A program made the translations under genes and the position numbers. This document shows positions 1-64,000 of a stretch of DNA of 64,000 nucleotides, piece after piece. The first letter of the stretch is position 1; each line of letters begins with the position of its first letter. The stretch is taken from assembly GCA_904063045.1 (NCBI GenBank), contig CAJFCJ010000023.1:248001-312000 (forward strand), in the 5' to 3' direction. This DNA is from Dimorphilus gyrociliatus (lineage: Eukaryota; Animalia; Annelida). The notes beneath the pieces were generated by a model, which saw nothing but the letters and a program-made list of their open reading frames with translations, had not been told where the DNA came from and searched no databases.

Positions 1-2
1 AA

Positions 3-616
3 GCATGCCCTTTGAACTACTTAAAGAAGAACAGACAAATCATTTGGACACTTCCAACCAATCACCAAGCTATTTCAGATTTATTTAAATATAGAGTCGC
101 TGAAATCAGACTAAATTTTGTTGGTGCGAAGAAAACTGGTCAAAACTCTAAATTGAAGGTTCAAATCGAAAGTAGCGGTGACTTTAAAGGACGCTCGAAG
201 GATGCTAGCTATAATTTTATAACAAGAGCTCTAAGATTGACATACGAATATGATTTGGATACTTGTAAGTAGAAAACACAATATTATTTCCATTGTTGAT
301 AAATAACATTATCAAATATATAATTAAACGCTTTTCTTCTTCTTCTATCCAATCTTTTAATAATTAATGAAATCAATTTGAATATCTTAATCATTGGCTT
401 TCTTTTTTTATAGCTGAAATTTCTATCCATGCCGATGTCTACAGACCATTTAGAAATATTGTTAGTCATATAACTCCTTATACAACATGGATCCTGAGAA
501 TATCCGATGATAGAAGTCGTGATATAGACCTTTCAGAAGTAACAGAATTAAGAATGAGACTCGACGGAAGTGCTGTTGATGGTGAAAATAAGAAGTTTAT
601 GCAGTCACAAAATTAA
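3..616 (+). CDS. 3' end (last two exons, <1-264 and 414-616) of a large protein with a Tc-toxin-A-like C-terminal beta-domain signature; 5' part lies outside the window
   Basis: Frame is open from base 3: ACPLNYLKKNRQIIWTLP...FKYRVAEIRLNFVGA...KVQIESSGDF...YNFITRALRLTYEYDLDT. Donor GTAAGT at 265 and acceptor ttttttatag at 413 join in phase 1 to SEISIHADVYRPFRNIVSHITPYTTWILRISDDRSRDIDLSEVTELRMRLDGSAVDGENKKFMQSQN* (TAA 614-616). The TP(F/Y)TTW...DLS.v..l.l.l.Gs ending recalls the C-terminus of TcA-like/uncharacterised secreted proteins; the family call is from memory, not a search. Confidence 0.75.
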
Positions 617-1932
617 CTAGCATATATATCTTCATAATCCAATAATTATTACGTTCCACTTGTAAAAGTATAATAAATATCCATTTAATTGCTGCAAAAA
701 ACAAAATAACATATAGAAAGAGCAACAACGCATAATAACAAGTTTATTAATAATAATCATATTAATAATAATCATCATCATTATCGTCATTTGTCCGTTT
801 GAAACTATTTTTGTTATTAAGAAGAAAAATCCTTTGGGTAGTTTATTTCTATTATTTATCTCTACTTTCAAATAAAAAGAAGAGAAATCTTCATTAAAGT
901 TTGCCAGAAAAGAAAGAGGAACGGGTATATAATGTTTATAATACAGTATATATACAGTATATATATTAAATCTATATATATATTTATTACAAATTGCATA
1001 AAAAACATCTCATTTTTGTTTATATAAGAAATAATAAAGTCTTTTCTTTTAACAATTTTATTAATCCCCTGTAGCTTTTAAGAATTTTTTTCCGGATTAG
1101 GGATTAGGGGCTAATCTTATTCTAATTTTTCTAGATAAAACTTCTTTAATTAATAAACCTACAGTATTTGAATAGGAATAGGTCATATAAGATATTTTAA
1201 TGTGAATACGTCATTAAAATAAACAGGTAATTAAGATTGAAAGAGTTGAATACCTTATGAAAAGCCAAGAAAAAGGAAAATTTCTCCAAGGGAATAACAA
1301 GAGCAATGATAATTAACTAATGAAAAACGTATTTTCTTAATTATAATACTCTAATACAATTACAGTATAATTAATTTATGTCTAAATTTAATAGAAGAGT
1401 TTGAATGAAGGATGGAAGATAAAATATATAGTAATAGTAAGCATAATAGCTATATGCTCAAGTATTCGTATACTTTAATTTTTTTATTATGGCTACAGTT
1501 AGAAGCCTATTGGAACTTGTCCATCGGAAGGCAGACCTAAATCTTCATATCCCATTCTTATCTCGAGTAAAAATAGTTTCGCTAACCAAAGCTTTAACTG
1601 AACCTGTTAATCTTAATTGGACACTTAAGATACAAATTTGCAAAGTCACATACGTGTGTTATCCTTCCTTTATGTATTAATATTAGTCTTTTTTATTTCT
1701 TGGTGATACGTTCGTTTAAAATATTTGAAGTATATATGACTAATTTAAATATTTATGTTTTTGGTTTAGGCTTTGATTTTAATCTTTTGTCTTGAAAATA
1801 ACGAAGACATTAATCATATCATGAAATATAACAGATAAATCTATCTATAGGCAAGCTTAGACCTTATAAAGTTAGCAGAGAAATAATTCATTATACTTTA
1901 ATTACTTCAAAATGGACTTTATTTTTATATAG

Positions 1933-4900
1933 GATTCTAGATTAAAAATAGAAAGTTCTCATTCTAAAGACAAAGGGAATGTTATTGCTTAAAAATTTAA
2001 TGAATAGAAGAGATCAAAGCAAAAATTAAACTTTTTTCTGTAACGTATACAATTATTTCTCTTTCCCTATTGCGAAGAATATCTATTTACTTCATTGATG
2101 GTTTGATAAGACTTAAAATTGAACCGAAATTCCTATAACGGCTAACCAATGAACTAGCTGTTTATTTACTTTTAAATGTATTAGAAAACGACGATGTAGC
2201 TCAAATAATTAACAATAACGTGCTCGATAATTTGACCGAAATCAACGAACGATGATGCTTTCTAAAACAAAAGAATTGGATCGACTGTTAATGATTTTCG
2301 TCTCTATTATCAATATGCCATTAGCCTATGTTGCGAATCATTTAGCATTCTTAAAACTAAATAAATGTCAACTGTTAATGTTACTCATTAAAATTTGCCA
2401 GCTTCAATACAATTCCCTTGGCGAATTCAATACTTTTAAAAAAATTTGAAGCGGATTTGTTGTGATACCTCATCTGATTCTGCATATTGTGTTGATGTGA
2501 GCAAAATTACATTGAATGCTTCAATGATATTGAAAATGATAGCGTATCGAAGCTAAAAAATGGAACAAAGATACTGTGAGCGCAGCTTTTGATTGTGTCC
2601 AAAAATATAAATATGACAGCTTCTTATTCGCTGGTGTACGAGATGGCATTGGTGCAAAAATAAAGTAGCAACTGCCAAAGGAAATGCTTGTCAAAATTCA
2701 AAGGATGCTATTGTTACAAAGATTTTCTCCGATTTCCTTCCCTTAAAAACTGTGGTCTATAGGAGATGCTAGTGAAGTAGCATCATTCCTCAGTTAAAAT
2801 ATGAATGCAAAGATAAAGTCGTTACAAATGTAATAGCAAGATTTGATGATGACAATAATAGAATATAAATTATAGTTACATATTAACAATTAAATATTAT
2901 TATTACTTTCCGAATTGTAAATATTTATTTTATTTCTTTAAAAAACACATAGAAAGAAGATAACGATGACTAATAGTAATAACTAGTTCTTTTTCCATTT
3001 GATGTTGCTTTCTATTGTTTTGTTGTTTAGAGAGATTTGTTTACGCTTTAATTAAAAAACACAAATATTCATAGAGTTTCACGAAAGGAATAATATATGG
3101 TATTTTTAATATACATATCATTGTATAAATGTAGTCGTGTTAATGAATATGAACGTAAATCTAGTTGAATAAGGTTTTATTTTTAAATGAAATGTTAATA
3201 ATCATAATTAGTTATTTGAGTATTAAATTATATACAGTATATGTATTTCTGTAGCTTAAATTCAACATAATTTATATTAGTGTAGAATGATTATAGCTTA
3301 TATTACTTGTTTTATTTAGGTTGTAGAAGTGCATAAGTAGTCTGATAATATGAGCAATAACACTGATTCTTTATAGTTTATATTAAGAAAATTAATTAAA
3401 ATATTTTGTATTATTTCTGGCCATGATATGTTTGACAAAACATTTATAATACTCTATACATAGAAAAGTATATTTACATCATATTTAATACAATATCAGT
3501 TTTTTAATCAAGTTGATCTTGTTATGTGTAGAATGATGAATATTTTTACATTTACGCAGAATTTGTTAACATTGATCTAACATTGTGACAAAAAACGCTT
3601 TAAGCCAAATATTTACAACTAGGATCATTCTCTTTTCTTTTATTATTGTAAAGAAACGCCTATAAGTATTAGCACCTTCTTTGTTCTTTACAGATAATAG
3701 ATTTCAATGAATAAACTCTGTTGTTAAGTCTTTATTTTCATTTCGGAAAGTTTGCAAGAAATTCATCTGTTTAGTTCTCTCGTTCCAGATTTATGAATGG
3801 CGTTTAGACTATATCATACCGACCAGTTAGTTATGAATGGTAATTGCATTCTCCTTGTTTTTTCCTTTTATAAAAACGTGTTTAAAAATATTTTTGCCTG
3901 ATCAGGGAAATGGAGCTTTCCGTAAAACTCTTAATCATTAACTTGACAAGAGGAAATGATACATTCTGAAGAGAGGAAAGAATAGGCTGCTTTTGAAATT
4001 ATTTTCTCTATCTTTTCCTGTTGGTGAAATTTCGTATAGTGGTTCAAGTCTTAACATGACTTGAAAAGTTAATGGAAGTCGCCAATATTTGGCTCAAATA
4101 CAAGCTAATTGGGAGAGTAAAATGATCAAAGTTCTCTTTTAGTCTATTTCTAGTTGTATTATTTCTTTTTTATTAAAGTAAAATTAGTATTGACTAAATC
4201 TCGATCAATACCTGATGCAGTGTGCATTTCCTGAAATATATCAAGGATTTAAAGCCGCTTAAAGCATACACTTTATCACAATTGCATATTTAAAGGTTAG
4301 ATTAGATTGTAAAATATATATGTATATATATATATACAGAATATACGTATAATGGATAACTATCAATTTTTTGTTCAATCTTGACTTCTCTATTCTTTGA
4401 GGCAAAGTTGTAGGGTGATTTAAAAATTTAATAAAATTACAGAGAAGACTTTTTTAAAGAAGAATCAATTGGTTATCTAGAAAAGAATCTTTTACATCCC
4501 TATAGTTAGGATGAAAACAATAGAGATTTAGTATTAATTTACCATTACTTACAAGAGAAGGTAAGAAATATGGCAATATCAGTAAAAGAAATTTTATACA
4601 AGAAAAAAATAGATTACCCATATAGGAATAATATAAGAATATTACATATATACTGTATGCAGTATATTTAATATACTCTATAGGTATATATATATATATA
4701 TATATGATTTATTGCGTGAAACTTTGTACATGTCCCTTGAAAATAGACATGTAGAATACAATAGATAATGAATAATAAATAATTTAATAAGATTACTTTT
4801 TTTATGATTATCGTATTTTCTTTTTTACCTTGTTTTTTTATACTTTATAGAAATTCTGAAAGATATAAGATATAAACGCAACGAATCTAAATATTCATTG

Positions 4901-5510
4901 CAAAACAATACTTCTTTAGAGCTACAACAGCAAAATCCTTAAAGATAAAATTGATAAGCTGTATCTAATTATTCCTAACTTATGGTAGAATAAGCAATTT
5001 TAATGTTTAACTAGCTGTTGCCCATTTGCAAATAATTAGACTTTGAAATATTCTTTACACGCCCACCCATTTCCATCTATCAAATCATTAAAACAACAAA
5101 AGTTTATCTAGAAAACAAACAAAACTACTCTTATATAATTATCTTCTAAGATATTACGTAATTATGAAGAAAAAAGAATAACTTTTAAGATAAGAAGGCT
5201 ATATTAGGGTGATAAATAAAGTAAAAGATTATTATCTTGATGAATATTCACTAAAACTGCTTGCATAAATTAACAATTCAGTTCATAAAAAGGCAAATAT
5301 GAAGCATATTTTAACCCGTCTTTTTTCTTTTACGATAGAGAACGAAAGGGATTTTGTCAATTTATAAACGAAATATGAACAATATGATAGAGAAGAATTT
5401 TCTGCCAGTGATTTAGTCCCGTTTAACGTTGATTTCTTATTAATATAAAGACGAATGTTTATCCATCTTATCTTACAGTTATACATGTCGAAATAAATAA
5501 ATATATAATA
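1933..5510 (+). pseudogene. Probable decayed multi-exon gene (interrupted plus-strand reading frames)
   Basis: Several protein-like stretches are broken by isolated stops: 2080-2256 (IYFIDGLIRLKIEPKFL*RLTNELAVYLLLNVLENDD...), 2515-2772 (Cys-containing, two frameshifts), 3897-4141 (SFPVGEISYSGSSLNMT*KVNGSRQYLAQIQANW), 4197-4295 (NLDQYLMQCAFPEIYQGFKAA*SIHFITIAYLK|gttag), 4443-4560 (EDFFKEESIGYLEKNLLHPYS*DENNRDLVLIYHYLQEK|gtaag) and 5195-5500. Splice phases do not join cleanly and no family is recognised. Confidence 0.33.
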
Positions 5511-6249
5511 AATATATACAGCATGCTGCATTTGCAAAGTGTGATATATTTATGATATACTTATTGAAAGATATATATATATATATATATATTTATAAAT
5601 TCATACAGTACATATATATATATATATATATATACACTTTGCTTATATTGATAATGATATCTATTGCATGTATAATTCGTTTATTGATATACTGTATAAT
5701 AAAATCTAAATTAAAACGTAATAGAAATAAATAGCATACAAATAACAAAAACAACAATTTTGAAGGAGAACGTTTAGAACGAAGACATAACATCAAATTT
5801 TTATTTTAACTGATATTTTTGATATAATTTTCTTATTATATGTACATACATTCTTCTATAAATATTACACTAATACATTAATATTTATGGTCAAGTTTTA
5901 CTTGAATTTCTTATTAATTTATTACAATTCAATTAAAAATACTTAAACAAAACTTTAAGAAGGCTATGAATACTAGAATTTTAGCTATAATCGTTAATTT
6001 TCAAAGTATTTGATGTAAACATGTAACAGGAAAGAGAAAACTTTGAACAATTAGGTTATTGACTCTTTAAGAAGTTTGATTAGTGTGTTGATTGTGCGTC
6101 AACTATGTTAAACGATAATAATGTAGATTTTTATCAACGACACTTTATAAAAAGGTTAAAGAGAACGATCGCGAACTGTTTTAAAGATATTCCTCTGAAC
6201 CATAGGAGTCAACGTTTAAATTGTTTTGCGTGCAGACGAGCTAAATGAC

Positions 6250-6392
6250 AGAGAAAGAGAAAGAGAGAGAGAGAGAGAGAGAAAAGAAGAGAATGGAAAT
6301 ATAACAAAGTACAAAAGAAAAAGAATGCGTACAGCTAAACAGACAAAAAGATAGACAGATTGATAGATAGATAGATAGATAGATAGATAGAC
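6250..6392. repeat. (GA)n and (GATA)n microsatellites
   Basis: gagaaagagaaagagagagagagagagagagaaaag at ~6250-6290; gatagatagatagatagatagatagatag at 6362-6392. Confidence 0.95.
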
Positions 6393-7037
6393 AGCATAAT
6401 GAAAGTTTAAGTGAAAATGGATAGGGAAAATGAGCAAAGTATATATTAATTAAATTAATAAAGCCATGTTTTTCTTATAGTTTTTCTTCTCTCCAACAAA
6501 CAAATATCTTTATTTCATTATTTCAAAACCTTTAAACAGCTTTTCTCGTTGTTTTTTCCTTGCTTATTAAACAAAAAGTATTTGTATATTTCTATAGACC
6601 AACTTATAATCAGACATCTATCTATTGCTAAAGCGATAGAAATTATATCTGCTCTTAAAGTTAATGCAAATTATTTTATCTCTCTTTTGCTTTACAAGTA
6701 CAACTCGATAAGTCGTCACTTTGCTTCAAGACACCGTGCGAATAACTTTTCCAGACCGTATTTATCTTACTTTTTTTTCTTTTTATTTTTTAGTTTTTTG
6801 TTTATCATTACAACTATTAATTAAATAAATTACGAGTAATTAATTAATTAATTAATAGGAGAAGAAAATAAATAATAAAATTTTGTAAAACATTCTGATC
6901 GTCAGTCTAATAGTAAAAGGGGACAAGTCTAGTCCAAAGAATTTGGACAAAGGATAAAATTTAACTTTGAATATATTCTATCTCGCTTAAGTCTTTTAAT
7001 TGAAAATATTCATTTAATTACATCATTACTTAGAAAA

Positions 7038-7259
7038 ATGGCTTCTCAAAAAATCTTCTTAATGGTTTGTCTTCTATACTGCGTTATCAATCTGGGAAAT
7101 GCAGCAAGTCTAATCTCTACATGTTTTAAAGAAGCAAGGCGTGTAATGCCACAACCGGCTTACAATAATTTTCGTCAAATAGTAGAAGCAAGCTGCAAAA
7201 GTACTGATTGCTGTCTGAGGCTGATTTACTCATTTATGGGCAACAGTTTGAAAAGTTGA
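7038..7259 (+). CDS. Small secreted cysteine-containing peptide (73 aa, single exon, orphan)
   Basis: ATG in aaaaATGg context. Typical signal peptide MASQKIFLMVCLLYCVINLGNA, then a 51-aa mature part with C-x23-C-x4-CC. ATTAAA/AATAAA follow at ~7354-7369. Confidence 0.72.
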   Translation: MASQKIFLMVCLLYCVINLGNAASLISTCFKEARRVMPQPAYNNFRQIVEASCKSTDCCLRLIYSFMGNSLKS

Positions 7260-8819
7260 TTTTCCATTTACAATTAAAGCACTTTTATGTTATATGTACT
7301 TATTATATAAAATCTCTTTAACTTATTTTAATAGTTTTTGTCTTTTCATCCTATTAAAAAGCGAATAAAGAATTTTCGAATTTCGCCTTTAAAGGATTTC
7401 TTATGAACAATTCTAACTTATATTAACTATCGTATCATATATAATTGGTTTGTCGGTTGTCGTTGATTATATTACATCAATTCTAAGACTTTTAATACTC
7501 TGGGATATTCTTAGAACAATTATCAATTATCCTAAATGACTTTAGCCTTCAATTATATTACAGTATATTAAATATAGTCATTTTTTCACTCTATTATTGC
7601 CTATTTTAAGAAGATGGAAGAGAGAAACTAAGCAAAAATTGAAAGAAATTTATAAACAAAAGAGAAAATTGTGAAATATGGAAAATTCGTTTTTTCTTTA
7701 TTTCTTTTCAATTCAAAACTGTTTTTATTTGAGAAGAGAATGAAAAAAGATACTAATTGAGTATTCTCCTCCTTTTTAAAAAAAGATAATGAGAATACTA
7801 TCGACATTTAAACAATGTATTTAGCCTATAAAATGTAAATTATTTCGATATATTTTTTTTTCAAGGTAATAAAAAGTAATCTACATATATACTGCATATA
7901 TATATTAATATTATAATAGATATACGCAATCGCCATCCGCCGATGAAGATATTCTATAAATATTCTATTTTATTACAAGGTTATAAGACAATCTCTTTCA
8001 TCAATTAATGTATAATTTTCATGTATTATAATATAACATAATAGGGTTTTCTTTATAGTTATTTCTTTGCATTTAAAACAGTTTTCATATAATACTTTGT
8101 CACTTTTCCCATCCGAAATGATTTTGAAACAATTCGATTAAGACTAATTAATATTCATAAACGATTTAAATATAGATATATTTCCCTCTTACTTTCGTAT
8201 AAGCACATAAAAAGAAAAACATTCTTTTGGTAGACTTTTCTTTTTATATAAAATAATGGAATGCTTTTTTCTCATTTAAATATAAAAGAAATAAAATTAT
8301 ACGGTATCTATAACTATTTACAATTTTCCTTCTCTTTTTTCAACAATGGCTCTTCTCTCATCTTTCTTCACCCTCTCGTCATTCTTCTCCGCCTTCTCCG
8401 CTCCTCTTTGTATAATCTATTTCAAATCTATTACTTGAGATTTTTTATAAAAATCTCTAAAAAACAACTTTCAATAAAATAGTATCAGCATAGAAAAAGA
8501 AAGCATAATTAATCTAAGTTGTTTACGTAATTAAAACAACAAATAGTATTATCGATACGTATCCATGGTAATAAAGTAGAAACAATAACATATATACAAA
8601 TATACAGAAATAATAAAATTTAATGGCAAGAGCAAAAATTTGACCGTAACTTCCTTCATTTTCAATTTGAATATCACCACTCTTCTTCTACTAGAAACGT
8701 AGATCTTTCCTTCTCTCTTCTTATCTTCTTGTCAAAATGAAAAAAGTTACAGTCTAGTTACCGAAAATTATTTTTTTTGCTTTGTTATCTTTGTTTGTTT
8801 GTCTATATTTGGATAGCAA

Positions 8820-11800
8820 TCAGTTCGAACTAAACCAGTAGATGGCTATAGGTAATAAGCAAGTAAAAGCAGTCCTGGAGGGGGCGCTGTTTTCTGGTGG
8901 ATGCTCTACGTTAAAGATTTCGGATCGTCTACCATCGTTATATTTCTCTTTTTTCTTTTTAACACCTTCTTTCTGCTTCTTTCTTCTGCATTTTCCTTTA
9001 GGAAATAAGAAAATGAAAACATATTATCATCTCACTTTTTTTATGTTTTTATATAGATAAATAAGTAAAATTGCGTGTATTTTGGGTGAAACGCCATCTG
9101 TCAAGCGATTATATTAACAAAACCTACTTGGATTTAAGTGGAAAGTCATGTTGACCGGTTTTCCAAAGATATGAGGCGCATTCATATTGCATTCCCTCTT
9201 CGTCTTTATCGTCATGATGTTACCCTTTTCTGTGATTTGCTGTTAAGATAAATAGATTTATTTCCTTCATTTGTCGACTAATGAATTTGGTATTCCTTGA
9301 TTAAAGGACAGTTTATTAGCATTCATAGCAGCTGTCTCGGAATAAAAAAACAACATCCTTCAAATATTCTCGCTCTCTCTCTCTCCTCTCTATCTTTCGC
9401 GCTCTTCGAATTTTAAAGAGAGGGGATTTGTTCCGTTCAAGAGAGCTCACTTTTGCAGCTAGCCTTACTCTCTTACAATGACATTTATAATTTTTATACT
9501 TCATTATATATTAGTGCTAAGCATATACACTTCATTAACTGTATATAAATTGTCTACATATGTCATACATGTAAATAATAAATCCTAGTTTGAGTTTTTA
9601 AGCGTCTAATCAAACAAAAGCAAAGTATTTTACAAAAGAAAATAATCAGTCATCGCGACAGCGCCAGCTGTAATACAGTATGAATATTTAATAAGCTACA
9701 AACCAGGCAATTTCGAACACCATTCCTTTCTTCTGCTTCGCCAACGAGAACGTAACGATGGCCGCCGTGATGCCATGAAGCATAACACTCTAATCTTCTT
9801 GCTAAATCCAAAGAAAACAATACGCACGCGGCTTTAGTGTAAATAGGATTTTTTTTTACACAAGTTCTAGTACTAACCTTCACACATAGTCGCTATAGTA
9901 ACGGCGTTTTGAGATAAGCAAGCGTTCAAATTTGATTTGCAATTGTCCTTCTCATTTTCAGCATCTGTGTAACGACCTCGCGATAGGCATTCAACTGGGC
10001 GAGCATGTTCGGCTGTTGTTGTAGAAGAAAAAAGGATATGCTTATTATCATGTATATGCAGCATATAGAATACACAATATATGATCATTCCCTTTCAGCA
10101 GTCATTCTAGTTTCTAGCATCCTTGACTGATAAACCCTCAAAGAATACTCTAAAATTATCATTATGTATACTGGGAAATAGAATATAAACAGTTTCAAAT
10201 TCTCCCTATTTCTCTCTTTCTCCCTCTCTTTCTCTCTTTCAATTCTCAAATAGAAACCGAAACACAAGAGACCTAAAGTGAAAATTCGACTAAATTCATT
10301 TAAATTAATAGCTATTTAACACCAAAATCAATTTTAGCGACCAAAGGAGGTTTTGGTCTAATTTCATCAATTCTATGAAATAAATTTCCCATTAATTTGG
10401 GGCTTTTTTGAAGGATGAATAAACCTAAATAGGCGGATGAGCGACGGCCAGATTATATAAATTAATAGCTAATTTCAAGAATACAGCGTGGGGTTTAGCA
10501 GTACTGGATGGATATATATATATATATAGTATATTATATACAGTCTGTATACTATACAGTCATATAATATGTAATTTAAACAATCTTAGACTAAATAGAT
10601 TTCTTTCTTTCTATTATTGCTTCATTTTTTGCAGTTACTTCATAATAAGTCTCTTGCGTCTAGCAGCTTCATTCTTTATAAACAATACAATTGTCCCAGA
10701 GAGAGAAAAGGGAGAGCAGATAGTCGTACAGTAAAATTGATATAAAAAGAGATAAACAGGAGAAATCATTTAAGGAATAGACAAAGATTTGTTTGTATAT
10801 AAATCCAACACTAATTTGTCTTGTCAATCCACAAGAATTGATAATCCTATACGACCTCCATTCTTCTATATATCATTATGTAAATAAAATGAAAAAAAGC
10901 GGGGGACAAATTTCCATTTTCCATTCTTTGTTATAAATAAAAGAATAATATCTATAATCTCTTCGACTAACCCTCAGAGTTATATATGTAAATTACCTAT
11001 AATATATAATCTATTAATATTTATTATTCACCTAATAAGATCTTCTTTTCGGCATTCTTTAGTGAAATTTCACACTTCCATCTATCATATTCGGGTAGAT
11101 CCTTCCCGATCAACAATTCTATCATGTTGTCATTTCGACGAATCACTTTGATGCAATGCATGATCGGATTGCTAAAAGAGAGAAAAGAAAGATATTAATC
11201 ACCGATTTAATCAATGCCTTTAATATCCTAATGTCCCAATAGAAAATAGAGGGAAAGAGATTAGGGGCGGGTTGAGGTGAAAGCGAGACGATAAAAGATG
11301 AGGCTAAAGGCTCTCCAATGGCATTTGATTGATAAGCAAAAGGTGTTGAAATCTCTTTTCTTCTTTGTTTCTCATGTAAAAGACGGGAAAGACTGCGGTA
11401 AAGAGGATTGATGAAGCTTTCAATAAAAAAGTCTTATTCGATTAAGGTAATTGGGGGACTGAGTTTTCTGGCATGCGATAGATGTTTACGTGTCGCGCCC
11501 CCTTGATGTCTTTTAGCATACGGTTTTAGCCTACTTCCTAGTTGGTCCTTGGGGATTAGTGGTAGCAGTAGGCTAAGAGTAAATGGTCGGTGGGTAGAAC
11601 TAGAGTAGTAATAACCTTATTTAGGCAGCAGTATTCTACCTATGTGCCTAGTGTTGTATTCGAATTCCAATGTAGCTTTTTTATTGCATTTTTGTTAGAG
11701 AAAATAGCGTTTTTTTCCCTTTCATAGTTTGCTAGTAAGTAAGCATCTCGTTCATAAAGAAGTAAAGAAGTTATCAAGGATAGAGTATCAAGGGTAATAT

Positions 11801-14800
11801 TCTCTTATAACCCGACCTACAACCTCAGGCAAAACAATCTTCTTTTTGATACAGACCACGGATGCCCTCTTTCATAAGTCTGTATATTTTACCCTTCTTC
11901 CGAAAGTAATTAAGGGCTAATTTTTTATCGCTTACAAAAGAGTAATCTATCAATCTTATCTTACTGCTATCAGATTAAAAAGAAGTTAACAAACCATGCT
12001 GATGAAGTGGCACTATGAGCGATAAACTCATTCTTTTCGGTATGAATTCCAACGCATCGGAAGGTCCTTTTTCCGTCGCCTCCATTTATCAGAACTTCCC
12101 TTATCTCTTTATCAACATTCCAAGTCTCGTAACTATATTGTCCAGTCATATCGAACCATTTCTCCTTTTTAAACCACTGAGGAAATCTACAATTTGGGAT
12201 ACTCCATTTTTCAAAGTTTATTTCCATTTTGCTATATAATTCTATAGGTGCCATAGTAGGTTCATTACCGCACAAGTCCGATTGGTAATGTTGTCTAAAA
12301 ACCTTCAATTCCTTTTTCTTCGCGTCAAAGTGCTATGTTTTTGTAATAGAAAAAAGGAATAATTAATAAATATATACAATATATACACAATATGATTAAA
12401 AAACAATATGATTATTGAGACTATTATAAAAACTACTCGTTTATCTTTCTCTCTTTTCTGTTCATCTATTTGCAGTGGATATATACAGTATATAAACTTA
12501 TTAATAATTCCTTAATAATCTCTCCATCGTATTTTATAGAGTGTAAACTTACAAAGCACTTGTATTCAACGCGCTCTCCCTGCTCTTCGCCAAACACTCC
12601 GATAATCTTTTGAGATCCAGCTTTTCTCCACCAACCTTTACATTCCAGCTTGTAGGATTTACGATCTGAATATAAATCGACAGAAAAATATGAGCGGTTA
12701 TAAATATAATATACACTTTTATATTTGTTTATTTATTCAATACAACAATAGATATGGATAAAGGAAGCTAACCGTGTTTGCAGTCGTTCTTTACTAATAA
12801 TTGCATACCACTAGAACATTGATGAATCTTTGAAAGAGAGCATACATCTCTCTCTTTATAAATTTCCAATAGGTAATTTTCACTGAATGGACAAAGAGTT
12901 TGAGCAGTTCTCTCCGGTTTCGTATCGGCTATTTTGATAAGAGAATGTTATTAATTCCTTATAGAGGATTTTAGTGAGAGAGAATAGTTTCTCTAACGTT
13001 TACATATACATTTATATTAATGAACAAGGAGAGCGGAAAGAAGATACTGGAATTGACTGGTTTCCTTTTTTCGTTTGCTCGTCCAGTCGTGTAAATCATG
13101 TAAATGAGCAATATACAGAATATTCCATGATACTAGCTTGTATTCAGTATAATAGAACTCAAAGTCTTAAGTTGGAATAGAGAAGATTTATGAAGCGAAT
13201 AATACATCGAAAACCTTTAAACACATTTTAGCTAATCGAACAATCTCTTAATAGACGGCATTAATGTTATTATAAGCAATAAAGGAGACGCCGTTGACGA
13301 TGGCAATAATAAATAGACTTGGATTTTCTCATAAATTTCTTATTGAGAATCCTTGAAAGGAATATTTTAAGGGAAAAATTAAAGAAAAATGTTTTGACTA
13401 GGCCAAAAGTTTACCCTTTTCCTATATTGTCTGGGAAAATAGACTTAACAGTTTCGAGTATTCAATTATAACAACATAATCTTCTTGATAGTAGAAAAGG
13501 TATCAATAGTACTTCTTGCCTCAGAGTTTTCACCAATGGATTCATTTCTATTCCATTATTCTCCTATACTTTATATGTTTATATAGTATTATTCTATTTT
13601 AACTAACTAAACTAATGGTTCTTAAGCTATTGAACGGCTTACATTTCTCTGTCAATAAATGTTTTCTTTCAGTGTAATTGTGTCGAAATCTTTTATTCAA
13701 GTGGACTGAACAGTATAAAGTTACCCAATAACCGAATATGTGAGAATAAATATGTATTCTATATAAAATTTTATACTCTTCTCTGGAATTCTTTTGTCAT
13801 TTAAGAAGAAAACAGTAGCCAATATTTCTTGGCATGAAAGTGAAATAAAGGAAACTGCCGTCGTGGCACTCCTGACCTTATCTTGACCTTTTCAGCGCAT
13901 TAAACGCAAAGCTATATGGTTGGAATTAGGCGGCTGGCGGCGTATGTATAAGCGAATAAATGAGATAATGCGTTCCTTAACTGGCTTTTACTCCCCATAT
14001 ACGCCATTATTAATGCTTGTTTTTTTATTGAGAGCAGAGACAAACACTTTATACAATGTATATGAAGAACGAATAGTACATTCCACTTTACCTAAAACTA
14101 AGATATTAATCCAATTTAGACGATTCAGAGGAAATACCCCCCTCTCATGTCTGTCTATCTGTCTCTCTGCCCCTCTGTCTCTTATTCGCTCTATGTGTCT
14201 CTGTCACCCCTCTGTATCCCTCCCTCCCATCACTTCCATTTTCTATACCTTGTATAGAATGTACATTTATAGTAACAGCTCACAAAAGTATATTGTCTTG
14301 TTATTATAAAAACTTCCTCCCCTCTTTATTAATAAATACCTTAGGCTGTAAACTTAAAGCTAAAGACTTGACAGTAACCAGTCTTCTTTCCGTTCATTCT
14401 CCCCTTAGCCCTTATCCCTTAGGGGAATTTACAACAAGTATTACACAACTTACTTCGTACTGCCATCATTATTTGTTCAAGCTGAAAATCCTTATTCAGA
14501 TATGTCCCAGGAGAAACATCTACATCGTTATACAACAGGCTTTCCCGATAGAAGAATACGTTTGTGTGAACTTCTAAAATGTACTTCATTTGAACAGCAG
14601 GATTTCCTTCATAGCTACAGAAAACAAAAAATATCTAATTTAAATATTTGAATAAATTAAAGCAATAGATAGCGGGAGGATAGAGAGAAGAAACGGAGAG
14701 AAAGAAGAAGACTCAAGCAATTAGTTTTTGAGAAGGGAATTTGTTCATGTTGGAATTGGGGAAATTTGAACACGGATATTTTAATTTGATCGTGTAGCCA

Positions 14801-17800
14801 GTCTATATTTCGAGTAGTTGTGATCCTTCATTGTCTACTTCTTATTTGTTCTATATAGGATATAGTTTGTCAGAAGGTAATATAATATATTCTTTTTATT
14901 CCTATACAACTGCCGTTCTCTAATAGAAAATTAGCTGTCGACTACCAGGTTAAACTTTGAACTTATATATTAAACATGCATTTGCATAAAATAACGTTTA
15001 TGTAAACTGCAAATGCAATTCCACTTATTTTCAAGCGTAAAGTACCCAATTAGCAACCGCAATAACACCGCATCACCATTAGTGTCTTTGTATGCCAGCA
15101 GGTTTGTCATGCAAGCTACCAATCACTGACTCATCTATCTTCTGTCTTTTTCGTACTTGTCTAGCGTCATCGCGAAAACTGGACTGTTTCTCTTTAAATT
15201 CAATTATGAAATATTTGTAAACGGCAGCGCAATCGCGCGAAAATTTGCCAACAATGGCTTTCCTTTTTTTTTCAGTTTCCTGCACTATTATTATCCATAG
15301 ATTGTGGCTGACTGCAGTGACAGGTGCATTGAGTTGGTATTAATTGAAGGAAAATAAAAAATTCTTTGTTGTATGATATTGTTAGGGGAAAGGAGAAAAA
15401 CTTTATTTATGATATTATTCCGCAAGTCTCCCGTATCATATTAGTTTGTCGTCAAACATTAAAGAGTACTTGGAGGATGAAAAGTGATAAACTTAATAAA
15501 TTCACGAGGACAAAGAGTAGACCATATAAGCATAATAAGAGGAAACTGTTAGTATATGTATACTATTTAAATAGAATCAGACTTAATCTATTGGAAAAAA
15601 AAAACCCCAACACAAATTAAATTTTGTCAAGCGAATGAAAGTGAAATGAGCCAATTGCGGTCGGCCGTTAACGGCCATTCGATTTCAGGAGTTTTTTTTT
15701 ATTCCATTTATGTAGAAGAAAAGGCATCGTTAAAAGACTTTTATATACTTACTCTTTCGTTTTTATGAAGAAAATACTTTTAAATCCTCTCGGGTCTTGA
15801 GATAAGCATTGTTGTTTGTCAGACCAAAACGTCTGGTTTAAGTTAATATATTCTCCCTTTTGGACGTCGTACCAACTACCTCGTATGTTTTGAGGTAATG
15901 AACATTCCCGAGGCGTAAAAGATAAAGGTAATTCTGGAAGAAAATAGAAAGAAAATTGAATAAATATAGGAAACAAGTAGGTAAAGAATTAAATAATGAC
16001 AAATATTCGCATCTAACGACAGTATCAGAAATGAAACACCGCCTTATCTACCGACTCTAATGTCAACATGAGAAATTGGGTTTCCTTGACATGTAATTGG
16101 TTATTTTTTTTTTACTTTGATGATAAATTTTAAGATTAATCAACAAGAGGGCAGAATAAACTCTACACCAACTTGAAACTATTAAAGAATAGTAAAACTT
16201 CTTTACAAAAGTATACACATATTCATATACATATATAAATAATTGACATATATATAGCAGCAAAAATCGGTGCTGCACTTGATACGGTTTTTTTGGTATA
16301 TTTGTATAGAAAAATTACAGTTTTGTGTATTTAGCATATTCTATATAATTCTATATATATACTAATATATATGAAGTTATTATATTAATATAATTATTCT
16401 CATTTTAATATTTATATGCAGAGTTTGATACTAAAATAGACATATAAGCGGTAAATATCGCATTGAGAAGCTATATAAGTTTTCTGTTGTACCTAGAGGC
16501 AAAGAGCTATTTTTTATGTCTTAGGAGAAATATTTACCTATACCGCTTTAAATATCTTCATCTTTAAGCTATTTACCATTCGATATTTTCTAAAGATTAC
16601 AACTACGTTAACGCCTTATTTTTGTAAGTCAGACCACAGCTAAGAAATAATGCGTGCTCATTCCTGTTTTATTTTCCACCTCTTTTCATACTGTACCTTT
16701 CCGATTTTCTCGTCTTTCTGTCTTTCTTTCTTTCTTTCTTTCCCTCTCTGTCTCTCTATCTATCTATCACTCAGCCTCTCTCTCTCGTCTTATTTTATAG
16801 CCGCCAACATATTAAGTGAATATAGTATATATCAATACTACACTGCATATACTATGTTTACTCGACTTTACTACTAAACTTACAAGCCGGCAGCTGTTTG
16901 TATTGCAGCTGCAAATGATATTAAATTAACTGCCGTCATTCATTGTAACCGATTCCATTTTCTGATTATGTTCTATAAGCAGTTCCTTTGTTTAGCTGTA
17001 TGGAGCATTAACATGTACGTGTGCTTGTATGGATACAGAAATTTATATACAAAAGCGTGAAAAATAAAAATAATCAATGAGTCATACACATGCTATTCAA
17101 TTTGATTATATTTTATCAAGATCATTAATGAATCATTTCAATCATTTCTGCTTTGTTTGCGATTCCTTTTATTTTCCCCTTTAATGATTAATTTAAGTTT
17201 ATTAGAGAACTAAGTAAGAAAGATATTTAAAAGAAAGGTTTCAGTGATTGATTTAATCGCAAAATGTCCTTTCGATTTGGTAGATAAGTGCGAAAAAGCG
17301 AATTGAGAGAAACGTAGATGAGGAGATAAGAACTTTGGATGAGTCTTCGAATCGTGACCCATTACAGATAAGAAACATTCTTCCCCTTTATGTTCTATAC
17401 GAAACATTAAAAGATTGTCAACTTTTTCTAATAAATAAAGGAAAGAGAACTAGCTACTATCCTCTCTGTCTATCTCCCTCTCTCTCCCTCTTTTGCTCTT
17501 TCTCTCACTCTTGTACTTTTTGATATTACATTTAGAAAGTTAATTTTGAACGTGGTTATACTACTAGGCCGTAAAGAAAGAAAAGACAAGAATGACCTAT
17601 ATTTCACATGCAAGATTATAAATCGAGTTATTTCCTAGGCGGTAATTGAATAAAAGCAGATTTTTCAACGAAAAACAAATTTTCTGTTCTAATATCAACC
17701 GAAACTTAACATTTCCGCAATAGATATATCTCTTTCATTCCCTCCCCCTATTCTTTTCAATACGTAATATATTGTACTGTCTAAATATATATAGTATATA

Positions 17801-20800
17801 CTTTTTCAAGGGGGAATCTTCTAATTAAAATAATTGATTGAACTATACTAATGGTACTGTATTGAAATAAAAGATTGCCGACCGCTGTGCACGTTAAAAC
17901 AAAGGAAATAGGGAACTTCAAAGATACTTCATATATAGGCAATTCTCAGTGCTTTTTCCCCTCTTCAAGGGAAAATATAACATATTTACACAGAAAAACG
18001 CCTTTTTCTACGTATAATGCAGAAATCTTGTATATTAATTCAGCGTATAGTTAATAATTCTTATGTAAAAATCGTTAAAATCCATAAAAATCATATTGAA
18101 TAGGTCTAATTTTTAAAGGTGACAAAGAAAGTCGTTGTTGCAAAAGAGATATTCATAAGCAAATTTCTTCTTTATATCTTCAACTAATGAATGTATAACG
18201 ACTAAATTCATTGCTCCGTAAAGTAGATTACGCAAGAGCGAACAAAGAACCACACTTAAAAAGCTATTGAACATCAAAGGGCACCGTCCGTCAGCCATCA
18301 AAGGACAACGATTTTCTGCAAAACGCGTCGAATTCTCCCACATTTATTGATAATCGAATACAATTCTGCACTTTATATATCGACAGATAACGACCCCCAG
18401 CTTCATCAAACTCAACAAATTCCAGTCACGTTGAGCTTATACTGACTCGTTCGTCTTTATTAATAGAAAATTGTATCTTGCCGATCCTAATCTATAGCCT
18501 AAAGCTATTTGAGATTTATTCTCAGTAATATTTATTAATACGAATAAGCTTGACAGAGACAGATTTCGACCTCAATAAGATAATTAGAAGGAAATGAATT
18601 AGTTAATTCACACAACTGTTTTTTATTTATTTCTCTCTTTTGCTGTCATTTAAGATGAATAGCAAAACTGCTCTGATATATCGAATACTGTGTATTGTTG
18701 TATTTATATAGATATACACTGTATAAAGTATATATATATATATATAGAAAGTATATTCTTGTATATATCTATTATATTCATATAATCTGTAGTACAAGTT
18801 TAATTTGGTTAGCTCCTCTTCTTTTCTATATCGTTGTTGTGTACGTATGAAAGAGTAATCACGGACCACTTGATTTTTAAATAGGCGAAAAAATATCAAT
18901 TAAATACTGCATACGTATGTTAAGCATTATATTAATAAAATAACTGGGCTTGTATATAGTCTTTTATAGTAAATGACCCAAAAATCAATTAATAATTATG
19001 TTCCATATACCTGAAAAAAGTTTACATCCTTGTATTTATTTATTTTTTTCTCTCACTCAACCTTTCTTTCTTTCTATTTGTTCGTTCGTTTTTTCTCTCT
19101 ATCTATTTATCTACCTATCTATCTCTCTAATTAAATAAAGTTTTTATTTTTGTAAGTAAAAGAAAATAAAAGTTATCTGTTTTTTATTTATTTATATTAA
19201 GATTTATGTGTTTTTATACTAAGTAGTTATAAATATAAACAGCTATACAGTATATATACATATATGTATATTATAGAATGAATAACATATTCATTCTCCA
19301 ATTTAGGCTAAAAATAGATGCACCCAAATAAAAAAAAGAAAACGCTACAGGTGTCTTTTAATTCACAAAAAAAAGAAAATTCATTCAACCAGACGTTAAA
19401 GTCTTATAACGACAGACTCGCGTGTTGTAAATAAATTGATCCACTCGAGTTTATCTCTGATTATAAATAACTTAATTGAGTATTTTTTTGTTATTATTAT
19501 TTGAACAGTACGATGAAGATTTTCTGGGAACGACAATATAAAGTGTATAAATTTATATATATATATATATTTGATATATACACTTAATAACAACGTTTTA
19601 GCTAGGGAAAAACAATATTTATTGGAAAAAATCGATTATATAGTCGGATAATTTGATTATTAGTTATACTACAAGTTGCCTTTTGAATGAGGTACCCTCA
19701 TAACGGTCTAGTATGACATTTAAAATTGTATCATTCATTATTTTGACAGAAAATGTGTATAAACATCTGTATATTAACGCGACGCTTCATCAATTTTAGA
19801 AAATGCGTCTATAGGTATCCATCAAAGCGTCGATGATTGATCGATCTCAATGTTAAAAGTTTAAATCGAACTGACACACGAATGCCAATAGCTTCGTGAA
19901 TAATTTAAAAACATGTATAAATTTGATCTTCCGTTAATTGTTGCGTACTGCAATGACTGTAACGGACTGTAAATGGTTGAAAAAGTAATGAGAATTTTTT
20001 TCTACTCTACAGCTTTTAGTGCACTATTTGCATTGAAAATCACAGTATCCGTTTAAACATTATTTTAAATAGCAATAGTTTTTATAGTAAAATAAAAGAG
20101 AGAAAAAGAGACATCAGGTTTACAAAATGAGCGAGAATTACACATCATTTTTCATTAAAAATCTAAAGAATTATCATGATGATGACTGTTTAATCAAGTT
20201 CAGTCAAATATCAATATCGAATTTAGCTATACAGCAAACAATACAAAAACTAAAATAGAAAAATTTATTATCTCCTTAGTTAGTGTACTCATAATAATAA
20301 TCTCCGGTTTCTTCCCATTACGTAATGAGGATTTCTCGGGTACAATGACTTTAGAAAATTATTACCCTAAGGCTGCTAAAAGTATATTTTTTTATTACAT
20401 TCTCCGATCTTTACACGCTCTCCGTCTCAATTCTATCACGTTCATCTATATGTGGATATATGTGTAAATAGGTATATACTGTATATACTTGCTTTTCTCT
20501 TCTCTCTTTCTAAAACGGCTTTTAGATGGCTTTTCAAAAGGAGATAAATTTCTTAAAAAACGTTCAATATAGATAGCTTTTTAATAGTTTCTAATCGTCT
20601 TTTTGGGGACAATGAATTAGTTTAATTATTACCTTTCTCTTTGTCTATGACACTTTTATTATACTACATAATCATTCAAAAACTCTAAAGGATTCCCATT
20701 CATGAACGTTTTTCTTTCCTTTTTTTCCAATTGAACTATTGAAAAGGTCTTTTTATGATTTTTTTTTATGTAAAAAGAATCCACTTAAAAGCATACTCCT

Positions 20801-23800
20801 CCATTGAATTACAACTAATTTTATGAAAGTTGATGGGGGAGGCTAAAAATTCCCTACCCTTAACGGCAAACGACGTGACAGACATAAAGGGAAGAATAGA
20901 ATTATTGCGTAATCGGAATGATGTAATGAGAAAAATCGATGAAAATCGTCAATTTTTAATTAAATGGTTTGAAAGTCGGCAAATCACGTTCGAGAATGTC
21001 CTTGAATAAAGTTCATTAGGCTATTCTTTTGTAGTATTTGGTCATTTACTCGAATGATTGCCCAAAAATCGAATTAATTGCTTAGCAACTTTTTTGTTCA
21101 GTTTTTAAATAAAATAAAAGAAAAATCGTTTTTTTGATCATCTCCCGCTTGACCTGTAAGAAATCTTAAAATCGGCTTTCAAGCGTCTAATCAAATGGTT
21201 GGATTAGTTTCCGTCAAATGAGCATAAAAGTATCTCGAACTGCAGTTTGACCTACATAACATTGTTGTTGGAGTCAACTGAAATCCTATACTCTCACTGG
21301 GACGAGAACAGATGGAGCATATACTCTAAATTTTTCTATTGTTTATTCAATTTCACTCGACTGGAAGATTTAATCCAGGAAACGCCCCGACTGGGACGTC
21401 TAAACGAAATTTCTCGTTTGGCCGTCACTTTTTTAGCAGCTTTTTGTGATTAGACGGAAAAAGCACTGCAGAAATTTAGCATGAATTATAAAGAAAGCTT
21501 TACGTTGCGGCTATAAAAGGCCATTAGTTCTAGCTTTCCCTATTGTATTTTGTAGTTGTATATATGGTTGTTTTTCACTTTAAGTATATGTATATATATA
21601 TATATGTACACTGTATATATATATATATATATATATAAATCTATATGACGCGTATATATTTCAATATAGATATATATCATAGATTAAATAACATAAGAAG
21701 CTTAATCTCCATTGTATTATTATGTATTTCATTATAACAGTGGATTATCACCTTTTGTAGTTTGTGTTGTTAAAGGAACCACCACACCAAAGGAGAGAGG
21801 GACAATAGTCTGACGATTATTCAAGTTGAATAGATTAGGAAAAGAAATAGAGGGGAAAAGGTTAGGGGAAGAGGAGGGGGCAGAAGGTGGGAGGAGGAAT
21901 GAGGGAAGGATGTATTCAATATTTCGGTAGATTGAATCCATTAGTGAGTTGTTGAGTAAAGCTCTAGATTATATTGCTCGTGGGCGTTCTTTCGGCTAGC
22001 TCATTAACTATTTGAAAGGGAATTAGCGACCGTCATATCTGTATTCACGCCTGATAAATTTAATTTAATTAAAATCATTACACAGGTGTAAAGTTTCCCA
22101 TCTTGAATCAGAACAGGATTTTGAATATTTAATAGAGCAGGGATCTGAAATAAATCTGGATACTCAGATGTCCTTTGGGAAGAAACGTTAACTCGAGTTA
22201 AAAGAGAGAATATAACAGCTAAACTCGTCTCAAATTAATTCGTATCACGTATATCACCAGCTCATTACGTGTCCACTATAACATATACAATTATACGCGT
22301 ATACGGACATACGTACTAGAAACGCACCGCCTTTGATCCAGAGAAACATCCATGCAGTTGTTACTAATCGATACGCCATGGCATTGCTGTATTTACAGGA
22401 TTGTTGTACAAACGATTACGTAAAGTAAAGAAAAATGGATGGGTTCTGAGAAAATTCAATAGTTTTCCTCAACTCTTCTAGAGATAAACTCTAATTTTTT
22501 CCTTCATCTTTACCGACTATTTATATTCACAATATATGTTTATATAAATATTTACATATTTCTTTCTCTTTCTTTTCTTTTCTTTTTTAATCTCAACATC
22601 TTTTAGTCACGAAAGACGTTCTAGGCATATATTTTCCATTATTTGAAATGGGGAAACTTTCGATTTCTCATTCTAATTACTCGACACGAAACTATTACAT
22701 AATTCGTTCTGTTTGTTATGTAACTAGTGGTTGGACGTTTGATCTGAAGTAGATCACTCGAATAGTTTTACGGGTGTCGGAATGAATTAAAACACCAGCC
22801 GATGCAATTCAAACAATTCAATAATACTTTCTAAGGGCTTAAATAGTTCCTCTTGTCCAATTATTCGTTTCTAAATACCCTTGTTGATATATTATATATC
22901 GAAAACTCGAATGTTCTTTAATAGTACAGTTTTAACCCCTATCCTTCAATAAAATTGGTAAAATTGGTGGTTTTATAATCAGCCATAAAGCATTCAAGTT
23001 GCCGTTATAATTGCTAAACTGTCCATAAATATTTCTTTAGTTGAGCATGCATGTCCAGTTGTAGGGAATTACTAAACCCGCCATGTGTTTTTCCTTTGTT
23101 GTGTTATAAGGTACTTTAAATGTTTAGAATAGGCGATTGTAATGCCCCGTGGCACCTAGTTGTAACATCGGGCAAGAAAATCCCTTAATGTTTAAATAGA
23201 AATTTGATATGTAAATTTAACCAAATCGGTATGTCTAAAAGTCATTCGAGATTGGCTTGTAAACTCTTAAGTAAAGTTGTTTAGCGATAAGTAGATTGGT
23301 CTCGGTTCGTATTTTTATTATTTTGTGTAAATGGTATTAATTTCAATTGAAATTTTCTTATCATCAATATTTAAATAGCTAGTAGCATCTTAACGGTAAC
23401 GCTAATTAGTCCATTAGGAAAACTTGTCTCTACTTGTATATAAATTATTCCAAGCTAATTACTGTTTATAGTACTCAAAGAAAGTCTTTTAGATGATTCG
23501 TTATAATAAAAAAAGTGAATGAGAACAAATCCATCAGAGCTTCTTTGTGCCCGAAAAAGATTTCCCAGTCGCACTATCGTACGCTTCAGTTCTTCTTACA
23601 CAATTATCACGCTTTAACTGGTCATTATCTCTGCGAAGTTTTACAACCTAACAACAATCTCGTGTTAAAATCCCCCCACAATCAACAAAAAACAAGGACA
23701 AGGTAAAACCGCCCCTGCCTCCAGGGAGTTACGGGCAACTTGACAGCTGGCAAGTTAGCTAATTTCCTTTTAAGAGAATCGTTAGAATGCGAAAGTTTAG

Positions 23801-26800
23801 AGCTGGAGGGAAGGAGGTAAAGGGGAGAAAGAGGACAGCATAAAGTAGCAGAGAAAGGAGAGCGTTAGTGAGCATAATAGGCCTATTGGGAATGTCCTGG
23901 TGTCGAAAGACGTGTGTAAATGAGAATTGTTAGCTGATATTCGATAGCGGTTAAGGTGTATTGATAAGGTTGAAGGAATAGGGTTTTGTTTAGATTGTTT
24001 TGTTTTTTTTCCCTTTATCTTGAATATCAAGGTCATTAAAATTGCGAATATTTATGCATACTGTATAAATCACTGTAAAATAACGTTCATAGCACATAGA
24101 GGAGATATTACAAATATGCCGTAGCTTTATATATTAATTATAAAAATGGTGAGTTTTAACTAGTTAATCACCATCAGTTGGTATTTATCTAATTATATAA
24201 ATGAAAATTGTCTATATTCTAGTTAATATGGGAGCACGAAGAGTCTTAATTAGGCTTTGAAAGTAAAAATATTTACTATTTCAACAAAGTTTACTTTTGA
24301 TGATTGTTGATATAAAAGCATCTCTTTTCGCTCTGTCTGTTCGTTTCTGTCTGCATGTCTCTTTCTATCTGCCTCTGATTTTGTGTCTCTGCTCCCTCCC
24401 ACTTTTTATTTCACGCGGTCTTTTCTATCTTTGTCTCTGTCTGTCTCTCTGTCTCTCTCCGTTGTTACCCTCTCCCCACTCTTCTTCACCTTATAGCTGC
24501 CTACTTTTGCACTCAAACTCTCTATTCATTCGAGTAAAAACATCTGTTTAAGTTTCATTATGTTCCAATTTAGGTGTTTAGATTTTTTTGTAGTTTTCTC
24601 ACTTTTATTATTGATTTTTCAAACCTTTTGAATAATACATTGAATAAAATGGCGAATTAGAGTTTATAGTATTTCTTATTTGTAGCTCTTTTTCTATGGT
24701 TTTTGTTTTGGTTTTGACTATTTTAAATATAAAATTTCAAAGGGAAATTTTTTACATTTCTACTTTTTGTCTCTTAATCTTTTTTTTTTTAGTTGAAAAA
24801 AAACACGAAATCCTATACAGATTATACAAATAAAAAAGTTATCAGGTTCATAGGTTACGGGTATAAACTATTGCCACACATTTTAGGCCTAGAAATAAGT
24901 CGTGCAGAAAGGTGTGAAACTGACAGATACGACTTGACACGAACCACTCAACAAACGCCCTCGGCCGTCAAACAAGGCCCAAGACGGCGTCTAATTGGAA
25001 GCGTCCCCGGCAGCCAACCTCGATAATTTGTGGAGTGACGCCTTGCGAATGATGTCCCCCGATATACATGTACTCAATTACTCATCACTTAAAAATTCAA
25101 GAATCTCGTACTTTCTAACATACTTTCGGTGAAGGAACCTTTTGTAAAAAAACGAAAACTGATCTATAATACCTAAAGCCGATTAAGTTAACGCCCTAAT
25201 CCTCTACGATTAACGCCTCCGAAAAAGAATTTTTGTACAACAAAAAAATTTTCTTTTCTTCATTCCACCTTATTTACAACTTCTATAAATAGATATATCT
25301 ATATAGAACCAGAGAGGATAAATTCATATATCTAAACATCAAATATTGTGTATATTTATATAAACTACACCTATATGTAAATATACATGTATTGCATGTA
25401 GGAAGAAGATATATGCAAGTTGTATATACATGTATACGCTGTATGTATAATAGTTCAATTACAACTTAAAGATTTCTCCTATTAATCTATCAATAATACT
25501 TAGCGCTATATGATTCATTATCAATTTATTAATGTTCATACCTATTCCAATATTTTATTTTTATTTCTCAACAGGAAATCGTCCGCTAAACTGACAGATG
25601 AAATATTCAATATGAACGTCTTTTAAAGGCTATTGAGTACATTGTGGTAGTTTTACTGCATATTGTCCTTGTTCTACTCTTCTTCTCCTCTTATTTTTTA
25701 TTTATTCTTCAAGTAGTAAAAACGTTTATTATTGCTGAGAAGATTGAATTAAAAACTGGTTAGTTTTTAAGAGATTTTGGATAAATTATTGAAGGGAATG
25801 GGAGAAAAATAGCATTAGTGCCCATTTTAAGACATTCCCCTCTGATAGTTCAGGTCTAATATGTATTTTAATAAAGCTCTTAAGAAGGTTTAAGAGATTT
25901 CTCCCTTTTAATTTCTTAATTCCCTTTTCGTTCATCTTGCAGTAGGTAGTACAGAGCAAATTTATTGTATTGATTTTAAACAATTTAATTAAACAAGGAA
26001 ACTGAAAACTTGCACAAATAATCAATAATGCTAAAAGGCGATTAGATTGCAGAATCTAAGCTAGCCCGATTAACACCTCGCCAGTCACCGTCGTCTCTTT
26101 AAAAAGTCATCCGATTCCAGAGCTCATTGCTCTCATCACGAATTCCCAATCTATTTTGTATACTATTTACGTATTGCATACAAATTTTACAATTGCTACA
26201 AGTCTTTCATCATTCTTTCGTCTTCTACCTTATCTGCTAAACAGTATCTAGTACTATCACGAACAACTACTATTGCTGTTGGTACAACTACATCATTGAT
26301 TATAGTAGAAAATGATTATTTTTTTATTAACGAAACATTGTTTTTGCCCAATCTAACTGCTAAAACTAACTGATAATTACTTTTCCACTTTTATCTAACA
26401 GCATCAATGGTTTATTTACAAAACAGAGTCTAAATCCGTAGTAGTGTTTTTGTTTTATTTCTTTTGTTCCAATGAGACGCTACAGCGTCTCCTCTTCCCT
26501 ATGTTCGTTCTGTCTTAGAGACGATAAGAAAATCTAATTTATGAATATTAAACCAATAAATCCGTTGTTTTTACGAGCAAGCACCTGTCCCGTTTTGACA
26601 ATAGGGTTACTTAAAGGAAAATCCCTATGAAAGAACATTTCTTGTTTGACAAGGGATTTTCCAGAGGGACAGCAATCTGTAATGGAAAAATGCAGTTGCT
26701 GGGGCGAGAGTGTTCAATAACTAAAAACCGTACTTGACCTACTTTCCTTTGTTCGTCGGTGATTCGTTTATAAACTTTTGTTTTATGAACTTAATTAGCA

Positions 26801-28291
26801 GTCAATTTTAGTCACGTGACACGTGCATGAATTTTTTAGTCAGATGTTCTGTGATTGCGGAACATAACATTTGCGTTCTGTAGAATTAATCCTACATTAG
26901 GTAATTAATGTCATTACGTCTATAAAAATACATTAGAATAATACCTTGTCGAATCGTTTTAATCCTAGTATCACGCAGGGTGTAACCTTATCATTAAATT
27001 TACAACTTTTCGTCTTAAAACATAGAATTAAATTAGCAGGATTTCTTATTGTTTATTATCAGAAAAGAAAAAATAATTAGATTGATTAGTTTCTTTAAAA
27101 GCTATAAAGCAAAGAAAAAAGGAAGAGTAAGATGCTAAATATAGTCAAATGGACAAACACTTTGCACGCGTACATTCGCGTAAAGTAAGCAAACGATATT
27201 TTCCTTCTTTTATTTCAATATATCCTATTGAATTTTTTATTAAAAGGCAAAAAATTGAATTTGCTTTTAGAGAGATATAGTTTACTATCAGTCGTTCATT
27301 CATTTATTCTCTCTATCTATTGATATATTTCTCTTCTTGTTTCTTATCCTTCTCTCCGTCTCTCTCTTTTGTTTTTATAGGAATGAATAAATAATTAAAT
27401 AGAAACAATTTATAAGAGTCAAGAGAAACCTAAACAAACATATATAATAAGGTCAAGTGTACTAATAAAGACCGGTAATTGACGCGCTTGATGGCTAAGT
27501 GATTTACATGAAATTGAAGATGATTAACGATTAAAAAAAAGTCCTAAAACAAGAACCATAGTGGATTTTTATTAATTTCTGACCTAATTAAATATCCAGC
27601 CTCTTTTCTAATTGGTATAAAAAAAGAAACTGTTGCGAAAAGCTAACAATTTCTACTCGTTAAAATCGGCCCCGAGCAAATATATCTTCCATAAAGTACA
27701 CCTTTTAATCATTATATGTGTTCTACTTATGGTAGAGTATAGTTTTGCTATTCCGATTAGGTATATATAATTACTGGCAGTAAATAGAACTGTAAATACC
27801 AGTTTAGTCACATGATCTATTTGAACACCGCAATGTAAATTAACATTATGAAGATAATGGGTATCAGATAACACCGATTTTGCTTTAAAAAAAATGTATT
27901 GAATTTTATTTTTGGTTAGTGAGATATTTTTTTATAGAGGGGTTATCTATCGGCTTTGGGAAAAAGCGTGTGAAAGCCGTTGAAATCGTTTACAATGATA
28001 TTTCTTAGTTAATTATAAGCTTAGAAGTGTTGTAAACAACTGTAAATAATATAAGATCTCCTTACTATTCAATATATTCCGTTCAATTGATTTCAAACAA
28101 CAAAAAAAATGGATAAAATCCGATTTTTGTACACTTAACAAAAAATTTTCCTACGATAAAGATAAACGGCAATAGGACGAAGAGAACAATACACGGTATA
28201 TAGGAGTAGAATAAAATACTAAAAACTTACGTTGCTCGGCTGATAGAACAACTAATGCAGCAAATCTCAAAAGAGACAATAAGTAAACCAT
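8820..28291 (-). CDS. Secreted/GPI-type cell-surface protein with repeated C.(F/L)P...G.W / C.G.W modules (LP06548p-like family); ~628 aa, 13 exons
   Basis: Phase-consistent exons on the minus strand: 28291-28231 (signal peptide MVYLLSLLRFAALVVLSAEQ|gtaagt), 15933-15753 (ECSLPQNIRGSWY), 14614-14454, 14091-13992 and 13758-13643 (both tentative), 12928-12773 (TLCPFSENYLL), 12665-12553 (LECKGWW...EYKCF), 12332-11995 (CRFPQWF...KWFDMTG), 11171-11032 (CIKVIRRNDNMIELLIG), 10012-9878, 9801-9704 (LECYASWHHGG), 9239-9128 and 8995-8820 (hydrophobic tail AFTCLLPIAIYWFSSN*). Exon sum is 1887 nt = 629 codons. Confidence 0.82.
13873..13889 (-). promoter_or_regulatory. Perfect DR5 nuclear-receptor response element (AGGTCA-n5-AGGTCA) in an intron
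   Basis: Plus strand reads TGACCT-tatct-TGACCT. Sequence match only; function untested. Confidence 0.3.
24897..25060 (+). ncRNA. Candidate Sm-class structured small RNA (unassigned)
   Basis: GC-richer island with stems aagtcgt/acgactt (24897-24935) and gccgtc/gacggc (24964-24988), a weak ttgg/ccaa stem, and ATAATTTGTGG (U1-type Sm site, 25023-25033). It lacks the U1 5' ACUUACCUG. Confidence 0.2.
28231..28291 (-). CDS. First coding exon (signal peptide) of the LP06548p-like gene
   Basis: ATG at 28291, MVYLLSLLRFAALVVLSAEQ+c, strong GTAAGT donor at 28230. Phase 1 matches the phase-1 acceptor at 15934. It lies just downstream of a promoter-like motif cluster. Confidence 0.7.
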
Positions 28292-28379
28292 ATCAACTGA
28301 GTCTTCTGCATAAAACCGGAATAATTTTCAAATTCTTTTTAACTTAAACTAAATTGAGAAGAGTTTTTCCTAGACACGT

Positions 28380-28460
28380 TTACCGACAGCTGTCGTTAGC
28401 ACGACTGCCGCCGTTTTTCGTTTAGCGCATGCGCAGATTTTCGGGCAATCACGTGGCTCC
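28380..28460. promoter_or_regulatory. Core/proximal promoter (possibly bidirectional) of the LP06548p-like gene
   Basis: CpG-rich patch ~90-160 bp upstream of the ATG at 28291. It contains palindrome CGACAGCTGTCG (28384-28395), NRF1-type GCGCATGCGC (28425-28434) and E-box CACGTG (28450-28455). Confidence 0.6.
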
Positions 28461-30644
28461 TCTCTAATTAATGTAGTTTGAGAGGGATTCTCGAAATGAT
28501 GCGAGGATAAGTGGTGACTTGAAAAAAATCTTAAAAGCCCTGAAATGACTTCCTCTATAGGATTCGCAAATCTAAATCTCATTTGGGGAAAAATTGTCAA
28601 TTTTAACGGTTTTTTCTAGTGAAAATCAGCGTCTAATGAAAAAAACTATATTCTTCTTAAGGACTTTACCACCAACTATTTTTGTAGACGCTTAAATTAA
28701 GTTCCGTTAACGAGGTAAATCATAGATTCATTAACTAGACGATGCTTATGAAATTAAGGTGCAGAAAGCTTCGGATATAAACTCCAAGTTAGAGAGAGTA
28801 AACAATCCATGTTCTAAGGTAGCTATATCTATATATTTCCGTGAAAATGAGGAGGATGGAGCGAATACGATGACGGATAAATCATTCTTTCCAAGTCAAT
28901 TTGTTTGAATAGCAAAAAAAGAGTCGGTTGAACAAGAGTGTCGTACAAATAAAATAGTTGCTGAGATATTTAAAAGATAAACATTCTAGTAAAAGGGAAA
29001 TGCCCTTCCCCTTTCTGTCGATAGTTTACCCCCCGATTTTTTCTCACCCTTTTTCTCTATCTCTCTTTTCACACTTCTTATTCATTCTACCATCATTGTT
29101 TACCAATTTCACAGTCACCCTCCTAATTTATATTCGCGGAGATTGCGTAAGTCCAATTAGCCTCAATCATCTGGAATTAGAATTTCCCTTTCTTATTTGG
29201 TTATTAATAAGCGTTTATATAATTTTTTATCTATAAAATAAGCGTTCCTATTAAAAAATAATTTGATCAGGCCCATCTAATCTATTATATGTGTAGAGCA
29301 AATATGGTTTATTTACATAGTCATTCGACTGACGCTCAATTAAAATTACAATCGTTTTTCTTTCAAATATTTTGACCACAACTCATCTTTAACAATAGAA
29401 CGCTAAGAAAGTATCATAGTATATTATTAAGAATTCTTCTTGAGCGGCGTCTAATGTTAATATCAGCTTAAGGAATCACTTTATACAAAAAAAATTCCTT
29501 TTGAAGGAACAATTTAGATAACGAGCTCATTTTCTCGAATTTTGCTTATCATGCAGATAAATCGATCCTTCGTTAGCGACGGCTTGAGCCAGAAGCGTCA
29601 CTCAACTGCGAAAATTCGGTTTATAATGGCACACTACACAGTTCTATATCGACTTTATTTTCATTTCATATCATTCTATTTATTTTGTTTTAATGTTGGA
29701 TATTCGCAGGTATACTAAAATATTCCCTCTTTTTCATCTAAATTCACTTAAATAGCTGCACAAATATTTCATATTTCTATTACAAATACACTCATTAAAA
29801 ATGAAAAAGTGGAAAAGAGATACGACGCATCCAAATTGTTGCAATACAATGATAAAGGTAAAATGTAAATAGACTAAACGGGTTAAAGAGAAAGAGATAA
29901 GTAATAACCCAGCGTCTCATCTTGAGCTAGGAGCGTCACTAGACTGTAAAATCTTTGATAAGCTTGATGATAAGGGTATCTCTCCCCCTTGCCTCTTTCC
30001 AAATCCGGAATATCCTCTATACACAGACAGCGGCTATGATTTTCTTTATTGGAAATGCGCGTAGACGTCTATGTGCAGCTGCAGCTAATATTAGAGAGCC
30101 GTACGAATAATGTATATTTGCAAAGTATAATGCTGCATAGAAACGTCCATATATGCTATAAGCACCGCAATATAATAATACTCGCGATTGTACTCTATAC
30201 AATATCATTCAAAATATATTGCAGAACAGGTAAAAAAAGTGACGCCCATTGACACCCGCGGCGCTTTAACGGGGCTCGTATAAATGTCAATAGACAATAG
30301 CGGTGAAACAAATGAACGAATCCTATCGATACTTCTATGTAGCTTCCGCTGTTGCCATAAGAATTGAACAAACCTAATTATACGGGGAACTGATTACGCA
30401 ATCGTCCTTTTGCTGACTCGTTAATAATTCTTTTTTATAAGTAAGACGAATTGCGAGTCACGTCCTCGCATTAGACGCTATCCGAAGCGTCTAAAGCTGA
30501 AACTATTTGGGGTGCGTTTGGACGGACAACTAAAAACTCTCAAAGATGAATTGTACCCGGAAGAGAAGATTTATTTCGATTTCGTAAACAAGTTTTCCAA
30601 AGGGACAGAAGGAAATATCTTTTTAGGCCCAAAAAAAGAGAAAG

Positions 30645-30678
30645 GGAGGGAGGGAGAGAGAGAGAGAGAGAGAGAGAA
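30645..30678. repeat. (GA)n microsatellite; similar GA/CT tracts at ~42558-42620, 45822-45841, 47236-47305, 54188-54222 and 56578-56610, and (CA)n at 52932-52949
   Basis: Direct reading of the dinucleotide runs. Confidence 0.9.
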
Positions 30679-33110
30679 GTATTATTGTACAACGGAAAAA
30701 TGAGCGAATAAATATTTGTTGACATGTTCCCGCAACGTCAAACACACGTATAAGACATTATATACATAAACTCAAAAAATAGAAAAGTTTTAAAGTAATC
30801 AACTGGAATTGTTTACACCTTTTTATATTTCATTCATCTTGACTTTTCTTCCGTATATAAATAATTGCCTTATAAGTTATTAATAATAGTATTTGCTTGT
30901 TGTTGTTGTTTTAAAGCTTATTTCATTAACTTTTCTCAACTTTATTACATTCATTTTTCATTTACAACTACGAAAAATGGCAATGCTAACATTAATAACT
31001 TATATAGATGTACAGAATATATTAGTATATATACACATACGTTTACAAACACACCCACAGTTTTATAACTCTATGCAATAGTATTAAAAACTCTTTTTTT
31101 TATTACTACACGTGTTACTCTTTAATTATAGAAAATGACAAAAATGACTCTAAATTGAGTTTTATTGTTTACTTGACTGATGAGATGAAAAAGATAAAAA
31201 ATAAAGTAAGGTTAATCGACTCAAAATTTTTTGACTTATTTTAATACACCACGTGACTTTTCTTTATCCGTCATTATAGAGAATTAACGTCAACTAGGGC
31301 AAAACGATGTGGGAAAGCATCAGTAACATTTTACGTCACACTGGGAAGATAAAGGAAAATTGAAGATTTTCTTTACTGTTCAATTACTCTCTTATATAAT
31401 TTTATTTTCAATTTTTTTGTTACTGCCATCTGCCGAAAAGATTTGACTAGTTAATTTATGTAACTAGTTCGCTCTATCAATCCACCTTGAGAAAGTCAAC
31501 CCGATTGGGATAAATAAAAAATAAACAAAGCATACAACAAGGCTATACGGTATAGAAACATATATTGAAGTTTTCTTAAAACAATTGGACGACAGAAGGC
31601 GCTAGAGTAAAATTTAGAGGATATTTCTTTATACATAATTTTCTTTTCATTACCTTCTTTTTCATCTCAATTAATGAATTGATTGAGTTTGACCTAAATA
31701 TATACTTTTTAACACTTGATAATAAAAGAATAGAATAGGATGAATAACTTTTGAGATAAATATTAATGAACGAATTTGAACAAATGAAATTTATTAGATA
31801 TTAAATAATTGAATGGCAAAAAAAAACTAATAAAAGGAGTGAAAGAAGGAATAAATGAAGGAAAAAAGAAAAAGAAAATGATCGTAAGGGGTATGGGACG
31901 AATAGATGGAGGAAACTGTTCGATTATTCTTGGGAGATAGCACTTAAATGTGTTGTATATAAAACTATTCGCCCATTTTTTTGTAACGCTAAACACCCCA
32001 ATGGAAATAAAGATGCTTATTGTTACCAAGAGTAGGCCAACACTATAGAAAAAATAGACGGCTAATAATCCGATGCAATGATGCAGAAATACGGCTCAGT
32101 AGGCCTATGTAACTAATACATCCACTCGTATTGCCTCGTTTCCGGTAGTCTAAAAGCCAATGTAAAAATATGTATAAATAAAAAAGGAAAGCAACTTATT
32201 GTTAGTAGCCTGGGAAACGGGACGTCCAAAAAGGAAGGGATGTCTCCCCAGGCTCGTTCATTATGCTCTGCTAGGCGTCGAAAAAGAGACGCTGGTAATC
32301 GGGCGCACTTTTCTTTGTGAGTAAACTCAGTCATCGTTACACATGCGGCTAATGCGATTGTATCCTGTTTTTTAACTTGTTTCCTAGCAATAATCAACAG
32401 TAAAACAGTATAAAAGTATTTTTCAACCCTTTTTATTGTGTCACCATGCTTTAATAATTACGTAAGGAGGTTATCCTCAAAATTATCCTCTTTATGAAAA
32501 CGCCAGTTCCGCCATCTCGCGGACACGCTGATTTAACTTATATAGCGTTGTTTTTGACTTTTTCAACCCGAGGATAAATAAGCTAGGGAATTTCGTTATA
32601 CGAGTGAAAAGCTGCAAGCAGAATACAATTAGTCTGCATGTAAAAAGTATCGATATTGTAAATGAACTGTAATGCTCTTATTTTCTCCCAATACCGGTAC
32701 ACAGACTATGCGAATAGTACGGAAAATCTAAGTAACACTTTGAAGAGAGTCGTTCATGTGGAAAGCTGTTGTCGGAAAGATCTGAACAAGTTTTTAGGTA
32801 GACTAGGGAGAAGAAAAGAATCAACGAGTGTTATATATCTAATACAAAGTATATCTCTTTCTACTTCTAATGTAAATACTTAATTAAAATTAACTGTATA
32901 TTTTCATTTTTCATTATTTAAATTCATTAGACATATTAATTAAAGAATGAAGAGGTTTTCATTTTCTTTGGAACAAAACACTCTCTTTTGAACAGTTTAA
33001 ATAAACTTGAACACTGATTCAATTCATTCAAATGATAATACGTAAGTTTTGTTTCTTTAACAATATGTACAACCGATTGGATGAAACTGTATGCAGTAGA
33101 TATATTTTTG

Positions 33111-36100
33111 CTAACAAAGCTCATTTACTCTTAAGCTCTTATAATGATAAATATTACTCTTATTCCATACGTAGAAAGCTGCAACTCCTGCACTTGTTCT
33201 CTTTACTTCGTTCAACGAAATATTCTTTAAAACTTGTTCCGCTTTTGAAATAACATCTGCATTCACCTTTGGTATTTCTATACTTCGTATTTTACTAAAT
33301 AGACCATCGGAACTAACTACGGAAATGTACTTTTGGCAATTTGTCCATTCGCTAGTATTCGATTCGGGTATTCCTAAGATCAATAATGTCGATTTCATAA
33401 CTGCGTGTACAATTTCTGGAGGTTGTCTATATTTTCTAATTTCGCTTATACATCTCGGATCAATCTTTAATATTTTCAATTGAATTCTTTTTATCTTATC
33501 CATCGTTCGTAACATTTCCATTCCAATTGTTATTTCTTTACTTAGTTCTTTCATATATTCTTTACCAGAAGTCATTTTTATAAGTTCTTTTAATAAATCG
33601 TAATTCGTTTCGGCAATTGCCTTTAAAAGGTCTATATAATGCGAAGGAAGGAATAGTTAGTCTACCTTGTATAGATTGATAATCTACTTGATTTGTTCAT
33701 CTTACCTGATTTTAATTTGGCAACGTTTACAGAAGAATCTTTAGCAGTTGAAGGTCTACTTTTATCTGGTATATTTACAGTATTTTTATCGAATAATTGT
33801 CTCGAAACTGAGGATTTAGCGCTAGTTTCTCTTTGCGAAGTATCTCTAGCACTTTTAACTGATCGTGTTTTGGACGAAGGAAACTGTATAAATAAAGGAA
33901 CGAGGTTGTTTTACAAAAGATGAACTTAATTAATCCTTACAGGAGAAGCCGTTTGCAATCTATTTAAAGTAGATTTACTTTTGTCCGCGGTGTTTTTCCT
34001 ACAAGAATCCTTTAAATTCGGCTTCTTTTCAGTCGTTTTTTTTTCCACTAGACTTACCTAAAGAGAGTTTTTATTAATATGTTACTTCTCCTAAAAGAAT
34101 AAGTATGAACATCTTACTTTGTTATTTGTAAAACCAACTTTTTCACCTTCCCTAAACACACCGTCAACTTCATTCATTTCCATAAAATCTGTTACACCAA
34201 GGATTTCATCCATTTTACTTTCCCAATCTTCTTCCCTATTCCTCGGGCTATTCTTTTCGTTGTTGTCGTAATTATTTGATGATTCATCTTTTAGAGAAAA
34301 AGAGTAATAAATAAGTTATAAATCATAAATGTAAGATATGATATATATGAATTTATAAAAGAAGTAATTAATGTTTACCTTCTTTCTTTTTGACTTCTTT
34401 TTCGTCTAATACAAGAAAATAGCAAATGTAAACAGGTAACAGTTGACTTCCGTCAGGCACTTGATCGACAAAAACAGTCAATTTATAAATCCCAGGCGAT
34501 GGAAACTTGATAGAAATTGTTGAATAATCCATTTCGTTTTTGCAGTATGCACAATTATTAATAATATTTTCAGCGCCGTACAAATCCCAATGTAAAAGCT
34601 CTAAATTAAATTTACAAGCTTTTGACTTATAAATTTTAAATTGCGTTGATTTCTTATTAAGTTTTTGAAATGATTGAAAATCCGATTCAGTCCTTAATCC
34701 AAATTCAATAAATTTTTCCTGTATACCAATTTTCCTGTTAAATTCATGTGGAAATTTTATATTCCTTTTCGGTTTAGTTTTACAATTGATAATATATGAA
34801 CAAACTGGATCCATTTCCTTATCAATTTCATCTCTCTTCTTTGCGTAAATGTTTAGGGCGTATTCACCTTCTTGCGGAGCGAATACACGAATACTAGCTC
34901 TACCATTCTCGAAAGTAGACAATAGACTATTTTTTAGGTCTTCCAAACCAATTTGTTGGTTTTCCAATTTAGAAAATATATTGAATATTTTATCATCACC
35001 GTCGAAATTGATCTCGGCATATCCATCTTCATCTGTATCTATCATACCAATTGTTGGCGATATATTTGAGAAATTAAATTTTTCCATATCAGAATTTGGA
35101 CCCAATTCCGTTTTTGCAGTTATTGGGAATGAGTGAATGTTTACATCATCAGTCTTTCTTGTATAATGCAATTCATAGTCGCATGCACTTTTATAGACGC
35201 TCCGTTGTAGAATTTCATCTTTTTCGTTACGAAGGAATATAGCTAATTTATAAATACCACTCTTGGGAAGTCTCAATCGAATAACGACCCTAAATCTGAG
35301 CCTATCTTGGAATAGTGTTACATATGATTGTAGATCAACATTTGGTTCCGCTTTTATTGTAGAATTCTCCCCAGAATTGCTATCATTTAAAAGGCAAATT
35401 TGGTGTCTAAATGAGACTGGAATATCGCTATTTGTCCCTATAAATATCTCTAGTTTTGGATCAGATGTCTCGATAATTCGTTTTGGATGAGAGATAATTG
35501 TTAAGCCAGCGTCGAAGAAAGGTTGCCTAAGACAAACCATTTCCTCAAACTCGTTAAAAGTAACTTTCCTAGCTAAGAGTTGAAATTTTGGATTATCGGG
35601 TAAATGTGTGTAAATAAGCTCCTCCGGATTGGTAAGAAAGTAGTAATCATTGTAATTGTAATATGTTTTATATTCAGCTTTTTCATCAAATTTTTCTTCC
35701 ATCTCCTCCAATGTTCCATCATCATTTATAAGGCACCATGCTTTATCGTATTTAACTCCGTGAGAACAGGCAAATTGTGGATTGCACAGGTACCAATTAT
35801 CTTTGATGCGAACTACATTCCATCTACTTTTAATATATTTATCATCATTCTTTCTATTCGAATCCGTATCTGTTCTAATACGACCTTCGCAAATAAAACA
35901 CTTCAAATTAGCTAAGCTAGAGGAGAGAAAGGAAAAAACCATAAAAAGAGCAAAATAAGGAGCAATCTTAAATAATATAAGCGGCATTAAACTCACCTGC
36001 ATAATCTTTGGAAGACTGTACTATAATCTGTTTCTTCTCTATATAATTGATTGAGATAGTATGATACGGATTTCTCTATTTTATTATCTAACGATAATTC

Positions 36101-36525
36101 GGGTAGTTTTAAAGATGATAACCATCTGAACAATATCCTAACTTTTTTAAGTTCATCAAAACAAACTTTTGTTAAATATTTAACAAGATTCTCTTCTGAT
36201 TTCTCCAAAATATCTTTATCTGTTGTAGAAACTGCAATATTATCAATAACGTCGAAACAGCAGTCTTTTAACACGTCGGTTTTCTTTACTTTTAAAGGGA
36301 ACGGCTGATCTTTATAAATCTATAACAAGGGGGGAAAAAACAATATCTCGTAACGTAAACAGTTAAATAGGAAGAGGAACAAAAATGTTAACAAACATTA
36401 TCTGGATAAATGGTGGCCCATTCTTCATTGGCAATTCGTAGTTTCATATTATCCGGAAATCCCATTAACTCAAATAATGAAGCTTCTCTATCATCGCCCT
36501 GATTTGTTGATTGTTCACTAGCCAT
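33111..36525 (-). CDS. Hillarin/kyphoscoliosis-peptidase (KY)-like protein: transglutaminase-like fold, repeated Ig-like segments, low-complexity linker, C-terminal dynein-stalk MTBD-like domain; 991 aa, 7 exons
   Basis: Exons 36525-36397 (MASEQ...), 36319-35997, 35916-34379, 34287-34118, 34057-33941, 33883-33706 and 33631-33111; all GT-AG and phase-consistent (2976 nt). Motifs DYSTVFQRLCSLANLKCFICEG, RWNVVRIKDNWYLCNPQF and YYFLTNPEELIYTHLPDNPKFQLL are hillarin/KY-type. C-terminal ISEIRKYRQPPEIVHAVMKSTLLILG...W...VKRTSAGVAAFYVW is MTBD-like. Confidence 0.92.
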
Positions 36526-37874
36526 AATACCCTTTGAATAATTCAATAAAAGATTATTGAAGTTTGAGTGAAAATGCTCAATTTGTTCTTTTTATCTATC
36601 GTTTAAAGTGGTTAGATATAAGCGATAAAAGATATCTCTTTAATATATTTTTAATATTATATTAAGCAGATTCTTACAAACATATCACAGTAGCAATGAT
36701 ATATGTTTAGTAGGGTAGTTGAACAACGCAAAGAGAGGAGATGGAAAGACATATATAGACGAGGAAAGAAGAAAATGAGATCAGGTTTAATATGGTTTAT
36801 TTAATGTTAATAAGGTAGGAAATGGGAAGATATGAAAACGTATTTTACGTTTGAGTAAAGAGGGCTTTATACCTTTATATGGTATTCTCAAAATATTTGC
36901 AGTATCTACCGTTAATAGTAAAAGATTTTTTTTTATATTCCAACTCCTTAAACGTAAAGAATAATCTCTAAAAAAAGATCCCAAACTAGTAAATTAACAA
37001 GTGCCTTAATCGTTTCTTCCTTGTAGGATGTCTTTGTACTTTCATAGATAAATACATGATCTTATTGACTTGAGAAGACAGAATAACGTAAACATGTCTA
37101 GTTTACCTTTGCGCTTATTGATTTTTAAACGAAAAATGATAAAGGGAAAATGGAAACTGGTAAAGAATTTACATAAATTTTAGGTTTATTATCATAATAG
37201 AAAAAGTTGGTTTACTTACGGAAATTGAATAAATGTTATCTTGAATAGTTGAAGAATTAAAAGTTAATAATTCATTCCTACTTCTCCAACTAAGCACGTG
37301 TCAAACTGAAAAAATTTCATGGGAATTGGAAAGGAAATTGCGATTGTGAGCGTAGATTTCAGACTTTGTGTACTCTTGGATTTATGTAATGTTAGATTGC
37401 GAATGGTTGACGCAAACCTTCTCTGAGCCCGCGATAGGTTTAGTTCTTACGTAAAAGAAAAAGTTAAAGCGTTAATTCTTTGATGTCGAGTGAAAGTTTT
37501 TCTTGTTGAGAACAAAAGATTGTACTTTTTAACTCAATTGACACTTTTTCTCCTATTGAATTAACTAGTCCTACCTATTTTCATCAGTCGAGTCAATACA
37601 ATTCTATAGTTAGTATATATCGTTAATATTACTGCTTTAAGCTTAATTTTATGATTTTAAATTGAATAAAAACCGATAAAATAGTATTTTATACTTTCCG
37701 CTATCTTCTTATCTATAGGCTAAATGAAGTTTGAAGTTTCCCACAGAAAAATGTTAATATACCTCAACTTGAAGATCTGAATAGCGAATCCATGCGTAGA
37801 CCTATGTATATATATATTTTAAGGAATATCGTCCTATACATTCACTTCCCAAACTCGTGGGAGACAATACTATT

Positions 37875-37886
37875 TGACCTTTGACC
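37875..37886. promoter_or_regulatory. DR1-type nuclear-receptor motif (TGACCTTTGACC)
   Basis: Exact TGACCT-T-TGACC(G) about 1.35 kb upstream of the hillarin-like ATG. Sequence match only. Confidence 0.2.
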
Positions 37887-40800
37887 GTGTTATACGAAAG
37901 CGAAAAAGGCCATAAACTTTTTTATTCGCTTACAACTATTAACCTTATTTTTTTGGCAATTAGAATAATCATTCTATATCCTATAATCCATTCTTTCGCT
38001 TATTATCCTAAATATAGATATCCTATTCAATAATATCATATTTTACAACGCTCTTTTACTTTTCTTTCTTTCTCTATCTTCTGGCGTTTCCACCTTTCCT
38101 TTCTTCTAATTGAATTGAGAGGTTACCGTATTCCTTAATTAGGTGCTTGTCGCTGAACAATTGCCCTTCTATATTCAAGACTGTATTCTTAACTAAGACT
38201 ATTCTTAGCTCCCAGAATTGACAATTCCACTACGGTGTACAACGTTTCATATAATAAAATGTATCAATTCTTTCAAACTGTTTAATACACAATGATAACA
38301 ATTCCGTACAGGGCATTCAGATCACTTTTAACAATTTTGCATATCAATTATCCCGGTCTTTTGAAAACTATTCAGAAATTCTTTACCCTGCTTGATCTCA
38401 TTTGTTAGAATATTCGCTCTGGCCTTCTGGGATTTGAAATTGCAAGGTCTTTTGGGAGCATCATAGTTCTTATACTGACTTGATCACTTTGAGAAAAATG
38501 TGAAAAAGACTGGTAAAGTTAAATTATCCCATCAGAATATTAGGTATTATATATAGGAATTTTGTAAAATATTAACTCAGCTCTTTGATTGGAGGAGATT
38601 TGTTCATTTTGGTTTTAACATACATTTTGTATCCTTGTCTTGTAAGGTCTTAAAAGGTTTACTATTTTAAACGTACAAACGACGTTAACTATACAATACT
38701 TATAATCACTAGTTTAAAAATAGTAACTTTAAATAATTTATTCTTTCACTAATAGCCTCTCTATGACTTCTTAAATTAAGAAAGGCCAGAAAGTTCTATT
38801 TCAGGTCTTAGCCTTACTGGTAATTCTAGTATCTTGAAAATTTCAATACAAGGAATTGATTGAAAAATTACGGTGCACAACGTTTCATATACTGTCTATA
38901 TGAAAATATAAATTGCACCTATTGCATTAATCGCTTTTACATCCGATCCCAGAATGTAAGGGGGAGAGTGAAAAAAAAGCCTCTTATTCTATAAATACAA
39001 TTATTGTTAATGAAGCAAAGTGATGTAAAAATTGTTTACTTGGTTACTTTTAGTAAATTAATTGTAGCTTTTCGTCCATAATGTTTTGACCTATTGGAAA
39101 GCAAGGATTCTATTTTCCCTTATTGGGAATTATCGTTAGTATTATCTATTAGTATTTTGTATAGAAATATATGTTTCTTTTTTTTTTCATGAGTGAAATA
39201 TCGTTCAGTTTCATTTTTCTTCTAAATGTTAGATAAAAGACTACTAAAATCAATGCTTTCGTGTATATTTGACACTCTATCCATTTCTTGGCTTACTTTT
39301 CCTGTCCATCACGGAACATTTTCTATAGGTTCGACGTATTTTCTTATTTACTTTTACGCTATAGACACGTCTTCAAAACTTCCGTTAGTCGTCTGGAAGG
39401 ATTACAACAAACGAACGATAAACAAACAAACGTGCATAGATGTATCCCGTTTTAAGTTGACCAAACCCTCTTTACATGCCTTTCTGAAAGAAATTAAATG
39501 AATTTGTTGAATTTTAAAGTAAAGTACAGTGTTTGGTATAAATTTAGAAATTAACGGATTATACCTTTCTCCTCTCTTCTTTTCGTACAAGCAATATACC
39601 AATGTACAGTATAAGTATACAAACACCTACAAACACGCATTTTCCCTCTCTCTTTCACTCTCTCTTGATTAAATTTAGTTTTGTAATTGCTGTGAATCTT
39701 CTTCAAAATCAAAATATCTCCGTATTTCTTATATAGGTTCTAGTTGAAATAAATTCCTATTAGAAAGAGATTGAGAAAGAAGTGATCTACTTTCCTCTTC
39801 TGTACTATATTCCGATGAACTATTAAGTCTTTTTGTAATAATCTACCAATAGATTTCATCGCATGTTTTGATTCATTCAACCTATTATTACTATTTGTCT
39901 ATGCATTGTTAGATTTTGAATCCTATTGAATTTTAATTCTCAAGCTAAGCTTTTCATGCTTCGGTATGACTGTAATTATTTCAAATTCTCTTTTCCTTTC
40001 TCTCTTTATACGATATATTTCATTATTTCGAAATGTTCCTTTTTATATTTAAATATTAAAGAAGTGTTTTATTTCACTTCTGCGTGGAGCTGCTTCCTTA
40101 TCCTTTTCACTATTTGCATATTATAGAAATTTCTTTTTATTTTCCAAAGTTTCCACCTTCGATTAATACGATTCTCATCAAATCTCGTCTCCAGTTTTCA
40201 GTTGTAAGACTATTGAATATTCGTTTTATCCCATTCCTCTCACAATAAACTAAGTATAAGATTGAATTAATTATCATCAGCCTGAAGCTGATTTCTAGTG
40301 AATCGTTTTTCGCTAATATGACGAATATCACTACTATTGTTGAAATATGTATAAATGTGCCGAGAATCTTGTCTCAACCACCTTACTTTCCTACTTTTAA
40401 TGGTTTTTCTATTAGTATATTAGAAGTAAAAGCAGAGTTGATAGTTAGTTAGTTTTTGGCAACATTCTAGTCCATTACTCGTCCTGGATCGCTGCCTATC
40501 TTGAAATAGAGCCATATAAGATCGGAAGCTATACCCTTTCTCAGCCTTTTGACTATTAATGAGAAAGTTTTCTAAAATGTCATCTCTAGTAATGTAAAAA
40601 GAGAATTCTTTTGAAATTGATATCAATTAATAACAGTCATTATTTCCTACAACAAATTTAATTTTACTTGAAGTTTACTAAGAACCTAATAAAATTAATT
40701 AGGAAATTTGGCTACATATGATGAAAATATCCTTGTAAGTATAAACCAGACAATTGTAAAGTATTCTCTATTTTCCCATTTCATTGTTTTCTTTTTTGAA

Positions 40801-43800
40801 ATTCAAATTGAAGAATATTCATTGATTTACTTACAAAATGACAAAATACTATTTCAATTATCGAAGAGGACCTATTTTCTCTATATGAATATTAATATAA
40901 AAGCAGCTTTTAGGTGAAAATTGTTATGATTTTAATCGATATTATGAATTAATCAATTGATTTTTTATTATGGAATGTATTTGAATTCTTTATTTCTTAA
41001 TATATCTTTAATGGAAAAGTATTTAAGCTTATCTCAAAATGAACAAACTTTACAGAGTAGAATAGGGAACCCAATAACTTTTCGTCTGCTTTAGAGGAGG
41101 GTTTAGGTTGCTCAAAAATTCTAAATATATCTACAATTTGTTGCAGTAAAAGTTACAATTCTGTATGAGTTTTTTTGCCTAAATGTAATTTTGGAAAAGG
41201 AATACATTTATATCAAATGAACAATGTTTTCCTTCTTAGCTATAATTTTGATATTTGAAAATTTCCTATAATCTCTTATTCGTCAGAAATGATATTATTA
41301 TAATAAAAGAATTTTGTAAATTTTAACACAGTGGTAAGAATATTAAAACTATTTAAAAAGTTCATTTATTCTACAGTAATCATAATTTGTTCATTGTGAA
41401 GACGTTTTCCTTTATGACTAGTGTTTAATCAAGTCTTCCAAGGAATCATTAATGTTCTGCTTCTAAATTTATATTAAAAGTTGTAGAACTATTAGAATCA
41501 TGATCAGAAGACATTAAAAGTAACAATATGTTGACTAAACCATCTTAATATATATGCATTACTCGTCAATTATTATTCTGAATAAGATAATAAATTATTT
41601 TAGTATAAGGTACCTAGTTATCGTTACAGACAGTGTGGGATATATGGAATAATTAACATTTTATACGAAATGCATCCCATATTTTCCTCCCCAGCAGACA
41701 AAAAACTAAAGGGTTACCTGTTCTATGATGTCAACTAAAATTTGAATAAAAATGATGAGTTGCGCAACGAGAATTCTAACTAGTAAACATTCTATTAAAA
41801 GATGCTTTTTTATAGAAGATAAACACGACAGTTATCTTTAATAAACCCTTAATTTTCAGGTAGATGGGCTATAAATTCTTTAGGAATTTCATCAAGTTGT
41901 TAAGGATTTTGAAAAGACCTTATAATACCAGCTAATTACTATATTTTAACTGAAAAAGTATAATATAGTATATTATTATGGCATAAAGTCACTATAGATC
42001 ATTATTGAAGGTGAATTGCTCTTTTTGGAAGAAAGGACTAAAAGGCAAAAAGAAAAATGTATTTATGTTTTAGAAATGTATGTATTTAAACAAAATTAAT
42101 GGGGAGGGGGCAGGAAAGAGAGTATTATAGTTAGGCTAACCAAGAGCAAGAGCCTGAGTTGTCAAGTTAGTTAAGGTTCGTTTGGCAAATAGAAATCGTA
42201 AAGTAATTGAAATAGTACAGTGGAAAGAAGAACTAAAGACGTCTTGAATTCAAATTTGAAGTAATATCTTTAAATGAAACTAAAAGGATGAAAGAAAGCT
42301 TAAAAGTTGACAGTTTACTTAAATCTATTATAAATAAGCTTCAGAGTTCTAATGTATATATAAACGCTTATATAATAGAAAATCTCTACTTAGAGTAACT
42401 GCCAATGACTTTTTAATAGTAATTGTATGGTTTACATTTTAATTAGTAAATAATTTATGTAACTTTTATAATAAATTAAATTGATAACATAAAAACTTCA
42501 AATGGTCATATTTAATAAACAAAACAACAAATATAGAGCAGTTTGTTTTATATACAAAAGAGAGAGAGAGAGACAGAAAGAGAGACAGAGAGATAGAGAG
42601 ACAGAAAGAGAGAAAGAAAAATAATAAGAGTAGGTATATTGTAAAGAAACATAATAATCATTATTATTCCCCTACATCCAATTAACACAGTTTATCTCTT
42701 ATCAAGCAGTTTCTTTGAAATTTTAAAGAAAATGATTATATTTTAATTATTACAATAGAGAATATTTAGTTTATGGGACTGTGAAATGAACGACCAAGAG
42801 ATAATTTTACTTTTATTCATGGTGGAATATAGTTTAAATTTTATTATTTAAGTAATAAAATTAAGAAGAAAAACGGAGGAAAACAAGTAGAAAAGTTAAT
42901 AAGACAAATGATAAATTGAGTTTATATAATTTTCAATAAAAGTTCAACCAAACTAATAATTCTTTATTAATAGATGAACGTTCTATTTGCTCTTTTTAAG
43001 CTTTGTGTAGTAGAAGTATATATCTCTATAAAACAGAATAAACTAGTGGAAAAGAGTACAGTATTGCTGCAAATGTTATGCTTAAGTTTGCCCTTTGTAA
43101 GAACGGAAACTGCCATTGGCTGACTATTCTAAAATAAATTACAATGTATGCAAAAACGAAATACTCCAACAATTCACTTTTAGTTACGGTCCTTCTTCAT
43201 GCGTCAGGTTTGTACAGTTTTTCTAGTTGAATAAACTTTCTTTATATATTAAGTCGACTTTTTAGAACAAAACAAAAAGGATATTTTTTATTAACTAAAA
43301 GGAAAAGGAAATTAAGAGAGAGAATTTAAAAATAACTTTAAATTATTAAAAGAAAATCATCTTAACGAAGGCTATATCAATAAAATATGCGAAATGATTT
43401 AAATACTCGAATATCTCTTAGAGAGAAATAATAAAAAGTTATAGTTGGTTAACAGAATAATGATTAGACTATATCAACATAAAAAGTGCAAAGTATCGCA
43501 TAAAAGATTCAGATTATTGCGTTATTAATTATTATATTAGATCCGTATTGGATAAATTAATTTATTAACTAAAGCTAGTCATAAAAAATGGAAATAACTT
43601 GAAAAAGAGTCAAATACTTAAAGGCCAAGTTATTTTTAAATATATAGTATTATTTCGTGCTTTTACAATTGGCTTTTCTTTTACCTTACTACAAGATGAT
43701 TATTGTTTAATAGTTTTACCAATTTTTTATTATAAAATCAAACCAATAATACAAGTTTATACAATCAAAAATTTACGGGAACAAAATCTATAGAAAAGGA

Positions 43801-44614
43801 TCGATTTAGTAGGAGTATGGCAAAAGAAAAGACAGATAGAGAGAATGGAAGAGAGGAAAAGAAAGACAGAGACAGAGGGAAGACAGGAAAGAGAGAAATT
43901 AGGAAAAAATGAAGCAAATAGGCGGAGAAAGAAAGGAAAAAATGAAAAAATAACAGTTAATAGTAAAAGAGTTGTGGAAATGATTAAATGATAAAAAGTT
44001 TGTGTACGTTTTATTCATAATAGGAAAAGGTAAATTAGGGAAAAATTTCAAGCTGGGAAATAATTAAAGTTACATAAAAAGTTACCTAGCCTGTATAAAA
44101 CACAACGTCCGGATGCTGTTAATGTACATGAGAAAGTAAAAAGGAGTTTTGTATATTTGTCAATTTCCGCTCTGTAGGTGGCTAAAACATGGAAAAAAAT
44201 AGTATTTCTTCACATCACTTTGCTATATAATTATTTCAGTTTCACAAATAGTAAAATACTATTTAACATTTGTTTAGATCTATTGCCTCATTTAATGATA
44301 CTAGTTAAAGACATAACGCCCCCTCCACCCCTCATAAAACAAGCTACAAAGTGTCCCCGTTTTAAGAGCAAGTGATGGTGATTTATCTTATTCTCCTCTA
44401 ATCAAAAATTAAAAGAAATATTTACATTGAATGTTTTAATTGAACAATTAACAGAAGTAAATGAAAGGAGAGATACACTGATAAGGTTAAATTTTTTAAC
44501 CTGCTAAGCCCCACATAATTTTGAATTAAATGCATTTTTTTAATTGCAGTTTGCTTATTTTTTTTTTGATTTTTTCCTATTTTCTTTTCTTTTTCCTTGG
44601 AAGAATAGATAATA

Positions 44615-44887
44615 ATGAAGAGCTTTAGTTGCGGTTACCTTCTTATTATTATGTTGTCCATAATTACGTGGGCTGAATCGCATCCTTTGGATACATTACA
44701 TGTATTGAATAGAGAATTGGAGAGCGCTAAACTACGTTTGGAAAATACTATGAAGGATATTGAGAAACGGGATAGTAACGACAAAGATTATGGCTGGGGA
44801 GGCGGTAGATGGGGTAAAAGATCGGCTGAAAAAGTGTATAGATACGAAAGAGACGTCGATCACGTACAGCCAGCTATCGATGATTAA
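44615..44887 (+). CDS. CCK: Cholecystokinin/sulfakinin-type neuropeptide precursor (90 aa)
   Basis: Signal peptide MKSFSCGYLLIIMLSIITWAES, then KR-DSNDKDYGWGGGRW-GKR, giving an amidated peptide with a DY sulfation site. It matches the spiralian CCK/SK motif DY(G)xGGGR(F/W)amide. An acceptor-like tract just upstream of the ATG suggests a 5'UTR intron. Confidence 0.9.
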   Translation: MKSFSCGYLLIIMLSIITWAESHPLDTLHVLNRELESAKLRLENTMKDIEKRDSNDKDYGWGGGRWGKRSAEKVYRYERDVDHVQPAIDD

Positions 44888-46200
44888 TGTAGTCAGTTTC
44901 AATCTATAAACACCTCAGAACAAATATAAATATAAATAAGAATATAAATATAAATGTAAATGTTAAAGGAAACTTTACTGCTAAATGTTTTGTGATGATG
45001 ATGGTTATTGAAAAAATACAAAATTCAGCTTTTAGTATACTTATTTCTTATTTACAGTTTAGCTTTAGGTTTCCTTTAGAATTTTCCGTATAGTTTGGTT
45101 TATTGAAGGCGTGACGGTAACAAGGATGGAAGATGGACGAACGAATGTTGGATAGATATATAATAGGTAAACAAAGTAAAAGAGAAAAAAACAATACATA
45201 ATAGTTATTTTGAAGGTAGTTTGCCTTCTTATTTTTCTATCATGCAATCTAATCGTCCACAAATCAATAAAACACTCGACAGGATATAATTTCCACTACA
45301 ATGTCTATATGAAGATATAATTAATGAAATGACAGCCTTATTTTTATGCAAAACATTCTATATGTTCATTTTAAAACTTATTTGGCTCCATCTATAGTAG
45401 ACTAGAGACATATTTAGCGAGGGAATGAGAAACAAATCAAAGATTTGTTCGTAACTAGTCGAGTACTACCACAAAACCAGTCTGTAAAACATTGTATAAA
45501 ATTGTAAACTAAATTAGCAGTTGGGCAAATGATAAGAAAAGAATGAATGAGAAATTTCCCAACAGTATTACCAGTGAGGATATGGATAAAATGAGACTCT
45601 TTTTTAGTTTATTTAGCGTATAAATACAGCATTTTATGTATAATAGAAAGAAAACTGGAACTGTATATACTGATATACAGTATATCTATATATATACTGT
45701 ATACATATTTCAATAACTGATGATTAAAAACACCATATATATAAAACAAAATATACACATGAATATAAACGAGGGCATCAATGAAACGCTATAAGAAGAA
45801 AGTAGAACTGATAGCGAGGGTGTGAGAGAGAGAGAGAGAGATAAATATGCATGTATTTTGTTCTACTGTGTATTTGCGTGATAGCTGTCAGAAATGTGCG
45901 TGTTTATTGTATAAAAAAAATGGCACATTTAGCTCTTTTATATAGTTTAAGGGTTAGATTTATAACTGTTACATTGTTTCATATGGGAATTTCATAATTG
46001 TCAAAATGGCTGTTTACGACAAATAATAATCGATATATTGATTTTTTTCTCTCATATGAAATGATTAGGTATACAGTATAACATCAACAAATATACAAAA
46101 TTCGATCAATCAATTTATACACTTTAAATGTAATTGCTAAATATATAGATTCATACATTATGCAAATTATTTATTTGCAGTTTAGCTATGTATACTGTAT

Positions 46201-46323
<123 letters not shown>

Positions 46324-46806
46324 GCATATTATATGTTTTTATTATCATATTGGGGATAATGTATGGATTTATGCATAGTAATAGAAATTCAATTGTAGTA
46401 TGTATCGTAGTATTTATAATAATACTGTTCGACCTAGAAATAGCGTCCTTGAAGGAAAAAAACGCTGCTTTTATCGTGACGCCCCAGTGCAGTATGTTAA
46501 TGAGCAAGTTCATTTTGATGTGTAGGTGGAACGATTTGTATTTAGTGAACTTGATATCGCTAAAATACTATTTAAATTTGTTTATGTCTAGACTAAGGTT
46601 GTGATATTATTTAATACTGCAAAACGAAAAATAAAACTAGGTAAGTAACATTGCATAAAACAGGGAACAGAGGGAAAGCTGGTATACCAACACCCCTGAG
46701 AACGTCACGCAATTCTCCTGTCTTAAAGTGAGATCAGTCGGTGCAGCAGAAAACAGCTGAGCGTTCGATTTGCCAACAGAATTGAGAAATCAAAATAAAA
46801 GGTTGC

Positions 46807-48304
46807 ATGGCTGCTGAAATGACTGATAAAGACCCAGCAACTATATCTTTGTCTGGAGATGTTGAAAAGAAGCAGGCTAGTAAAGAATCTCTTCCAGAGA
46901 CGAGAGAAGTCAACATTCACCAACGAGATCCGGCTAATATTAACGATTATATAAAGGTGAGTGTCTAATTGTATTTTCTTAGGCCTACTTTGATGCATGC
47001 AAGAATAATTTAATGTGGTAATGAAAAACTCATTACACTTATAAACAGAGACTGAGAAAGGGTGTGCTAGAGAGAGATAGAGTGACAGAGAATATGAGAT
47101 GGGAGGCAAAGAGGGAAAAGGAGAGACAAAGAGAAAGAGGGAAAAGGAGGGAAAACGAGAGACAGACAAATATATAGATAGGCAGACAGAAGGCAGGCAA
47201 GCATGGATTGAGGGAGGGAGCGAGAAAAACAGATAGAGAGAGAGAGAGAGAGAAAGAGAGAGAAATAAATAAAGCGACGAAGGGAGAAAGAGAGAAAGAG
47301 AGAGAAAATCAATAGAACGCGCTTATACATTATGCATGCATTTTCTGAAAAAATTGACTCAGCATCTGTTTTGCTTTTTTATGCCCTAATTCAAATATTT
47401 TTAATTTCGTTTTTATACAAATTATTTAGATGATCTTGAATAAAACTCGTAGCTGATTTATGGATGTTGTGTTTAAAATAATAAAAATAAATTAAGACTC
47501 CAGCTGCATCAATCTATTCTCATACAATCTATTCAATCAAACTATTAAACGTGTTTGCTCTCTTCCAGATTAAATTTCACGATGTCTTTGCCGAACCAGA
47601 TGAGGAAGTGTTCAGCTTTGATAAAATTTGGGAGCTATCCTTTAAGGTTTTATTCTTTTCTATTCAACTGAATTAAACACCTGAAATATTTAGGAAACAT
47701 ACCGGCATGCATACAGACAACAAATAAATAGAACAAAACACTGTATATAAATAAAATATCATATATGAATCGATGATTCCTAAACTCTCTTTTTTTTTGC
47801 CTTCTTTAATTAACAGGTTTTTACCCAAACTAAGATGTGGTGCTATAGGATCACATCGATTATTCTAGCATTACCCCTAACAGTCTGCTGGGCTTTATAC
47901 TTTGGTTGTTTGGCGTTCTGTAACATTTGGTGTTGTGTTCCTTTCATGAAGGTTCGTATTAAAATATACTATATACATATGAATAAATGAATAATAAGAG
48001 GGAAACGGAAGAACGAAAGGGAAGAACGAAAGAAAAAAAAATAAGAAGAGTAAAAATCTGGGAGGGGGGAGGGCAGTGGAAGGGCAATAATAGAATTAGA
48101 TGAGAAAGAGGCATTTAGCCGGGCTGTTTATCATTTAACGGTTTCGATTTAACTATTAATTTATTTCAGGGCCTTGATATAGAATGTATGTGTATACGAA
48201 AAATTTGGGGATTGTTTATCAACGTTTTTTGCGTCCCGCTATTTGACGCCTACGGGCGCTGCTGTTCGCGGATGAGAATGAACGTTCAGCTGGAAAAAGT
48301 CTAG
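46807..48304 (+). CDS. CAV: Caveolin (165 aa, 4 exons)
   Basis: Exons 46807-46956 (..RDPANINDYIK), 47569-47646 (IKFHDVFAEPDEEVFSFDKIWELSFK), 47817-47951 (VFTQTKMWCYRITSIILALPLTVCWALYFGCLAFCNIWCCVPFMK) and 48170-48304 (GLDIEC...QLEKV*). All introns are phase-0 GT-AG. Caveolin signature, scaffolding and intramembrane segments are present. Absent from the ORF track. Confidence 0.96.
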
Positions 48305-51021
48305 AGAAGGAGAATACTTTGCTAAATGTTGTAATTGCTTTTACAAGAAGATATTTTAGTCTCTTTATTCGTAAACAAAAGCATAAAACAAGTCACAATT
48401 TATCGCTTAGCTTAACAGAAACAAAAACAAAGAGTACGTAACATACTCGTTCAGCTTAAAACTTTTATCTTTCATTTTTTACAATATACAATACAAACAT
48501 ACAAACATATAGACCTACACGCATACACAATATGCATAAATATCCTTTCAATATCTGTATATGGTTGTACAACTAATTTGCTGTATATAAATATAGACAT
48601 ACGTATATGGATATACCGTATTTATGTTAAGAGTGGGAGTTTTTCCAATAACCACTCTTGAAATACCAAAAAAAGTGTGCTTATATTGTTAACATAGCTT
48701 TTTTAACGCTGTATCTATACACAACATTTCAATTGAAAGAATATGTGTATAAATACGGATAAACAGCATTTCGTTTTTCTATGCTTTTTACAGTTTTCGA
48801 TGTATATTTTAATTGCCGTTTAAACGTCTAATCTCCCCAATTATTTAATCTTGTATAATGAAGGAACTTTATAACTTTAATCTCTATTTTAACTTTTCTG
48901 AGTGCATTTATTTTGCTAAGTATTTAGTTTTTTAACTTTTCTGCTTATTAAGTATTATGTGTATGTTTGATGGAAAAATTATTTTTTTACCAGTTTTCTT
49001 GCCGTTCCCAGCTAAAAAAATTTTCTTTTTGAACTTTCTCTTGCGCAACAAACACCCACATACACATATATATATATTTACTGTATATATGTGTCTCAAA
49101 TCTCCATAGACTTAAGCTTATTGCAAAATAGATAGTAGACAAAATAGATAGAAAGAAAGAAACAGATTAAGTAAGAAAGAGAGAAAAGAAAATAAACGAT
49201 AGTAGAAAAATTGCTATTAATTGTAAATGAAATTTAAGAGACTAAGAAAAAAAATACTTTTTCCTATATTTCATTGTTGCATTTTAACTTCCCCAGCTAC
49301 ATTGCTGCCAAACTATGGACTTTTTAAATAGGTGTTGTCGAAATCGAAATATTTTGTAATTATCAGCTTTAATGTTCAGTAAGCTGTTTATATACATATA
49401 TTACCCGTACAATGAAAGATAAAACAAATAAGAAATACAAGTTCGTGTACTTTCGCGACGAATTTTGCGTAGTAGAGTCTACATTGATCTTAATCCCTTC
49501 TTTACAAAATCGTTTAAAGAATATTCAACCGGTTATATTATCATTAGTGTTATTTTGTGGAAAATTCCTCCTTTCTATCGTTTCTTTATAAGATGATAGG
49601 TGTCTCTGCAATAGAGGAACGAACAAACTATAATCCAGCATAACTTTCTTCTGTCTCTTCCTTCTTTAAATGAGCTTTAAGGGATCTTTCTTTTAATTCA
49701 TCCGATTCAATCGCAATATTTAATATGCCCTAAAGAAAAAGTATTAAGAATAGCTTTTGACTGAAGTTCAATTAAATAGCATGAAAAAAAATAACAAACA
49801 AGTTGTAGACAAAAAGTTGCCATTGAGATGCTAGAGGACTATATCGCTGGCGTTAGACATAAAAGCGATAGAGTGGAACAGAGAAATAAGAGGGAAAAGA
49901 AAGAAAGGGAAAAAAAGAAAGAGCGAGTATGAGAGAAGGAAGTAGGTGGAGAATTTAAAAAGTGGTAAAAGGTAGAATAGTTATGGTGTTGCTTTATTTT
50001 AATCTAATTGGAAAAACATTCGCAATTTCGTATACAACGAATGGAAAAGTTGAAATTGATTAAGTTTACAGTATTTTATCAAATTTTTCATCTTCTACTC
50101 ACTGGGAAAGAGAAATAAAGCAGAAATAGTTTTTTATAACCATATTAAAGAAATTCAATGAAGAATTATCTTCTCCATGAGCTTATTTTTCCCCCATAGC
50201 CAATAGACTTTGCCAAAAAAAGCTGAAAAGAACACGAATCAGGCATTTTCCCCATTTTTCTTCATTTACGAACTATTAAAAAAAACTGACAATTATTTGA
50301 CATCTTTTATTTGCATTGGTCGTTTACCTTTCCAATAATAAATGACTTTTTTTCTTCTTTTAACCTTTCATTCTTTCTTTGTCGTTTGATTCGTTGCCAA
50401 GAGTCGCCCTAGAGAGAGAGGAAGAGAAATGGAGAAAGAGAGGATTGAATAGCTTCTTGGTTTAAGTAGTTGGGTGAAAAAGCAAAAGAAACGGTTATAT
50501 CGACTAGCGATACTGCTTTCATAAGTTCACAAGGCAACGGAAAAGCAAAAATATAATTTGAAATATTAGATGATATATTAAAAAGGTTGTTTGGATAATT
50601 TTACTATTCGTGAGAGCATCTATACACTTGTTTTTTACGGTTAACATTGGTTTGTTCCTGTTGCGTTGTTTGTTAAAGTGAAATAAAAAAAGTTGGGAAA
50701 GGGCTTCCCTTTCCATCTTTTCTATTATTATTTCTATTAGAATGAAATTAGACCGCCCACCCAACCACTTCGGATGGAAATTGTATGGAATTCATTCCAT
50801 CGCCCATCCTAGCTGGACAAAAACGTTAGACAAGCTGTACATAGAAAAAAACCTTTCCTTTTTCCAATTGAAAGATACGTTAGGCCTATAAAAATGCACG
50901 AATAATTACTGAATACGTCGTGCCGGCCTTAGCATTAACGAGATATGCGACTTGTATAAAAAATAACGAAAAAGCACCGTCTGGCGGTTAGATTATTTGG
51001 GGCAGCACTACGCCACAGAAT

Positions 51022-51246
51022 ATGCCTCGCATCGATACCCAGAAAACAGGAGGAAGGAATTTCGAAGAAGGAAAACGACAGTTACTCACGAGAAACAAAT
51101 CGGACTGCGGATTAAGCTCACCAGAGAATGACAACGAATTGTTTATCAATAAACACGGACAACAACGAAGGGTATCTTATTGTACAACTGTATCACTATG
51201 TGGTGAGGGTCCACTACAATTTGCTCACATTAAAGACGAAGAAGAA
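51022..51246 (+). CDS. Possible alternative first coding exon (perhaps of otopetrin)
   Basis: ATG-started, hydrophilic, GC-richer ORF (MPRIDTQKTGG...HIKDEEE) ending at a GTAAGA donor, downstream of a CpG-rich promoter-like patch (50750-51020). Phase 0 does not join directly to the phase-2 exon at 55023, so an unseen exon would be needed. Confidence 0.35.
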
Positions 51247-54186
51247 GTAAGATATTCTATAATCAAAAACCATTAAAACTGTTGAACTTAATTTCATTTC
51301 CTTTTTCACCAATCTCGTCATCTTCTCTGCCTGCTCATCTTTCTTCTCCTGCTCTCCTTCCTCCTTCTGCATCTCTGTTTCACCTTTCCTACAATACTGC
51401 GTTGTGATTTTGGTTTTCCTTTATACTACTCAACTCCCTTTATTTACTATTGTTGATACAACTTTTACTCTTTTCTACTATTATTCTACCTCAACTTACT
51501 CATCTACTTTCTATATTTCTCCACCTCATTCGATCTGTCCCTGCTAAAACCAATCATCCTTTTTCTCCTTTCTTCATCTTCTCCTACTTTTTTTCTCTCT
51601 TTCTCTCACTCTACAAAAAAATTTAGATCACACAGCAACAGAATACTTGCAAACGGTTTGTTTCTTAACATATATTTTTAATGGAAACAGGTCAACAATT
51701 TTCTTTTTTTTTCCTTTCTTTCAATTTATTGCGCGTAAAGTATATGGAACGGTTGACATTAAACCAGTTTATAGTCGTTTACAAATCCTTCGACGTCTGT
51801 TAGCTTTACACTTCTAGAAAAACGAGGATAATTTCATCAAGGTCATGCGCCAAGGTTTGACCATTTAACAAGGCAAATTAGTGCTATTAAACACGTTATT
51901 CAATTAAATTTTGAAAAGATAGATTATTAATAATATCGATTACCAATTTGTATAAGATGTCTAAAATAAGAAAGCTTAAATAAAACGTTAATTGTAATTA
52001 GACTTGAAACCAGTATTGTTTCCAGTCAATTGCTCACCGATTAACATCCATAACATTTATACGCCTCCAGATGCCACTAAACCATCAAATAGTCATTTAA
52101 AAGAGGCGAATCGCTCCCTCTTCCATAGCCTGACTGTCCCCCGTTTTTTTTTATCGCTTTGACAGATTCTCTTTCTCATAGATTTACCCAATCCCAACCT
52201 CCCAAGTCTCCCTTATTTTTCACTCTATTGATTCAGTCTCCTAAAAGACTACACCCGAGTGAATTCTGTTTGAAATGAGAGATGATAAAAATAGTTAATT
52301 TAGGAATTAAGCCTAATTATTGGTCAATTTTCTCTTTCAAACAAACTCAAAGTAAACTTACTTTTAACTTTAAATAAGAAAATTATTTGACGAAGAAAGG
52401 CAATCATTTCCTTATTTCCATATTCAATTTACTAATTACTGATATAGGTCTTGTAAGTTTTTATCTAATTAGCTTTCCCTCTCAAAATTTTATTTGTTAT
52501 CCTTCGGAGGGAAACATAGGAAAAGAGAGGGGATAGATAGATTAATACAATATTCAGTTTGCCGCACGCATAAATATATATAGAGATAGATAAAGATGGA
52601 GAGCAAAGTGGAAGGGGGCTGAAGGGCAAGTGCACATATTTAGATTTATTTTGATATATAGTTGCTTTATGTTTGGCCATTGACCTAGAGAAGGGTTAAA
52701 ATTTTATGGTTTTCTTCCATCTAAATGAATGACCATTGTGGCCTTCAATTTTCGCGGAAAAGGTGAAACCATAGGAAAATAATACGTTCTTTTTTTTTTC
52801 GAGAAGAAAAAATCGGTAGATGGCATTACTATAGCTTTATTTTAATTCTCTATTTTTGGGGAGGGTGGCGTTATGGTGTTGAGCAAAAGAGATATCTAAC
52901 GAATATATAGCGGACAGACGGAGTAGGAGGCAACACACACACACACACAGTCGGCTGAGGTTTTGCAAGGAAGATGTAAATATGATGAGTTGTCCAAAGG
53001 ATTAATGTTGACAAACGATTATTCGGCATGTCGAAAGTGAGATTTTCTGCTTTTCAAATTGAATAGTGAGTATTCAAGCAAACGATTTACAGCAAAAGTA
53101 TTTTTATACACAATTCTTCTTTCAATTAAAATTGAATTTTGTAATTTTTTTGTTTTTTAAAAAAAAACCGAAAGCAATAAAATGAAAAACAGTTTTTTTT
53201 CTAAAGGTGGAATATGAAATGAAAAAAGAGAGAGAACAGTTTGATTAAGGTATTTAATTATGAAAATGATAGATATAGAGAGGGGAAAGAATGCAATATG
53301 CAGTAATAATTTGTTTCTTTATCAAATTTTTATATGAAAAATGTATAGTTCGAGCGAGAGGGATAAAATTCTGGCGCAAAGAGGAAAAAAGAAGCTACCC
53401 CGCCTGCTTCATTAATGGTTTTTAAGAGAGACAGCGAGCAAAGAGGGCTGGAAGGAGAAACGCTAGAGCTAGGGTTCAATGTGTTAGTCTAGATTTTTTC
53501 TTTTAATTCGTAAGAACAAGCCCACTGTTAGATTTTTATTGCACCACGTCTAAATGAATAATTAGATCTACTAGAATTTAATTAAAGTGATTATAATCCA
53601 AAAATACTTTGAAACGTCACTATACAGTTGACTTACCTTACTACATATAAATATAAGATGGAAAGATTATATGTAATCTATATCTTAAAGAGAAGAAAAT
53701 TGTTTATCAAAACTCTAAATAGATGAATTATAAACAATGATCATTTATACAGAGCATATCAAATATAGACGTGGACGTAGACGTAGATATGTATGTAGAT
53801 TGATTTCTATTCCAACAAGCCAAATAGATGGAAATACATGAAAATAGAGAGTTGGAAAAATTTAGGGTATTTAAGGGTGAAAGGCTGGTCGGTTTACTGT
53901 GGGTTAGTTTTTAGAAAATGGGTATGGAAAACGTTATTTGGATTTGATTGTCACAACTGATTTATGAATGCGAATGTCGCATGATCTCTTATTACTCTAT
54001 TTGAGATATTGAATCGAGTTTTATCAATAGAATTTGCATAGTTCAAAAAAATGCAATATATTTTCTTTTATTGTTTCATCATCAATTTTCAATTGTCTGT
54101 ATCGTTTATTTATTTTTATTTTTCATCTCTGTAATCCTTCTTCTTATTTAAATTCTAAAGAATTTATCCCTCTTTCTTTCTCCTTT

Positions 54187-54219
<33 letters not shown>

Positions 54220-55062
54220 TTCTTTCGCTCTATCTTCCTGACTTATTTTTTGCCGGTTTCAAATTCACATAATTTAAATACTATAATTTGACAAAAAAAA
54301 AATACAGCTATATTTTTTACTCAACAGCAACTCAACAGCAGTCATTAATTTATAAATTATTACCTCTATGACTAAAAGCTTTACAGAGTCAACATTTGAC
54401 TAAAATTTAACAGACTATTTGTCGAAACTGCATATTTAAGCGTAACAAAGCTGGTTGTTATTCACCATGCAAGTTCGAGATGAGTTAAAAGAGTGGTCAA
54501 TCATTGCGACCAGCTGACCATAATTCAATAACAAGACACAGTCTGACGCTGTAGCCAATCAGTAAAAACAACTTTGCGCGTATTTCATGCGTGCCGCAAC
54601 GCATATTAATAATCGGCGACGCTTTGTTCCAAGTAAAGAAAATAAAGTATAATCGCCATTCATTTTCAATTGTATAATACTCCTCTTTTTTATCTGAAAA
54701 GTATCAGCTAATGATGAGATCCTGGTTAGAAAGCATAGTGGTTAGGGAATAGGAAAGAGAAGAGGTAAGAAAAACCATGTTCCGATATTGATACAATATA
54801 CCTACTTAGTGATTGTATCATACTCATATACGGTAGATTGTATAGGGTATAAAAAATGGACGACCCAGTCAGACACTAATGGAATAAGAGAGTCAATCAG
54901 CGTCTATTCTTTGTTGAAGAGTTTGCTTTGCAAGATAAGCAAAAAACAGCTCAAATCAACAAAACTTATAAGATCATCTATGGCCTTTTTTCATTTAAAT
55001 GTTTTTCCTTAATTTTTTCCAGTGCTGACGAATCAAACAATACAGAAGCATCGGCCTTAGAA

Positions 55063-58000
55063 ATGAATAACCGCCCTCCTCCTCGTAAAAGAAAAACCCG
55101 GCAGTCTGTTATAAGATGGGCGAGGTGAGTGTTAATTTCATTTTTTATACACAGCATCAGCTTATATATCCATTGCAAGGGTAAGATACTTGCCAGTTTT
55201 TCATCTGCAAAACTCCTTACTTCTTTATTCCTTCTCACTCCAACATAAACCGAAAGACAAACCCAAAGATGCTATATATTTTCTATCTGTCTGCCAATCT
55301 CTCTCTCTCTCTCTCGATTTTCCTCTTTTTTCTTTTTTTTCTTCTGTATCTCGGGATTCGTACTTCCTTCCTTTCTTTCCTTTTAAAAACACTGGACAGT
55401 AGTCTTTAGTACAAGTGTAAACGGAAAATTGACGCATTTTATACCATCGCATCGCTTAATTTGGGATGAAAGAGGCAAAGATCATCGATAGAATAGAAAA
55501 CAAGAACTATAAGTCTTTGTAGAGAATTTTAAAACAAACAACAACCTATAATCAGGAGCAAATTGCAACCCCAAACTCATTTTATCTCTTTGCTTTCTTT
55601 CTTATTTTATCTATCTAACACTTCCACGCCCTCTATATAATCTTTCTATTTCCCACAATTGGCGTATAAAAGCTCGAAGAGCTAGATTTGAATACGAAAT
55701 CTGATTTAAACTTGAAAAAAACCTTACTGGAATATTATATAGACTGACAATTGTAACTTATTAGATTATCCGAACTCTTATCCCTTCCAAATCCAGGTCG
55801 AATTCTATAGGCTTCAGTCGTTACCTAATTTTTTCCTTTTCTTTTTTTTCTGGCTTTTTTAATAAAAAAAATTCTACTAAACGACAAAAAGGGTAAAAGA
55901 GAATTCTAGTCATAATAACCGCCACTTTCACTCAACTAACAATATTCTCTTTAATTTATTAGTCCTAACAGGAAAAACAACGCAAATAAACTAGGTCCAG
56001 TCCTGACCAGTGGAAATTTATTATTATTTTTCAGCTAACAAGGCTGTAAAAATCGGTAGGGGGATATTTGCTTATCATTTAACTAAAGAGTCTGGAAAAA
56101 AGGAGCAGTTTATGTGCATACATTCAGTTCTGTCAATAGAGTTGATAGTGCCCTCTACTATTTATTAGTTCAGGTTATCGGACCGAGATAATTTATTTAT
56201 AGAATGATTAATAGAAAATTTTTTATATGGTTATGTAACCCGGGGAAATATTGAGGGACTCTAGAAAATGGATAAAATCTACAAATAGATAAATAATAAT
56301 ATAATGGAAAAGGGAAAGAGATTAACAATTTTACTAATCACTAATTATTAATTAAGCTGTAGTTTTTTTTTAAATAATAAAATTTTATATTTAATTATTC
56401 ATAATTTCCTGATTTGGATTTATTTTACGAATTACACGCTGGAACAAGCTTGTTCGGCTAAAATTTTCTTCCCATTTACGATTGATAAAGAAATAAAAGA
56501 TAAATTGCATTAGGGGTATAATTAGATAGGAGAAATGAGAACAGAAAGAAGCGAGAAAGAGAAAGTGAGCGAGCGAACGAGAGAGAGAAAGAGAGAGAGA
56601 GAGAGAAGAAATAAAGAGAAAAAGAAATAAACAGGTATATAAACAAGATAGAGATGAAGAAGTTAAAAAAAAAGAGAATCTTTTTGTTATTGTTTTTATA
56701 GTAAAAATAGTAGTTGGAAAGGATGAGAGAGAATAGACTAAGGAGAATGAGAAGAGAAAGGAAAAAGGAAAAAGGTTAAAAGAGACTAAACGCATTATTA
56801 TCATAAATGACTGGTAAAACCTGTCTTGTGAAAAAACTGAAATGATTTTCCTTTTAAAAGAAAAATGATAAGTTGACTTACTTTCAGGCATTCGGCTGGT
56901 GGATCCAAATTATCCAGAGTTGCTTCCGGAATGATGGCTCTAATATTAACAGTTATAGGATTAGCATTAGCAATAAGCGAAGCTTTACCTCAAGCTGATA
57001 TACTTATCGAGAATACAGAAGCCTTCTTCATAGTCATGTACGTCACGTCTCTTCTTTGCATTTCATTCGTAATTGTGATGGGCAGTTGCGAAAAGTTATC
57101 GGACAAGGAGAATGTCCTCAAATGGAGGAGAAAGAACAGGATGGATTTTTTAAGAGCTGGTGCAATGGGTAAACAATAGCAACTAAAACTTAGTTTTTAT
57201 ATAGTTTGTTCTTCGTTATGAACGAAAAGAACATATGCCAAACTGTTAGTTAGATCATTTCACATTCCCCCATTAGTAATTAGCGAAATAAGAAATAGGA
57301 GGAGGAGGGGAGGAGGATGATAATGAGAAAATGAAATATTTGAGACAAAAGAGCCCAAAGGGTGGGAAACAACTCTTAGATTGGTAGGGAGAGAATGCAC
57401 GAGAAAAGTTAAGAAAAAGTACTTTTGATCATCAGTAAGAAGGAAGATCAGTAAAAGTTATCTCTTGAAATAGTCACTAAATTAGAAGTGATAAGTAGAA
57501 CAGAAGATGGAAGAGGAACAGAAGGAGGAGGGGGAGGAATAATAGCTAGAATAGAAAAATGAAAAGAAAGTGGTTGACTAGTTTTCTTTTCAATGATATC
57601 ATATTTTTATATTATTACATTTCTTGATATTTATTTGTATTTCCGAGGGAAAATGGAAAGGCTTTCGGCTATTTGCCGATTTGTAATCTTTTAGTATAAC
57701 ACTCTAAAGGCAATGTGAATGGAAAAAAGTTTGATTAAAAAATACCTTATATAATGTCCATAAAACAATTTGGAAAATAAGGATTCAATACTAATAGCGT
57801 GAATAGAAATAAAGTGAATTGAGGCCAACTAGAGTCTTACCCTCTCCAGGAAGAGATAGAAAATTGTACTAAAAACGTATATAGGCTGTTCTTAAAAGAG
57901 GAATAATAGGAGAAGTGGTATAAAAAGCTACAGTACAGCCGAGTACAGTAAACTGTTATTGGTTTTACCATAGACAATAAAATTTTCTAAAAATAAGTGG

Positions 58001-61000
58001 ACGGTAAGCTGACTTGTATAAAAATTGAATGATTATTTAGGTTGTTGAAAGTAGTAATTTAAGTCCAACTTCAGTAAATACAAAGTGTCATTTACATATA
58101 ATTAAGTTAACGTCAATTAAATATAAATTCTCAGAAGTAATTCAACAGATGCATTTTAACTTTAATATCCTTTTTTTATAAGGAAATTTAATATATAAAT
58201 TCTTTTTAATGATTGAATATGCAAACGCTATTGGAAAAGTGGAAAAATGTTCCCCTTAGGAGAAAACCTCAATCAATTCTTTTGACAAATCAGCAAAAAA
58301 TGCCTCGTGTTACTTTTTGCCACAAGTAAACCAGTCACTCTTTCTCTTTTTTCTACACAGTGGCAGCAGAGACAGAGAGAGAAAGACGGGGGGCGAAGGG
58401 TGAGGGAAGAGAGCAAGAAAGCTTGGACATTTGGATGAATAGAGAGGAAGAGAATGAAAAAGAGAAGGAAGAGGGTTTGAAATAAAGATAAACAGATGGG
58501 ACATATACTTATATAAACAGCGAGGGAGAGAGAGAAAGAGAGAGAGGGAGAGATAAGAAAACGGAAAAAAGAGATTTTAGAAAGAAGAGTGAATAATACA
58601 ATATGATGGTTCTATTTGTTAAGAAGAACAGTTGAAGAGAAGAAATAATAGTAATAAGTCTAATCGTTTCTATGTATACTATACACAAATCATATATCCA
58701 GTATAGATATTGTCCATAACTAATTTTAACGCTATAGTCAAGTGAGTAAATGGTTTAAGTCGTTTGAGAATAGACGAGTAGGTGTGGGGAGAGGGATAAG
58801 AAATAGGAAGATTGAAATAGATATAGACACAGTAGACATACTAGTTGGAAGATGTATAATATAAACTACAAATATTGTATTAGTGACATTGTTTTGATTG
58901 GAAGAGATTTGAGAAGAAAACAAAGTCAAAAATTAATAGAAGACTACAAAAACTATATGATATTGAATGTATAGGATTATAAATAGAATGGAAAATTGAG
59001 GAAAAGAAAAAAGACCACTCAGTAAGAACAAATATGAGAAGATATAAAAAGGAAAAAAAGACCGAATTATTAGATGTGAAATTCTATAAATAAAACAATA
59101 AAGAGGGAAAGATTTATAAAAAAATGAATATGCTAATTTTAGAATTATAGATTGTAACCAATTCTATTTTTAAAAAATACCCACTAGCCTTTCTATTCGT
59201 CGTACGATCTGAGATTACATGCTTATTTATTAATTTCAGTGTTGGGTTCGGGTAGTATTGTCTACGAAGCTCTTCGACTAGCAGATTATATGGAGACAAC
59301 TGTATATTGTCGAAATTTTGTTCATTTTTTTAATATAGTTTCATCAATCTCATTTACTTTGGCTCAAATTTACATGCTACTCGTCTTTTCCAAGGTAACA
59401 CATTTATTCTCTCTTTTTTTTTATTGAATCCTCAAAGAAATAAAAGAGAAGAGATCGTAATCTTTTCTCTCTTCTTAAAATCGTCTAATTGAAATTTATA
59501 TGACAATTTTTATTGAAAAAGAAAAAATATATTCAAGATAGATTGTTTACGTGTTCAGAATTCTCTGTCTAATTGCTTCTAGATATCGGAAAGAATATTT
59601 TAGAATCGTGTTCTGATCTTCTTATCTTGCCCTCTCTATTTTTCAATTTATCTGTAATAGACATTTTCTTAATTCGACAGATTGTTGTTAACAGAGGAGG
59701 ATGCGTGGATAAGATTGCTAGATACGCAATTGCATTTATTATAGCAACAAATTTATGCATTTGGTATCACACTCTAATTGTTGAAACTAAAGAAGATATT
59801 ATCGCCAATAATCGAGCCTCGAATACGGTTAAGAGTCAATCGAGCCCAATTGTGTCAGCCCTGGCAGCAACTAATTATACTTTATCCACTCAAAACTATG
59901 ATAAAGGAGAGAATTTTACAGGTAAGCTATCGTAGCTCCATCTATGTTTGAAGGATCATTCAGAAGCGTAACTACACTATATACATAGTGATATGTAGGC
60001 AATTGATCAGTACTGGTAATATTATCAACAAAAATTAGACTTGTAGGAGGTCTATGAGGGAATGAAAGATGATCAGTGACATTTTAGGAAGAGGATGGGA
60101 AAGAAAACTACAAAGATAGAATTATATGTGATACTACTGTAGTCTATAGTTACAGTGAAATTAGTAATACAAAAAAAGTAAATGACAATTTTGGCAGCGA
60201 ACGAGAAGAGAGAGTAAGAATGAGAGGAAAGAGAGAGAAGGAAGGTAGAGATAAAAAATGGAACAAATAGAAAAAGAGCAACTTTTTATCTACTGTATTT
60301 ATATAATAAATATTGTATTTAGTCCAAAAAAATGAATGAAAAAAGTGAAAAAATGGCAAAAATATCATAAAAGTCATTTCAACAGATAATTCAACAATCG
60401 TTTGCCCGGAAAAGAAAACCTATCAGAAAGTTTTCTCTTCTTATCTGTATCCGTGCACCATCGAATATAGTATAGTATGCGTATTCATTCTGTACGGAAT
60501 ATGGATTCGGATAGGCGGAGAGTCCGGTTCGAGACTTCGTCGTCAATCGAAAATTGATTATCCAACTCCTCCCGATCGTAGGAAACAGTGTGTTCTACAT
60601 CCTTATTTCGATAATAGATGTGGCTTGACGGGCTCGCTGGTCGTTATCAGCGTCACTTCTATAGTGACAATAGTCTACTTGTATTCAAGTTATCGGGAAG
60701 TAAATACTGATTTATCAAATATTCTTGTATTTTCTTTGGACTTGTCTCTGAATATCTTCATTTTGGTTGTAATACCAATAGTTAGTTTTCAAATGAGACA
60801 TATGAAATTAAAGAATGACGATATGAGAAAATTACGGGCTCTTAGAGAATCTCGACCGTTCCTGCCCAAGAAACGCCATCATAGGACATTAGATAAAAGT
60901 GTTCTTATCATCACTTTTTTCGGATTATTAATATTTGGCACTCTGACGATGATAGCTTCAGGCAATTGGACGAATGAATACGTCTATTTAAATCTAATAG

Positions 61001-61768
61001 ATAATAAATATATACTATATATATATAGTGCATTATGTACATTGTACTCAGCACATTATATCCATTTACAACGTACTATCCTATTTATATTAGAAAATTG
61101 GTTAATTATTGTATTATTTATTGTAAATTTTAGAAAATTCGTTATCTTTTTTTATTGACATCATTCTATATAATTAACAGAAAGGTTCGTTCATTTTTCT
61201 CTAAAACATCCAAATTTCATCCAAGATAAGAACAGGGGTTAACAAAACTAACAATTTGCTCAAAGGAGCAGTGAGGGGGAGGTGTAGAAAGAAGAGGTGG
61301 AGTAGGATAATTAAAATGTCATTCTATGCGGGAAGATCTGTTTGTATTCATTCGTTCATTTGAAATTACACGAAAATTCAACGCTTAACTCAATTAGGTA
61401 TGCTGGAAAATTGGTTGGTTTTTTGTGAAATGTTAGTTAGCGTATTATCAGCCTGCACTCAAACTGGATTTATAACTTACTCGGTTCTGGAGAAAAGATC
61501 AACTCAGATTCACCACCTAGAGCAACGACCTGGCAGACAAGGATTAGAGTTGATGAGAGGTTGTAACCTTGCTCTTTGGGCGTTAAAGACTTTTGCTATT
61601 AGAAGAAATTCAGCTCATAGTGTTCAAATAAGATTCTTTTCATTTTCGGCTTGGTCGATATTATCGCACATTTTTATGCCGCTTTCAATCCTTTTTCGCT
61701 TTCATTCAGTTGTTTGTTTATCCGATATCGTATCTCATTCTTACACGGAAAAGTACGTAAACGCTTAG
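55063..61768 (+). CDS. OTOP: Otopetrin family proton channel (~561 aa from ATG 55063; N-terminus may extend upstream)
   Basis: Exons 55023/55063-55124, 56888-57168, 59240-59394, 59681-59921, 60386-60961 and 61398-61768. Hallmarks: FLRAGAMVLGSGSIVY, ATNLCIWYHTLIVET, YLYPCTIEYS, GCNLALW, PLSILFRFHSVVCLSDI. The 60961 junction needs a GC donor. Confidence 0.92.
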
Positions 61769-62340
61769 CGTTTTTTCACAAAAATTTTATTCTATTAAGC
61801 CTGCTGCTCTACGAAAATCACTCTCAACTCTGTATATTTCTGTAAAAACAGACAGTTTAAATAAGTCAACAAAACACAACCAAATGACAAACACAAACAA
61901 CAAAAATAAATATCTAATATAATTATCAATAGATGTTGAAGATAAATGCCAGTTTTTTTTAATTTCTTTGATTAAACACTAATTTTCTCTTTTCAGATTA
62001 AATATGTAAAAGAATATCTATATATATTTCATTCACTTTCTTTTTCAATACAAAATATAAAGAAACAATAATACGTTCTCCAGTAGCCGATTTCAATTTT
62101 CTTTGACTCTCTCTTATAAAAGTTCCTTCGTGGTCTCCAATAAAAAACCAACCCATAAATCTACTAATCATTAAACTGACTAAATGGCAAACTACCCTTA
62201 ATACTTATTTCTATTTAATAAAGTCTGACCGATTTGACGAAAAAGTCAATTTTATTGATTCTGTTTTTTTTTTTTAAAAAAAAAGAATGAAAGATAAAAG
62301 CAAGTTTTGTGATTGAAGAGAACACGAAAAAGGATAAATT

Positions 62341-64000
62341 TTAAGTTTTCCTTGATTTTATATTTGAAAGTAGTCTCGGAGAAGGAAAAATGTTCACTTT
62401 TTTTCCCAAATCGCCCGACATTGAAACAACCGCGTGATGATTTAGAGCAGGCAAACTATGTCTTTGAACTTTCATTGACTTTTCAATATCATTGAGATTG
62501 GACGAAGGTAGACTACTGAGTCTTGAAGAATAATTGAATTTGTCTTTCAGTTCTTCCGTTTCATTTAAATTAGAGGTGGTATTAGAATTAGAGGTCATCC
62601 CGACGCTATGATTGAGAATTTCCCGATGATAGTCCTGTAGTTTTAGTTTCCTTTGTCTTTCGGCCGCTTTCACGAGCCTTTCAGCTTTAATTTGTTTTTG
62701 TACGCTATTAATCATTTTCCTAGGAATTTATTAGAAATCATTACTCTCTTTGTCTTTGATTATTTGATTAGATAGAAGTTAGTCAAGAAGAAAAGCAAAA
62801 GTCAGTTAAAGGTGTATGGAAATTAGGAAGAGAAAGAGCGAGAGAAGAAAGGATTTGATTGGAAACAGATTATTTTGCTGTTTATAGAGACTCACTTGTA
62901 ATTTACACTTGTCGAATCTGCTTCTTCCGCAGTCGTAATTTGAATATGCTTCATTAATTCAGCAATTTCATGCTTGTACAATTTGATGCCACATTTCTGA
63001 GTTAGGAATGGAGCGAGAGAGAGAAGAAAAAGAAAAAGACACGGACAGATAGACAACGAAGTAGAAAGAGAAGACAAACCAAGATAGACAGACGAGTAGA
63101 TATACATACATACGTTGAAAGGGTTAGAGGGAAAAGATGTCATAGATAGAAAAAAAGAAGAAAAAAAGACATATAATATATATATATATAAATGATTAAA
63201 ACGTACTGAAAGGGATATTAAAAATAGATACAAACTTCGAGTCTTTCCATAAAATTTTCAAAAGAGAGTAACTTTGTAACCTTTTTATCGAAAGATCTAA
63301 AGAGTTCGGTTGGCCTCAACTGCTTCACTTTCATGTAATCGATCACTCTCTGCATGGGTTCTACTTTCCTCCCTGCAAACATAATGCACTCTGACCTAAC
63401 GAGCTCAATTTCACTTTGACTCGATTAATTACTACCACCAAAATACACACAGAATACAATACCCTACATCACAAGATATTTACCCTGCCTTTGACCCAAA
63501 ATATCGTGCGAGGGAACAACTCCTCCGTGTTTACACTCAAAATGGCGCTCTTTTTTTATCATCATAACTATTATCTCAAATTCGCCTGTAACCGACGTAT
63601 CCTGAAAAATAGTAATGTATTTACGGTAAATTAATATGAGAAAACGTAAAGAAGTATTGATGAAAATTTGTTAAATGAATAAAACTAATAGCAAGAACCG
63701 TTAATCGACTCGTCATCACCTGTAGTCGATTATCGTTAAGAGGGTAATAAAGGCTAAACTAACACCGAGATCGAGTTTCCTCAACTTCGATCGTCCAACA
63801 GCGTCGATAACATCAAGACATCCGGTTGTCGTTAGGGGATTTTTAGCAAGGCCTAAATATTTTAAATTAGTATTTTGTTTAAGACCTTGACTTATAAAAA
63901 TGGCTCCTTCCCAATTTATTCGATTATCATTCAAATGTAACTCCTCTAGATTGGAATTCTTTTTTAAGAATTCCCTTATCGCCAGGGAACCTTCATATCC
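62341..64000 (-). CDS. LRRC74: LRRC74-like leucine-rich-repeat protein with EF-hand-like C-terminal region (3' part; 5' end outside the window)
   Basis: Exons >64000-63764 (GYEGSLAIREFLKKNSNLEELHLNDNRINWEGAIFISQGLKQNTNLKYLGLAKNPL; RNI-like LRRs), 63601-63484 (..KHGGVV), 63372-63236 (PMQRVIDYMKVKQLRPTELFRSFDK), 62996-62896 and 62719-62341; phases consistent. Confidence 0.82.

What the first reader, a model, noticed from the sequence alone, without database searches (positions are those of the whole stretch)
33111..36525. Catalytically dead transglutaminase-fold protein fused to a dynein microtubule-binding-domain-like module
Seen: at the three positions where KY/transglutaminase-like enzymes carry Cys (xCxGYA), His (HAWN) and Asp (LxD), this protein has EETDYS, SRWN and LCN, so the whole triad is lost. 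After a charged low-complexity linker, the last exon encodes ISEIRKYRQPPEIVHAVMKSTLLILG..EWTNCQKYI...KIRSIEIPKVNADVISKAEQVLKNISLNEVKRTSAGVAAFYVWNK. Known: this follows the dynein heavy-chain stalk MTBD pattern (PP..V..V..av..ll...W......S.Aa..l..W). Inference: a motor-less scaffold that may tether septin/cytokinesis- or muscle-type hillarin/KY functions to microtubules. Similar architectures may exist unstudied in other invertebrates.
Basis: partly seen in the sequence, partly recalled or inferred. Interest (0 to 1): 0.7.

Follow-up and report, generated by a model that had tools for sequence, protein, structure and literature searches.

The report
Dead transglutaminase-like protein with dynein-type tip
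One spliced gene of the annelid Dimorphilus gyrociliatus encodes a 991-residue protein that joins an inactive KY/hillarin-type transglutaminase-like module to a true homologue of the microtubule-binding tip of the dynein motor, and the same undescribed design recurs in corals, molluscs, brachiopods and other annelids.

Summary
One spliced transcript contig (six GT..AG introns, minus strand) joins all seven coding exons into a 2,976-nt frame of 991 aa. The public model DgyrCDS13043 (763 aa) reads into an intron and lacks the last 232 aa.

- **N-terminal part:** it has a transglutaminase-like fold (Z 16.8 to Chlamydomonas FAP246, Z 11.0 to TglA). The Cys/His/Asp positions hold E139, S181 and N196. 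Three Ig-like_KY domains follow.
- **Linker:** 155 aa, first half acidic, second half basic and Ser/Thr-rich.
- **Last exon:** it is homologous to the dynein microtubule-binding domain (MTBD). Alone it gives E 3e-6; a family profile gives 6e-12. The AlphaFold2 (AF2) model has pLDDT 95 and Z 16.5 to the mouse dynein MTBD. Only a short stalk stub is present.
- **Constraint:** this exon is the most conserved part against a related species (82% identity, dN/dS about 0.06).

The domain defines a family of at least 393 cluster representatives. None of the 150 best hits is of dynein size. It is usually C-terminal and mostly follows KY-like modules. It also occurs in tandem arrays and with CARD, CLCA/VWA, EGF or TPR partners.

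Microtubule binding is inferred, not shown. Only 2 of 5 validated yeast dynein contact residues are kept. I found no description in the held literature. This scan's earlier notes hold nothing on it.

The parts
36873..37110 (-). 5'UTR exon (upper end approximate), followed by a 341-nt 5'UTR intron at 36532-36872
   Evidence: The 238-nt loose end of the transcript contig at 36535 matches window ~36877 onward. The intron has GT..AG ends and there are in-frame stops upstream of the ATG.
36397..36531 (-). Exon 1, start codon at 36525-36523 (aa 1-43)
   Evidence: Contig piece 36397-36535 and joint 36319/36397.
35997..36319 (-). Exon 2 (aa 44-151): N-terminal helices of the transglutaminase-like domain. 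E139 (36034-36032) sits at the catalytic Cys position.
34379..35916 (-). Exon 3 (aa 151-664): rest of the transglutaminase-like core and three Ig-like_KY domains. S181 (35828-35826) is at the His position and N196 (35783-35781) at the Asp position.
35661..36247 (-). Transglutaminase-like pseudo-enzyme core (aa ~68-236; spans intron 2)
   Evidence: phmmer from the Pinctada relative gives E 1.2e-8. The AF2 model has pLDDT 88.2. VIA-align gives Z 16.8 to FAP246 and Z 11.0 to TglA, with transglutaminases and cysteine proteases at Z ~6. There is no Pfam PF01841 hit for this protein itself.
35145..35555 (-). Ig-like_KY domain 1 (aa 272-408)
   Evidence: PF23265, 73.8 bits, E 1.9e-20.
34746..35144 (-). 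Ig-like_KY domain 2 (aa 409-541)
   Evidence: PF23265, 55.7 bits, E 7e-15.
34380..34745 (-). Ig-like_KY domain 3 (aa 542-663)
   Evidence: PF23265, 30.6 bits, E 4.1e-7.
34118..34287 (-). Exon 4: acidic first part of the linker
   Evidence: (joint with cut +5).
33941..34057 (-). Exon 5: linker. The public model DgyrCDS13043 fails to splice here and ends 4 codons into the intron.
33706..33883 (-). Exon 6: basic, Ser/Thr-rich part of the linker (absent from the public model)
32981..33631 (-). Exon 7 with the 3'UTR. Coding aa 819-991, stop codon at 33113-33111.
   Evidence: Contig piece 32981-33631.
33114..33631 (-). Dynein-MTBD-homologous domain. It has three short N-terminal helices, a 25-residue CC1-like helix, the globular helices (invariant E, PP, W, S-x-G-x-A-x-F-x-x-W) and a 25-residue H6/CC2-like helix that ends the protein.
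   Evidence: It is 82% identical to the orthologous exon in L001, with dN/dS about 0.06.

Best explanation
This is one gene (7 coding exons plus a 5'UTR exon, minus strand). It encodes a 991-aa cytoplasmic, non-catalytic scaffold.

Architecture:
- The N-terminal two thirds are a KY/hillarin-type module. This is a transglutaminase-like fold with all three catalytic positions replaced (E139, S181, N196), followed by three Ig-like_KY domains. In this class such modules act as binding surfaces, not enzymes.
- A 155-aa disordered linker follows. Its second half is strongly basic and Ser/Thr-rich.
- The C-terminal 170 residues are homologous to the microtubule-binding domain at the tip of the dynein stalk. 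Only about 25 residues of each stalk helix remain, and three extra N-terminal helices are added. I infer that the coiled-coil register is therefore fixed, whereas in dynein it switches affinity.

Proposed mechanism: the C-terminal domain, helped by the adjacent basic linker, docks constitutively on microtubules, possibly ciliary ones. The dead transglutaminase/Ig part holds a cytoskeletal partner. The protein is thus a motor-less tether.

Shown: gene structure, expression as one spliced RNA, homology and fold of both modules, loss of the triad, purifying selection, and conservation of the architecture from corals to annelids.

Inferred: microtubule binding, the fixed register, and the identity of the partner.
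For: Gene:
- One 3,354-nt contig skips six CT..AC (minus-strand GT..AG) introns and joins all exons.
- The joined frame is 2,976 nt with one terminal stop.
- Stops lie upstream of the ATG.

Transglutaminase side:
- Ig-like_KY matches at 1e-42, with three domains each above the Pfam cut-off.
- The family profile hits FAP246 at 4e-19 and TglA at 8.6e-6.
- The model scores Z 16.8 and Z 11.0 to these two.
- In 82 relatives the Cys column never holds Cys, the His column holds His once, and the Asp column holds Asp in 17 of 82.

MTBD side.

Same fusion in single gene models elsewhere:
- Haliotis.
- Pinctada, Patella, Lingula, Helobdella and Owenia, plus two Dimorphilus paralogues.
- 43 of 50 relatives retrieved with the Pinctada N-terminal query (49 mollusc or unnamed, 1 coral), and separately 3 coral proteins.

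Constraint: the orthologous locus L001 keeps all exons in order. Identity is 82% for exon 7, 66-71% for exons 1-3 and 53-55% for the linker. NG86 dN/dS is about 0.06 for exon 7.

Microtubule leaning:
- Residues equivalent to yeast R3124 and R3201 are kept.
- The globular part carries net charge +5.
- The linker half beside it has about +12 net charge by my count of the sequence printed.
- Relatives of the domain occur as tandem arrays behind a CFAP97/Hemingway domain.
- The nearest solved relative of the N-terminal module, FAP246, sits in the ciliary central apparatus.
Against: - No binding data exist.
- Three of five validated yeast dynein contact residues are not basic here: K3117 aligns to P, R3152 to T, and R3159 to S.
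- Across the family only the R3124 position is conserved (84% K/R), and the median net charge of the globular part is 0.
- The family has its own invariant residues (a His after the PP, a D-Q pair). These could mark a different ligand.
- The domain also ends proteins with CARD, CLCA/VWA and EGF modules. This fits a general adaptor as well as a microtubule anchor.
- Pfam PF12777 and PF01841 do not reach any reportable score on the Dimorphilus protein itself.
- The run that gave the spliced contig is not on record as RNA. Its RNA nature is inferred from the precise removal of six introns.
Confidence: 0.5

Rival explanations
1. The architecture is as described, but the MTBD-like fold has been re-used for a ligand other than microtubules. 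It would be a generic C-terminal protein-protein adaptor, and the protein would have nothing to do with microtubules.
For: - Most validated dynein-microtubule salt-bridge positions are not conserved in the family, and the median net charge is 0.
- Family-specific invariant residues exist.
- The partners are varied: CARD, CLCA/VWA, EGF, EF-hand and TPR.
- A non-dynein chain of the isolated Chlamydomonas radial spoke 1 (7jtk_C, Z 12.1) shares the fold.
Against: - The basic H3 contacts are also not conserved between bona fide dyneins, for example in Dictyostelium (PMC7042235).
- The Dimorphilus copy itself is basic (+5), keeps two contact arginines and is preceded by a basic Ser/Thr-rich stretch.
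- Tandem arrays of the globular part resemble multivalent microtubule-associated proteins and can follow a CFAP97 domain.
- Other non-dynein fold-mates lie in microtubule assemblies: 9fqr_Xl and 9ya2_L.
Confidence: 0.35
2. The transglutaminase-like module keeps some catalytic activity through other residues, so the protein is an enzyme targeted by the C-terminal domain.
For: The fold is intact and confidently modelled. An Asn at the Asp position could still form hydrogen bonds.
Against: - No Cys lies near the N-terminus of the nucleophile helix.
- The His position is Ser here and in the orthologue.
- None of the 82 relatives has Cys in that column.
- Precedent, from my own knowledge: the Cyk3-type domains act without the nucleophile.
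Confidence: 0.05
3. The last two exons belong to a separate gene, or the contig that joins them is an assembly chimera.
For: The public annotation ends after exon 5. Gene callers on the orthologous contig also called the last exon as a separate 146-aa gene.
Against: - One contig joins exons 5-6-7 at canonical splice sites with the reading frame kept.
- No stop-free alternative start is needed.
- The same order of exons is kept in L001.
- Single gene models in many phyla carry the same fusion.
- The public model ends only by reading 4 codons into an intron.
Confidence: 0.03

Closest known systems
Dynein heavy chain microtubule-binding domain (Pfam PF12777 'MT'; e.g. mouse DYNC1H1 in 3err/6rzb, human DYNC2H1 in 4rh7, yeast Dyn1 in 6kiq)
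   Same: - Homologous sequence: E 3e-6 for the exon alone, 6e-12 for the family profile.
- Same helical fold: Z 16.5, rmsd 2.7 over 145 residues.
- Same conserved landmarks: E-I-R, PP, L-L-G, W, and S-x-x-x-x-x-x-x-x-W.
- The base of CC1 and CC2 is present.
   Different: - No AAA+ ring and no long antiparallel stalk. The protein ends about 17 residues after the H6 tryptophan.
- Three extra N-terminal helices are present.
- Only 2 of 5 validated contact arginines/lysines are kept.
- Family-specific His and D-Q residues are present.
- It is below Pfam's reporting level.
KY (kyphoscoliosis peptidase) / hillarin / LTD-1 / Cyk3 transglutaminase-like proteins
   Same: It has a transglutaminase-like core followed by Ig-like_KY domains (PF23265). 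Automatic names of the relatives are 'hillarin-like', 'ltd-1-like' and 'kyphoscoliosis peptidase'.
   Different: - No LIM domain.
- All three triad positions are replaced.
- A C-terminal MTBD homologue is present. To my knowledge this is not part of vertebrate KY, Drosophila hillarin or yeast Cyk3. I could not retrieve those sequences to check.
Chlamydomonas FAP246 (C1b arm of the ciliary central apparatus, 7n6g/7sqc)
   Same: It is the nearest solved structure to the N-terminal module: Z 16.8 over 202 residues, profile E 4e-19. The match includes the segment up to the W-Q-L-L motif.
   Different: FAP246 keeps the His and Asp. It carries guanylate-kinase and EF-hand domains (PMC9113940). It has no MTBD-like domain that I could see.
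Uncharacterised mollusc, brachiopod, annelid and coral proteins with the same architecture (e.g. Saccostrea echinata P0171 and Ylistrum balloti P0197, which already carry precomputed PF12777+PF23265; Dimorphilus DgyrCDS14711)
   Same: They have the same order of modules, the same dead triad columns and the same C-terminal placement of the domain.
   Different: These are database entries only. I found no paper on them. The Dimorphilus gene in this window is mis-annotated without the domain.

Membership tests
Dynein MTBD (PF12777) | Significant sequence similarity to dynein stalk-tip sequences | tested here: met
   phmmer gives E 3.3e-6 to DYNC2H1 and all 14 hits are dyneins. The family profile gives 6.3e-12, and the 60 hits shown (of 72) are all dyneins. 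Pfam's own model gives no reportable hit on this copy, but it does on tandem-array relatives at 90-118 bits.
Dynein MTBD (PF12777) | Globular helical bundle (H1-H6) fold | tested here: met
   AF2 pLDDT is 95.2. Foldseek gives TM 0.74 to 6rzb_C. VIA-align gives Z 16.5 (3err), 16.4 (5ayh) and 14.0 (6rzb).
Dynein MTBD (PF12777) | Carried on a long antiparallel CC1/CC2 stalk between AAA4 and AAA5 of a motor | tested here: not met
   The protein is 991 aa with no AAA domain. About 25 residues of CC1-like helix precede the domain, and the chain ends about 17 residues after the H6 tryptophan. In the family the domain ends a median of 11 residues from the C-terminus.
Dynein MTBD (PF12777) | Basic residues that form salt bridges with tubulin (yeast K3117, R3124, R3152, R3159, R3201) | tested here: inconclusive
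   Two of five are kept in this protein (R68, R147), and one of five is conserved in the family. The H3 pair also varies among true dyneins.
Dynein MTBD (PF12777) | Binds microtubules | not testable with these tools
   This needs co-sedimentation, TIRF or cryo-EM.
KY / hillarin-type transglutaminase-like proteins | Transglutaminase-like (papain-like) core fold | tested here: met
   The model has pLDDT 88.2. It scores Z 16.8 to FAP246 and Z 11.0 to TglA, with factor XIII, TG2, TG3 and cysteine proteases at Z ~6. Pfam PF01841 is not detected in this copy but is detected in 22 of 43 relatives.
KY / hillarin-type transglutaminase-like proteins | Cys-His-Asp catalytic triad | tested here: not met
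   The positions hold E139, S181 and N196. The His and Asp columns are fixed by FAP246 and TglA. The Cys column is fixed by motif position.
KY / hillarin-type transglutaminase-like proteins | Ig-like_KY domains (PF23265) after the core | tested here: met
   Three domains score 73.8, 55.7 and 30.6 bits against a cut-off of 27.
Hillarin / LTD-1 proper | N-terminal LIM domain | tested here: not met
   No LIM hit appears in any exon at E up to 10.

The most novel reading that the evidence does not exclude
The C-terminal domain belongs to an unrecognised, ancient class of motor-independent microtubule-binding modules that share ancestry with the dynein stalk tip. The class is found from a glaucophyte alga to corals, spiralians and invertebrate chordates. 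It is used singly as a C-terminal anchor or in tandem arrays. On this reading the Dimorphilus protein is a ciliary or axoneme-associated pseudo-enzyme tether that uses it with a locked, constitutive affinity.
Probability: 0.3. Interest if true: 0.85.

Novelty: new variant of a known kind. Interest (0 to 1): 0.65.

Why it matters
As far as I know and could find in the held literature, the dynein MTBD is described only as part of the motor. Its affinity there is set by sliding of the stalk helices.

A large family of non-motor proteins carries the same domain on a short, closed stub. This would give a natural experiment on what the domain does without the motor. It would also supply a new type of microtubule anchor, if binding holds.

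It would further suggest what the poorly understood KY/hillarin pseudo-enzymes are attached to in animals that have this version.

In practical terms, it shows that the public Dimorphilus model is truncated by 232 residues and misses the domain.

Tried and rejected
- **Pfam on the last exon:** no family at E up to 10. Homology had to come from PDB sequences and a family profile.
- **Word-indexed search with the Dimorphilus exon 3:** only 3 proteins, because the annelid copy is divergent.
- **Looking for a catalytically active KY reference:** two further searches from the Pinctada and coral relatives returned no vertebrate KY. The Cys column is therefore supported only by motif position. FAP246 alignments start just after it.
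- **eLife dynein-MTBD paper:** it gave no usable contact list. The yeast paper did.
- **Model coordinates:** they are not exposed. I could not measure the coiled-coil register or surface charge of the stub.
- **Literature searches:** searches for hillarin/W180, KY plus dynein, 'MTBD-like', PF12777 and 'MTBD fold' found nothing on this architecture.
- **Toxoplasma conoid paper:** it does not comment on the MTBD-like fold of 9ya2_L.
- **Paralogues:** there is no second copy of the domain in the 64-kb window.
- **Earlier notes of this scan:** the notes near this place concern other genes.
- **Joined model:** the joined 991-aa model was not sent to any database, family or fold tool. Exons were searched by window reference, and the public protein P0001 served for exons 1-5. 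The joined sequence was assembled only inside local scripts. There it was used to check the frame and was compared by local tblastn with the window and locus L001.
Full report
**Organism and locus.** The window is from the annelid Dimorphilus gyrociliatus. Exon 3 of the gene is 100% identical to the public protein DgyrCDS13043. The span 33111-36525 is the stop-to-ATG extent of a minus-strand gene in AT-rich DNA (about 32% G+C).

**Gene model.**
- One public run holds the stretch. Its single 3,354-nt contig lies on 32981-36535 and skips six segments of 57-91 nt. Each segment has CT..AC ends, that is GT..AG introns on the minus strand. A 238-nt loose end matches the window from about 36877. This defines a further 5'UTR exon and a 341-nt intron at 36532-36872.
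- The coding exons are 36397-36525, 35997-36319, 34379-35916, 34118-34287, 33941-34057, 33706-33883 and 33111-33631.
- Joined in a local script, they give 2,976 nt, or 991 codons, with one terminal stop. In-frame stops lie upstream of the ATG.
- The public model shares the first 759 residues. It then reads four codons into intron 5 and stops. It therefore lacks exons 6 and 7.
- The run is not recorded as RNA. I infer that the contig is cDNA from the exact removal of six introns.

**N-terminal module.**
- Pfam finds only Ig-like_KY (PF23265, 1e-42). Three separate domains score 73.8, 55.7 and 30.6 bits.
- The region before them (aa ~68-236) is not recognised by Pfam's Transglut_core. It is homologous to the corresponding region of a Pinctada relative that is recognised.
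- A 47-sequence profile of this region hits Chlamydomonas FAP246 at 4e-19 and S. pyogenes TglA at 8.6e-6.
- An AF2 model of aa 43-290 (pLDDT 88.2) aligns to FAP246 at Z 16.8 (202 residues) and to TglA at Z 11.0. Classical transglutaminases, bacterial cysteine proteases and arylamine N-acetyltransferases follow at Z ~6. The transglutaminase-like fold is therefore real.
- FAP246 and TglA keep His two residues before the conserved Trp and Asp four residues after the second Trp. The Dimorphilus protein has Ser181 and Asn196 there.
- The nucleophile position, three residues before the Y-S that opens the long helix, is Glu139. No Cys lies within ten residues upstream.
- In 82 aligned relatives the Cys column never contains Cys, the His column contains His once, and the Asp column contains Asp in 17.
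- The related-species orthologue keeps the same Ser and Asn. The triad loss is a family trait, not a local accident.

**Linker.** Residues 664-818 (exons 4-6) are low-complexity, with 23 Ser, 20 Lys and 15 Asn. The first half is acidic. The second half is basic and rich in Ser/Thr, with a net charge of roughly +12 over 80 residues by my count of the sequence printed.

**C-terminal domain.**
- The last exon, searched alone by reference, matches only dynein heavy chains in the PDB. The best is human dynein-2 at E 3.3e-6 over residues 21-166.
- A full HMMER scan of 1.84 billion representatives found 393 proteins at E <= 1e-3, of which 97 are at <= 1e-10. None of the best 150 is of dynein size.
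- A 61-sequence alignment has invariant E, P and W, and near-invariant Y, L-G, S-x-G-x-A-x-F-x-x-W.
- Its profile hits 72 PDB sequences. The 60 shown are all dynein stalk/MTBD chains of cytoplasmic, IFT and axonemal classes, down to 6.3e-12.
- The AF2 model is very confident (pLDDT 95.2, pTM 0.89).
- Foldseek's first 17 hits are all dynein stalk/MTBD structures and nearly all of the rest are too; the one non-dynein chain I noted is 7jtk_C at rank 18.
- VIA-align gives Z 16.5 (rmsd 2.7, 145 residues) to mouse dynein 3263-3410, and Z 13-16 to six other dynein MTBD structures. The ESM Atlas shape search agrees.
- The aligned range covers model residues 25-175. It includes a 25-residue CC1-like helix and a 25-residue H6/CC2-like helix that ends the protein.
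- Residues 1-24 form extra short helices. There is no long stalk and no AAA domain.

**Does it bind microtubules?** This is not shown.
- The yeast study lists five basic residues forming salt bridges with tubulin. Each reduces affinity more than two-fold when mutated (PMC7042235).
- I mapped them through the alignment. K3117 aligns to Pro (family: Gln in 61%). R3124 aligns to Arg (family 84% K/R). R3152 aligns to Thr. R3159 aligns to Ser (family: Gly in 54%). R3201 aligns to Arg (family 10%, but the preceding position is 66% K/R).
- The Dimorphilus globular part has net charge +5. The family median is 0.
- The evidence therefore allows binding through the H1/H6 face plus the basic linker. It equally allows a changed ligand.

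**Family and distribution.**
- Of 43 long relatives, 32 carry Ig-like_KY and 22 carry Transglut_core.
- Named members come from bivalves, gastropods, Lingula, Helobdella and Owenia. Two further Dimorphilus genes (DgyrCDS14711, DgyrCDS14453) are also named members.
- Using the Pinctada N-terminal region as query, 43 of 50 relatives have the C-terminal domain. These are labelled 'hillarin-like', 'ltd-1-like' or 'kyphoscoliosis peptidase'. Three Montipora coral proteins have it too. The fusion therefore seems to predate the cnidarian-bilaterian split.
- The domain lies a median of 11 residues from the C-terminus.
- Other contexts exist:
  - arrays of three to five globular units, one behind a CFAP97/Hemingway domain;
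  - a Cyanophora protein with DUF4062, NPHP3-like TPRs and three units;
  - amphioxus CLCA+VWA proteins;
  - a Saccoglossus EGF protein;
  - CARD proteins.
- Two relatives already carry a precomputed PF12777 label. The architecture is thus visible in databases, but I found no paper on it.

**Constraint.** A 22-kb contig from a related species (L001) has all exons in the same order. Protein identity is 66-71% for exons 1-3, 53-55% for the linker and 82% for exon 7. NG86 estimates are dN 0.099 / dS 1.68 for exon 7 and dN 0.167 / dS 1.94 for exon 3. dS is near saturation, so the ratios are rough. Both parts are under purifying selection, and the MTBD-like exon is the most constrained.

**Verdict.** I rate the tether mechanism at about 0.5 and a re-used adaptor fold at about 0.35. 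The architecture is a new variant of two known kinds. This gene is a mis-annotated member of a wide, unstudied family.

- Exons were searched one by one by window reference.
- The joined 991-aa model was not sent to any database, family or fold tool. It was used only in local scripts for the frame check and local tblastn.
- Read laying was given 3,801 letters.

Noticed in passing
window 33937-33940 / 33941-34057: The public model DgyrCDS13043 (763 aa) misses the donor after exon 5. It ends with four intron-encoded residues and so loses the last 232 residues, including the MTBD-like domain.
   Followed up: yes
L001:707-1192: In the related species' contig, a second MTBD-like coding stretch lies about 3 kb upstream of the orthologue. 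It is 43% identical to aa 818-979 and was called as a 179-aa gene. No counterpart exists in the 64-kb window.
   Followed up: partly
P0056, P0148, P0119, P0143, P0103, P0005: Some proteins are built of 2-5 tandem copies of the globular MTBD-like unit alone. One lies behind a CFAP97/Hemingway domain. One from Cyanophora has NPHP3-like TPRs. The Pinctada KY-like protein carries three copies.
   Followed up: partly
PDB 7jtk_C 440-592; 9fqr_Xl 1326-1495; 9ya2_L 1207-1457: Non-dynein chains in the Chlamydomonas radial spoke 1, the bovine sperm 96-nm repeat and the Toxoplasma intraconoidal microtubule share the MTBD-like fold (Z 12.1, 10.7, 10.1). I could not name the proteins or test sequence homology. 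The Toxoplasma paper does not mention it.
   Followed up: partly
PDB 7n6g_6E (FAP246) 350-685: The central-apparatus protein FAP246 contains a KY-type transglutaminase-like domain with His and Asp kept. The structure paper I read describes only its guanylate-kinase and EF-hand parts.
   Followed up: partly
window 36532-36872: A 341-nt intron in the 5'UTR ends 7 nt before the start codon. The 5'UTR exon starts near 37110.
   Followed up: yes
window 1-64000: Only six ORFs of 130 aa or more occur in the whole 64-kb window. The 1.5-kb exon 3 of this gene is by far the longest open stretch.
   Followed up: no
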